64,000 nucleotides of DNA from Octopus sinensis (lineage: Eukaryota). Both the position numbers and the translations under genes were made by a program. The notes under the pieces were generated by a model. The model saw nothing but the letters and a program-made list of their open reading frames with translations. It had not been told where the DNA came from and made no database searches. Position 1 is the first letter of the stretch, and the number at the start of each line of letters is the position of its first letter. This document shows, one piece after another, positions 1 through 64,000 of this stretch. The stretch lies in the NCBI RefSeq assembly GCF_006345805.1, contig NC_043009.1, forward strand, positions 58,156,001-58,220,000, read 5' to 3'.

Positions 1-175
1 TTCCACGGATAGACCATATCTGTTTCCTCCTTTACACTTTACATCATGACATTTCTGTGATACACGATCCGTATTGATAGTTTTTTTCACTACCCACCTT
101 TTCTCCCCAAAAAGAAAAGCTCTACTTTGTAATTTTTCCCCTCTGTTTTCAGCCTTGTGTGGCTAATAAAGAAAC
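1..175 (+). mobile_element. 3' UTR end of LINE-like family X (copy 1), followed by a (TATC)n tail
   Basis: Homologous to 860-1112 (+) and 2965-3197 (-); ends ...agccttgtgtggctaataaagaaa and runs directly into TATC repeats. Confidence 0.7.
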
Positions 176-176
176 A

Positions 177-261
<85 letters not shown>

Positions 262-279
262 CCCTATCTATCTATCTAC

Positions 280-336
<57 letters not shown>

Positions 337-353
337 CATCCATCCATCCATCC

Positions 354-425
<72 letters not shown>

Positions 426-443
426 CCCTATCTATCTATCTAC

Positions 444-508
<65 letters not shown>

Positions 509-529
509 CATCCATCCATCCATCCATCC

Positions 530-600
<71 letters not shown>
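176..600. repeat. (TATC)n microsatellite with TCCA/TCCC interruptions
   Basis: Direct reading; source of the artefactual LSIY ORFs. Confidence 0.98.
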
Positions 601-601
<1 letters not shown>

Positions 602-1112
602 GGTCAATCTCTCATCAACTTCTTCAAGTACCACTTGAAAAGGAAAGTGAGAGTAGAGAGGCAAGTTTTGTCTAGCGAATGTTTTAAAAACACATTGGTG
701 AATGTAGCAAGGATGGCACGTATGAATGACGAAGCCACCTTGAGCATAATCCTATGAACCCAGAAATTGAAAACAGAGGGTTACCCACTTGCAAACAAAT
801 GTGGTAACATATAACAATATTGACCGAGGTTACTGTGGTCTTTTTCGTAGGCTTTTCTTCCCACGGATAAACCTTATCTGCTTCTCCCTTTACACCGTAC
901 ATCATGACACTGTGATACACGATCCCTATTGATCGTTTTTTTCCTCTTCCCCTTTTTCCTTCTTTTCCTTTTTTTTCTTTTTTTCCTTTTCCCTTTTACG
1001 ATCCCTTTTGATCGAAAACCTACGCCACTTTTTTTTTCATCCCCCAAAAGAAAAGCTCTACCTTGTAATTTGTCCCGTCTGTGTGCAGCCCTGTGTGGCC
1101 AATAAAGAAACT
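601..1112 (+). mobile_element. 5'-truncated LINE family X (probably Tx1/L1 clade): ORF2 C-terminus plus 3' UTR
   Basis: Open frame 602-757 reads [51 protein letters not shown], followed by a 3' UTR, AATAAAGAAA and a degenerate TATC tail. Clade is inferred from resemblance to Tx1-type C-termini. Confidence 0.55.
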
Positions 1113-1508
1113 TATCTATCTATTTATCTACCCGTCTGCCTGTTTATCTAAAAATGAGTTATTAGTGAGGTATTATCAATCCGAGCATAATACTGTATTA
1201 ATACTCTAATATTAAGCCAGGCCAAAAATATTGTTTAGATGGTTGTGGCAGGATACAAAATGATAGTTCATCACCATTCTCTATTTAAGTCCTTTATTGT
1301 GTTCCAGGTTTACTGTAATTTTTTTTTACGCAGAATGATATACAAGACACGGCATAAATAATGGTCATTATATATTTTTCTTTATTTTAATGATTTTGAC
1401 TTACGGCTGTTTCCAGTAGTCGCTATAGGTTCGTCATTGATAAGTTTACTCATTCGGCGCATTGATAGGTTGAGAAAAATTGAACCACCTAGAAAATTAT
1501 TTCGCCAG

Positions 1509-1747
1509 AGGCGAGAGCTGGTAGAAACGTTAGTACGTCGGGCGAAATGCTTAGCGGTATTTCATCTGCCGTTACGTTGTGAGTTCAAATTCCGCCGAGG
1601 TCGACTTTGCCTTTCATCCTTTCGGGGTCGATAAATTAAGTACCAGTTACGCACTGGGGTCAATGTAATCGACTTAATACCTATGTATGTCCTTGTTTGT
1701 CCCTTCTATGTTTAGCCCCTTGTGGGTAATAAAGAAATAGGCATTTC
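1509..1747 (+). mobile_element. SINE family A (tRNA-type head), monomer
   Basis: Head aggcgagagctggtagaaacgttag (A-box-like), gagttcaaattcc (B-box), tail agccccttgtgggtaataaagaaata; more than 10 copies in the window. Confidence 0.9.
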
Positions 1748-2784
1748 TGGTTATAACCATGTAGAACGTCGAAAGAATTGTCCTGAAATGTGGAATGGAG
1801 ACAATACATGGTAAGTGAAGTGAAGATAAAGAGTAAATGGGGAGGAGAAGTGATGGTTTTAAAAAAGACTAAAGGGAAGAGAAAGAAAGGAAGGAAGAGA
1901 GGAACGAATAGAAAAAATAGAGGCGGTGAGGCATTAAGTCGAATAATGATAGAAGATGGCGGAAATTGCAGGAAGGACATCAGTAAAATCGTTGATGTGT
2001 ATTAGTAGGTCATCACACACAAGAACATTTGCATTGTCTTCAGCTCAAAGTGTATCTAGACATTCTGTTGAAATTTGATATTGGTCATATTCTTACATGG
2101 TCAAATGAAAATTTAATACTCGGTCATTCGTGCTATTTCACAGAGGGAGTGAAGCGTTTTAGAAAAATGAATGAAAAATCAGCAGCAGCAGCTTTATTGT
2201 GATGGGGAGGGGGCAGAGGAAGCTTTGGTTAAAGGGGCTTCTGAATAGAGAAAGAGGGAGAAATGTGCGGTTGGAAATAAAAATAGTGTTGTTTTAAAAA
2301 CCAGATAAAATTGAGTGAGAAATATAATTTTAAAATAAATTAAATTAAAAAAACAATAATTTTCAAAAATTTAAAAATTAAAATAATTTCAATTAAAAAA
2401 TTAAAACACTAAAAAAAATTTAAATTAAAAAATTAAAAACAAACACAAAATTACAAATTGAAAATTTTAAAAATTTATTAAAAAACGAAATAATAATAAA
2501 AATGAATAAAATAAATAAATAAAATGACATTGATTTTTTTCAACTCAATATCTGAATACTATTCAACTTGAAGGGAAATGGAATTGTGTTTGTGTGTGAT
2601 GACCCAATGAAAAGCACTAATGACTTTGTGGCTCTCCTTTCCTCAAATTTGGCCAGCAGTTGTTTCTTCTATCGAACGTCCACCCCCATCTGTTCTTTCT
2701 CTCTTTCCTTTTTCCTTCTCTTCCTTTTAGGCCTTCCTTTCTAAAACACCCTTTCATTCCCCTTTGTACCACGGACGCTGCTTA

Positions 2785-2958
2785 ACAACTGGTGCTGGTT
2801 TTCATATGTCCCCATAGCTTAACGGAACAACAAATGTGACACGATAGAATAAATATCAGGCTTTTAAAACGTAAGTACTGGGGTCGATTTGTTCTATTAA
2901 ACCCTTCAAAGCGGAATTGAAGCATGGCCCCAGACTAATGGCTGAAACAAGTACAAAC
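2785..2958 (+). mobile_element. SINE family B, degenerate 3' half
   Basis: Matches the 3' half of 24131-24538 (gggtcgattt...gcatggcc...gctgaaacaagta). Confidence 0.7.
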
Positions 2959-2964
2959 AGAAGA

Positions 2965-3197
2965 TTTATTTCTTTATTAGCCACACAGGGCTGCACACAG
3001 ACAGAACAAATTACAAGGTAGAGCTTTTCTTTTGGGGGTGAAAAAAAGGGGGTTGGTTTTCGATCAAAAGGGATCGTAAAAGGAAAGAAAGAGGACAAAA
3101 AAAGGGTAGGATTTAAAAAAAAGTGGGGAGAGAAAAAAAAGAAAAGGGGAGAGGAAAAAAAAGTTGATCAATAGGGATCGTAATCACAGAAATGTCA
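2965..3197 (-). mobile_element. 3' UTR of LINE-like family X (copy 3)
   Basis: Reverse complement of 46-175 and 900-1110 (tttctttattagccacacagggctgcacacag...gagcttttcttttgggg). Confidence 0.75.
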
Positions 3198-3332
3198 ATA
3201 TGTTACACATAAGGCGCAGGCACTGTTGTGTGGTAAGAAACTTGCTGCCACTGCGCATGTGCGAATAATTGCGGTGTTCGGCACCAAAGAGGTGAGACAT
3301 GTTTTGAAGCCGTCTCGAATTGAAAAATTTTG

Positions 3333-3393
3333 AAGCTCCCTTGTAAGGTAGGATTCTGTTTTTTAAACAGAATCTTACCTTACAATGGAGCTT
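3333..3393. repeat. 61-bp near-perfect palindrome (small MITE-like hairpin)
   Basis: aagctcccttgtaaggtaggattctgttt versus its reverse complement aaacagaatcttaccttacaatggagctt, 2 mismatches. Confidence 0.8.
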
Positions 3394-3509
3394 GGGAATT
3401 TTTGTTGAGAATTGTTTCTGCTCAGCAGTTCCACTTGCCTCGGTGTTACCCAATTTGCTTCACACCTTAGCTGTTTCTTATTTTCTGGGGAGTTATATAT
3501 AGCAGATTA

Positions 3510-4560
3510 CTAGTCTGGCTAATGGAACCAAGATGAGTCGCAAGTACACCGAGTGATGTTCGAATGAGCTGAGAACCAAATATCCAGCTTATTAGCTGGA
3601 CCCTTCACAAGGCTATAGGACCATGAAACCACTCGATGTATCAGTACCAACTCCCTTAAATGTGAATAAGTTAAATTTCTATTACAGTCTTCTAACCTAT
3701 CTTCCGTGTCTTGTTACATCATTGGACATCAATAGAGCAAAGTAAACTGCCTACATTTACAGGCCCGTTCACTCACACACCTACTTCATTTACACCTCCT
3801 CATAACAAATCGACTCGTTCTCATCCATAATTCTTTAATCACAACTGTTCCTACATCCTGAGCTTCGACATCGATACAGATACAATGCCATAGGCTCCAA
3901 TGCTTTATATAACGTGGTTATCCACATGCAGTGGTTAAAGCCGATTCATGTCACGTACGTGCTAGGCCGAAGCTCTGTCCTTATATCTATCTTGTATCTC
4001 ATTCTCCTCACGAGCATTCGAACCACTGTAACTCAACCTGCAGCATTCTCACTTCTTTGATCTGTTATTGGTACTGCTATTCTCTAATCTAAACACCCTC
4101 TGAGTCTTAACAAGCAACTACAATCTCCGTGACCTTCTGTTCGATTTTTTAATATTTTTTATCTCATCCTGAGTCCTATCCAACATTGATCTTATACCAA
4201 CTCTTGTCGCGTTTCCCGCTTCCACGACCGTCTATTTTAGAAAACTGATATTGACTTCCACGGAATTAACACATCTTTTGTGCGGTTGGAAATAAAAATA
4301 GTGTTATTTTAAAAACCAGATAAAATTGAGTGACAAATATAATTTTTTTTTTACCTGTGTCTCAAAGTACATTATTTATTGCATGAAATAAATGTCAAAC
4401 CTGTAGCTTGTTGAATATTGGAAGCACTGATCATTGATTGAAAGACCGTTTTAGCGAGCATATTTTACAGTTCAGAAATATCAGAACCTCACTACTTTTA
4501 CATATAAATCGCCGCTGGTGTTCTCCTGACTGTCCACATCTATCCGCAGCTTTTCGTCTG
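3510..4560 (+). mobile_element. Heavily degenerate Penelope-like element remnant (RT thumb, linker, GIY-YIG)
   Basis: Scattered translated motifs: GTKM (~3520), RGYP (~3910), YNLRDLL (~4118), C-x-L-x-IG-x-T...LKDRFSEH (~4402-4465); many stops and frameshifts. Confidence 0.55.
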
Positions 4561-5335
4561 TGTAGTTATTTTAACCAAGGATCAAAGGAGTTTTTAACAC
4601 TTTTAATATCGTAGATGTTTGCATTTCTGTTGTTAATAATTCTGTTTATGTGATACAAATTTGCATTTCAGACTGTCAAATTGTGAACGTCTGCTTTTCA
4701 AGGTGTCTGTTAGTTTATTGTCATTTTTTCCCTGTTTAATCTCTTTTGCCTTTTATACTGCTTAATATTTTTTACGAAATTTTCTTTCATGTATTCGAAA
4801 GATTATTTCGTTATTGGGTTTATTTAATGTTATTTCCTCAGTACACATAACTGTCTCTATGTAAAATAATCCATACTGAATAGCAAATAAATACATAAAA
4901 TTTTGCAGAAAAAAACAAAATAGCATCTAATAAACAGGCCTTCCATTTATTCGAAGTCTACAAAAGTAAATTTAAAGCAAAATTTTCCAAGCAGGAAAAC
5001 TTGGTGATCATTCAATTTTTACAATTTTCTAAGAAAAATATGCAAAATTTCATTATCGACTTGTGTTGATGAGAGCATCCTTCTTTCTAATTGTATTCAC
5101 CCTTCTTAATTCTTGTTTTGTTTATAGCTGAGAATTTTAGGAAAATGAGGGGAAAATCCTCTGAATCACTGAAATATAGTGTTTAGTAATGTTTATCTCT
5201 AAATTAATGCGACAAGCTGACAGAATAGACAACAACACCGGACAATATGCTCAGCAGCATTTCGTCTTCCTTTACATTCTTAGTTCAAATTCCGCCTATC
5301 ATCCATTCTGTATTCATATAATAAGTACCACTTGA

Positions 5336-5707
5336 AAGGCGGTGAGCTAGCAGAACCGTTAGCACGCCGGGCGAAATGCTTAGCGGTATTTCGTATGTCT
5401 TTACGTTCTTCGTTCAAACTCCTCCGCAGTCGACTTTGCCTTTCATCCTTTTGGGGTCAATAAATTAAGTGCCAGTTACGCACTGGGGTCGATGTAATCG
5501 ACTTAATACCTATGTCTGTCCTTGTTTGTCCCCTCTATGTTTAGCCCCTTGTGGGTAGTAAAGAAATAGGTATTTCGTCTGTCTTTTTGTTCTGAGTTCA
5601 AACTCCGCCGCGGTCGACTTTGCCTATCATCCTTTCGAGGTCGATAAAATAAGTACCAGTTGTGTACTGGGGTCGATCTAATCGACTGCCCCCCCCCACC
5701 CAAAAAC
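5336..5707 (+). mobile_element. SINE family A, head plus two tandem bodies
   Basis: Internal junction aaagaaataggtatttcgtc at ~5560-5580 returns to the mid-head sequence. Confidence 0.88.
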
Positions 5708-6144
5708 TTCGCTCTAGAATTTTAACACATAAAATGTTACATTATATTGTGTCAATATAGACGACTCCTAAAATGAGGTCAGTCTTTGATTACTGGAATC
5801 TTGAGGCGTCCCTCGATGACAGTCATGGTTTCCATGCTGGCTCGTCCAAACGCTCTGTCTTTGACTAATTGTTTCTGATATTCTTTAGCGCCTTACCGAT
5901 CGAACTTATCATCAAAAGAATCTGAGTGATGGTTTCACGTCGTTCATTATACACACCATCCGATGTAACACAATATCTGTTTTCAAGATGGTGGACGAAG
6001 TGCTATAAATGTAGCAGGTTTCACTACTATTTCTAGCAGTTCGATCAAGTAGGCAAAAAAAATCGAGTGGCTTTCTCATTGAATGATAGTTACTGTTCGT
6101 GATATTGGCACGAAAAACAATGGAAGCAGCAGTAGCAGGAACAG

Positions 6145-6207
6145 ATCATGATCATTGTGATGATGGTGATGATTATAGTGATGATGGTGATGGTGATGGT
6201 GATGATG

Positions 6208-6239
<32 letters not shown>

Positions 6240-6328
6240 GGTGATGGTGATGGTGATGATGATGGTGATGATGGTGATGATGATGATGGTGATGGTGATG
6301 GTGATGGTGATGATGGTGATGATGATGA
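6145..6328. repeat. (GAT/GGT)n trinucleotide repeat
   Basis: Direct reading; explains the poly-D, poly-M and poly-S ORFs. Confidence 0.95.
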
Positions 6329-6857
6329 TATAAACAGCAGTAGCTGGAGCGTTATTATTGACAATAACAACAGGAATAATTCACAGAAACCAAGACAAAT
6401 AATTGTCTTAAAGACTAATGTGGTGGAAACATCAAACGACTTTGTGTAATCTATATTTAGTCAATAATGGAGAGAGAAAAAGGAAAATCTAAAGGTCGAT
6501 GGAATTTTTTTAGGTGCCGTCACGTGGATTTTACCTTTCATTTTTACTCATTTGCACTCACATACATACATACATACATACGTATATATATGTAAGCTGA
6601 CACATCAGTATATGTCCATATGTATTATACGTGTGCGTATGAGTCTGCGCATGAGTATGCGCGTGAATGTGTATGTATATATACATATTAATATCTATAC
6701 ATATAAAAGTTTTTACATATACATATGTATATATACGTACATACATACAAAAACGCACGTAAGTTTATTCATGCGAGTAAAAGATTATATAAATAAACGT
6801 AATACACTCTTACACACACATGCACGCAAAGACACACATACATACATACATACATAC

Positions 6858-6899
<42 letters not shown>

Positions 6900-6999
6900 A
6901 TATATGTACGGATATATATGTACATATATATATATACGTATGTATATATGTATATATATATATATATACATATATATACATATATATATATATATAATA

Positions 7000-7050
<51 letters not shown>

Positions 7051-7080
7051 ATATATATAATATATATATACACGTGTAAG

Positions 7081-7214
7081 CATAACTATGAAATTAGAAA
7101 TAGCAGTTAAATACTATTCCTCCCAGTTAAATACTATATCTCCCAGACATCTGTCTGGGAGATATCATATGGTAGAGGAATTGTATTTAACTGCTATTTC
7201 TAAATTTCGTTATG
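7081..7214. mobile_element. Small foldback/MITE-like palindrome
   Basis: Outer arms 7081-7114 and 7183-7214 (agaaatagcagttaaatac / gtatttaactgctatttct); inner perfect 13-bp arms tatctcccagaca / tgtctgggagata. Confidence 0.75.
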
Positions 7215-7391
7215 TGCTGAAGCAATTTGCTGAGCCCTAAGTATAATTCTGCTTCTAATTATAGAATTTGTGTATGAGGTTACCGATAAAGGTTCTTTTT
7301 GCATATCGAACTGCTTAGTAAATTGATTTGTTAATTAATTTTACCCTTTATTAATATTGAAAAAATATATGAAACTACCTATCTATAGTAT

Positions 7392-7451
<60 letters not shown>

Positions 7452-7492
7452 ATATATGTGTATGTGCGTGTGTACGAATGTGTATGTGTTTT

Positions 7493-7533
<41 letters not shown>

Positions 7534-8023
7534 TTGCTAACTTAGAGTTAGAGAAGTAGTTTTAAGTGACTCAGAACATTTCTTGATGACGGTGTTTACT
7601 GTGTAATAGACGGCTGTCAGATTTCTGTAGGAAATCTATCTTCTTTTATATGAGAAATGAATGATTTCTTCCCTGCTTATAGTAGTATAGTGTCTTATGC
7701 TGTATACTAAGAATCTGACTCATCATTAATATAAATTTCGTAATATATGTACAACTCATAAGCAATTCAAAGCATAATGAATAAGAACTGCAGATTAAGT
7801 GATGTTAGAAATGTTTTATTCCATATGAAAGTATTATTGGAATTGATATTCTCAAAATTATTTAATATCTAAAATAATTTGAAAATGATTGGTGATCTCC
7901 GTGGTGGGAAATGAACCGCTTTATAGTAATAAATGCATTTTTAGAACAAAAAAGAAGAAAAATATTAGAAACAACAGTGTTCAAAGAAAATCGATGCATG
8001 CTAAAATACTTTTTTCGACTGTG

Positions 8024-8613
8024 GGCACAAGGCCCGAAATTTTGTGGGAGGGGGCCAATCTATGAATTCGACTCCAGTACGCAACTATTTTTTAATTTAT
8101 TGAGCCCGAAAGGATGAAAGGCAAAGTCGACCTCGGCGGGATTTGAACTCAGAAAGTAAAAACTGAAGAAATACCGCTAAGTATCTCACCCGGCGTGCTA
8201 ACGTTTTTTATTTCTTTACTGCCCACAAGGAGGAGACAAACGCGGACAGACAAACGGATTAAGTCGATTATGTTGACCTCATGCGTAACTGGTACTTATT
8301 TAATCGACTACGAAAGCATGGAAGGCAAAGTCTATCCCGGCGGAATTTGAACTCAGAACGTAGCGGCACCTGGAAATACCTATTTCTTTACTACACACAA
8401 GAGGCTAAACACAGAGAGGACAAACAAGGACAGAGAAACGGATTGAGTCGATCATGTCGACCCCAGTTCGGAACTGGTACTTAATTTATCGACCTCGAAA
8501 GGATGAAAGGCAAAGTCAACCTCGGCGGAGTTTGCACTCAGAACGAAAAGACAGACGAAATACGGCGACGCATTTCGCCCGGCGTGCTAACGTTTCTGCC
8601 AGCTCGCCGCCTT
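8024..8613 (-). mobile_element. SINE family A cluster (dimer plus adjacent monomer)
   Basis: Three repeats of ggatgaaaggcaaagtc...aatttgaactcagaa; head ends ccagctcgccgcctt. Confidence 0.9.
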
Positions 8614-9582
8614 AATAGATGCTAAAATATTGGTGCAGCAATGCATGACAATTTAACGAAAGTTATACTGAGAATTGCAATAAGCTGCAGCTCATATGGA
8701 ATTCGGTCTCCACGTACGAATTTCTTGGAGATGTGAATCAATCACATCAGTTGCTGAGAGTAGTAACGGCTTTAGTTTTACCAGCAGAGATCATGGAGAT
8801 ATTCAAGTGTTTAACAGCTGCGATAAAATTAGCCATTAGCCAAGTAGAATTCTTTGAAAGGCAGTCTAGCAATTGATATTGGTAACTGTTGAGATTTATT
8901 AATTGACATTTCATGGCTTTGGTATACAGAAAATTGAAGTCTTCTACATTAAAGGCGCGCATTTGTCGACATGAGTAGAAATTCGCCTTTAGTGTATTCA
9001 TTGAACTTAATAATCTCGATATTATTTTACATGGTGTTCTTAACCATTAGTCTTACACCATTGGATATACGAAGCTGACCTAAATTACACGGTTGCCTAC
9101 AAGGCGTCCTTTTATATCAGTTGAAGTCAGTACGGCGGTAGAATTGGAAGTTTTAAAGAATTGATTTCGATTTTTCCCAGGAATATTGAATGACGTCATC
9201 CACAGCTACGTCATCATCACGTGATTTGTAGTTATGGATAGTTCGTAGTAGTGTCTGAAACAGCCACCAGTTGATGTTTCTGACTGCCCAGCATTTGGGA
9301 TAAAGGGCAAGTATGGCATTTTTTCACTACTATTTTTTATGTTATGTAATGCTGGTGACATAATGGGACATCTTCGTCATGAATTCATTTGACTCATTGG
9401 ACATTCTGTCGCAAAGAAATCATACCATTTCAAATTGCTCAAATTTGCAGCCAAATTGACCAAGTTCCCCCATTCTAGATTTCAATTTTTTTCAATAAAA
9501 TCTTCAATCACAGGTTCGTAGATATATTGAAAACGTTAATTTCAGTTGAAATATGTGAGGTTTCAAAAAAAACCTAGATTAC

Positions 9583-9801
9583 TATTTCTTTACTACCCAC
9601 AAGGGGCTAAACACAGAGGGGACAAACGGATTAAGTCAATTATATTGACCCTAGTGCGTAACTGGTACTTATTTAATCGACCCCGAAAGGACGAAAGGCA
9701 AAGCCGACCTCGGCGGAATTTGAACTCAGAACATAACCGCAGGCGAAATACTGCTAAGCATTTCGCCCGGCGTGCTAACGATTCTACCAGCTCACCGCCT
9801 T
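9583..9801 (-). mobile_element. SINE family A monomer with probable 15-bp TSD
   Basis: aaaaacctagattac at 9568-9582 and 9827-9841. Confidence 0.88.
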
Positions 9802-9899
9802 ATTAAAATTTACATTATTGGAGAAGAAAAACCTAGATTACATCAACTTTTATTCTTACAGCGATCAATGTTACTCTCTCACATAAGTAACCTTACTTA

Positions 9900-10281
9900 G
9901 GAGGCGCAATGACCCAGTGGTTAGGGCAGCGGACTCGCGGTCATAGGATCGCGGTTTCGATTCCCAGACCGGGCGTTGTGAGCGTTTATTGAGTGAAAAC
10001 ACCTAAAGCTCCACGAGGCTCCGGCAGGGGATGGTGTTGATCCCTGCTGTACTCTTTCACCACAACTTTCTCTCACTCTTACTTCCTGTTTCTTTTGTAC
10101 CTGTATTTCAAAGGGCCGGCCTTGTCATTCTTTGTGTCACGCTGAATATCCCCGAGAACTACGTTAAGGGTACACGTGTCTGTGGAGTGCCAGCCACTTA
10201 CACGTTAATTTCACGAGCAGGCTGTTCCGTTGATTCGGATCAACCGGAACCCTCATCGTCGCAACCGACGGAGTGCTTCCA
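9900..10281 (+). mobile_element. SINE family C, full length
   Basis: tRNA-like head with A box (tgacccagtgg) and B box (ggtttcgattcc); near-identical to 29349-29733; TSD aaccttac(t/a)ta at 9889-9899 and 10286-10296. Confidence 0.92.
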
Positions 10282-11114
10282 TTCCAACCTTACATAATCA
10301 TTTGAGAGCGACTGTCACGCACGTTTGCAGAGCTGACTTGTTCATTTAACCTCGACCGTATTTTAGATCACTACTTCAGTTACTAAATTCATTCAAAAGA
10401 ATAAGATCTGCCGCCTGATATCCAAAAGCGTTATCCGCGTTTTCGGTTCGCATAACGATGTTATAATTCCGCACAGCAATCATTTTTGTATATCATTTAC
10501 AATTTCACTGAGTCGTATTAGCATCTCAAATTTATCTGATTTGTGTTATGCATCTCCCTGCTCATTATAACAGCAACATCCTTGTATTCAGGAGCACTAG
10601 AAGGATTCTTGCTTCGATGAATGATAATTTGGAACTCCCGTGTCGAACTCACTCCAATGCACGCCTGAAAATTTTGACACGGTTGTTCTTTAAATGAAGC
10701 GTGTCTTTTAATCTCTTCTACCCATCCATTGCCAATATTTTCCTTCATCCTTTTCTTTCGCAAAACTCCAATTTTTCTTCACCTTTCTATATCTTCTTGC
10801 AATCGAATTAGATACTAACATTAAGCGCTGCAGAAAAGGAAGAAGATACGCTTGTGACAAACTTTTACCTAATTATTACGTTTAAATTTATATTTCTTCA
10901 ATTTTTCTTTAATTGACAATTGCGGTTTTATTCATATGGAGATAGCATGTACAGGCGAAAGGTACACTTGAACTCCTACCCACAACTCTTAGTTTCTCAC
11001 TTTGATTAAGTAAAATAATTTGAATAAAGGAACGGCAAAGCAAATAAAAATGTGAGAAAAATCAAGGCAGACAAGGTTAACTAATTGGCTGCAGGAATAT
11101 ATGAAAGTGTGACT

Positions 11115-11162
<48 letters not shown>

Positions 11163-11237
11163 GAGAGAGAAGGAAAGAGAGATGAGTTCCGAATATGCTG
11201 AACAGAAAATGGTAGAGATATCTTTGAAAACAACTGA

Positions 11238-11848
11238 GACGAAATACCAATTTCTTTACTACCCACAAGGGGCTAAACACAGCGAGGATAAACAAGGACA
11301 GACAAACGGATTAAGTCGATTAGATCGCCCCCAGTGCGTAACTGATACTTATTTAATCGACTCCGAAAGGATGAAAGGCAAAGTCAACCTCGGCGGAATT
11401 TGGACTCAGAACGTAGTGACAAACGAAATATCTATTTCTTTACTACCCACAAGGGGTTAAACACAGAGGCGGCAAACAAGGACAGACAAACGGATCAAAT
11501 CAATAATATCGACCCCAGTGCGCAACTGGTACTTAATTTATCGACCCCGAAAGGATGAGAGGCAAAGTCAACATCGGCGGAATTTGAACTCAGAATGTAA
11601 CGGCATACGAAATACCTATTTCTTTACTAACCACAAGGGGCTAAAGATAGAGAGGACAAACAAGGACAGACATACGGATTAAATCAATTATATCGACCCC
11701 AGTGCGTAACTGGTTCTTAATTTATCGACCCTGAAAGGATGAAAGGTAAAGTCGACCTCGGCCGAATTTGAACTCAGAACGTAGCGGCAGACGAAATACA
11801 GCTAAGCATTTCGCCCGGCGTGGTAACGTTTCTGCCAGCTCGTCGCCA
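11238..11848 (-). mobile_element. SINE family A, head plus three 184-bp tandem bodies
   Basis: tttctttact recurs at 11251, 11435 and 11619 (period 184). Confidence 0.92.
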
Positions 11849-12406
11849 TATTTAGCCTTATAATATTGATACACATATCATCAAGTTTCCGATGATCCGG
11901 TTTCCGTCTTTTTTGTTAAAGTTGCTGCTATTTTATCGTAACGTATTATCCTGGAGATATTCTTCCATTGTTCTTCTATACTATCTTCCATGCTTTTAAT
12001 TCTTTCATTTTGTTTTCTATCTTATTGCCCGATTTATGATGGCTAGGTTTAAAATTTTCATTTCTTAAAATATTTTAATTCCTTTTATATATATTTTTGT
12101 ATGCCTGGCTCTGATTTCGTTTTTGCTTGTCACTATTCTAGATTTTTTCTATTTGTTGCCTATTGTAATTTGCACAAGTGTATCTATCACAGTGATTAAT
12201 CATACAAATGTTTTTACTTTTGTTTTATTGTTTTACAATCAAGTACAGCCATTTTCGTTGTGCGCACATATTTTTACGTGTTATATTTCATTTCAACTAG
12301 TTATCGAATCCGAGAAAGCATTTTTTACTAAGTGTACGAATCCAACGTAATATTTAGTCAACGATATTGTCATAAATCCGTGTTTTGTGTAGAATGTAGC
12401 AGGAAA

Positions 12407-12588
12407 AAAAGACGCGTCATTCAGAGACATATCACTCACATCACCATTTCTGCTTTTCCTGCATTATTTGTGTGGCTTGATGAGCAAACACTAGCCGTTT
12501 ATTTCGATTGCCATCATTTCCAAAAGTGTAGTTTCTTTTGTTTCCAATGACGACAAGTATTCCAGCCTACAATTATCGAAAATTTATT
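12407..12588. repeat. 182-bp segment exactly duplicated at 13989-14170
   Basis: Identical by direct comparison (aaaagacgcgtcattcag...attatcgaaaatttatt). Confidence 0.95.
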
Positions 12589-13018
12589 CATCAATTTCAA
12601 GGCACCATGTATTTCTCTTTTAACCTTGGGCCGAACGATAAGGTTTTAATTTGTATTATTTGTTATTTTTCGCATGCAGGGGCAAATCGATGTGGTGTCT
12701 AATATAAACCATAATCCGTTAGTTTGTTTACACGTAGTGTCAGATGAGATTGCCAACCACAATGAACATTTACAATGCATTAATTATATAACGCAAAGAT
12801 CAATAAATTTCACAAGTATTGCTTACGCAATCATCCTTCAAAATATTTCTTCTTATTTTTTCTTCGTTTCTATTTGATTTGTCATATTTTAATTGAGGTT
12901 ATTGGATATTTTTGTAGCAGTCAAATAACATCCTCTCTTTCTCTTTCACTTTCTCACACTTTTCTTCTTCTTCTCCTACTTCTTTTTCTTCGTCTTAACA
13001 TCATCATCATCACTACCT

Positions 13019-13063
13019 TAATAATAATAATGATGTCAATAATAATAACAATAATAATAATAA

Positions 13064-13094
<31 letters not shown>

Positions 13095-13383
13095 AATTAA
13101 TAATATTAATAATATAATAATAATAGTAATAATAATATTATAATAATAATAATAATACTAATAATAATAGTAATAATAATATTAATAATAATTAATAATA
13201 ATATAATAATAGTAATAATATAATTATGATGATGATGATAATAACAATAATGATAATAATGATAATAATAATAATAATAATATATGATTATGATAATAAT
13301 AATAATAATAATAATAATATATAATAATTAATAATACTAATAATAATGATGATGATAATAATAATGATAATATAATAATAATA

Positions 13384-13421
<38 letters not shown>

Positions 13422-13492
13422 TAATAATATTATTAATAATAATAATAATAGTAATAATAATAATAATTATGATGATGATGATAATAATTATA
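13019..13492. repeat. (TAA)n / (GAA)n / (TGA)n compound microsatellite
   Basis: Direct reading. Confidence 0.95.
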
Positions 13493-14181
13493 ACCATAAT
13501 TTCTCTGGACATGCAACCGTTCAGAGACAACTCGGTAATAATTAATTATATACAAAACTCGCTGTAACAACAATGTCATGACCAGAACTAGTTATGGTGT
13601 CGCACGACGCAGACCTTCTTCGATGATATTATTGACGTGGATATAACATTACGAAGATGGTGCTGCTGTTGCTGTCTTTGCAAAGGTAACGTTGGCGGTG
13701 AAGAGACAGCGGGTGCGTGAAACGGTTGTTTCGATCTCGTCTGCAAATAGCCACAGAGCAGCCATAGTGTCTGTCTGTACTAAAAGAGAGCGAATCGATA
13801 CGAATGCAAAGTGGGCGACTAAGCACCTAAAAATAAGTGAAGAGTATATGTTGTTGTCAATTTCCACATTTAATAGGAAAAAGGTTGCATATTTTTATGG
13901 TTATGTGTATATATATATATATTCATATACGTATATATTATATAATCACGTTTCCGTTTAGAATGTATATATATATATATATATATATAAAAGACGCGTC
14001 ATTCAGAGACATATCACTCACATCACCATTTCTGCTTTTCCTGCATTATTTGTGTGGCTTGATGAGCAAACACTAGCCGTTTATTTCGATTGCCATCATT
14101 TCCAAAAGTGTAGTTTCTTTTGTTTCCAATGACGACAAGTATTCCAGCCTACAATTATCGAAAATTTATTTATCGAAAATT

Positions 14182-15720
14182 AAAAAAGACACCACCATCA
14201 CCACAGATATATACTATAAACACACAGACACACATCAATACCTAAATTTTAAGTCGTGCCATCCACCACATACAAAACGTAACATCCCATACTGCCTAGC
14301 CAGAAGAATTTGTACTATTGTAGAAGATGCAAATATCAGGAACAAACGCCTAATAGAACTAAGAGAATTTTTGCTCAAACAAAAATACCCATCTCTACTT
14401 ATAGAAAATGGCATACAGCGGGCTATAAAAATACCTATACAACAACTTAGGACAACCCAAGGAAGAGGAAAACAAGAACAAGTCATACCATTCATAGTGA
14501 CACACACCCCATGTCACCAGAATATCTTCAACATTGCCAAAGCAAACCTACCAATCATTGCCCAAAGTAATGAATTAAAAGACATAATCACGGATCGAGC
14601 TATGGTGCTTAGTAAAAGACAGCCTAAAAACTTGAAAACATTACTAACAAAGGCAAAATTTGACCTCAGCAACAAAGACCAAACATTCACGGTATCTAAA
14701 TGCAATGATAGCCGATGTGGCACATGCCAATTCATACATACCGGTCAATATATAAACACAAAAACCGGGAAAATATTCACAAACGCGAATTGAACTGCAA
14801 AAGCAGAAATTTAATTTACTGCATCAAATGCCCAAATTGTGAAGAAATATATGTAGGTCAGACGGGAACGCACTATTAGAACGCTCACGTGTACACCGGC
14901 AACAGATTAGAGACCCAGAGGTCCGTCAGATACCTTTGAGTAACCACCTAGCAACATGTGGTCGGAAAATATATATAATATTTCCATTCTACAAATTACA
15001 CAGCCCAAGTGAAATCGAGAGGAAAATCAGAGAAAAGAATTTTATTGATAAATTCGAACCCAAGCTAAATAAGCAATAATAATAATAATAATACTTAGAG
15101 GTATTACTTCCACTGCTACGACCATGACCACTAACAACAACAACAATACTAAGGTGATCAAGACGAAGATAGCAGGAAAATTATCTTATTTAGGGTTAAA
15201 AGTTCTATTGCCACCACCATCACCACTAGCAACAATAATTAAGGTGCTGACAATGATGATGATGACAATTGAAATATAAAAATATAAAAATCTCTGACAA
15301 AGGGATTTTACAACATTTCTAAAAATAACCCAACAATTGCTGGCTTCGGCCAGGGTCAAGATACAGGACTCTTGACATGTCCAACAAAGCGTGATGCCTA
15401 ACCACATCAGCTCAACCAACCAATCAGCTTAAGTAATTGAGTGATACTACACACTGATTGGTCAGAATACAGTTTGCAAAACCTAGCACTCTGGAGCCTA
15501 CCCAGCTGTATTTATAGCACAGAATCAATCATCTTGCTACAGTCAAAAATTGTGAAGCATGACTGTCAACACTACTACATGAACCCGAAGATTGCAGATT
15601 CAATGCATGAAAGTACTAGTTCAATCAGAATGAATATTTACATTCTACTATTTCATTTTATTTTATTCAATTATAATATATTATCTTATAATATATCATT
15701 ATAAGATTGTAAATAAAACG
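14182..15720 (+). mobile_element. 5'-truncated Penelope-like element: RT thumb, linker, GIY-YIG endonuclease, 3' pLTR
   Basis: Open frame 14182-14793: KDTTITTDIYYKHTDTHQYLNFKSCHPPHTKRNIPY...KYP...SKRQPKNLKTLL...CNDSRCGTC. After frameshifts: NLIYCIKCPNCEEIYVGQTG...VHRQQIRDP...HLATC...KFEPKLNKQ* (stop 15077-15079). Hammerhead motif downstream. Confidence 0.92.
15580..15623 (+). ncRNA. Minimal type I hammerhead ribozyme motif in PLE 3' region (C3-G8, U4C)
   Basis: TGAAC-CCGAAGA-T-TGCA-gattcaa-TGCA-T-GAAA-GTAC-TA-GTTCA: 5-bp stem I, palindromic stem III, CUA site. Confidence 0.72.
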
Positions 15721-15859
15721 TGAAAATCAGACAAGGTTGGAATTCTTTTTTTTTATATATATATATATATATCTATATGTATTATATATATATATATATA
15801 TATAATCATTTACTTGCTCCCATGCCGCGGCACGTACATATGTGTGCGAGTAAGACATG

Positions 15860-15924
<65 letters not shown>

Positions 15925-16515
15925 CATGTATGTATGTACGTAAACATCAATAAACTTGCACACCTATATATGTAAGCATACATGCAAATGCCTGTATATA
16001 TATATATACATATATGTGTGTGGGTGTGTTCGTGTGTGTATATGATATATATATATATATATGTATGTTTATATATATACATACATATATAAACATATAT
16101 ACACATACATATATATACATATATATAAATATATATATATGGTTTAATAGAAATCTGTTATATTTATGTATATGTTGACCATAAGAAATGCGTACGTGTG
16201 TGAAAGCGTCCGTCGTAGGTATAGTGTCACACAATCACAGGTATATAATATATCGCTATATAAATATTTAAATCGGTAAAAAAATACACAAATTATTATA
16301 AAATATATATGTTATTATTCTTCAGACTGCTTCAGGTATGAGACAGCGGCGATGATGTTGTGTGACCTTGCCCGTTTTAGGCAATCAACTCCGAAACACT
16401 TGAAATCTAGTAATTATACTGAAATTACTTTCTACCAACCTGCTATTGTTCCTCGTAGGTGTGAGTCCATCACCGTTTTTGTAGTATTTAGAGGAAAACA
16501 GAAAGCCCTCAATCC

Positions 16516-16824
16516 GCAAAGTCGACCACGGCGGAATTTGAACTGAGAACGTAAAGACAGACGAAATGCCGCTAAACATTTCGCCAGCGCGCTAACATTA
16601 CTTATTTCTCTATTACCCACAGGGGGCTAAACATAGAGGGGGCAAACAAGGACAGACAAAGGGATTAATTCGATTATTTCGACCCCAGTGCGTGACTAGT
16701 ACTTAATTTATCGACCCGGAAAGGATGAAAGGCAGAGTCAACCTCGGTGGAATTTGAACTCAGAACGTAGCGGCAGACGAAATACGGCTACGCATTTCGC
16801 CCGGCGTGCTAACGTTTCTGCCAG
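16516..16824 (-). mobile_element. SINE family A, two adjacent partial copies
   Basis: Two body/head segments in the minus orientation. Confidence 0.85.
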
Positions 16825-17056
16825 TTTTTTTCATTATAAAATAAAATCAACAAGCTAATTTGCACATTAGGAATAGAATCTTTAAGTGGAACATTAAAAA
16901 TATGCAAGACTGTCCTCAAGTTTCCACAAATGTTTTCTACATTTCAACGATGGAGATTTGTATCTTTGCTTGTTGGAGACCAACTCCTTTCTCACTGGAA
17001 GAATTTGAGTAATTAAAACTGAGGCGACGAAACATACACACACATGCATACATAGG

Positions 17057-17115
<59 letters not shown>

Positions 17116-17471
17116 TATGTATGTGTGTGTGTGCGTGCATATATATTATAGGGTGAAAAATCGTAGGGAGATTCCACGTAGTGGAAAATAAAATAAGATT
17201 TGAGGTGAAAAAACACAGAAATCTTGTTTGTTTAGATAAAGATTATTTAATCTATTACAAGCAGAAGTTAACGTGACTATATCATAGATTTCACAAATAA
17301 AAGACGAACCAGAAAAAAAGAAAGCAAAGAATACCTTCCCTTTAGCTAAAAAAAACATTATATTCACTGATTATCCCTCATGAGCTATACCCTCCTGTAT
17401 AACCACAAACCTGTATCATACCCGCTTCTACGTAAGATTAAATAAAAAAAAACTTAAGATTTCATAACACT

Positions 17472-17505
17472 GAGTCATGATTAGAGAAACGAAACCGGTT
17501 GACTC
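17472..17505 (+). ncRNA. Minimal type I hammerhead variant (A3-U8)
   Basis: GAGTC-ATGATTA-G-agaaa-C-GAAA-CCGG-TT-GACTC: perfect 5-bp stem I, palindromic CCGG, GUU site; sits in an AT-rich solo pLTR-like segment. Confidence 0.68.
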
Positions 17506-17766
17506 TGTACATATGCTAATGAATTAAATAATATTTATCTACACAATCAAGATTTCTCTGCTTTTGCATCTTCAATCTTATTGTGTATATAAATTCCAAG
17601 AAAGTTAGAGGTTGTGAATCCAACCAGCTGAGGGATAAAATCTATCCAATATACTGCTGGTAGAATACCCAATTATTAATACACAAATGGTTTTTATTGC
17701 ATTGCAATTACATCAGTAAGTGTATTAAATGGGTGAAGGTAAAGAGTTATTTTACCATTATTTTAT

Positions 17767-18152
17767 AGAGCAATAAGAAAATGGAGGGGGTCAATAGGTG
17801 TTATTCATCAACTTTTAGTCATTATATTATGTCAATTTATTTCTTTACTAAAATGACAATTACAACAATATACATACATGTATAACATATTATGCTTTAC
17901 ATATACAATATATGAAATATATAAAGATACCAGTCATTATTAAAATATAAAACATAGAAAAATAAATTGGGCATTGTTATATATTTTAATTATTACTGGT
18001 ATCTTTATATATTTTATTATATATATATAAAGTGTGTTTATATATGTATATATATTGTTGTAATTGTCATTTTAATAAATAAATAAATTGACATAATATC
18101 TTGTCTAAAAGTTGATGAATACCAACTCTTGATCTCCTTCATTTTCTTATAG

Positions 18153-18156
<4 letters not shown>
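17767..18156. mobile_element. ~390-bp AT-rich foldback element
   Basis: Arms match in reverse complement over more than 150 bp (tattcatcaacttttag...tattatgtcaatttattt...aaaatgacaattacaacaata...atataaagataccagt). Confidence 0.85.
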
Positions 18157-18198
<42 letters not shown>

Positions 18199-18713
18199 CA
18201 CTCACACACACATAGATGTAAGCATACTGGTGTGCACATATTCATACATATCACTAACACTTAACTGCATACTTGACATGAAGCTGGATATGAGCGTGAG
18301 CGGAGGAAGCTTGCTTGCCTGTGTACGTACAATGCACTCTGCAATGAACTTCTGTCATATGACGTTTTGATGCTTATTACGTAATAGGCATTATGTATAA
18401 TGATTATTTCCTCTTGTGTTCTCTCGTAGGTGTACGCGTCAGCAATTGGACATGCGTATTCGCTCACTTCTGCTTTCGTGCATGTCTGTTAATGTGTTAA
18501 TGATTATAGCAGGTGCATAGGGGTGTATGCGGAATATATGCAGCAGTTAATAGGCACTTGAGTATTTGAGTGTATAATTAATTATATTAGCCTATGCAAT
18601 TAGGAATTTTCCATAAAATACCTGCTTCTCTTTGCATATATAGATAAAATGTGTGCATGTAACCATACATACTACATACACACATATATGCACATAGCTG
18701 CACACAAGTATAT

Positions 18714-18753
<40 letters not shown>

Positions 18754-18965
18754 TATATATGCGTGTGTATGTGCATGTATGTATATATTTAAGGATAGAT
18801 ACATATTCGCACATACTCACGCTCCCGACATATGTGACACACACACTCAACATCGCACTCTCATACACAGCTACAATTATATATATATATATACAACAAC
18901 AACCACAACACTCACTAACTCCACAGATACACAGACACATACAGACACACACACACACACACTAA

Positions 18966-19004
<39 letters not shown>

Positions 19005-19008
<4 letters not shown>

Positions 19009-19195
19009 CGCCTTCACCTTCGAAACGTTAGAGTAGATGAAACCATTGGCGACTGAAGAAGGGGCTTTTTCCTTGTGTTATTTGTCCTGTACTCTTTTTT
19101 TTTAAAGGAAAATGTCCAGTTCCTTGGGTTTGTGTCTATGTTTTCGTTTCTCATTGTGTTCGACGTTATTTTTGGTGTCCTGTACTCATATATGC
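19005..19195 (+). repeat. Unclassified dispersed repeat family Y (clear homologues 23425-23600 and 61780-62060; looser relative 31700-31990, minus)
   Basis: Shared (c/t)tga(a/t)g(a/t)aggg...atgttacttgtc...tgttcg segments, each copy flanked by (TA)n. Confidence 0.5.
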
Positions 19196-19246
19196 GTGTA
19201 TATATACATGTAGAGGTAGGTAGGTACATATATGTATATATATATA

Positions 19247-19624
19247 CACTACCGTCAGAAATTAATTAGCACCCTTGATTTGCTCTTCACTCAAGGTATG
19301 TGTTGTCACCTAGTGGCAATATCTCGAACTATTGCTTTGTTGGGAGTTCACTGTTGCGCAGAACGATGACGTAACTTTGTTTGCAGAGCAGTTTGAGAGT
19401 CTACAGCCTTATGATGTTGACATAGCAGTGCAACAACTTGGAGTGCGAATGCAGACAAATCTTCCTTTGTTTAATAGATATAGGTAGCGCCTCGCAAGGA
19501 CCGAAATCACACCATGCTAAGTTTTCTCATCGCGTAAGACGTTTTGAACAGCTCATAAGGTTAATTGATTTAACCTATTTAATGTAGAAATTTGAGAAGT
19601 GCTAATTAATTTCTGACGCAAGTG
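19247..19624. mobile_element. Tc1/mariner-type non-autonomous element (378 bp)
   Basis: 26-bp TIRs cactaccgtcagaaattaattagcac / gtgctaattaatttctgacgcaagtg (24/26 identical); TA on both sides. Confidence 0.88.
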
Positions 19625-19655
19625 TATGCATATATTTTATTTATTAATATATTAT

Positions 19656-19693
<38 letters not shown>

Positions 19694-20347
19694 CCAACAC
19701 GACACACGCAAATGTTCTACGCACAACTTAGGCGCTATACTTATATATATTCCTCCTCATCCCTTCTGGGAAACTTCGAACTTGAATTTGATTATTCTAA
19801 TTTTAATAGATATATGTCGATTAGCGCGTTGAAGTGTTGAGTAAAGCACTGGCACAGTTTGGACTACGTGGCTTCATCCGCAGTCGCTGTATATTTTCAT
19901 TGGATCTACTTCAAAAATTCCGCAGTATTAGTTGAGATAATAATTACTATTATTACTTAAATAACGAGAATATGTATTTAGTATTAATCTTTATTTTGTA
20001 CAGGGGTCGTTTCGGTTCTTCCTGCTACTATCCAATATAGATGGGACTAATTTTATGTGTGAACCAATTTTGGAATCTGGGCCTCATCAGGTACACCTAT
20101 ACATAAAATATCTCGCTAAAGATGCTGAGTTTTGACTGTCATATAGTTATAAGCCCGTTTGGTTAAGGAATGGATCATCGCTACAATTTTCAGTTACTAC
20201 TATCTTTTGTCAATAAGCGTTGCACACAATTGTAAATATGGCAAATAACTGCTGATTTGAAAGAAAAGTTCGTAGGGGAGGTTAATAGATGAACTGGAAG
20301 GGACTGAGTTACACTGGGTATAAGACAAGAATAGAACTAGAAGAAGG

Positions 20348-20398
<51 letters not shown>

Positions 20399-20808
20399 CT
20401 TGTAATATCTAGGGGGATAAATGTTGTTTAGCTAGCTAGCTTAAATCTGGATTCGTATGCATACATACGCACAATTTCGCTCGCGCATGCACTCATGCAG
20501 AGGAGGTTGGCCCACACGCCCATACGGTCAATTCGGTCGTCGTTCGTATAATTCTGGATTAGAAGATAACTTCATGAGTAGTGTGTCGTTACGCTCGCCT
20601 CGAGACTGGGGTAGCATGCAGACACTTTTTCTGGCCGGAAAATTACCCCGAAGAACATCCGGAACGCATTATCCAGGTTTTTATCATTGGAACTTTAAAA
20701 TTTATACTTCAGAACAATTTTTTCCTGTTTAATGACAACTGCTATCGACATATATAGAATTATGATGGGAACGAAGGCAGCGCATGTTCTTGTGAACCTA
20801 ATAATGGG

Positions 20809-21028
20809 CTAAGGCGGTGAGCTGGTAGAAATGTTAGCACACCGGGCCAATGCTTAGCGGCGTTTCGTCTGTCTTTACGTTCTGAGTTCAAATTCCGTCG
20901 AGGCCGACTTTGCCTTCTATCCTTTCAGTGTCGATAAATTAAATACAAGTTGCGTTCTGGGGTTGATCTAATCGAGTGACCCCCTCCACCAAAATTTCAG
21001 GCCATGTGCCTACAGTAGAAAAGGAACG
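20809..21028 (+). mobile_element. SINE family A inserted in the PLE RT, 10-bp TSD
   Basis: taataatggg at 20799-20808 and 21029-21038. Confidence 0.9.
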
Positions 21029-22390
21029 TAATAATGGGATAATTTTGAATTCACTACATACGAAGTGCTATTGTAAAATATGGATATCCATTTTACCATT
21101 ATATAAGAGAAAACAAGAAAAGATATATTGATGACTGTTGTATCATTTGGAATGAAAGCATTGAGAAGCCTTTGGAATTTAAATCAATACTAAAGAATAT
21201 AAATTCTAACATTCAGTTTATAATGGAATATAGCAAACAACAGCTCCCTTTTTTACATATTCTGATTAAAATGTCAAAAAACAAATTGTAACTGAAATTT
21301 ATCATAAACCAACAGACTTGAAGCAATATATTCTGTTTATCTCATACCACTCGAAACGTATCAAAAGTAATATTTCCTTTAATTTAGTGAAAAATATTTG
21401 AACATTAGTGCCAAATGGAAATACACGGGACCTCCTTCTTTAAGACCTCAAAGCATCACTAACTGAGAGACACTGTCCACCCTCACTTATAGATGATGGA
21501 ATTAAACGGACCAAGAAATAGGCATTAAAACACAAAGGGAAACAAAACGAAACACCACGCCTCGTCTCAATATACTACCGCATGTATCAGCTCGCAAACC
21601 TAGGAACAATGAGGTGTACAAAACTATGATGCAAATTCTGACTAGAAATCCAAAAATGAACAACATTCTGAAAGCATATAGATTCTTCAAACGTAAAGAG
21701 CAACCTGAATCGCCGAAAACCTCCTGACAAATGTGAAGATTTACACAACAACCACGAAAATAGTGGTTACAAAATATGGACGTCCAAACTGTGGGAAATG
21801 CTCCAACCTACTGGAAGTCTTATAATTCCAATTCAAACAATTTCACTTGTGCATCCGAGAATTTACTTTATATTATAACTTGTTCAGGTTATGAACATAA
21901 CTATATAGGACAGACACGTATGGCACTTAGACGGAGAACTCCACTACATAAGGAACAGATCAAATTCCCAAATTATAGATAGATACATTAGGGCAAACAT
22001 ACAGAGAGATGTGCAGGGAATCTCCAATCAAATATCAATCATTTCCTTATCTACCAGTGAGAAGAAAGACTTTCTATGCGAGAACTTTTTAATAAAAAAC
22101 ATTTATTTATCGAAAAATACAGAACGGTTAACCAAACTTTGGTGACAATATGTATTTTAATTTATGACCACATATCCATCACTGTACATATTTCATCTCA
22201 CTACTTTAGTTTATAATTTTAGTTTATTTATCCCTCCCCAAAATGAGTAATTACCTTCCCTTTCCCGAGTAATAGCGCGATCACCAATTACCTCCCCTGA
22301 GATTTTTCTACTTTTTGAGTGTTTCACAAACTTTCATACAAGAACATGGCCTAAAATCGTCCAAAGAAAATACGAAATTACAATAACTTC

Positions 22391-22427
22391 AATTTCATGA
22401 TTAGTAAAAGCGAAACCGGTAGACAAC
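22391..22427 (+). ncRNA. Minimal hammerhead variant (A3-U8) with eroded stem I
   Basis: tttc-ATGATTA-G-taaaag-C-GAAA-CCGG-TA-gaca; same core variant as 17472-17505. Confidence 0.55.
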
Positions 22428-22447
22428 CATAATACCCTTTCATTTAA

Positions 22448-22488
<41 letters not shown>

Positions 22489-22496
22489 CTATATAT

Positions 22497-22717
22497 ATAA
22501 GCTAATGAGTACTAACCTACAAGCTATATTAGCATACTAGAGTAGGAGAATACCGGACAAAGAACAAAGAAAATATCAATATTCAACGGTCGGAAATTAG
22601 CGGAGAGATTGAAACACAAATTGTATACGAGACATTTACAAACACAATCTACCACAGGCAAATGACAGCCGATCCTATTGAACAGCTGCCTTGCCTTTCT
22701 TTTGTGCATTTTTCTTC

Positions 22718-22753
<36 letters not shown>

Positions 22754-23024
22754 TTATATAGAGAGTGAGGAGAGATATAAAGAGAGAGATAGATAGAGAG
22801 AGAGTGATGCATGAGAGAGAAAGAGAGGCAAGAGAGCAGTTCAATAAAATTGGTTGTATTTTGCCTGTAGGGGGCTGTGTTTGTAAATGTTTCGTATATA
22901 ATTTATGTTTCAATGCCTATGTTACTTCCCGCACATTCAATATTAATGTACTTTTGTTCCTTGTCTGTTATTCTACTACTCTAGCAAACTTATATAGCTT
23001 GTACATTAAAAATCATTAGCTTAT
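22497..23024. mobile_element. Foldback element: ~200-bp diverged inverted arms around a (TA)n/(GA)n spacer
   Basis: 22497-22696 versus the reverse complement of 22826-23024; the ORF track shows paired peptides IGCHLPVVDCVCKCLVYNLCFN / IGCILPVGGCVCKCFVYNLCFN. Confidence 0.87.
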
Positions 23025-23062
23025 ATATGTATGTATATATATGTACATACATATATATATAC

Positions 23063-23094
<32 letters not shown>

Positions 23095-23105
23095 GTGTGT
23101 GTGTA

Positions 23106-23136
<31 letters not shown>

Positions 23137-23241
23137 ATACATGTATGTAGTACATATAATACATACATATATAAGCTAATATATAATATATACATATAAA
23201 TATATAATATATATCACGACACATATAAATATAATATAATA

Positions 23242-23298
<57 letters not shown>

Positions 23299-24130
23299 GT
23301 TATATATATATATTATATAATATATGCATATTATATATGTAGTATAATATAGATATACATATATGTGTGTGTATATATATATATATCATATATGTGTGGA
23401 CATATATATGTATGTATATTTATATATTGGCTGAAACAGCGGACAACTGATGTAGGGTCGTTCTGTATGTTACTTGTCTTGCTTTCCATTTGTTTCTCTC
23501 GTTGTTCGCAAAAAATAGTTTGTCTTCGTATTTCGAGTTGCTTTTCTTATTTCATGTTGTTTACGTTTTGTCACGTTCTGTATGTTTGTGGTTTGACGTA
23601 CATGGCGTCTCTTTCTAGCATATACGCATGCTAGCGCCTGTGCACTTCGTTATAATTGTATTTTATACAATTATATTTCTCTCTATATGAAATTTACCTT
23701 AAAGCTTATTTATATTTACTGGCCCCTGATAAAAGCTCTTAAATTTAATGATTTAAAAAGTAAAAGAATGACCTTACTCGTGGTGCTAATCAGTTTAAAT
23801 TATTATTTTCTAATTTTTTAGTAATCTAAATTTTACACTTTAGTCGTAGACTCCAGTCCTATCACTCGCACAATTTCCCTGGTTTAACCCTTCCCTCCTT
23901 CAGACGAGCCCAGAAACTGCGTGGCATCCTGGTCTTCAGATTGTTCCCAGCCACATCACCGACTCCTTTATCTGCACTTTGAGTAAAGTCATTTACTGCA
24001 TCTCCTGCTTTTTCTCTCCCTCTGTACATCATTCAAACGGGATGCCGACTGACTGGTTCGCGGAACACCTCCGAGACATTGGACTCGACATTAACACCCC
24101 GGTCTAGATAAAAAAAAACCAAGGCTCTCT

Positions 24131-24538
24131 CTTTACTCTTTTACTCTTTTACTTGTTTCAGTCATTTGACTGCGGCCATGCTGGAGCACCGCCTTTTAGT
24201 CGAGCAAATCGACCCCGGGACTTATTCTTTGTAAGCCCAGTACTTATTCTATCGGTCTCTTTTGCCGAACCGCTAAGTGACGGGGACGTAAACACACCAG
24301 AATCGGTTGTCAAGCAATGCTAGGGTGACAAACACAGACACACAAACACATACATATATATATATGCATATATACGACAGGCTTCTTTCAGTTTCCGTCT
24401 ACCAAATCCACTCACAAGGCATTGGTCGGCCCGGGGCTATAGCAGAAGACACTTGCCCAAGATGCCACGCAGTGGGACTGAACCCAGAACCATGTGGTTG
24501 GTTAGCAAGCTACTTACCACACAGCCACTCCTGCGCCT
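24131..24538 (-). mobile_element. SINE family B, full length (tRNA head, CORE-like ttgggcaagtgtctt motif, internal TA/TG microsatellite)
   Basis: Head aggcgcaggagtggctgtgtggtaag...ggttcagtccc; tail gactgaaacaagtaaaagagtaaaagag. Confidence 0.92.
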
Positions 24539-25243
24539 ATGCTGTATAGATTTTATTTTTATTTTCTTATATTATTAAGAACTGACCAGCAAACCATCTA
24601 AATTCCTAAATTCTTAATTAATTACTACTAACCCTCTCTTTGCCCCATCACTTCGACTCTATCACTATGCATTTGTCACTCCATTACCTGTTATCACCCC
24701 CACCATTCCTTCTATCTTTTTGCTCTCTAATACCTTTCTCTCTCTATCACTCCTACTTTCAAATTACCTCCACTGACCACTAACTGGTACACTTACCCTT
24801 ATCTACATCTTTGTGTTTCCATTTTCTTATTTCTTTCTTTCGTTTATTCCTCTCTTCCTGTTTTATATATTTTATTATTATATTTTTTGTTATTTTTTCT
24901 TACTTTCTTCTCTCATTTTTCACTTCTTTTTCTCTTTCTTTATTCTTCTCTTCCTGTTTTCAATTTGACCGTATTAATACACTCCCTATCTTTAGGTCAC
25001 TTTAAGTAAAACCCTTGATTCAATAACAGTGTATAAACTCTATACTGGGAATGACCAATTTTAAATACTATTGGGTATTACTCATAAGGTATTGGAATAT
25101 TATATGGATAACATTCTGCCTAAAAAAAATGGATCTTCAGATACAATATCCCTACACATTTGACGTCTATTTTCTTTCCTCCACCTCACTCTCTACTTTG
25201 TATCTTATCTAAATCAACTATTATTAAACCATCCTCTCACACC

Positions 25244-25291
25244 GTGTCCGATGAAGGGATATAATAAATATCCTGGAAACAGCTGTAAGAC
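25244..25291 (+). ncRNA. Minimal hammerhead motif (C3-G8, U4C) with one stem I mismatch
   Basis: gtgt-CCGATGA-A-GGGATA-taataaa-TATCCT-G-GAAA-CAGCTG-TA-agac; palindromic stem III. Confidence 0.55.
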
Positions 25292-25933
25292 CTTCTGTAT
25301 ATAAATGTTCTAAAATCTACACTGCCTTGGTTTTTCTCATCTTATTACAAGAAAAAAATCTATATACACATGCTGACATATAACCAAATTTGAAACCCCG
25401 AACCTAACTATGGAACCTGGAACTTAACTATGGTCCATCTATAGCACTTATTCAGCATTAATTGACAACCTTGGGTCTCCATCACACCATTACCTCTCAT
25501 GACCACTCTCTCTCTCTCTCAATATATATATATATATATAATATATATAATATTTCTCGAGGCATTCTTTGAAAATATATAAATTAATACTCTATATATT
25601 ATCAGAGCAGTAGCAGAAATGTTCAGATACATGTGAATGGACAAAAATTGTATTCTTTTACAGCTAAATCTTTTTAGTAAGATAGAGATATACATAAGGA
25701 CAGATTTTTATCTGTTTTGTCAGTAATGTAATCCTGTGAAAAACATATATAAAAAACAAACACACACACACAAACACATTCCATATACAAGAACATACAA
25801 AAATACATACACTCAAAGGCAAATTATATACAAATCAACTCTCAAACACACCCGCACAAATACAACCATATGTATACACATGTATTTGCACATATACCTG
25901 TAAAAATATATATTCATATATGCGGAAGTGTAT

Positions 25934-25996
<63 letters not shown>

Positions 25997-26259
25997 TAAA
26001 ATATACACATGTATATATACTATATATATTTATAAGTATATATATATACACACATATGTAATTCACATAGAAGCACGTGAAGATTCATGCACAGACATCT
26101 AGATAGAAGTGAATATATTTATATATTTACATGAAGTGATTTCATATTGTAGCGTGTATATATAGATTTATAAATTACAATAGCACATAAAAAGTAGCAG
26201 TTTAACATTTCACATTAATACGTATGAATATGTATGTATGTATGTATGTATGTGTATAT

Positions 26260-26311
<52 letters not shown>

Positions 26312-27869
26312 TGTCTGTGTGTAAGTGGTTTGTGTGTTGGCGTGTGTGTGTGTATGTATATATGTCCTAATAGACATATACAGTTGCAAAGATGCAAACC
26401 TACATTCAAATATATACATGATATGACACCATAAAAAACACAATTCTTTCATGTAATCTTGTATAAGATTTCAGAAGAGGACAAAGGAAATATAAAATAT
26501 TAAAATAATCTTTCTTATACTCATACAAATGCAAGCACACGACGTATATCACACATACATACAGAGAGAAAGACACAAACACATACACACAGGCAAAGAC
26601 ACAAACTCACACAAATACACAAAAACACAAAGACACAAAACCGCACACGCAAATACAGACACACATATATGCATGATCAAATATGTAAAGAGCCACAAAT
26701 ACGACAGATAATGTTACCTAAATACCAATTATATACGTGTTAAAAAATTTGAAAGCTATAATATTGTATGTGTTAAGAAAAGTATATTATATAAAGGCAA
26801 ATTTTCTACATATTGAAATGTAAAAGAAATCAAGAATAAATAAACGTAGTTGGAATCGTGTCTTATAAAATTACAGGATGTGTCCAATATAGGTGATAGT
26901 CTATTATACATGAATCATATTAGTCCAGAAGATGCAATTTATAATATAGTATCAAATAGCTGAAGATTGATTATATCTAATGAGATATCATGAGAAATGT
27001 GAGAGTAAATATTTAGGACAATGTCAGGTTAGTAGTTAGAGAGAAGAAGATTTACGATGTATTGTATGGAAATGCAATACTTAATTTTAATAGCGTATTC
27101 ATAAGTCTAAATGTAAAACAGGATGGGCAGTAATGTTATCGGAAACATTTCCGTGAAGCTATCTTTTCGTATTCTTGGTCAGAAGATATTCCTAAGAAGA
27201 TATGTCTGTTGCAATATAAATATAAAGGGGTAATAAATATTTTGCGCCCCATATACCGCAGAGATAAAAAAAAAAGATTAATTGCCCCTGTGGCATATCG
27301 GGCCCCAAACAATTTATTTCCCCTATATATTTTTACATTGACAGATATATTCCATTTTAAATCTTAACGAAGGGTATTTTCAATCAGATATCTAGATAAA
27401 GTGATATAATTTCATCCTATTACGGTCCTAAATAAATGAGTTAGCTGGTGGTAGCGAGAGTTAAAATTACTTGTGGTTTATCTAATATAAGATTAATTAG
27501 GAGTATAGGTTTTAACTAAACATTACCAAACAATTTCCTCGGCAAAGCAATTAGAGTTAAGAAGTAAGGTTTGCTAATTGCAAAGCAATTAAAAGTTAGG
27601 AAGTAAAGAATGTAAATCATTATTACTGTAATTGTTTAATTTAATTAATTTGAAGATGCAATATTTTGTGCTAAATTAGGGCTGAAGCATAAGATTTGAC
27701 GGTATTTCTTGCGAATATTCGCAAGTATTTGTAAGTAGGAGGAGATGCATACGAAAACGAGAAAGTAGGTATATCATACTAGATTGATATTTTAGATGTA
27801 TTGCAACTATTTCTAACTACATACGTAAGAAGAATATCTATTAACATGTGTTTGTTCCATTCATCAGAT

Positions 27870-28130
27870 TACGGCCACATTAGCAGATTGCCTTCTATCT
27901 CTTCAACATGAAAATGCTGCTCAAAAGTCGCCGTTTTAACACCGTTGGCGAGATCCAGGGCGGATCGCAGAAGGTCCCCGAATCGCGTATGGGAAACGAT
28001 TTCCAGGCCGGATTTCAAAAGTGGCAGGAACACCGGCACCGGTGTATTGCTGCGCAGGGTAACTATTACTAAGAAGATGATATTAAAAGTTAGGTAATTC
28101 AGTTATTTAAAAAAAATTATACATACCTTG
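27870..28130 (+). mobile_element. Mariner transposase C-terminal remnant
   Basis: FYLFNMKMLLKSRRFNTVGEIQGGSQKV...NDFQAGFQKWQEHRHRCIAAQGNY. Confidence 0.75.
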
Positions 28131-28254
28131 TCCTGGAACCTCGAATGAATCCATTTTTCCAAGTAACGAATTATTTGCTTGATGTTTCTTCCTCTACTCT
28201 GAGAGTGGCTACAGAGAACTCGTCAATAATAATTTGCAGCTACATATTTTAAAC

Positions 28255-28800
28255 CAGTGCTACTCAAACTGGTGGTCTGCGGACTGGTGTCCGTCCGCAA
28301 GCCATCACCTGCCGGTACGCGGCTAGTTTCCAGAAAAGAAAGCAACATTATAAAATGATTATAAAATGCTTATAAAATACTTATGGAATATTGTATTATT
28401 TGTTTACAAAATACATATCAGATAAAAAAAAATTGTCAACTTTTATTATATTCAATAAATATTGAGTCGGTGCATAATTATTGCGGCTTTTTTTCGATAA
28501 ATTTAATTCAACAAGAACAATAACAATATTTAACAAAAATATTTTTAAATGACGGTCTGACCGTCTACCAAACAAATAGGATGGTGAATATGCTCCTGAA
28601 TAATCACGTAAAGATGTTTTTGTTACCTGATGTTTTTGCTGAATAAAATTTGTTGAAAAAAAAAACCCGCAATGATTATGCACCAACCCAATATATATGG
28701 TTTCCGATATAAATTAATATTACTAAAAAATATTATCGGTCCTTTACACATCGGAAAAAACACTGCCACTACGCCGCATCAGCTAATTTGAGAAGCACTA
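28255..28800. mobile_element. hAT/Charlie-like MITE carrying a nested mariner MITE
   Basis: TIRs cagtgctactcaaa / tttgagaagcact; left flank ttttaaac fits NTNTANAN; right TSD not preserved. Confidence 0.6.
28462..28691. mobile_element. Mariner-derived MITE (230 bp)
   Basis: TIRs ttgagtcggtgcataattattgcgg / ccgcaatgattatgcaccaacccaa; TA both sides. Confidence 0.88.
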
Positions 28801-29136
28801 AAATTTGAAATGCATAATATTATCTGTCTGTTCAATTTGTTTTTATAGTATTTGGATATTTATTTGAAAATATTTAGTGATTTATCTTAATAAAAAATTT
28901 TGCAATACACGAATCACGTATGATCTTTTTAATGCTGTATCTCATATTAAAATGTAGAAGAATGTAGCAGACTCTACTGTTAATTTTGATAATTCTACTC
29001 TTCCTATGTCATACTAGTTTGTTACTGATTTGCGTTCGCTGTAGTTTACTTCATGTATCCATTAATATATATAATCTTTGTATTATCTACGTATTATCTG
29101 TTAGATCTGTGAGTAACGCATATAGAGAATTTGATA

Positions 29137-29911
29137 TATACAAGAGTTAAGGAATGGAGTAGAAGAGATTCAGGCTACATGTTTCATAGCGAAAGGAATC
29201 CCAGAAGTGGTAAATATCCAAGCGAGGTGTACGCCGCAGGTTACTCGTCAGGCCAATAGTATCTTGATTAAATGAAAGCTTACATCGTCGCATGGAGGTA
29301 CATGTTAACACATGGAAGATTCCATCAATCTAATTGAATCTTCCATGTGGAAGCACTCCGTCGGTTACGACGATGAGGGTTCCGGTTGATCCGAATCAAC
29401 GGAACAGCCTGCTCGTGAAATTAACGTGTAAGTGGCTGAGCACTCCACAGACACGTGTACCCTTAACGTAGTTCTCGGGGATATTCAGCGTGACACAGAG
29501 AGTAACAAGGCCGGCCCCTTGAAATACAGGTACAACAGAAACAGGAAGTAAGAGTGAGAGAAAGTTGTGGTGAAAGAGTACAGCAGGGATCACCACCATC
29601 CCCTGCCGGAGCCTCGTGGAGGTTTTATGTGTTTTCGCTGAATAAACAATCACAACGCCCGGTCTGGGAATCGAAACCGCGATCCTATGACCGCGAGTCC
29701 GCTGCCCTAACCACTGGGCCATTGCGCCTCCACGAATCTTCTATGTACCTACTTGAGACAATGTAAGCTTTCATTTAATCAAGATATCTTTGGCTTGACG
29801 AGTAACCTGCGGCGTGCACTGCGCTTTGATATTTACAACTCCTGAGGTTCCGGTCGCAATGAAACATACGTAGCCCGGATATTATCTGCTCCGTTCTTTA
29901 ACTCTTGTATA
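29137..29911. mobile_element. Foldback element with ~170-200-bp inverted arms, centre disrupted by SINE-C
   Basis: tatacaagagttaa...cgccgcaggttactcgtca...tatcttgattaaatgaaagcttaca mirrored on both sides. Confidence 0.87.
29349..29733 (-). mobile_element. SINE family C, full length, 13-bp TSD
   Basis: gaatcttc(c/t)atgt at 29336-29348 and 29734-29746. Confidence 0.93.
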
Positions 29912-30215
29912 CATATTCGCACACCCGATAGCTCTGGTCACCTACCGTGGAGTATAAAATGAACTTTTTTCAATTTATCATTATTCGATACGAAAAAAAT
30001 CCGCAAAATTCCGTCTCAAAAAACCACTATTGTCCATGAAAGTTGTTTTATTTTTATATTTACTACGGATTGCTTGAAGCAAACTTTTCGTACATCTCGA
30101 TCTCTGGATGTATATATTTGCGTATGCGCGCGCGCGCGCGTGTGTGTATGTGCGTACACACACACATAAACATGTATATATACATGCTTATATATATTAT
30201 CTATATCTGAGTCTG

Positions 30216-30500
30216 AGACCCCCTTCGGTCACGACATTGATCATGGAATTGCACCTAGCAAGTTACTCTCCCAGGCACAAGTCCGAGCAAGGTTGTTTAT
30301 GGAAGACCAGCAGTCGCCCATGCATACCGGCCTCTCCTCTCCACGCCACCAGTGTTATCCAAGGGAAAGGTGAAGGGGTCGATACAGCTTGGCACCTGTG
30401 ACGTCGCAACTTATTTCTACAGCTGTGTGAACTGGAGCAACATGAAATAAAGTGTCTTGCTCAAGAACACAACACACAGCCCGGTCCACGATTCGAGCTC
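30216..30500 (-). mobile_element. SINE family D (CORE-like ttgagcaagacacttt), 5'-truncated
   Basis: B-box-like ctcgaatcg, CORE-like segment, tail gtcgtgaccgaagggggtct. Confidence 0.65.
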
Positions 30501-30552
<52 letters not shown>

Positions 30553-30646
30553 TATATATAATATATAATATCTATAACATAATATACATACATACATATA
30601 TACACATACACACACACATATATAATATATATATGTGTGTGTGGTG

Positions 30647-30677
<31 letters not shown>

Positions 30678-30739
30678 TGTATGTGTGTGTGCACGATACA
30701 CGATATAAAGTTAACGGCGGACTCGAACCAATCCAACGA

Positions 30740-31230
30740 AATCGTCCGAATGCAACGTAACAGGTACTGGGAAAGACTGAGGAATTAAAACTCTTCTCCT
30801 TAGAACGAAGGCGGGAAAGATATGCAGTGATATACAATCTGGAAAATTCTGGAAGGCCTTGCACCAAAAGTTGACATTGAAAGATACTCAAACAGCAGAC
30901 AGCGTGCACCTGATTAGAGCCAAAGTTCTCAGCATCCCCATCAAAATACAGGATCAAATACTGCAACAACTGGTGTTTGAAGGGCCCACGGCTCTTCAAT
31001 ATTTTTCGAAAATGCCTGAAAGATCTGCATGATGTGTATGAATGTGTCTTTCAAACAAAACTTGATCGCTTCCTGTCAAGGGATCCAGATGAGCCTACAT
31101 CACAGCATGAAACATGTAAGTGTAGCGGCAAGAAACCAACCTATTAACCAAATGCCACATATCAGAGGACGTTTCAAATAATGCTACCAGCACAGTCAAC
31201 GGCGGTGCCCCACTATGAACGCAGCTTTGA
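30740..31230 (+). mobile_element. CR1-clade LINE 3' fragment
   Basis: YWERL..LKLFSLERRRERYAVIY.WKILEGLAP...GPRLFN...FQTKLDRFLSRDPDEP, with frameshifts. Confidence 0.85.
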
Positions 31231-32284
31231 AGCTGAAACGTTGTAAAGATTTAAATATATATATATATATATATATACATACAAACATAAAAGAGATACT
31301 CGAAGAATAGGATATCTGACTCGCTAGAAAGAGCAGTCAGATATCCTATTCTTCGGGTATCTCTTTTATATCTGAATGTACACTGTAGTATTCTCTGAAT
31401 AATATATAGTCTATTGACTATTTTTTTCTCGCTAGACCACTGGTAACTAAGAATTTTTCGATAAATATTCTTGTTACCCTAAGTTTTTAATTAATGATAA
31501 TATATATATATATAAGTGAAAAGAGGAGGGAAAGTGAGCATGAAGAGAAGGCAAGAAAATGTGAAAGTGGGGGAACGAAAGAATGAAGTAAGCGTGAAAG
31601 GGCTGATAAACAGAAGGAAAGAATGAAAGTAAAGAATAGAGTTGTAAAATATTTAGATAAATATATACTTACATATAAGAGACCAAAGTGTACGTACGCC
31701 GCTATATATATACATATATAATACAAAATGGGACAAGAACGTAAAACATCCAGACAGTTAGCTGACACAACAAAGGACAGTAAAACATCCAGATAGACGA
31801 TAAAAAGAAAACAAGGACGGGTCATTCGGAGTTTCCTTTCCTCAGTCGATTTCCAGATTATCTTTGCAAATTCGGCTGGTTATACGCGAGATTGCTCCAA
31901 TCTGGCCAACCCCAAGAAAAAATTAAGCAAAGTGCGAAAACAAGAACTGAAGAAAAACGGAGAATGTTACACAGATACAAATAACAGGACATAACACACA
32001 TACATACGTATACACACATGTGTATCAACACCTATAAATAAGTAAATGAATATATATTATATATACATACATACATAAATATATATATATATATATTTAT
32101 ATATGTATATTTGATCGAGAGAGACGGAAGATGGAAGTTACGAAAATGTTTATTAAGCACTATATATGCATACACACACACACACACTCAAACACACTCA
32201 TATGCATATATATGACTATATATATATATATATATATATTATTATATATATAACTTATACATATATGTACACACACATCTGCCC

Positions 32285-32332
<48 letters not shown>

Positions 32333-32819
32333 ATAACTTCATTCTGCACAGTTTCTCTCAACCATATTCTATCTGTATATATTACCATATAAAATGCTAT
32401 TCATTTTAATTTTAGATTATTTATGGAGATACAAATGTAATCGCTCTTATTGTATGTATGTATGCAGATTTGAATGTATACACGCATGTAAGTGTGTATC
32501 TAAATAATAAATATATATATATATATATATATATACTTGAACATATTGGTCCCTGTCCATGAGTGTGTTTGTATATATGTGTTTATGTTTGTACCACCAT
32601 ATTTGTGGGTATTATTCTGGATAAGGCTGCGTAAGAATGTAGATGATGTAGTTATAAATATTAAAATTGCCAATATAAAAATATTAATATTTATTCAATG
32701 AGATCTATTTTTGAATCCAAAAATACCGAAAAGCATATAAAATTATTATTTTGTAGCAAAGTCAAGCACATTCTCCTTTACAAATCTTCTTGCGGTTTTT
32801 TCCCTTCAAATTATTTAAA

Positions 32820-33450
<631 letters not shown>

Positions 33451-34480
33451 AGAGCAGGTGTGTAAACGCAAAGATGGAGGAAGGGGTATGAGCAGTGTGC
33501 AGGATGGTGTGCGAAGTTGGAAGTAAAAATGTCAATCAGCATTTTAACGAAAATACTGACGAACTGCTAGCTGCAGTGAGCAATCAAATGTACTTAGTGA
33601 AGGTCAAACAATAGACAAACCACTTGAGAAGAAAAAAACAAATTTATGTAAAACTGCATTTAATCTCTTAGTTTATGAAGAATAATGAGGCCGGAAAGTG
33701 GAAATGGCTGAAAACGGGAATTCTCAACAAATAAATACCGTAAATCCTCGAGTATAGTCCGCCCTTGAATATACTACGCAGGGGAATTTTAGTGGTTGTA
33801 CCTCTGAAAAACCTACACCTTGTGTATAATAAGCATCTCTTCTCTAACTTGAGTCAAGGAGGTCTATATAACGTCCTTGGTTTGTAAAAAGGTATACAGT
33901 AACGTCCTTTATTATTATTGTACATATAACATAATGCAAACGTGTAGCGTTTTTGTGTATTTTGTTTGCAGAAAATAAAGAAATAACAGTAATAACAGTA
34001 ATAGTAAAGTTTAATAAATGTTGCTTACTGCAAGTTATGGATGATTCTTTTATGACTTCATTGCTTTCAGGCTTAGCTTAAGGTATTTTCGCGCCCGACA
34101 TCACAAAATGCGTCTGAATAAAAATTGCCGGAGAGCAAATAGAGACTCGGACATTGCTTAGAAAATTTCTTTTTTAACCTCGTATATAGTAGGCACTAAA
34201 GATTTTGATCTTTAAAAATTTTGGGAAAAAAATTCGGATTACGCTCGAGGATTTTCGGTATATAGATAGATAAGTAGAAGGAATAAAGCTTGCATGTCTC
34301 TATAAATAGTATGGGGCGGTTGGCCCCAGTTTGTCACCTTTGTGAAGGTTGTGCGATGCGAGAGAATAGAAAGTAATCGTCACAATAGTTGAATGGTCCA
34401 AACTCTCTGAGAAACTTTACAGATATTGGACACATGATAATATTGCGAAGATCATCCACTGGGAAATGTCTAGGAAGTAT
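33451..34480 (+). mobile_element. Fragments of an R4/Dong-like (REL endonuclease) non-LTR element abutting (TAA)n
   Basis: RKDGGRGMSSVQD (33467 onward) and HDNIAKIIHWEMSRKYG (~34430-34480). Confidence 0.65.
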
Positions 34481-35099
34481 GGAATTCATAACACTATTTA
34501 ACATTGTTAAATAACTTTTCAAACTTCTTGCAAGTGTTCCAACATAGGTTGTCTCTCTACCACTCTGATTTCAAATGAATCAAATAACATTAATTATGCG
34601 CAATAATACCTGCTCATGATAGATCTCTTTACCTTTTCCTTTGCAGTTTTGTATTCTGTAATACGTTTAAGTTGCCAATTCTCAGAATGAATTATGTTTT
34701 ATGGTCATATCACATTTCCTTACATCTGAACTCATATTTTTGAAGATTCTAATACATGTTTAAAGTAACCTTGTGATGCCACCATATAGATCCTCAGGGC
34801 ATGCATTTTACATTCAGAGACTATTTTTGCCGCTATCTATTTTCTTTCATACTCAGTCGAGAAAACTGATCTATATTCTTCCTGTGGTTAATCTGATTAT
34901 TTGAACCTGCATAACTAGAATAACGCCCTGTTTTTCAATCTTTAACACATTCTACCTTAGACACTGAAATGTCTTCTGGTTAATCTTCCCCTCACTGTGC
35001 TACACACAGTTTTGTCTTCGTTTTGTAGCGCTCTACCTCCGAGAATGTCATTTTCTTCTGCTCGATCACCAAACACATACATACGTACATACGTACATA

Positions 35100-35480
35100 C
35101 GTACATATAATCAGTCATCAAGTGAGATCTAGAGAAGTGAGAAAATACCAAGTAGTGCGTAAGTTTTTAAAGAGGACTAGGCCCACGAGGTACAGAATGA
35201 CTGAAGGAGAAATTCAGATGAGTTGATATGGATGTAGAGGTACAGAGAAACACGATTAGGCTTCATATATATTAATACGCACACTCAAACGCACGAGCTA
35301 GAGAGCAGCTACAGAAACAAACAAGTTGAGAAGCGTCAGCGGCGAAAGGAAAACAACAGAAATGCAGAGTGCCGAGCCACCCTCTTGGAATGCGAGTACA
35401 GTGACAGACGCTGTGCTTTAATCATAGGAAGAATCAGCCCTGAAAGAAGCTGCAAGAAAAGAAGCTCCTGATATGAAACT
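35100..35480 (+). mobile_element. Possible RTE-clade LINE 3' remnant
   Basis: KRQRRKENN...LECEYSDRRCALIIGRISPERSC resembles a decayed RTE C-terminal Cys/His motif. Confidence 0.35.
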
Positions 35481-35559
35481 GCAAGGAAGGGAGCTCCCCC
35501 CCCCCACACACACATGTATGAGATGTGTCGGAAAGGACACAACCAAAACTCAAGCCCTG

Positions 35560-35830
35560 GAAATACATCGTGCCAGCCAGCACAGCCGCCTTCAAGCGGC
35601 GCCTGCATAATGCCAAGTCCTCTTACGGTATTTTGGAATCACGATTCGCCGCATTATGCACCTCAAAAATGAAGGGACCCCATGCGATACGAAGTGGAGG
35701 ATCATCAAGTGGCCAGAATCAAACATTAACGGGAGCTGATGCAGCAACGATCCTCAAAGACTCCATGAATCCAAAACTACTGTACACTCGAATAGAAATA
35801 TACAGTCCCTCCATGGGTTTCAAACGTATA
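35560..35830 (+). mobile_element. Degenerate PLE-type GIY-YIG endonuclease fragment
   Basis: KYIV.....FKRRLHNAKSSY...HLKNEG..CDTKWRII...KLLYTRIEI, matching the pattern YIG..FKxRxxNHKSSF..W.I..LLN.R.EI. Confidence 0.55.
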
Positions 35831-36217
35831 GATGCTGCAAGCATGGGGTTCCTCGTTCTTCGATTATAGCTGGAAAAGTCCTTATGGATTAAAAGCAATC
35901 GCCGAGCGTAATTCCCCGTCCCCCTTTTTTGACCAACATGAATAGGTCTAAGGTAGGTAACCCATCCGCACCGTCTCAGATATTGTATTCTTTTATTAAT
36001 TGCTAAGTGACCATAAATTGCTGTCCCAGAGTTGCAGAGTTCTATTTATCATCGGCTTTAGAGGCTTTCGCGCCGTTCCATCGGCTAGGTCCTTTCTTGA
36101 AAGAAAACATTGGTCATTCTATGACACAATATAGACTTAAATGCATACAGATATATTACTGGCCAATGCTTTAGAGTGTGCTTAATTTCCGGGTATATGA
36201 TACACTAACGGTATGTA

Positions 36218-36286
<69 letters not shown>

Positions 36287-36318
36287 ATATATATATATGT
36301 ATACATACACACACACAC

Positions 36319-36349
<31 letters not shown>

Positions 36350-36407
36350 CACATATATATGTCTATATCCTCCTTCTTATGTGTTGTGTTTATCTTCTGA
36401 ATATATC

Positions 36408-36515
<108 letters not shown>

Positions 36516-37105
36516 TACATATATAGAGATACATTGATACACATATATTACATATACATATACATACCTATCTACCTACATACATGTGTTTTGATATATA
36601 TATATGTGTAAACACAAACACACACAAAGACACATCTATATGTCTGTGTTTGTTTTATTAGCCTCAGTTGAAATAATGATTATATTTCTGATACATGATT
36701 TCAATGCGAAACACGACGCCACTAGTCAATTTTTTTTTTTTTGTGGTTCTCCGTTTGAGATCGGTGTACACTGTCGCATAGTGTAGAGTTTCTCTGTAAG
36801 AAGCATTTCGGAAATTTAATTCCATTTAATCTATTCCACGCTTGAATAGATTATATCTTAGCCTAGAAACCCCTTATTGTTCTATTGGAGAACATTTTAG
36901 TTTCAACCCATTTATATATACATGTAAATACGCTTATATGTACGTTTATGTGTATATATGTATGTATATATATATATATATACACACACATATATATAAT
37001 ATATACATTTACTATATACTTCCATATATCGTACACACACGCGCGCGAGCACGCACAGACGCACACTAACATCTATATACATATATGTACATATATATAC
37101 CAGTC

Positions 37106-37268
37106 GCCGATGCTGATGTGTTTACGTCCCCGTAACTTAGCGGTTCGAAAAAAGGGACCGATAGAATAAGTACTAGGCTTACAAAGAATAAGTCGTTGGG
37201 TCGATTTTCTCGACTAAAGGCGGCGCTGTAGCATGGCCACACTCAAATGACTGAAACAAGTAAAAGAG
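37106..37268 (+). mobile_element. SINE family B, 3' half
   Basis: gtttacgtccccgtaacttagcggttcg...gactgaaacaagtaaaagag. Confidence 0.88.
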
Positions 37269-37289
37269 TGTATTACAGAGAAAGGAAAT

Positions 37290-37510
37290 ACAGGGTAGAT
37301 TCCAGATATTTTGAGACTTTTTCAGGACATACTTTTATTTATTTCAAAGAGGTACTCAACACTTATCTCCTTCAAAGTAGGATTCTCCGGCTTCAATGCA
37401 CTTGTTGTAGCGCTCCAGTTACTTCGTGAACGCCACATCGAAGTCCTCAAAACTGAAAATGACCAAGGCCCTCATCACGGTATCCTTCATCTCAGATTCT
37501 CCTTCTACTT
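37290..37510 (-). mobile_element. Mariner transposase C-terminal remnant with probable TIR
   Basis: EMKDTVMRALVIFSFEDFDVAFTK*LERYNKCIEAGESYFEGDK*. Confidence 0.7.
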
Positions 37511-40212
37511 GCAGAACAAGCAAACCTCACAGTGATTAAGGGCTGGATTATAGGGAAAGTGAATACAGTTTCTGTCAAGTTGTTGGTTACCTGGATACTC
37601 CTCACTGAGCCCAAGGGGAATAAACTTTGCAAAAATATTGTGCAAGTTCATTTCTTCATAAATAATTCTGTGTACAGTTACATATTGTCTTTATAGACAG
37701 ACAAATTTCTTCATCCAGGAACTTGCGAATTTTGTCATTCATTTCTTATGTTCTGACGTTCCTCTCCATCCTACAGACACTTTGTTCAATGCATCAAGTT
37801 ACACGCATGTAATTACATATATGCATACACGAAAATACACGCATTTACATGTGCATGCATGCTGGGTGACTAATAGTCTCTGATATGCAACCAAAGACCA
37901 AAGGTGTGTATTGCACCAAAACGTCAGGAGAACACCATTTCTTTCATCAAGTTGACGATGATATAAATTTCAAGCGCGAGTGACATGTATATCGAAATTA
38001 GTCGTGCATAGACTTTCCATCCGTATATTCGGTCTTCAAGAAAATAGAACAACATAAAATACTAGGAGTACAAAAATGAAGGATTGCATTTGAACCAATA
38101 AGTAGTGAAAAGAGGCACAAATTCATTGGAACATGGACTGACTTTTTTTGCCCTCATCATGTACATGCGTCCGCAAGTAACGACTTGTTATCAAAGGAAA
38201 GCGAATAATGCAGGTGATAAGGCAATACAGAATATATTTTTCGAATGGTAGCGCCGAAGATCAAAATATAAGAAAGTATATGAGCATGAAGCATTCGTCA
38301 TAGGAACGAATATTGATAGGAGATTGCTGTCGTAAACTATTTAAAATATAAACACAGTCGTCTAAACTTAGTAACATATGACAGAGAAAATGCTAGTGAG
38401 CTGTGATAAAATAGATTGACCACCAGATATGATATAATGATGAAGGGAGTTTAAAATATATGATGTCGACGGTGAAGCAATGAGAAATATGGAGGTACTG
38501 CACTTGAGTATTTTAGCGGATCGTTTTGTAGCGGACTAGTGCAGCACCCGTTTTTAGAAGCTAAGCTTTAGAATACCATAATGAACAAGACTAATTAGAA
38601 GATGCAATTACAGGTTATTTAATGGAAGCGCGTAGAATTATGTAAAACACTCCAAAAGTTTCTCTTGTTCTACATATATAAGTATATATATATATATATA
38701 TATATATATACAAACCATCCGATCTTCTGATTACCTCATTTCTTCTAATACATATATATATATATATATTATATATATACTATATATATATACATATATA
38801 TATATAGATAGATACATACATACATATATATATATAAACATATACATACAGACAAACCAAGATATATATATATATATATGCGTGTGTTTATATATAAATG
38901 TATGTATATGAATAATAATAAATACAATTGTATATAAACATATGCATGGATATGCAAACATGGCCACGTCGGAACATGCATTTTCTTTCGAATAACCACA
39001 TGCAACAGAACAAGTACACGCACATCTACACATGCAGATATCTACATACATGCATATATACACACACACATATGCACACACACATGCATACACCAACACA
39101 CACACACGCTCACACACACAAACACACACGCACATATGTATACATGTATATATACATGTGCTATTTCGTATGAGCTGCAGTAACACACGTCACACAAATA
39201 TTTTGAAAGGTGTGCAATGCTTTATAGATCTTATACACACATAGACACACAAAGAGGCACACGCATGCACAAAGACATACACACACACACACACGTAAAC
39301 ACACACATACACAAAGCGTGCAGACACATGGACACAAACGCTCGCACACACACATGCGTGCGCACAAACGTACATACACTCACAAAAACACACTCACACA
39401 CACACACAGAACGAAATACCTAACCTGGTAGCTTTCACACGTGATTGCTTGATTGCCAGGTATCCTTTAGCTATTCAGGTTGTTGAATAGGAAATTAACT
39501 AATTTTAGTCTGTGTTTCGTGAGGATGGCAAATGTTGATTTAAGCTGAATTAACTCCGTTGCTAATGAATATTGTATTCACATGTTTGCGTTATTTGTAA
39601 TGAATTTTTTTCATGTGGATAGCAAGTTTCAGTAATTAACCTCGCTTATTTATCTGTTTAAAATCTGTTAATTTTATTGATTCTCGTCACTATTCCAGAA
39701 AAGAGCTATCACGTCTATATTTCGCTGAGAAGGTGTAATAATACCAAAACAAACATGGAATAGTTTTCCCCTTTTTTACTACCACGAAAAAATAATGCTT
39801 GTTCAGGTAATGTCTTATCCTCACCATACAATTACTTCGAATAAAACTTTCTGTGTCCAGTACATTAAATATGGTGTCATTGACGTAATTCTTTGATATT
39901 TCTTTAAAATTTAACCCGTTTCGATCATTGCGGTCATGCTGAAAGCACAGTGATAAAGAAATAGTTAGACAAGTGACTTGACACTTGTACTTATTTTTGT
40001 ACAGCCAAGTACTTATGGTGTAGGGCTCTCATTTGCTGAACCGCTGAGGATAGAAACACTCCAGCACCGGTTGTGAAGCGATAGAGAGGGACAAATATAG
40101 GCACAAATACACCCCCCACACACACAGACATGCACACTCACGCACGCACCCAAGGTAGGCTTCTTAAGTTTCCGCCTGCATAATCTCCTTGGTCGGCCCG
40201 TGGCTATGCATA

Positions 40213-40501
40213 CCGTGCACAAGTTTTCGGCCACCTCACATAAACCAATCAAGATACAGTGTCTTTAAAAAAATTATCTAAACTCTTTTACTTGTTTCAG
40301 TCATTTAACTGCGTCCATGCTGGAGCACAGCCTTTAGTCGAGCAAATCGACCCCAGGACTTATTCTTTGTAAGCCTAGTACCTATTCTCTCGGTTCATTT
40401 TACTGAACCGCTAAGTTACGGGGACGCAAACACACCAGCATCGGTTGTCAAGCGATGTTGGGGGGACAAACACAGATACACAAACATACACACACACACA
40501 G

Positions 40502-40537
<36 letters not shown>

Positions 40538-41394
40538 TATATATACATATATGCGACGGGATTCTTTCAGTTTCCGTCTACCAAATCCACTCACAAGGCC
40601 CGAGGCTATAGTAGAAGACACTTGCCCAAATTGCCAGGCTGTGGGACTGAACCCAATGGAAGTTTATTACAAAATGTTCATTTCAAGAAGCTACTGTGCA
40701 TTGCTAATATTTTGTGTGACTTCCCTTAGCTTGAGCATGTCCATCGATGCGCCTGGAAGAAAATGCGTACAAATCCTTCACCATTCTTCACAGGTATGCG
40801 ATGTCATTCTTTGTGGTCTTCTGGGAATATTCCGCTTGTTAGAATGCGAAATGTCCCACGATACATGACGAAAACAGGGAAGTTTGAGGGTAAGAATTTG
40901 ATGACTCGGGGATTCATAACAACGATGGTTCAAGAAAGCTGGTAAAAATTTAAGGTAACTTGAATAGCGCCAAATACATCTAGTTGCTGGCGAATATGCT
41001 GCTGCCACAGATTGCGTACAACGCAACAGACTCTGGCTGATGAAGGTGTTACAGTATTGAAAGATTGGTCAGCTCAGAGCCCTGACTTAAATGTGAACAG
41101 ATACACAGAGAAATCTTCGTCTGAAGAATCCACGCAATTTTGAAGAGTTGTGGGAGCTCAGCTATAGAGAAAGTCATCTCATACCTGTTAAGATAGTGAA
41201 GGATTTGTACGCATCTCTTCGCAAGTGCATCGAAGCAATTATTCAAGCTAAGGGAAGCCGCACGAAATATTTACAATGTACAGTAAATTCTTGAAATGAA
41301 TATTATGTAATAAATTTTCATTTTAGCTATTTTTCTGCTTTAAAATGCTTTATCTTCATTAGTTTATGTGAGGTGGCCGAAAACTTCTGCACGG
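40213..41394 (+). mobile_element. Internally deleted Tc1-like transposon containing a SINE-B
   Basis: 33-bp TIRs ccgtgcacaagttttcggccacctcacataaac / gtttatgtgaggtggccgaaaacttctgcacgg; DWSAQSPDLN and CIEAIIQAKGSRTKY motifs. Confidence 0.85.
40282..40654 (-). mobile_element. SINE family B, near full length
   Basis: Collinear with 24131-24538. Confidence 0.9.
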
Positions 41395-42178
41395 CCAATT
41401 TTGGTGGTCGTCTCGCATCATCCCCTCTCATTCAGAACCCCTACTACAAAATATAATGACTAGGTGTGGAAATGACTTCAACAGGGGTCACTGTTCCATC
41501 TATAAAAACCGCAATGCGCATCAGTCCGTTATAAGTTGGCAATTAGTAGAAATTTATAGCAGTTTATGCTGGCCGAAGACTTTAGCAGGGTACTGTAGTA
41601 GAAGAGTCTTGGCCATTTAACCACACAGTGCGACTGAACCCGGAATAATATTATTTTGAGTGTGGCACGTGCCTGTATATTTGTGAGTATTTATAGTGCA
41701 TTTTGTGTGTATATATATGTGCATTTTTGTGTATATATATGTGGAATTTTTGTGTATATATGTGTATATATATGTTCATTTTTTGTGTATATATATGTGT
41801 ATAAGTTTGTGGGAGTTATTGTTTGTTTGTGTGTGTGTGTGTATTTGCATTTGTGGATATTAATTGCTTAATATCTAGACTTTCTTTGGCTCATTACATA
41901 TGTCTAAGAACAAATTGATGTAATCTTTATTAAGAATTTCTTATTTCAATGGAGCAAGAAATATTTTATACAGTACTATCGAAAACTGCATGTCCCTCAT
42001 GGAATTCCGACAACATAAGGCAGACGTGGAGAAATAGGATGCTTGATATTATATTTAAATTTTATATATATATATATATATTATATATATATATATATTA
42101 TATATATATATACATGTGTGTGTATGTATATATGTATATATATATATATATTTGTATATATGTATTATATATATTTAT

Positions 42179-42547
42179 AGGCGCATGTGTAGCTCTGTGG
42201 TAAGTAGCTTCCTTACCAACCACATAGTTCCGGGTTCTGTCCTACTGCGTGGCACCTTGGGCAAGTGTCTTCTACTATAGCCTCGGAGTGAATTTGGTAA
42301 GTGGAAAGAAACTGAAAGAAGCCCGTCGTGTATATATATATATATTTGTGCGGGGGTTTTGTGTTTCTGTGTTTGTCCCTTCCACCATCGCTGGTGTTTT
42401 TACGTCCCCGTAAACTAGCGGTTCGACAAAACAGACCGATAGAATAATTACTAGGCTTACAAAGAATAAGTCCTGGGTTAGAGTTGCTCGACTAAAGCCG
42501 GTGCCCCAGCACTGCCGCAGTCAAATGACTGGAACAAGTAAAAGAAT
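42179..42547 (+). mobile_element. SINE family B, full length
   Basis: aggcgcatgtgtagctctgtggtaag...ccttgggcaagtgtctt...gactggaacaagtaaaag. Confidence 0.9.
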
Positions 42548-43946
42548 ATAATTCTATATGAAAATAATAGCATTTCGCAAAACCCGTTGATGAAGATATT
42601 GGAAAATGGAAAATATATATTCCAAGACACGTAGATGTAAGCTTTCATTCCCTGCCGCCATCGGATATGAATGTTGGTCGATGTTCTGAATGATATTATA
42701 TTTCCGCCTCGTTAGTTATTACAAAAGTGCATCGAGCAACTACACCTGACCTATGTCGATGCTTCATTGTTCAAATTAAAGCCTCCGATTTAATAAATCA
42801 CGATGCGTTATAGAGAACTCAATGATTCGGGCGTAAGTTTTGGGAAGTAATTAGAAAAGTTGGTTGAGTGATGAGTTACCGAATATTACAAAATCTTTAT
42901 GTGATCATTTAAAAGTACATCTGACTGTGGAGTGTGCTGTTGTCTATTTTCAATAAATGATAGTTTAAAAGAAGTTGATATAAATAATCTTATATTCACT
43001 TACATATACTTCCAAACAATTTCTTTCATTTACCTTAAAGATATACGCAAGAGTGCAAGTTATTCAATTACAATCATATTAACTGTAACTGAAACACATT
43101 CGTTTCTCTGATAAGAACCCTCTTGTATTCAAGACCGTGATATTGTTTGCACGCATTGGAAAATATCTTCATCCTCTCCTGTATGAAACATCATCCATCT
43201 GTAATATTTTAGGATTCATACAAAATCTTTATAAACATTTCTCCTTTATCTTTCACGGCCTTGTGTAAATCCTAAAATAGCGGTGTGTGCTAAAACTTAA
43301 AAGGTAAAAAACAAAAATACCATTCTTTAAATTCTTCTCAACATCGGTGAATGGAAACGAAAAAGATGTCGCTGTCGCTATTGTGATTCATAAATCATGG
43401 ACAGCTTTCAGAAAAGATTCAATGTCAATTATTGTCTCAAAGAGATATGAAATTCAATAACATTTATTTTCAAATTATGTAGTTTATCTGTACATTTTGC
43501 GTGGATTTAATGAGTGGATATTTTACTGAAGCCATGATAAGCAGTTGAAATCTTTTCAGTATGAAGTTGCATATAGTTCGAAGAAATTTGTGTGTAGTGT
43601 TGAGGTTTTTGTGATAATGAAAACTGCGAGTGTAATTCCTCTTTTGCCAAAACGTTGATTGAATTGTGAAGGTTAGGGATTTCAAAATGTCTGCTTATAG
43701 TAGAACAGTTGTGGGAAAAGAACACATTCTTATGAACCGAATTCGATTTACAGACTCTTGTAAATTTGATTTAAAGTAAGAAGCAAATAGAGCCAAAGTT
43801 GATATTCATAAGGAATATGGAGAAGATATAGGATATGTTTTAGTTTTTACTTCTGACAGTGAATAAACTGCTGCCATGCTGAAATACAGCCTCGAAAGGC
43901 TTTACATCAAGAAATCTATCCACACACACACCACACACACACACAC

Positions 43947-44007
<61 letters not shown>

Positions 44008-44009
44008 GT

Positions 44010-44057
<48 letters not shown>

Positions 44058-44075
44058 ATAAATGTACGTGTATGC

Positions 44076-44111
<36 letters not shown>

Positions 44112-44321
44112 CAATACAAATGCATTACTTTCCAGTAAAATAAAGACCCATAAGGGTAGAATTATATATATAATAACAGATAAGAGGTAAGACAAATTTT
44201 TCATGTTTGTTGCACAAACACGTCTTTGCTAGTAAATACGCAGTGAAGCTATACAATAGCGTCGTATTTGTACAGATTGCTATTTTCCAGTAAATATTGT
44301 ACCACTTATCTGTTTATATCT

Positions 44322-44410
<89 letters not shown>

Positions 44411-44881
44411 ATATATATATATGTTCAGAAGGCATTGGTCAGCCTGGGAATGTAAAAGAAGACACTAAACCAGTGTTCTGCGCAGTGGAAGTGAACCCGA
44501 GGCCGCCTGATTACAAGCCGAGCTCCTTAACAAAAACAACTGTGCCAACGCCTACAAACCAATATAAACATTTTGAAAACAGTTACAACACAACATACAC
44601 AAAGGTAAAAGGAAAGTGAAAGGAAAGCGAAAAAGGAGAGGAAAGGAAATGAAACTTGTATTTATAATCCGTTTAAATATTGAACTTTGCCCACAAATCT
44701 ACTTTCGTTAATCACTCATGATTCAGAAAACCAGAGCAAGTTTAAATAATAGATTATAGAATATATATATCGCCCAATCACGTTACATTTACTGATTTTC
44801 TATGGTGTTCTTATTTATAAAATGCTATTTTATTAAACTTTTACCTCATTAAGAAGAAGAATTGTTTCCAGCATCACGAAT

Positions 44882-44990
44882 ATTTATTGAGCAAAAACAC
44901 CTAAGCTCCATGAGGCCTCAGCGGGGAGGAGTGGCGAACCCCGCTGTACTCTTTCACCACAACTTTCTCCCACTCTTTCTTCCTACTTCT
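44882..44990 (+). mobile_element. SINE family C internal fragment
   Basis: tttattgagc..aaacacctaagctcca...ctgtactctttcaccacaactttctc. Confidence 0.75.
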
Positions 44991-45348
44991 GCCACAAAGC
45001 AGAGGAACCATGGTGTAACTCACCATGGTGTGGAAAAGCTTTCAAGCCCTAGTCTAGATTGCGATTCCTCTGTACCCCAGGATGGTTCAGCTCTCCGCCC
45101 GTTAAAAGACACCGTTTATGGAATGAGGATAACAACGTAGGTTTCGCGCCCGTGCAAACCGCCAGCCTATCGCGTGTGGTGGGTGGATCTTCAAGCTGCC
45201 ACATGCATTCTTAGTAGCTTAGAGTAGGCTCGAATTAGAGATTATTCTTTGTGGCTAATGGTGTGAGTCCTGATTGGAAGGAGAAGAAAAACATTAACAA
45301 CAAACCTATTGATAATAATTGTTTCAAGTTTTTGACACAAGATCAGTA

Positions 45349-45573
45349 TATTTCTTTATTGCCCACAAGGGGCTAAACATAGAGGGGACAAATAAGGACA
45401 GACGAAGGGATTAAGTCGATTACAACGACCCCAGTGCGAAACTGGTACTTTATTTATCGACCCCGAAAGGATGAAAGGCAAAGTCGACCTCGGCGGAATT
45501 TGAACTCAGAACGTAGCGGCAGACGAAATAACGCTAAGCATTTCACCCGACGTGCTAACGATTCTGCCAGCTC
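45349..45573 (-). mobile_element. SINE family A monomer
   Basis: Collinear with 9583-9801. Confidence 0.9.
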
Positions 45574-45689
45574 AGTAGTTAAGTGAAAGTGGTTAGTCGA
45601 TTAAATTGACCTTAGGGCTCCGATATTAATTATTCTATCGGATCCAAAATGAAGAGAAACGAAGACGAAATTTGTGTAGTAGTGGTAGT

Positions 45690-46354
45690 GCTTCTGAAAG
45701 ACTTCAGCAGAAACAGTACAAGAGTAGACACGACAAGGTAGCCCAAAACCTTCACTGGCTTTTGTGCCAGAAGTATGGATAGGAGGTAACGGGTTCTTGG
45801 TACCAACATACACCGGAAAATGTAATGGACGAAAAGGGGAAGGTGAAAATCTTCTGGGAATTTTGACTTCTAGACAGACAATGCAATAGAGCAACGGGGG
45901 CCGGTTATAAGAACCTTTAGGAGCGATAAACAAGAATGCCTAATAATGAAGGTGACAGTGCCAGGAGATCATCGAATTATAACGTAGGAAAGAGAAAAGA
46001 TTGGTAAATATGGTGACGTGAGATATAAGATGGTTAGGATGTGTCGGTTACGTGAGTCAAGCATAATGGTGTTTCCAATTTTCATCGGAGCATTGGTTTT
46101 AATGCAACCTAACCCGAAAAAAAAGCCATCTGGAAACTTTAGAAATACTCTGCAATCTGGATGTATTGCAATAACCGGCATTACTTGGATCTAAAACGCA
46201 TATTATAGCGTTAAGTAATGTCTGTCTATATTGTGACATAACAGGCAGTAAAAACCACCGGTAGACACGATATATTCAAACAACAACGTCATGATATTAG
46301 ATACTGTTCTACGTCTTAAATAATAATGATAATAATAATAATAATAATAGTAAC

Positions 46355-46412
<58 letters not shown>
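45690..46412 (+). mobile_element. R4/Dong-like non-LTR element 3' end (REL endonuclease) followed by (TAA)n
   Basis: YKSRHDKVAQNLHWLLCQKYG..WYQHTPENV..KVKIFW...TVPGD..EREKIGKY...PIFIGAL...LQ.PALLG; (TAA)n at 46321-46412. Confidence 0.85.
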
Positions 46413-46415
<3 letters not shown>

Positions 46416-46504
46416 GAAACATTAATAATCATCCAGCAAACATAGGCAAGTAATTTTAGTTAGTGATTTCATGTCTTTCCTCCTCTCACTCGCTCATTTT
46501 ATAA

Positions 46505-46547
<43 letters not shown>

Positions 46548-46730
46548 GGTGTGTGTGTGTGAGTTTATATATATATATGTATGTATATGTATAGATATAT
46601 ATATATACCCATAAATGTATATGCATATGCATCTATATATATATAGGTATATATACATATATGTATGTATATATATATGTATCTATCTATATATATTTAT
46701 ATATACATACATATATATAATGTATATATG

Positions 46731-46770
<40 letters not shown>

Positions 46771-47478
46771 GTATAATGTATATATATCATTAAGCCAGTA
46801 GATAGCCAGGTAATAACGTGATACAAAACAGAAATGATAGCCACACCAATTACAAGAAATTTAAATAATCATGACATATATACACCCATACACACTCAGA
46901 TTCCATAAACCCATACACACATGCACACTTATACATACAGAAATATTCACACACACAGACGCACACACACGTATATATACATGAATAAATATGTGTATAT
47001 GTATACACAATTACGCACACACATGCAAACATACATACATATATATAGTTATGCATACTCGCAGATAAACACACGTCATCCTATATTGTCAAATTATATT
47101 CTATTACAACATATCACATCGTATTACATTATAACATTATATTACGTTATATTATATTGCACAATTTTCGATTATCAAATGCTAGCGCGTGGATAGCAAA
47201 TATTAAAAGATATGAGCTGAGGAGATTGGTATAAATGACAAGAAACGAAAGCAAATATAAAACCATATCAATACCAAATACAAAATAATCTTCCAGACTT
47301 GTTTCTGTCTATTTCACATTTACAAATAGACATCATCTTCTTGTTTACTAAAGCTGTTGTTTGAGCATTGGATAATCCGGATCGGTAAAGCGGTGCGCAG
47401 AGTATGCTGCGGTATTTATGGTGTGAGTTCAAGTTACAACGTATTCTACGCCACATTTCATTGTTGAGTGGTCTTTAA

Positions 47479-48268
47479 ACCTTTTGTTACCGTATTTCTG
47501 TTGAGATGCTTCGTGTTTCTTTGAATTAATTTTAAATATAGCAAAGAATTTAGTAAAATATTGGGTTGTCTGGAAAGTTGGTGCCGATTTTTAAAGGAAA
47601 GAAAAAGGTCAATAAATACTTGCCCTTACATTTTTAATCAACCAAATATGGACCATTTTGTTGCACAATGCGTCTCCATCTTTCTTTTAACTTGAAAATA
47701 CCCTCTTCCCAGAATTGAGGTGGTTTCATGGCAAATAATTCATCAAGGTATCTTTTTACGTCATCCAAGGAATTGAAATTTTTAGCATTAAGACTATTCT
47801 GCAGAGACATGAATAAGTGGAAATCCGAAGGAGCAATATCTGGTGAATATGGAGGCTGCGGTAACACATCCCAGCCGAACTGCCGCAATTTTAGTCTAGT
47901 TCCCAAAGTATCAAGTGCCGAAAATGAACTTTCTTATCTTCCATTTTAAAGGGTTACAGAATTAACACAGGTTATAGGAACATAAACCTTCTTCCACGAA
48001 AAGACAGCTTATACTGTGCTCTAAATGAAGGTGTAGTCAAATCCTATTTTATGGACTCAACCATGTTCTGAAATAAGTCGAAATTTAAGCCACTATAAAT
48101 CGGCACGAACTTTCCGGACAACTCAATAGCATAGTTATCATTAAGCTAGTGTTACGGACATAAATTGTGACTAAGGTTTGGTGGAAGATTTTAATTCAGA
48201 ATTTTTGAAAACCAGCCATTTTTACTACAGAGCCAGAAGCATCTTCAGACGGAATGGCACCAAAGGGG
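47479..48268. mobile_element. piggyBac-like MITE (~220 bp net) split by a mariner insertion
   Basis: TTAA at 47475-47478 and 48269-48272; diverged termini accttttgttacc / ggcaccaaagggg. Confidence 0.5.
47561..48126 (-). mobile_element. Internally deleted mariner (566 bp) retaining the transposase C-terminus
   Basis: TIRs ttgggttgtctggaaagttggtgccgattt / aaatcggcacgaactttccggacaactcaa; TA both sides; ORF WDVLPQPPYSPDIAPSDFHLF...GIFKLKERWRRIVQQNGPY. Confidence 0.95.
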
Positions 48269-48559
48269 TTAAAATATATCAGTTTTGCATTGACATCATT
48301 TGATCGACTATAGTATGAAAATTGGTAGATTCTTCAGACTATTAGTAAAACATTGCCGAGATTGTCTTTAACCTTTCCGTGTTGGAGATTTTTGGAATGA
48401 AGGCTAAAATTAACTTCCATAAAAGTTGGAGGGTAAAAGTTATATGCTGAGACTGATATTGTATTTCTTATAAAGCGCCCGTAGTTTGAATACAAAATCT
48501 GGGAGTGATATCTTATCTACTACCGGTACAAGACCTGTAATCTTGGAGTAGGTGGTTCG

Positions 48560-48728
48560 ACGATTACATCGATCACAATGCAAAGCAGGTATATATATAT
48601 TTCATTGACCCAGAAAGGATAAAATGTAAAGTCAACTTCGACGAAATTTGAACCCAAAATATAAAGATGAACGAAAAGCCGCTATGCATTTTATCCGGTG
48701 TGCTAACGACTCTGCCAGCTTGCCGACT
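48560..48728 (-). mobile_element. SINE family A, degenerate
   Basis: aaagtcaacttcgacgaaatttgaac...gtgctaacgactctgccagc. Confidence 0.75.
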
Positions 48729-49198
48729 CAATACTTAGAGTAATGACACCATCCAAAATATATCATAGATTGATAATCTGTTGGGTTTCGGGATGTTGTA
48801 GTGGTATTATGGATAAACTGTCAAAGACAACGTACGCCATTACAGTTTAAGGTTCGTTAACGTTACTAGTTTCCTCTTTAACCCTCTTTATTCTCTCGTG
48901 TTACCGGTTCAGGAGTGGAGTCAATGAAATCGACTGTATCCATCAGCCAATATATGTGTGTGGCCTTGTGTCTATATATGGGGATGCCTGAATGTTGTAG
49001 TATTGTAGGGAAATAATATTGTTCCTAAATAAACAGTATGCGCATGGAAATGTATAACATATACATATGCATATTTACGCAGCGACTGCGAAGGCAAACA
49101 AAAACGAACACACACATACACGCGCACACATGTATAAAAGGTGGCGCAATGTAGGTGTACAGTTATAAATAATAAAACACGTATAATAATCGTTTATT

Positions 49199-49350
49199 TT
49201 GGATCTTTTCCCTTTGAACGGCGGATCGAAAAATTAATTTTTTTGCAACTAAACACTTTGAAACTTCTGACACTGGTAGAATTTGTCATATAAAACATCT
49301 TTTTCTCTTAGCGTTTTGGAGAAAAGTTTATATTTACGAAGTAATTTCGT
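49199..49350 (+). repeat. Unclassified dispersed repeat (second copy 56985-57135)
   Basis: Shared ttggatcttttc..tttgaacggc...actggtagaat...ataaaacatc.ttttctctt. Confidence 0.7.
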
Positions 49351-50034
49351 GTTAAAGTTTATTACGATAAACTAAGTACCAGTTGCTTCCTGAGGTCAAT
49401 CTAATGACTGCCCCACTCCCCCTAAAAATTTCGGGGCCTTGTGCCTTGAGTAGAAAAGAATATTTCTGTCTCGTTGTCTGTCTTCGTTTTATATGCATCT
49501 GCTCCTGTCCTAGTGTTTACGTTTGCCTTTTTCCCTTCTTTACTAGGCTATGTACGATGCAACTTTATTTACACGACACTACATGCTATACATCAAATGC
49601 ATTTTGAGCCAAATACGATTTGAGCCAAAGACTGTGACACTGGCTTAAATGTATTACCAAAATACTAAGCATACAAAAACAGCAAACACAACTACACATC
49701 CCTATTCAGAATAGCAATCAAATACAATACGTTTTTATAGTATAAATTCATATCACTATCAGTCGCCATTCATTTAAAGGAAGATGCTTTCATGCGTTCC
49801 GTTCTCTGTGTATTTAATTTTCTTGACCCGGTGCAATTGATAGAAAGCTTTTACGGGAACTTGACAATTACTACACACATGAAGAAGTGCTTGTTGCATA
49901 GGCTTACAAGACTACCTAAGTATGAATATATTCGAGAAGCATTGTTCATGTTGATTCATTTTCCATAGACATTGATCATAGACTCACCTACTTTCTGACG
50001 ATTAGTTGAGTACTCTTAGTGAATAAGAACCTCC

Positions 50035-50325
50035 TCCTATTTTTCCTCCTCCTCCTCCTCCTCCTTCTTTTCATTTGTTTCCTTTCTCATCCCATCCTCT
50101 TGTTCTTTTCCTGTTCCTCCTCCTTTTCTTCTATATCTTCATCTTCATTACTTCCTCCTCCTGCTCCTCCTTTTTCTCCACCCCTCCTCCTCTTCCCCTC
50201 CTCCTCCTTCCCTCTTCCTCCTCCCCTCCTCCTCCTTCTTCTTCTTTTTCTCCTTCTGCTTATTCTCTTTTCTCTTCTTCTTCTTCTTCTTCTTCTTCTT
50301 CTTCTTCTTCTTCTTCTCCTTCTGG
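50035..50325. repeat. (TCC)n/(TTC)n pyrimidine tract
   Basis: Direct reading. Confidence 0.92.
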
Positions 50326-50414
50326 CCATTCTTTGAAAACAATCCCATTTTATGTGAGTTTGTGTGAGAGGTGGTTGGTATGTGTGCGTGTGTGTGTGTG
50401 TAGTGTTTGGTGTC

Positions 50415-50453
<39 letters not shown>

Positions 50454-50820
50454 CGCGTGCGTTTTGTGCGTGCACTTGTAGCATCTCTCATATTTCACTA
50501 ACACTAACTTAACATTTTTAACCTATTTTTATTTGAAAATATATTTTGTTTCGAAGATTACTCCACTTATAATTAATTTCACACCTTCGATTGATCGTGC
50601 CTTCCAATTAATTAACAATATTTAACATGCATTAATTTTTTCCATACGTACATGTCATCATACATTCTATTCCACGTATCTATTCCACCTTGCTTCTCAT
50701 TCTTCTTTACGTTCTTGTTTTATTTATACCATAGTATATAAAAAGATTAATACCTTTCTTAATTTCTCACAAATTGAATTATTTTCTTTTACTTACTTCT
50801 ATGTTAATATAATTAATCCT

Positions 50821-51456
50821 AAGGCGGCGAGCAGGCGGAAACGTTAGCACGCCGGGCGAAATGACTAGCAGTATTTCGTCTGTCTTTATGCTCTAAGTTC
50901 AAATTCCGCCGAGGTCGACTTTGCCTTTCATCCTTTCGGGGTCGATAAATTAATTACCAGTTACGCACTGGAGGTCGATATAATCGACTTAATCCGTTTG
51001 TCTGTTCTTGTTTGTCCCTTCTGTGTTTAGCCTCTTGTGGGCAGTAAAGAAATCGGTATTTCGTCTATCTTTACATTCTGAATTCAAAATCCGCAGAGGT
51101 CGACTTTGCCTTTCATCATTTCGGAGTCGATAAATTAAGTACCAGTTTCATACTGGGGTCGATCTAATCGACTGTCCCCCCTCCTCCCCCAAAATTTCAG
51201 GCCTTGTGCCTAGAGTAGAAAACAATATCATTAGTCCTAAAGCGGCGAGCTGGCAGAAACGTTAGCACACCGGGTGAAATGCCTAGCAGTATTTCGTCTG
51301 TCTTTACGTTCCGAGTTCAGATTCCGTCGAAGTCGACTATGCTTTTTATCATTTCGCGGTCGGTAATTTAAGTTCCAGTTACATACTAGAGTCGATCTAA
51401 TCGATTGCCCCACCTCCCCAAAATGTCGGGCCTTGTGCCTAGAATAGAAAAGAATA
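50821..51456 (+). mobile_element. Two adjacent SINE family A copies (dimer 50821-51225, monomer 51239-51456)
   Basis: Two heads a(a/g)gcggcgagc; t(a)(a/g)tcct precedes, separates and follows them. Confidence 0.9.
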
Positions 51457-52231
51457 TAAGTAGTCCTCGAATTGAAGTATGGATCCTCTTCATATTTACC
51501 AGCACATTTCTTCAAAAGCTGAAACATTATCTGCAATAAAAATGAATTTAACCGAGAGGTCCCTTATCTTCTACTCTTTTTCTTATATTTACAAATCTCA
51601 TGTGTTTAGAAAGTCCATAAATTGTACGCACTGCCCCAAAAGCCTACTTCTTTTGAAAAGATTATATAGTGAGCAACATATGGCTAAGTATAAAGAATCA
51701 CGTTTATGTAACAGCCACATATACACACAAAAGCACAAAACACACAAACACAAGCACTCATTTATACATATATATATATATATGGACACAAATACACTTA
51801 GGAATTTTAGATTTGACGTATCCTCATTTGCTTGAAGTCTTTATGTTCCATTTTAATGTAATTATATTATCAAAATGGCCTCTTTCAACCGAATCAATCT
51901 TTTCCTTGCTCCACTGCCCTTCAATGAATTCTATTGTGGCCCATTTACTAGTCAACACCTAACCTTACGTTCCACTTTCTAACCTATAGCTATCCTTATC
52001 ATTTCACTTACATTTTCTGTAACATGATATAGTATCACTTTAACCTCCAACGTCTCTCGCTTATATCAACATTTTCTACTTCCATCCTCTGTTTTAAGAC
52101 GGTTTTACCGTCTTAATATCTTATTCAAGCTTCTCTGCAATTCGTTTGGTCACAAGTACTTTTCTCTACACAGGTCTAATCGTATCTCCCCAGATATGTC
52201 TCACACCACCATACACTCACAAATAATCCAC

Positions 52232-52295
<64 letters not shown>

Positions 52296-52439
52296 TGTAT
52301 ATATATATATATATATATACATGTATATATATATATATATATATATTGTTATATTTCGGAATGGTCATTTTGCCAGTTTAGCCAATAAAAACACACGCAC
52401 TATATATTTGGTGTTACTTTGCTTCAGTGTTATTTATTT

Positions 52440-52823
52440 TTTACATTAATCTTAATCTTATTTCGGCCAGAGTTCTTTCGTCACACTCCTGTGACCGCAT
52501 CAGTGGTCCTTTGTTTTCTTCTCACTTATTTGTGTCTCTCCTTACTAACCGTCAGCCATTTTGTATTTCTATTGTATGTCTTCATTTGCGCATGCTTATA
52601 TCTCTATGTGCGTTTATTTTATTTAGTGTGTGTATGTGGGGGATGCCTGTAATATTTGTATCTTCTGTTTATATATGTTCATGTAATTTGTAATTTGTAT
52701 TTTGTTTTTGTTTTTTTGTTTTATTCTTATTTTGTTCATGTGTTTACACTCCACCCATTATTATCATTACTATGCTTGTATGTATGTATGTAACAATACT
52801 ATAATAATATAATAAATTGAATC

Positions 52824-52862
<39 letters not shown>

Positions 52863-53290
52863 TATATATATATATAATACATATATATATACACATACAT
52901 ACACACATATATATATATATATATATAATATATATATATTATATATATTATATATAGTTATTTATTTATTTATCTGTGTATTTATTATGTTTTCAGATCC
53001 TCTATCGTCATATGTTTTGTGGTGTGTGTTAGTGCTCCATTCTAGTTTTCTATTCAGGCTAGGTTATTTTCTATTATGTGTGTAGCTTCTGTAATTTGTC
53101 TAATTGTTGCTCTGATCTATGTGTGTAATATTTTTATTTCTATGTTATTGATTGATCCCCCGTGTTCTTGCTCGGCGTGTTGGTACAGAATCGATGAGCT
53201 TTTACCTTCCTTGAGTTATATCTTGAGATGCGGTCACAGGAGTGTGACGAAAGAACTCTGGCCGAACTAAGATTAAGATTACGTAAAAAT
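52440..53290 (-). mobile_element. 5'-truncated Penelope-like element with inverted partial pLTR at its 5' junction
   Basis: Minus frame 53225-53020: KEGKSSSILYQHAEQEHGGSINNIEIKIL...ATIRQITEATHII..(fs) PSLNRKLEW. 52447-52501 is repeated inverted at 53227-53281. Confidence 0.72.
52465..52509 (-). ncRNA. Minimal hammerhead variant (A9C)
   Basis: GG-A-CCA-CTGATGC-G-GTCACA-ggag-TGTGAC-GAAA-GAAC-TC-TGGCC. Confidence 0.5.
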
Positions 53291-53388
53291 AAATGTATAA
53301 ATATATATATATTATATATATATATATATCGATTATATACATTATATATATATATACATTATATATATATATACACACACACACACAA

Positions 53389-53422
<34 letters not shown>

Positions 53423-53663
53423 CTACATGTATTATATAATATATATATATAAATACATGTATATATATATTATATATAAATGTATATATACATCTATATA
53501 CATATATACGTATATGTATATCTATATGTATACATATATACCTCACAATCAAGGAACGGCCAAATAGGCCATTCACACCCTAGAAATAACAGCCAAAAGC
53601 TTCAACCGCAAAATAACATCATTTCCGTAAACCAGGAGAAAATTAAAAAACATTTACCCTGTA

Positions 53664-53769
53664 ATTTCTTATACGATGCACCGTTTCATCTACTGTTTAA
53701 TGGTAAACTAACCTGATTAAATTAAATCAAGCCAATCTTCCATAGGCCTTAGAATCATCAGTAAGAAAT
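53664..53769 (-). ncRNA. Type I hammerhead ribozyme, array unit 1
   Basis: ATTTCTTA-CTGATGA-[67 nt: T-TCTA...TAGA-T]-GAAA-CGGTGCATCG-TA-TAAGAAAT; predicted cleavage between 53672 and 53671. Confidence 0.85.
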
Positions 53770-54147
53770 AGCCAAGTCGGAACAGATTTTTCACGAGGCA
53801 CTTCCGACCCTGCCTCGGCAATATCTGACCTAAAATTTTCAAATCATCGCACTCGCGCCAAATTATCGGCAGCAAATAAATATAAGCCGCCGATTCCATT
53901 ACGGAATTAACCAGACAATTCATAATTAATCATATAGGGTGGCAAAAAATTTTGTAGAAATTTTTTGCCACCAGCGGCCTAGTGGGAAAAAATTAAATAG
54001 TCATAGACCATTTTTAAGTTCAACATCACAATCAAGGAACGGCCATAATAGGCCATTCACCCACTAGAAATAACAGCCAAAAGCTTCAACCGCAAAATAA
54101 CATCAATTCCGTAAACCAGGAGAAAATTAAAAAACATTTACCCTGTA

Positions 54148-54254
54148 ATTTCTTATACGATGCACCGTTTCATCTACTGTTTAATGGTAAACTAACCTGA
54201 TTAAATTAAATCAAGCCAATCTTCCATAGGCCCTTAGAATCATCAGTAAGAAAT
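54148..54254 (-). ncRNA. Type I hammerhead ribozyme, array unit 2
   Basis: Same motif, 68-nt stem II domain; cleavage 54156/54155. Confidence 0.85.
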
Positions 54255-54632
54255 AACCAAGTCGGAACAGATATTTTCACGAGGCATTTCCGACCCTGCC
54301 TCGGCAATATCTGACCTAAAATTTTCAAATCATCGCACTCGCGCCAATTATCGGCAGCAAATAAATATAAGCCGCCGATTCCATTACGGAATTAACCAGA
54401 AAATTCATAATTAATCAATATAGGGTGGCAAAAAATTTTGTAGAATTTTTTTGCCACCAGCGGCCTAGTGGGAAAAAATTAAATAGTCATAGACCATTTT
54501 TAAGTTCAACATCACAATCAAGAACGGCCATAATAGGCCATTCACCCACTAGAAATAACAGCCAAAAGCTTCAACCGCAAAATAACATCAATTCCGTAAA
54601 CCAGGAGAAAATTAAAAACCATTTACCCTGTA

Positions 54633-54738
54633 ATTTCTTATACGATGCACCGTTTCATCTACTGTTTAATGGTAAACTAACCTGATTAAATTAAATAAGC
54701 CAATCTTCCATAGGCCCTTAGAATCATCAGTAAGAAAC
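54633..54738 (-). ncRNA. Type I hammerhead ribozyme, array unit 3
   Basis: Core intact; 7-bp stem I; cleavage 54641/54640. Confidence 0.82.
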
Positions 54739-55113
54739 CAAGTCGGAACAGATATTTTCACGAGGCATTTCCGACCCTGCCTCGGCAATATCTGACCTAA
54801 AATTTTCAAATCATCGCACTCGCGCCAAATTTATCGGCAGCAAATAATATAAGCCGCCGATTCCATTACGGAATTAAACAGACAATTCATAATTAATCAA
54901 TATAGGGTGGCAAAAATTTTGTAGAATTTTTTTGCCACCAGCGGCCTAGTGGGAAAAAATTAAATAGTCATAGACCATTTTTAAGTTCAACATCACAATC
55001 AAGGAACGGCCATATAGGCCATTCACCCACTAGAAATAACAGCCAAAAGCTTCAACCGCAAAATAACATCAATTCCGTAAACCAGGAGAAAATTAAAAAC
55101 CATTTACCCTGTA

Positions 55114-55220
55114 ATTTCTTATACGATGCACCGTTTCAACTACTGTTTAATGGTAAACTAACCTGATTAAATTAAATCAAGCCAATCTTCCATAGGCCCT
55201 TAGAATCATCAGTAAGAAAT
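55114..55220 (-). ncRNA. Type I hammerhead ribozyme, array unit 4
   Basis: Core intact; one basal stem II pair lost (TAGTT before GAAA); cleavage 55122/55121. Confidence 0.8.
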
Positions 55221-55476
55221 AGCCAAGGCAGAACAGATATTTTCACGAGGCACTTCCGACCCTGCCTCGGCAATATCTGACCTAAAATTTTCAAATCATC
55301 GCACTCGCGCCAATTTATCGGCAGCAAAATAAATATAAGCCGCCGATTCCATTACGGAATTAACCAGAAAATTCATAATAATCAATATAGGGTGGCAAAA
55401 ATTTTGTAGAATTTTTTGCCACCAGCGGCCTAGTGGGAAAAATTAAATAGTCATAGACCATTTTTAAGTTCAACAT

Positions 55477-55537
<61 letters not shown>

Positions 55538-55615
55538 TACAGGTATATATATGCACATGCATACATATATATCTATATATCTGTGTGCGTGTGTATATAT
55601 AGATAGATAAATATA

Positions 55616-55930
55616 CAGTGTGGGGAAGCAAAACTTGGAAACCTTCCTTTTCAGAAATTCCTGATCGTAAATACTAAAATATTTTTTTCTATTTCAGGGT
55701 GAAGGTATAAAGAGTTAATCTAAACAGAAGTTCCAGTCATACGATCTTCCATGTTCACTCAAAAAGCCCCAAAACAACGCATTGCAGATTTGCTTCGTAG
55801 CACAGTTGCAATTAGACGTATTGCTGAGTTGTCGAGGCTTCTGTGGGCACTGTCTACAATTTTAAGAACCGAATGCTGGATATAGGAGGCATCAAGAGAA
55901 AGCAAGGAAGTGGATGCATAAAGTCGAGTT
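55616..55930 (+). mobile_element. Tc1/mariner-superfamily left end with transposase N-terminal HTH remnant
   Basis: TA-CAGTG start; MFTQKAPKQRIADLLRSTVAIRRIAE..(fs) TVYNFKNRM..GGIKRKQGSG from 55751; no right TIR found. Confidence 0.55.
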
Positions 55931-56588
55931 TGACGAGTTCCCACCGGTCCGGGAATTAGACGATTTGAAACCCTGTAGGAACTTTTAAAAGCAAGTGAGT
56001 AAAACTTGTATTTCGTAACAAAAGAAAAAAAAAAGAAAGAAGAGAGACTGTTAAAAATTTTAAAGGAAAAAAAAAAAAGAAAGATCCAAAAAAATATAGA
56101 AACAAGAAAAAACTGTAATAACGTTTAATTGTAAAAAAAGAAATCAAGGTTTCGTCTCGGAGCGGGACCGAGAAAACCGTATCATATTCATTGTAATTTA
56201 ATTCATTTTACATTCATTCTTTCATGTGCTTTCGTTCGCGCATGTCCTGTGTTGTCCCTTCTGTGTTCAGGCCTTGTGCCTCTAATAAAGGATTAAACTA
56301 GGATTGTAACTTTTCTGCGTTCGCCTGCTGCTGCTTTGTGAGTTTATTTGGTTAATGTATTTTTGTTGTTAATTGTATGCTAAAGTTGTTACGCGCTTGT
56401 GGGAATCGAACTGTTGTCGTCGTTGTAACGGACATTTTCGCCCTTTGGGGCAGAAAACTAATCACTGCATAACTTATTGAGCTGTTTTTGTGTTTCGTTT
56501 TTACCTGTCGCAGGTTAAAAAATTAATTTTTGTCATTGTGACAAAACTAATTGCTTTTTTTTTGTGTATTCGAAGGCCATTTGCAAAA

Positions 56589-56976
56589 ATGGATTTAAAA
56601 TTATTGTCGAAAGTCGACTTTCTGTTCTTAGAGGAGGATTTCCCGGCCATAAAAGAAAGTAACCGAGTCTGTAACCAGGAAGGGAAGGAAAAGCCAAGTT
56701 TTTTCTGCTGCCGTCGGTGGCAATTTCAGTGAATTGGATGTATCTAAGGAATATTTATTTAAGTTTCGAAACCTGATAAAGAAAAGTGGAAACGAAACCA
56801 AGCTTCTGCCAGCACAGGACATGATACAAAGTCTTAGTGCCAGAACGGTAGTATATAAAATATACAACCGTAAAGAAAAAAGAATTATGTCAGTGAAGAA
56901 CGAGGTTGTAGAGAAGTGCCTCGCCCCCATATGGGGAAAAATTACCTATGTCGGGCAAGGACCAAGAATCTATTGA
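56589..56976 (+). pseudogene. Possible LINE (Tx1/L1-like) ORF1 N-terminal fragment with one frameshift
   Basis: MDLKLLSKVDFLFLEEDFP...KPS(fs)FSAAVGGNFSELDVSKEY...LAPIWGKITYVGQG; a SFAAAV-like motif is common in Tx1/L1 ORF1; family assignment is weak. Confidence 0.35.
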
Positions 56977-57279
56977 AGAGCAATTGGATCTTTTCGGTTT
57001 GAACGGCAGTTTGTAACATAATTTCTAGGTAACTAAAAAATTTTAAACTTCGTATACTGGTAGAATGTGTTTATAAAACATCATTTTCTCTTGGCTTTAT
57101 TGAGAAAATTCTATAGTTTGTAACATATTTCGTCTTTAATTTCTTGCATTTCTGCAATTTTAACCAATCAATTACCTCCGTTTAGGTAAACAACATTTTG
57201 TGTCGTATGAATATGTCCCTCGTTTAAGAAACAGATTGGGTTTATTTACAATTGTGAAGAAAAAAGATACCCTTACCCT

Positions 57280-57455
57280 AAATCTAACATAGATTGAAAT
57301 GCAATAGATCGATACTCGGGTCATAATTATGGGTGACAATTTCATAGGACACCGCTTGAAAAAACTCCCATTTTCTCTAGCGGTGTCAAATGAAATTGTC
57401 ACCCATAATTATAACCCCAGTATCGATCTATTGCATTGCAATCTATTTTAGATTT
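57280..57455. mobile_element. Palindromic MITE (~176 bp)
   Basis: Arms aatgcaatagatcgatact..ggtcataattatgggtgacaatttcat..gacaccgct mirrored around a ~22-nt loop. Confidence 0.85.
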
Positions 57456-57720
57456 GTGGCCAATAAAGTAATATAAATTACCATCTGTGGTAGAATTTGA
57501 AGAGGTAATGACTTTTGTGTTATAAATACGATATCAACCGAATTGTAAAAACAGTAAAATGCAACTTTCTACTTTGGGGAGTTGGAAGCCATTTCATTAC
57601 CATAATTTTTCACACCTCATAATTCACTCGTTAATCCTTCTATTTACCCACGCTTGTCCTTGTAATGTCCTTTCTATATAAGGCTTTATGCCTATAATAA
57701 AGGGAAAAACCGGTGATTGG

Positions 57721-57765
57721 CACACGCTGATGTCGGGTCAATACTCAGAAACCGGAGTCCGTGTG
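57721..57765 (+). ncRNA. Orphan type I hammerhead motif, probably decayed (A9U)
   Basis: CACACG-CTGATGT-C-GGGT-caat-ACTC-A-GAAA-CCGGAG-TC-CGTGTG: perfect 6-bp stem I, GUC site. Confidence 0.55.
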
Positions 57766-57934
57766 TATCACGTCAGGCTGGAGATGGGAACGATGACTTC
57801 CTTTTGCAAATACTAATAGGGCACAGAAAGTGTGTCAATAGGCAGCTGGAGGAGGCGTCTTCCTGGGGCTACAAGCTACAGTAGCATCCACCCTTAAGGG
57901 ATAGCCACATTTAAATGGCAAATATACTTCACGG

Positions 57935-57985
<51 letters not shown>

Positions 57986-58969
57986 ATACACATCAACAGG
58001 GTATGTATGCATGTGTATGTATATGTGAGTGTGTGCGTTTGTATGTGCTTATGTATACGTGAAGATTTGTACGTTTGTTTTATATATGACTTATATATCT
58101 GCATATACACATACATACTTCTGGAAAGTTTTACAAATTTTTCAGTTCTAGTGATGGATTGGATCTATAGTCTTCGAATCAGCATTCTCCTTGTGGGTTT
58201 TGGGGAGACTAATTCCTCGATATTGTTATTTAGGTAGTGTATTACATATCCCAGGGCCTCAATTATTACAATTATAAAGCTGAACTCGTAATCTGCATTG
58301 AGGAACTGAAGATTTCTCAGATTGTATGCACGTATGTACGTATGTATGTATGTGTGTATGTATGTATGTATGTATGTATGTATTTGTATGAATGCATGTG
58401 TATATGTGTGCGTGGGTATCTTTGAGCATGTATATGCTTATGTAGATGTGTGATTGTATGTGTGTAATCCTTTCTCAACCTTGGAACGTTATTCCGCTGA
58501 CGATAATCAACAAAACACCAAAGAAATGTCACATTTCTCATCATTTTCACTTTTTCCTCTTGGTTCTATTTGGCCGTCCATTTTTGTTTATCTTCTTAGT
58601 TATTCCCCAATCTCTGTTGCGCATTTGTTTTTTTTTTTCTTATTCATTTTAAAATTCTCTTCTCATTTCTTCCAGCCTCCTACCTCAACCATTGTACATT
58701 CAATTCGTTTCCTTATTATTTTCTTTTAATTTCGTTCACGCTTAGAAATACATTCAGTCGTCATATGCATTTATTTATTCAAATATTAGAAGATTAGCTT
58801 TTTCTTTTTTTATAAAACTCAATTTCATCAAATATTGATAAGGATATCAGAAATGGAATAAAGATTGAATAAGAGGCAACGCGAAAATCGGAATAAACAA
58901 CTGAAAAAACGCAGTTCCATTTTTGATGTAGCATAATTAACTCTATTTATTGTGTACGTTTTGGCTGCG

Positions 58970-59123
58970 GCTTTGGTTGTGTGCTAAGAATTTTGCTTAC
59001 AAACAACCTGGTTACAGGTTCAGTCCCATTGCGTGGCTCCTTGGGCAGATGTGTTCTCGTAGCCTTGCACGGACCGAGGCCGTCTAAATGGGTTTCGTAC
59101 AGGGAAACTGAAAATAGCCAGTC

Positions 59124-59126
<3 letters not shown>
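58970..59126 (+). mobile_element. SINE family B, degenerate 5' half
   Basis: ggttcagtcccattgcgtggctccttgggcag...ggaaactgaaa. Confidence 0.7.
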
Positions 59127-60003
<877 letters not shown>

Positions 60004-60009
60004 GCTCAC

Positions 60010-61640
60010 GTGTCTGCCAACTTTGTCATGGCGTGCTTGGAAGTCTAAATATACGAGCACGCTAGACTGAAATTTGGAAACAACTTCCAAAAATACTCAC
60101 CAACTGGAAACACTACCTGGATGACTGTTTCATAACAGTCTCATAAACATGAACAATTCTCAAAATTTAAATTCTTAATCAACAGTAATAACCAGAATAA
60201 CCATTTGCTACCCATAACATACTAAAATAAATACACCGTTCACCTTCCGAAGCCCGAGAAAAGCGACTCAAAGAATTTAAAAATACATTACTAGATAGAA
60301 AATACCTGACCAGTCTAATAAAAAATGGAATAGAACGCGCCAAATTGCCCACCAAAAATACAATCCCACATGTCAAAACATGCAACTGCCCTAACTGCAG
60401 AACTTGCATCTTCTTCTTAGAGGGCCCAACATACAAATTTCAGTCAGGTCAAAATTTTACCATAAAATATGACTTCACCTATGCTTCGAAGAACTTAATC
60501 TATGTTCTCAGATGTGGAGGTTGTAGCGGTGACTACATTGGTCAAACTAGCTTAACTTTGAGGGATAGGCTTACGGTACACAGGCAACAAATCCGGGACC
60601 CCACCACTAGGAGAATTCCCGTAAGCAAGCACCTAGACCAATGCCCCGCAGACAGAAACACTAAATTTCAAATATTCCTTTCTATCAATGCACTGGAAAC
60701 ACTTCAACCCAAATCTGTTTAAATAAGGAAAGCATACTGATTTAAAAATATAAACCACAGCTGAATATCGTTTAGAAAGAAGAAAAAGCAGTAAAAAGAA
60801 TAGAAAAAAAGATTCAATTCCAATAAAAAAAACAAAGGAGAACAGAAAATTTGTTTTGAAATCTTTAGTAACAATCTTCCATCCGGTTTCTGAAACCGCA
60901 ACTCCAAATCATCACACAAACACCAGTTGACGATGTCACCTACTTCTAGTCCAATGAAATTCTACAAACACCAGACCAATTAAAACCGAACTTAAACAAA
61001 AACAACGAAATGACCCTTTAAGAGAACCAACGAACCAGAACGACTTATGACCGTCTCCACAGGGAAACCAACCAAACATAACGACAAGCTTGACCACGGA
61101 ACAAAAAGCGTCACCAGTATTTTAACGAATCAAACATTAGATCTGCTCGCGTAAAAAATTATAAATACATCTGGTCCCACTACAAATAAAAGCGTCTACT
61201 AGAAGAGGATCAAAGAAACTGTAAACCAAATACCTTTTTTTAATATTTTCATTTTACCCTTGTTTTTTTCAGTATGACTTGCCGACCACCACTAATTTTA
61301 ATGAACTTTGTACTTTCAAACAAATTGATATTCAGTTTTAATATTATTGACTACTATGAACATTCAAACTTACACCTGTCCTCCAAATTCACAATGCTAA
61401 ATTTATCTGTTTTGAACGTGTTAATTTATCAACATCGAAACATTTAAAGATGTTTTTCTAATTCATAGTTTTAAACTTTTACTATTGATAAACAACATGT
61501 TTTTCAAATTCATAACTTTACACTTTTACCATTGATAAACAAAAAGATATTGTTGAAACTAGTTTGGTATATATGTAAATAAATGTATTTTAAAAATTTA
61601 CGGGTTTTTAAATTTAGGTGCATTTTCAACAACGTATTTT
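60010..61640 (+). mobile_element. Internally deleted Penelope-like element: RT fragments, GIY-YIG, 3' UTR/pLTR with hammerhead
   Basis: [20 protein letters not shown] (YLDD 60114-60125), CNCPNCRTC, KNLIYVLRCGGCSGDYIGQT..LRDRLTVHRQQIRDP...HLDQC, KYKPQLN. Confidence 0.9.
61527..61569 (+). ncRNA. Minimal type I hammerhead variant (U3-A8)
   Basis: TACCA-TTGATAA-ACAA-aaagata-TTGT-T-GAAA-CTAG-TT-TGGTA: perfect 5-bp stem I, palindromic CTAG, GUU site. Confidence 0.7.
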
Positions 61641-61645
61641 CACAC

Positions 61646-61690
<45 letters not shown>

Positions 61691-62083
61691 TACATAATAT
61701 AAATTAAAAAAATATATATGCATATATACATATATACATGTGTTCGCTACATTACTTCTTCTGGACTAATGGCCCTGCATGTTTGTTTTCGTTTGGTTAG
61801 TTATATGTCTCTACTGTCAGGTTTTTCTTACCAACTTTGACCCTCTACAAATCCCGAATTTTATTTTGGTTCGGGGGAGCAACTGTTTTTCGAAACCTTA
61901 TTTGGACGTCAATTGCTCCAAATGTGGTGTAGATGAACGACCGACAATTGATGAAGGGTCGCTCTTTATGTTACTTGTCTCGTTTTCTATTTGCTTCTCT
62001 CATTGTTCGCATACCCAAATTTGTCTTCGTATTTCATGTTGTTTACGTTTTGTGACGTCCTATACACATATATACATATATGC

Positions 62084-62116
<33 letters not shown>

Positions 62117-62130
62117 ATTATATATATATA

Positions 62131-63119
62131 CACACATAGGTATGTACATATATGTATATATGCATATATATATGTTTTGTGTCTGTCTTTGTTACCCCAT
62201 CGCTTGACAACTGATGCTGGTGTGTTTAACTAGTGGTTCGGCAAAATTGACCGATAAAATAAGTACCAGCCTTTCAAAGAAGTCCTGGAACCCCGGCACG
62301 GCCACAGTCAAATGACTGAGACAAGTAAAAGAGTAAGCAGGTCGTTATACCAGAGAGATCCGCTGATATGCCCAGCCTTGGCGTGAGACAAGAAAATAAA
62401 TACCTCCACCAACGTCTGCACGATATGTATTTGAAGTCCGAGTGAAACGTATATTATTGGTATCATATATCTGTAATGTGGCTAGTGTGTAATGGCCGCA
62501 AGTAAACGACCATTGACTACTTAGTCTCCTAACCGACCAGACCAGCTGAGACAAGACATTCGCAACGTGATTTCAAAGAATCAAAAGAACTGATCGCATC
62601 TCATTATCAAAGTTAGCTTCTGGCGAAACATATTTAAGTGGAAATAAAGCTGAAGCATCTGAACTTTCATTGTATAAAAAATTCAGATTGGTCTGGGTGT
62701 ATATAAGAAAGACAATATATATATATATATTATATATTTATAGATTTGTTTTTCATGTAATCTATGTGAGTTTACTTCTGCGTATACATGTGTATATGTG
62801 TGTGTGTGTAAATGTCTTTGTATACTTGTGGAGGTCATGTGCGAACTTTATTCCTTACAGTAATATCAATTCTATTATTGGATGTTGTAAAAGATTTGGA
62901 TAAACCTCTGTTTCGTGAAAAAGAAAGTGAAAGAAAAGAAGACAAAAAACCGGCAGATAAAATAACCGAAAAGAAAAAAAGCAAATTTGAAAAATAAATG
63001 TTTATCGATAGAAAAAGTCTGCACCAGCCGAATGTTTACCATAATTTCATAATTCAATTGACAATTCTTTGGTAAATAACAGAAACATACAAACTTACAA
63101 ATATGACAAGGGAAACAGA

Positions 63120-63152
<33 letters not shown>

Positions 63153-64000
63153 TTACGCACCTACATATATCTGTTTTTCTTCGTGTATATATATATATAT
63201 ATATTTGGTTTCCATTGTGCATTTTCACTTATTTTTCTTATTTAATTAGTTACCCCTTAGATTTACACGTGTAGTTTCTTTTTCTTTTTGTAACATATTT
63301 CTATTATATATATATTTATATATATATACACACATAGGTATGTACATATATGTATATATGCATATATATATGTTTTGTGTCTGTCTTTGTTACCCCATCG
63401 CTTGACAACTGATGCTGGTGTGTTTAACTAGTGGTTCGGCAAAATTGACCGATAAAATAAGTACCAGCCTTTCAAAGAAGTCCTGGAACCCCGGCACGGC
63501 CACAGTCAAATGACTGAGACAAGTAAAAGAGTAAGCAGGTCGTTATACCAGAGAGATCCGCTGATATGCCCAGCCTTGGCGTGAGACAAGAAAATAAATA
63601 CCTCCACCAACGTCTGCACGATATGTATTTGAAGTCCGAGTGAAACGTATATTATTGGTATCATATATCTGTAATGTGGCTAGTGTGTAATGGCCGCAAG
63701 TAAACGACCATTGACTACTTAGTCTCCTAACCGACCAGACCAGCTGAGACAAGACATTCGCAACGTGATTTCAAAGAATCAAAAGAACTGATCGCATCTC
63801 ATTATCAAAGTTAGCTTCTGGCGAAACATATTTAAGTGGAAATAAAGCTGAAGCATCTGAACTTTCATTGTATAAAAAATTCAGATTGGTCTGGGTGTAT
63901 ATAAGAAAGACAATATATATATATATATATTTATAGATTTGTTTTTCATGTAATCTATGTGAGTTTACTTCTGCGTATACATGTGTATATGTGTGTGTGT
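62131..64000. repeat. Direct duplication with 1198-bp offset (62131-~62808 matches 63329-64000), including a SINE-B 3' half; runs off the window
   Basis: Identical 69-aa ORFs at 62345-62554 and 63543-63752; identical by eye except microsatellite length. Confidence 0.93.

What the first reader, a model, noticed from the sequence alone, without database searches (positions are those of the whole stretch)
53543..55480. Retrozyme-like tandem array: four ~483-bp units, each with a complete hammerhead ribozyme, predicted to release 481-485 nt monomers or circRNAs
Seen: four head-to-tail units. On the minus strand each reads ATTTCTTA-CTGATGA-stem II-GAAA-CGGTGCATCG-TA-TAAGAAAT, i.e. all conserved hammerhead core nucleotides, a 7-8 bp stem I and a GUA site. 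Cleavage sites are 484, 485 and 481 nt apart and no ORF is conserved. Established: tandem type I hammerhead repeats in animals (newt satellite 2, Schistosoma Sm-alpha, cave-cricket pDo500, Mytilus and Acropora non-LTR retrozymes) are transcribed and self-cleave, and several have been shown to form circRNAs; mobilisation by Penelope-like elements has been proposed. Inference: this is a cephalopod member of that class, at the large end of the size range, lying among potential helper PLEs. I do not recall an octopus example but cannot check the literature.
Basis: partly seen in the sequence, partly recalled or inferred. Interest (0 to 1): 0.95.

Follow-up and report, generated by a model that had tools for sequence, protein, structure and literature searches.

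The report
Octopus hammerhead-ribozyme tandem repeat (retrozyme)
Four head-to-tail copies of a ~484-bp non-coding repeat, each with a full hammerhead self-cleaving RNA motif, are most likely an octopus example of the already known "non-LTR retrozyme" class of small mobile elements that make circular RNAs: a sound find, but not a surprising one.

Summary
Window 53543-55480 is a 4.0-copy, 485-bp, 97%-identical tandem array. On the minus strand every unit carries CUGAUGA / GAAAC / GUA in type I hammerhead order. Helix I is 8 bp. Helix II is long (~67 nt). Helix III is 4 bp. The predicted cuts lie 481, 485 and 484 nt apart. A structural descriptor that recovers the experimentally validated coral and mussel retrozyme ribozymes gives 0.037 loose hits per random 64 kb, and no strict hit in 300 simulations. 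The unit is AT-rich (37% GC), has no conserved ORF, folds far better than shuffles (z = -6) and sits inside a (TA)n microsatellite, the preferred target reported for some Penelope-like elements (PLEs). This fits the published definition of animal non-LTR retrozymes.

Caveats: Rfam's hammerhead models do not detect it. Helix II opens with a U·U mismatch, doubled in unit 1. The 12-nt self-complementary helix III suggests cleavage as a double hammerhead. The three PLE copies in the window are truncated, dead fragments. Published retrozymes span 51-972 bp, so 483 nt is not extreme. No homologues, transcripts or cleavage data could be reached.

Verdict: new (cephalopod) member of a known kind; moderate-to-low interest.

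The parts
53543..55480 (-). Tandem array of four ~484-bp units. In RNA sense it reads TGTGA + 4 x [TGTTGAAC...CCTTGATTGTGA], i.e. 4 units plus a 5-nt terminal redundancy. Unit limits are about 55480-54997, 54996-54512, 54511-54028 and 54027-53543.
   Evidence: TRF; alignment; sequence; nhmmer
55114..55220 (-). Hammerhead motif of unit 1 (C3 at 55212, G12 at 55137, A17 at 55122, cut 55122|55121). The base of helix II has two consecutive U.U mismatches (UAGUU), so this copy is probably impaired.
54633..54738 (-). Hammerhead motif of unit 2 (C3 at 54730, A17 at 54641, cut 54641|54640). A 3-nt deletion lies 5' of helix I and a 1-nt deletion in the distal helix II stem.
54148..54254 (-). Hammerhead motif of unit 3, identical to the consensus (C3 at 54246, A17 at 54156, cut 54156|54155). 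Helix I is 8 bp. Helix II is U.U + UCUA/UAGA + internal loop + AUGG/CCAU + a 14-bp stem. Helix III is ACGG/UCGU with a UGCA loop.
53664..53769 (-). Hammerhead motif of unit 4 (C3 at 53761, A17 at 53672, cut 53672|53671). A 1-nt deletion lies in the internal loop of helix II.
54421..54458 (-). 12-bp hairpin GGUGGCAAAAAA/UUUUUUGCCACC, present in every unit (unit 3 copy given). A diverged copy at 31442-31478 keeps the hairpin through changes on both arms.
53296..53540 (.). Imperfect (TA)n microsatellite abutting the array on its low-coordinate side, separated from it by GG on the minus strand.
55481..55580 (.). (TA)n microsatellite directly abutting the array on its high-coordinate side.

Best explanation
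This is a genomic copy of an octopus non-LTR retrozyme: a non-autonomous, non-coding retroelement that exists as a head-to-tail array, with a type I hammerhead ribozyme in each unit.

Proposed working, with each step marked:
1. The minus strand is transcribed as a multimer (inferred; no promoter identified).
2. Each hammerhead cuts after GUA (A17). It probably works best as a double hammerhead, in which the 12-nt self-complementary helix III of two motifs pair with each other. The motif, its geometry and the pairing energies are shown; catalysis is inferred.
3. This releases 481-485-nt monomers with 5'-OH and 2',3'-cyclic phosphate ends. Helices I and III hold the ends together, and a host RtcB-type ligase or the ribozyme itself seals them into a compact circular RNA (inferred by analogy with coral, mussel and axolotl retrozymes, PMC7229834).
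4. The RNA is copied in trans by the reverse transcriptase/GIY-YIG endonuclease of an autonomous Penelope-like element and inserted as a tandem cDNA into a (TA)n microsatellite. The (TA)n context and the presence of PLEs in the genome are shown; the mechanism is inferred.

The copy seen here is moderately young. Its units are 97% identical, and three of the four ribozymes meet the full structural descriptor.
For: - Array geometry and identity.
- All core nucleotides are present (CUGAUGA, GAA, A15.1-U16.1, A17), with C15.2-G16.2 and U1.1-A2.1, in type I order in all four units.
- Chance: the descriptor gives 0.037 loose hits per random 64 kb and no strict hit in 300 simulations, and it finds the validated coral and mussel retrozyme ribozymes.
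- Folding of the ribozyme: the hammerhead fold of the 107-nt motif is within 3.4 kcal/mol of the minimum free energy (MFE), and helices I and II are part of the MFE.
- Helix III: it dimerises at -19.5 kcal/mol against -1.2 for the hairpin. This matches the dimer-dependent newt and axolotl ribozymes.
- The U.U at the helix II base: the axolotl HHR_Amex2 retrozyme has the same mismatch and the same GUA site, and it cleaves (22% in 1 h as a monomer, far better as a dimer; PMC7229834).
- Monomer properties: circular MFE -143.9 kcal/mol against -109.8 +/- 5.6 for shuffles, z = -6.1, 60% paired. GC is 37%, identical to the mussel retrozyme Mg353. There is no conserved ORF, no tRNA-like part and no LTRs.
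- Insertion site: the array sits inside a (TA)n tract, while only 4.6-6.5% of the window is such sequence. (TA)n is a reported preferred target of PLE endonucleases, and it obscures target-site duplications (PMC8557442).
- PLEs in the genome: canonical C-terminal GIY-YIG PLEs with the CX2-5CxxC linker are present.
- Array size: a 4-unit array and a 484-bp unit fall inside the published ranges, 51-972 bp with 75% of families having at most 7 units.
Against: - Rfam's hammerhead covariance models do not report it, either at gathering score or at E<=10 on 123 nt. The ~67-nt helix II is the likely reason, but this was not shown.
- The 10.1/11.1 pair is U.U instead of the usual G-C, and the canonical loop 1/loop 2 tertiary contact cannot be identified, so activity may be low.
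- Only one locus is known. No second full copy exists in the window or in 20.7 kb of O. sinensis, and none could be retrieved elsewhere. Mobility and conservation are therefore unproven.
- The core shows no fewer changes than the rest of the unit, so there is no evidence of selection after insertion.
- The array ends are in phase (4 units + 5 nt) and do not coincide with the cleavage site. Simple rolling-circle copying with random start and stop does not predict this.
- No similarity was found to sequences flanking the PLE remnants.
Confidence: 0.75

Rival explanations
1. Dead relic: the array descends from a retrozyme but is now an inert genomic fossil. The ribozyme is crippled by the U.U mismatch (doubled in unit 1) and by an overgrown helix II. 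The locus is not transcribed, so no monomers or circles are made from it.
For: U.U at 10.1/11.1 in all units, plus a second U.U in unit 1. No Rfam match. There are 7-14 substitutions and 5-10 indel columns between units, with no sparing of the ribozyme. No promoter was identified. All PLE copies in the window are degraded.
Against: All 15 core positions, helix I and helix III are intact in all four units. A U.U-based helix II is compatible with cleavage in the axolotl retrozyme. 97% identity between units argues against great age.
Confidence: 0.15
2. Piece of a Penelope-like element: the repeat is a tandemised pseudo-LTR (pLTR) of an autonomous PLE insertion, not an independent non-autonomous element.
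For: PLE pLTRs carry type I hammerheads and PLEs insert as complex tandem or inverted structures (PMC8557442). A 2026 preprint finds vertebrate retrozymes to be sister to PLE pLTRs. A PLE GIY-YIG fragment lies 4.8 kb away at 60318-60644.
Against: No PLE coding sequence adjoins the array; both flanks are (TA)n. The nearest PLE remnant is on the opposite strand. No sequence similarity exists between the unit and anything next to the three PLE remnants. The hammerhead has long helices I-III, unlike the 'minimal' PLE variants described in PMC7229834.
Confidence: 0.07
3. Ordinary minisatellite with a hammerhead look-alike: a locally duplicated 485-bp segment, expanded for example by slippage on the 5-nt TGTGA redundancy, that matches the motif by chance.
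For: Single locus. In-phase array ends with a 5-nt direct repeat. No covariance-model support. No comparative evidence.
Against: Expected loose descriptor hits in a 485-bp unit on both strands are about 3e-4, and no strict hit occurred in 300 random 64-kb windows. On top of the 11 fixed core bases, the motif comes with an 8-bp helix I, a 4-bp helix III, a stable helix II and an A-U/C-G closing stack. The architecture is exactly that in which animal hammerheads are known to occur.
Confidence: 0.03

Closest known systems
Invertebrate non-LTR retrozymes (Mytilus galloprovincialis ~350-390-bp repeats; Acropora millepora 220-240-bp repeats; Cervera & de la Pena 2020, PMC7229834)
   Same: Head-to-tail arrays of a short, AT-rich (mussel Mg353 37% GC, here 37%), non-coding unit. 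One type I hammerhead per unit with CUGANGA/GAAAY/RUH. The monomer is predicted to be highly self-paired. PLEs co-occur in the genome. Same phylum (Mollusca) as the mussel element.
   Different: No sequence similarity to the mussel or coral units. Helix II is ~67 nt instead of 13 nt and starts with U.U instead of G-C. Helix I is 8 bp instead of 6. The unit is ~100 nt longer. Expression, cleavage and circles have been shown for mussel and coral but not here.
Axolotl retrozyme Rtz_353 with HHR_Amex2 (PMC7229834)
   Same: U.U mismatch at the base of helix II, a GUA cleavage triplet, and a self-complementary helix III (ACACGUGU there, ACGGUGCAUCGU here), which implies cleavage as a double hammerhead. 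Tandem non-coding repeats.
   Different: Vertebrate, 51% GC, 350-bp unit, short helix II, ~60,000 copies. Unrelated in sequence, so the shared ribozyme peculiarities are parallel rather than inherited.
Classical animal hammerhead satellites (newt satellite 2, Schistosoma Sm-alpha, cave-cricket pDo500); named from established knowledge, not examined here
   Same: Tandem repeats that encode type I hammerheads and are transcribed into self-cleaving multimers. They are now regarded as retrozymes (PMC7229834).
   Different: Different lineages and unit sizes. Their activity is experimentally established.
Minimal hammerheads in pseudo-LTRs of Penelope-like elements (Cervera & de la Pena 2014, as cited in PMC7229834 and PMC8557442)
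   Same: Type I topology, dimer-prone helix III, association with PLE biology, and a microsatellite insertion context.
   Different: Those motifs lie in the terminal repeats of a coding element and have very short helices. Here no PLE ORF is attached and all three helices are long.
Plant LTR retrozymes (PMC4918200)
   Same: Non-autonomous retroelements that propagate through hammerhead-processed circular RNA.
   Different: Type III hammerheads within LTRs, with a primer binding site and polypurine tract, GC above 55%, 600-1000 nt, mobilised by Ty3/gypsy elements. None of these features is present here.

Membership tests
Hammerhead ribozyme, type I | Conserved catalytic core C3 U4 G5 A6 N7 G8 A9 / G12 A13 A14 / A15.1-U16.1 / H17 (criterion CUGANGA / GAAAY / RUH of PMC7229834) | tested here: met
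   CUGAUGA / GAAAC / GUA in all four units.
Hammerhead ribozyme, type I | Three helices around the core, with helix I open-ended (5' and 3' ends in helix I) | tested here: met
   Helix I is 8 bp and open. Helix II is closed (~67 nt, -26 kcal/mol local fold, z = -2.8). Helix III is a 4-bp hairpin. The hammerhead fold is 3.4 kcal/mol above the MFE.
Hammerhead ribozyme, type I | Watson-Crick pair (usually G-C) at 10.1/11.1 at the base of helix II | tested here: not met
   U.U in all units, and U.U + U.U in unit 1. This pair is frequent but not obligatory: axolotl HHR_Amex2 has U.U and cleaves.
Hammerhead ribozyme, type I | Tertiary contact between loop 1 (in helix I) and loop 2 | tested here: inconclusive
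   No canonical loops are present. An internal loop lies 5 positions up helix II, and the end of the 8-bp helix I could substitute for them, but nothing here tests that. Mussel retrozyme hammerheads also lack most of the canonical contact nucleotides.
Hammerhead ribozyme, type I | Site-specific self-cleavage giving 5'-OH and 2',3'-cyclic phosphate ends | not testable with these tools
   Needs in vitro transcription or RNA end mapping.
Rfam hammerhead families (Hammerhead_1 RF00163 and relatives) | Covariance-model score at or above the gathering threshold | tested here: not met
   No hammerhead match at gathering score on the whole window. None at E<=10 on 3 kb or on the 123-nt motif alone.
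Animal non-LTR retrozyme | Short head-to-tail tandem repeats (reported as 150-450 bp, later 51-972 bp), from dimers to multimers | tested here: met
   4.0 copies of 484-485 bp at 97% identity; published ranges.
Animal non-LTR retrozyme | One type I hammerhead per repeat unit, so that cleavage yields unit-length RNA | tested here: met
   One motif per unit; cut sites 481/485/484 nt apart.
Animal non-LTR retrozyme | Non-coding, low GC (<45-50%), no LTR, primer binding site or polypurine tract | tested here: met
   GC 37%. No ORF shared by the units. The flanks are microsatellites, not LTRs. No tRNA-like element. A primer binding site and polypurine tract were not searched for explicitly.
Animal non-LTR retrozyme | Monomer RNA predicted to be highly self-paired | tested here: met
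   Circular MFE -143.9 kcal/mol, z = -6.1 against 100 dinucleotide shuffles, 60% of bases paired. The complementary strand is also structured (z = -7.7), so this does not identify the strand.
Animal non-LTR retrozyme | Dispersed multi-copy family (evidence of transposition; target-site duplications when visible) | tested here: inconclusive
   Only one array in 64 kb + 20.7 kb of octopus DNA. One weak, hammerhead-less partial relative at 31406-31495. Insertion inside (TA)n fits transposition but hides any target-site duplication. No cephalopod genome could be searched by DNA.
Animal non-LTR retrozyme | Co-occurrence with autonomous Penelope-like elements in the genome | tested here: met
   Three PLE remnants in the window (RT thumb, CX2-5CxxC linker, GIY-YIG). 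Homologues carry RVT_1 + HTH_animal + GIY-YIG; the best hit is Octopus sinensis. No intact PLE was seen.
Animal non-LTR retrozyme | Expression as linear and circular unit-length RNA | not testable with these tools
   No transcriptome could be searched by nucleotide sequence. Six-frame protein look-ups for ORF calls on transcript contigs found nothing.
PLE pseudo-LTR | Repeat flanks a PLE RT/GIY-YIG ORF, or is homologous to PLE termini | tested here: not met
   No PLE coding sequence lies within 4.8 kb. There is no similarity between the unit and the sequences around the three PLE remnants. Intact octopus PLE termini were not available.

The most novel reading that the evidence does not exclude
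The octopus element may define a cephalopod retrozyme lineage with two unusual properties. First, its hammerhead has a very long, internally looped helix II and works only as a double hammerhead. Second, its in-phase array ends (TGTGA + exactly 4 units) inside (TA)n may record site-specific initiation and termination of PLE-type reverse transcription on a circular template. That would give a concrete handle on the still unknown mobilisation mechanism of animal retrozymes. If the ~483-nt, 60%-paired circle is abundant in octopus tissues, it would also be an obvious substrate or sink for the very active cephalopod ADAR editing system.
Probability: 0.1. Interest if true: 0.55.

Novelty: new member of a known kind. 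Interest (0 to 1): 0.3.

Why it matters
If it is confirmed in transcripts, octopus would join coral, mussel and salamanders as animals that make abundant small circular RNAs through a ribozyme rather than through back-splicing. That would extend the class to cephalopods, for which the searchable literature holds no hammerhead or retrozyme report.

The element also offers:
- a natural hammerhead with a U.U-based, ~67-nt helix II and a 12-nt dimerisation helix III, useful for asking how much helix II variation the ribozyme tolerates;
- a clean insertion into (TA)n with in-phase ends, relevant to how PLE enzymes might copy circular templates.

None of this overturns current understanding. It adds one lineage and some structural variation to a class already described as widespread in invertebrates.

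Tried and rejected
1. Rfam. No hammerhead match at gathering score or at E<=10 on 3 kb and on 123 nt. The miRNA-like matches there are (TA)n artefacts. I could not submit a helix-II-trimmed sequence to test whether the long insertion is the cause.

2. External homologues by DNA. Two exact-pattern scans of metagenome contigs and one of viral contigs gave 0 hits. These collections are not expected to hold cephalopod DNA.

3. External homologues through spurious ORF calls. The 104-aa plus-strand ORF and a six-frame translation of two units, searched against 5.8 billion proteins, found nothing. The repeat has not been called as protein anywhere in that collection.

4. O. sinensis. I fetched 20.7 kb around the best PLE hit. 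It holds no copy of the unit.

5. Other hammerheads in the window, for example next to the PLE remnants. None beyond the array. A looser first pass gave one obviously spurious hit at 58306 with a 210-nt 'helix II'.

6. Relation of the unit to PLE flanks (the pLTR hypothesis). No similarity.

7. tRNA- or SINE-like origin. ARAGORN finds nothing.

8. Selection on the ribozyme within the array. With about 2% divergence, too few changes exist to tell.

9. Terminal inverted repeats around the array. Only microsatellite self-matches.

10. Pfam on the PLE ORFs. Only weak GIY-YIG matches below cut-off. PLE identity rests on homologues and tblastn.
Full report
**1. The observation**

Tandem Repeats Finder reports one array at 53543-55480 with period 485, 4.0 copies, 97% matches and 1% indels. 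The four units align with 97% mean column identity. No other full copy exists in the window (blastn; nhmmer with a profile of the four units).

Read on the minus strand, each unit contains ATTTCTTA-CTGATGA-[67-68 nt]-GAAA-CGGTGCATCG-TA-TAAGAAAT. Unit 2 lacks 3 nt just upstream and reads GG---TTTCTTA. The exact landmarks are:
- C3 lies at 55212, 54730, 54246 and 53761.
- A17 lies at 55122, 54641, 54156 and 53672.
The absolute values printed were one too high; the spacing was right.

ORFs in the array differ from unit to unit because of indels, and none is shared by all four.

**2. Is the motif more than chance?**

I wrote a structural descriptor in the style used in the field. It requires:
- CUGANGA;
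- a helix II of 8-120 nt with at least 4 of its 5 basal positions paired;
- GAAA;
- a helix III hairpin;
- U16.1 followed by a non-G at position 17;
- at least 5 contiguous helix I pairs.

In the window it finds only units 2, 3 and 4. Unit 1 fails because an A-to-T change turns the base of helix II into two consecutive U.U mismatches.

In 300 first-order-Markov random windows, both strands, the descriptor gave a mean of 0.037 hits. None had helix I of at least 8 bp together with helix III of at least 3 bp. That is about 3e-4 expected loose hits in one 485-bp unit.

As a positive control, the same script finds the hammerheads of the cloned, experimentally self-cleaving coral (Amil224) and mussel (Mg353) retrozymes, whose sequences are in the supplement of PMC7229834. 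It misses the two axolotl ribozymes, which have very weak helices II/III and are known to need dimerisation.

**3. Anatomy of the ribozyme**

- **Core.** C3-A9 = CUGAUGA, G12-A14 = GAA, A15.1-U16.1, C15.2-G16.2, A17, U1.1-A2.1. All are present in all units. This meets the published criterion CUGANGA/GAAAY/RUH.
- **Helix I.** AUUUCUUA/UAAGAAAU, 8 bp, open-ended, which makes the motif type I.
- **Helix III.** ACGG/UCGU closed by UGCA.
- **Helix II.** It is unusual. It starts with U10.1.U11.1, then UCUA/UAGA, an internal loop, AUGG/CCAU and a 14-bp stem. The total is ~67 nt. It forms in the local MFE (-26.1 kcal/mol, z = -2.8).
- **Energetics.** Forcing the full hammerhead fold on the 107-nt motif costs only 3.4 kcal/mol relative to the MFE (-25.8 against -29.2). 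Helices I and II are already in the MFE.
- **Dimerisation.** The 12 nt ACGGUGCAUCGU are self-complementary. Two motifs can form an intermolecular helix III worth -19.5 kcal/mol, against -1.2 for the hairpin.

The combination of a U.U at the base of helix II, a GUA site and a palindromic helix III also occurs in the axolotl HHR_Amex2 retrozyme. That ribozyme cleaves 22% in an hour as a monomer and much better in dimeric constructs (PMC7229834). I therefore expect cleavage mainly as a double hammerhead, which the tandem arrangement provides.

Against this, Rfam's covariance models give no hammerhead match at gathering score, at E<=10 on 3 kb, or on the 123-nt motif alone. The long helix II is the probable reason, but I could not test a trimmed sequence. 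No canonical loop 1/loop 2 contact can be named.

**4. The rest of the unit**

GC content is 37%, the same as the mussel Mg353 retrozyme. As a circle, the 485-nt monomer folds to -143.9 kcal/mol, against -109.8 +/- 5.6 for dinucleotide shuffles (z = -6.1), with 60% of bases paired. The antisense strand is also structured (z = -7.7). The circle folded is identical to the true monomer, because the one-base offset only swaps one A17 for another.

A 12-bp hairpin (GGUGGCAAAAAA/UUUUUUGCCACC) is a prominent element. There is no tRNA-like part, and Rfam finds no ribozyme of any other class on either strand.

**5. Context**

The array is embedded in an imperfect (TA)n microsatellite (53296-53540 and 55481-55580). 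Only 4.6-6.5% of the window is such sequence.

In RNA sense the array reads (TA)n-TGTGA-[TGTTGAAC...GATTGTGA]x4-GG-(TA)n. That is exactly four units plus a 5-nt terminal redundancy, and the ends lie about 130 nt from the cleavage site. Simple rolling-circle copying with random start and stop does not predict in-phase ends. They suggest either defined initiation and termination sites or later DNA-level amplification. This remains unexplained.

Craig et al. (PMC8557442) report two relevant points. (TA)n is a preferred target of Naiad PLEs, which hides target-site duplications. The CX2-5CxxC linker of Neptune-type endonucleases has been proposed to mediate microsatellite targeting.

The window contains three PLE remnants on the plus strand: 14137-15073, 21025-22015 and 60318-60644. 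They carry an RT thumb, such a Cys linker (CNDSRCGTC, CNCPNCRTC) and GIY-YIG. All are 5'-truncated and frameshifted. Their homologues carry RVT_1 + HTH_animal + GIY-YIG, and the best is an Octopus sinensis protein at 77% identity, followed by bivalve proteins. Interspersed repeats of the window match an O. sinensis chromosome at ~87%.

So the source is an octopus or a close relative. PLEs of the canonical C-terminal-endonuclease type live in this genome, but nothing in the window could itself act as a helper. The unit shows no similarity to sequences around these remnants.

**6. Comparison with what is known**

Animal non-LTR retrozymes are defined in PMC7229834 by these features:
- short tandem repeats (150-450 bp);
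- low GC;
- no LTR, primer binding site or polypurine tract, and no ORF;
- one type I hammerhead per unit;
- expression as highly self-paired linear and circular RNAs;
- co-occurrence with PLEs.

They were described 'from molluscs to arthropods'. A 2026 preprint (10.64898/2026.07.22.740005) extends consensus lengths to 51-972 bp and finds that 75% of families have at most seven units. It also argues that retrozymes derive from PLE pseudo-LTRs.

The octopus array meets every sequence-level criterion. Expression, cleavage, circularisation and multi-locus distribution could not be tested. Full-text searches found no report of a hammerhead or retrozyme in any cephalopod. Only open-access papers and preprints were searched.

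**7. What failed**

No homologue could be obtained:
- DNA pattern scans of metagenomic and viral contigs gave nothing.
- Protein-space searches with the longest ORF, and with a six-frame translation of two units, gave nothing.
- 20.7 kb of O. sinensis holds no copy.

The only relative is a ~95-nt stretch at 31406-31495 (plus strand). It aligns to unit positions ~19-112 (nhmmer E = 4.7e-4 with high compositional bias). It keeps the long hairpin through changes on both arms (GG>AA with CC>UU, A>G with U>C). It lies in a ~235-bp structured insert that is again bracketed by (TA)n, and it has no hammerhead.

**8. Verdict**

- Best reading (0.75): a genomic array of an octopus non-LTR retrozyme with a type I hammerhead that probably acts as a dimer.
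- Rivals: an inert relic of such an element (0.15); a tandemised PLE pseudo-LTR (0.07); a chance motif in an ordinary minisatellite (0.03).
- Novelty: a new member of a known kind.
- Interest: about 0.3. The find is solid, directly testable and apparently a first for cephalopods, but specialists would expect it.

Noticed in passing
window 31262-31500 (+): A ~235-bp highly structured insert lies between two short (TA)n tracts. Its 5' part is a near-perfect ~35-bp hairpin (MFE -63.6 kcal/mol, z = -11.6). Its 3' ~95 nt (31406-31495) align weakly to positions ~19-112 of the hammerhead repeat and keep that unit's long hairpin through compensatory changes. It has no hammerhead core. It may be a diverged fragment of a related element, or a module shared between elements.
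   Followed up: partly
window 53541-53548 and 55474-55482: The array ends are in phase. The array is TGTGA plus exactly four units, and the ends lie ~130 nt from the ribozyme cut site. Random rolling-circle start and stop points would not give this. It points to defined initiation and termination, or to later DNA-level amplification.
   Followed up: partly
window 14137-15073, 21025-22015, 60318-60644 (all +): Three 5'-truncated, frameshifted remnants of canonical (C-terminal GIY-YIG) Penelope-like elements with a CX2-5CxxC linker. The best protein match is Octopus sinensis LOC115230173 (77%), then oyster and pearl-oyster proteins. No hammerhead motif was found next to any of them.
   Followed up: yes
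window 11239-11799 and at least 14 further sites (e.g. 1573-1747, 5396-5687, 8068-8553, 9584-9735, 16516-16770, 20870-20975, 45350-45516, 50881-51404): A ~184-bp SINE-like interspersed repeat, 76-88% identical between copies. It is present once as a 3-copy tandem (11239-11799). It is by far the most frequent repeat in the window.
   Followed up: partly
window 57280-57455: A palindromic element with two 85-nt arms, 91% complementary, 6 nt apart. It matches O. sinensis locus L001 6827-7112 in both orientations at 84-87%, so it is a MITE-like foldback repeat shared between the two sequences.
   Followed up: no
window 47637-47933 (-): A 99-aa open frame with the PYSPDIAPSDFHLF signature of a mariner/Tc1-type transposase C-terminus. 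It is a DNA-transposon remnant.
   Followed up: no
whole window: Extreme microsatellite load: 151 perfect (TA)>=5 tracts covering 4.6% of the window, plus long (TAA)n, (AAT)n, (TATC)n and (TG)n arrays. No ORF over 202 aa and no tRNA gene, so this is intergenic or intronic repeat-rich DNA. The TA tracts give spurious sub-threshold 'miRNA' matches (mir-297, mir-3149 and others) in permissive Rfam searches.
   Followed up: partly
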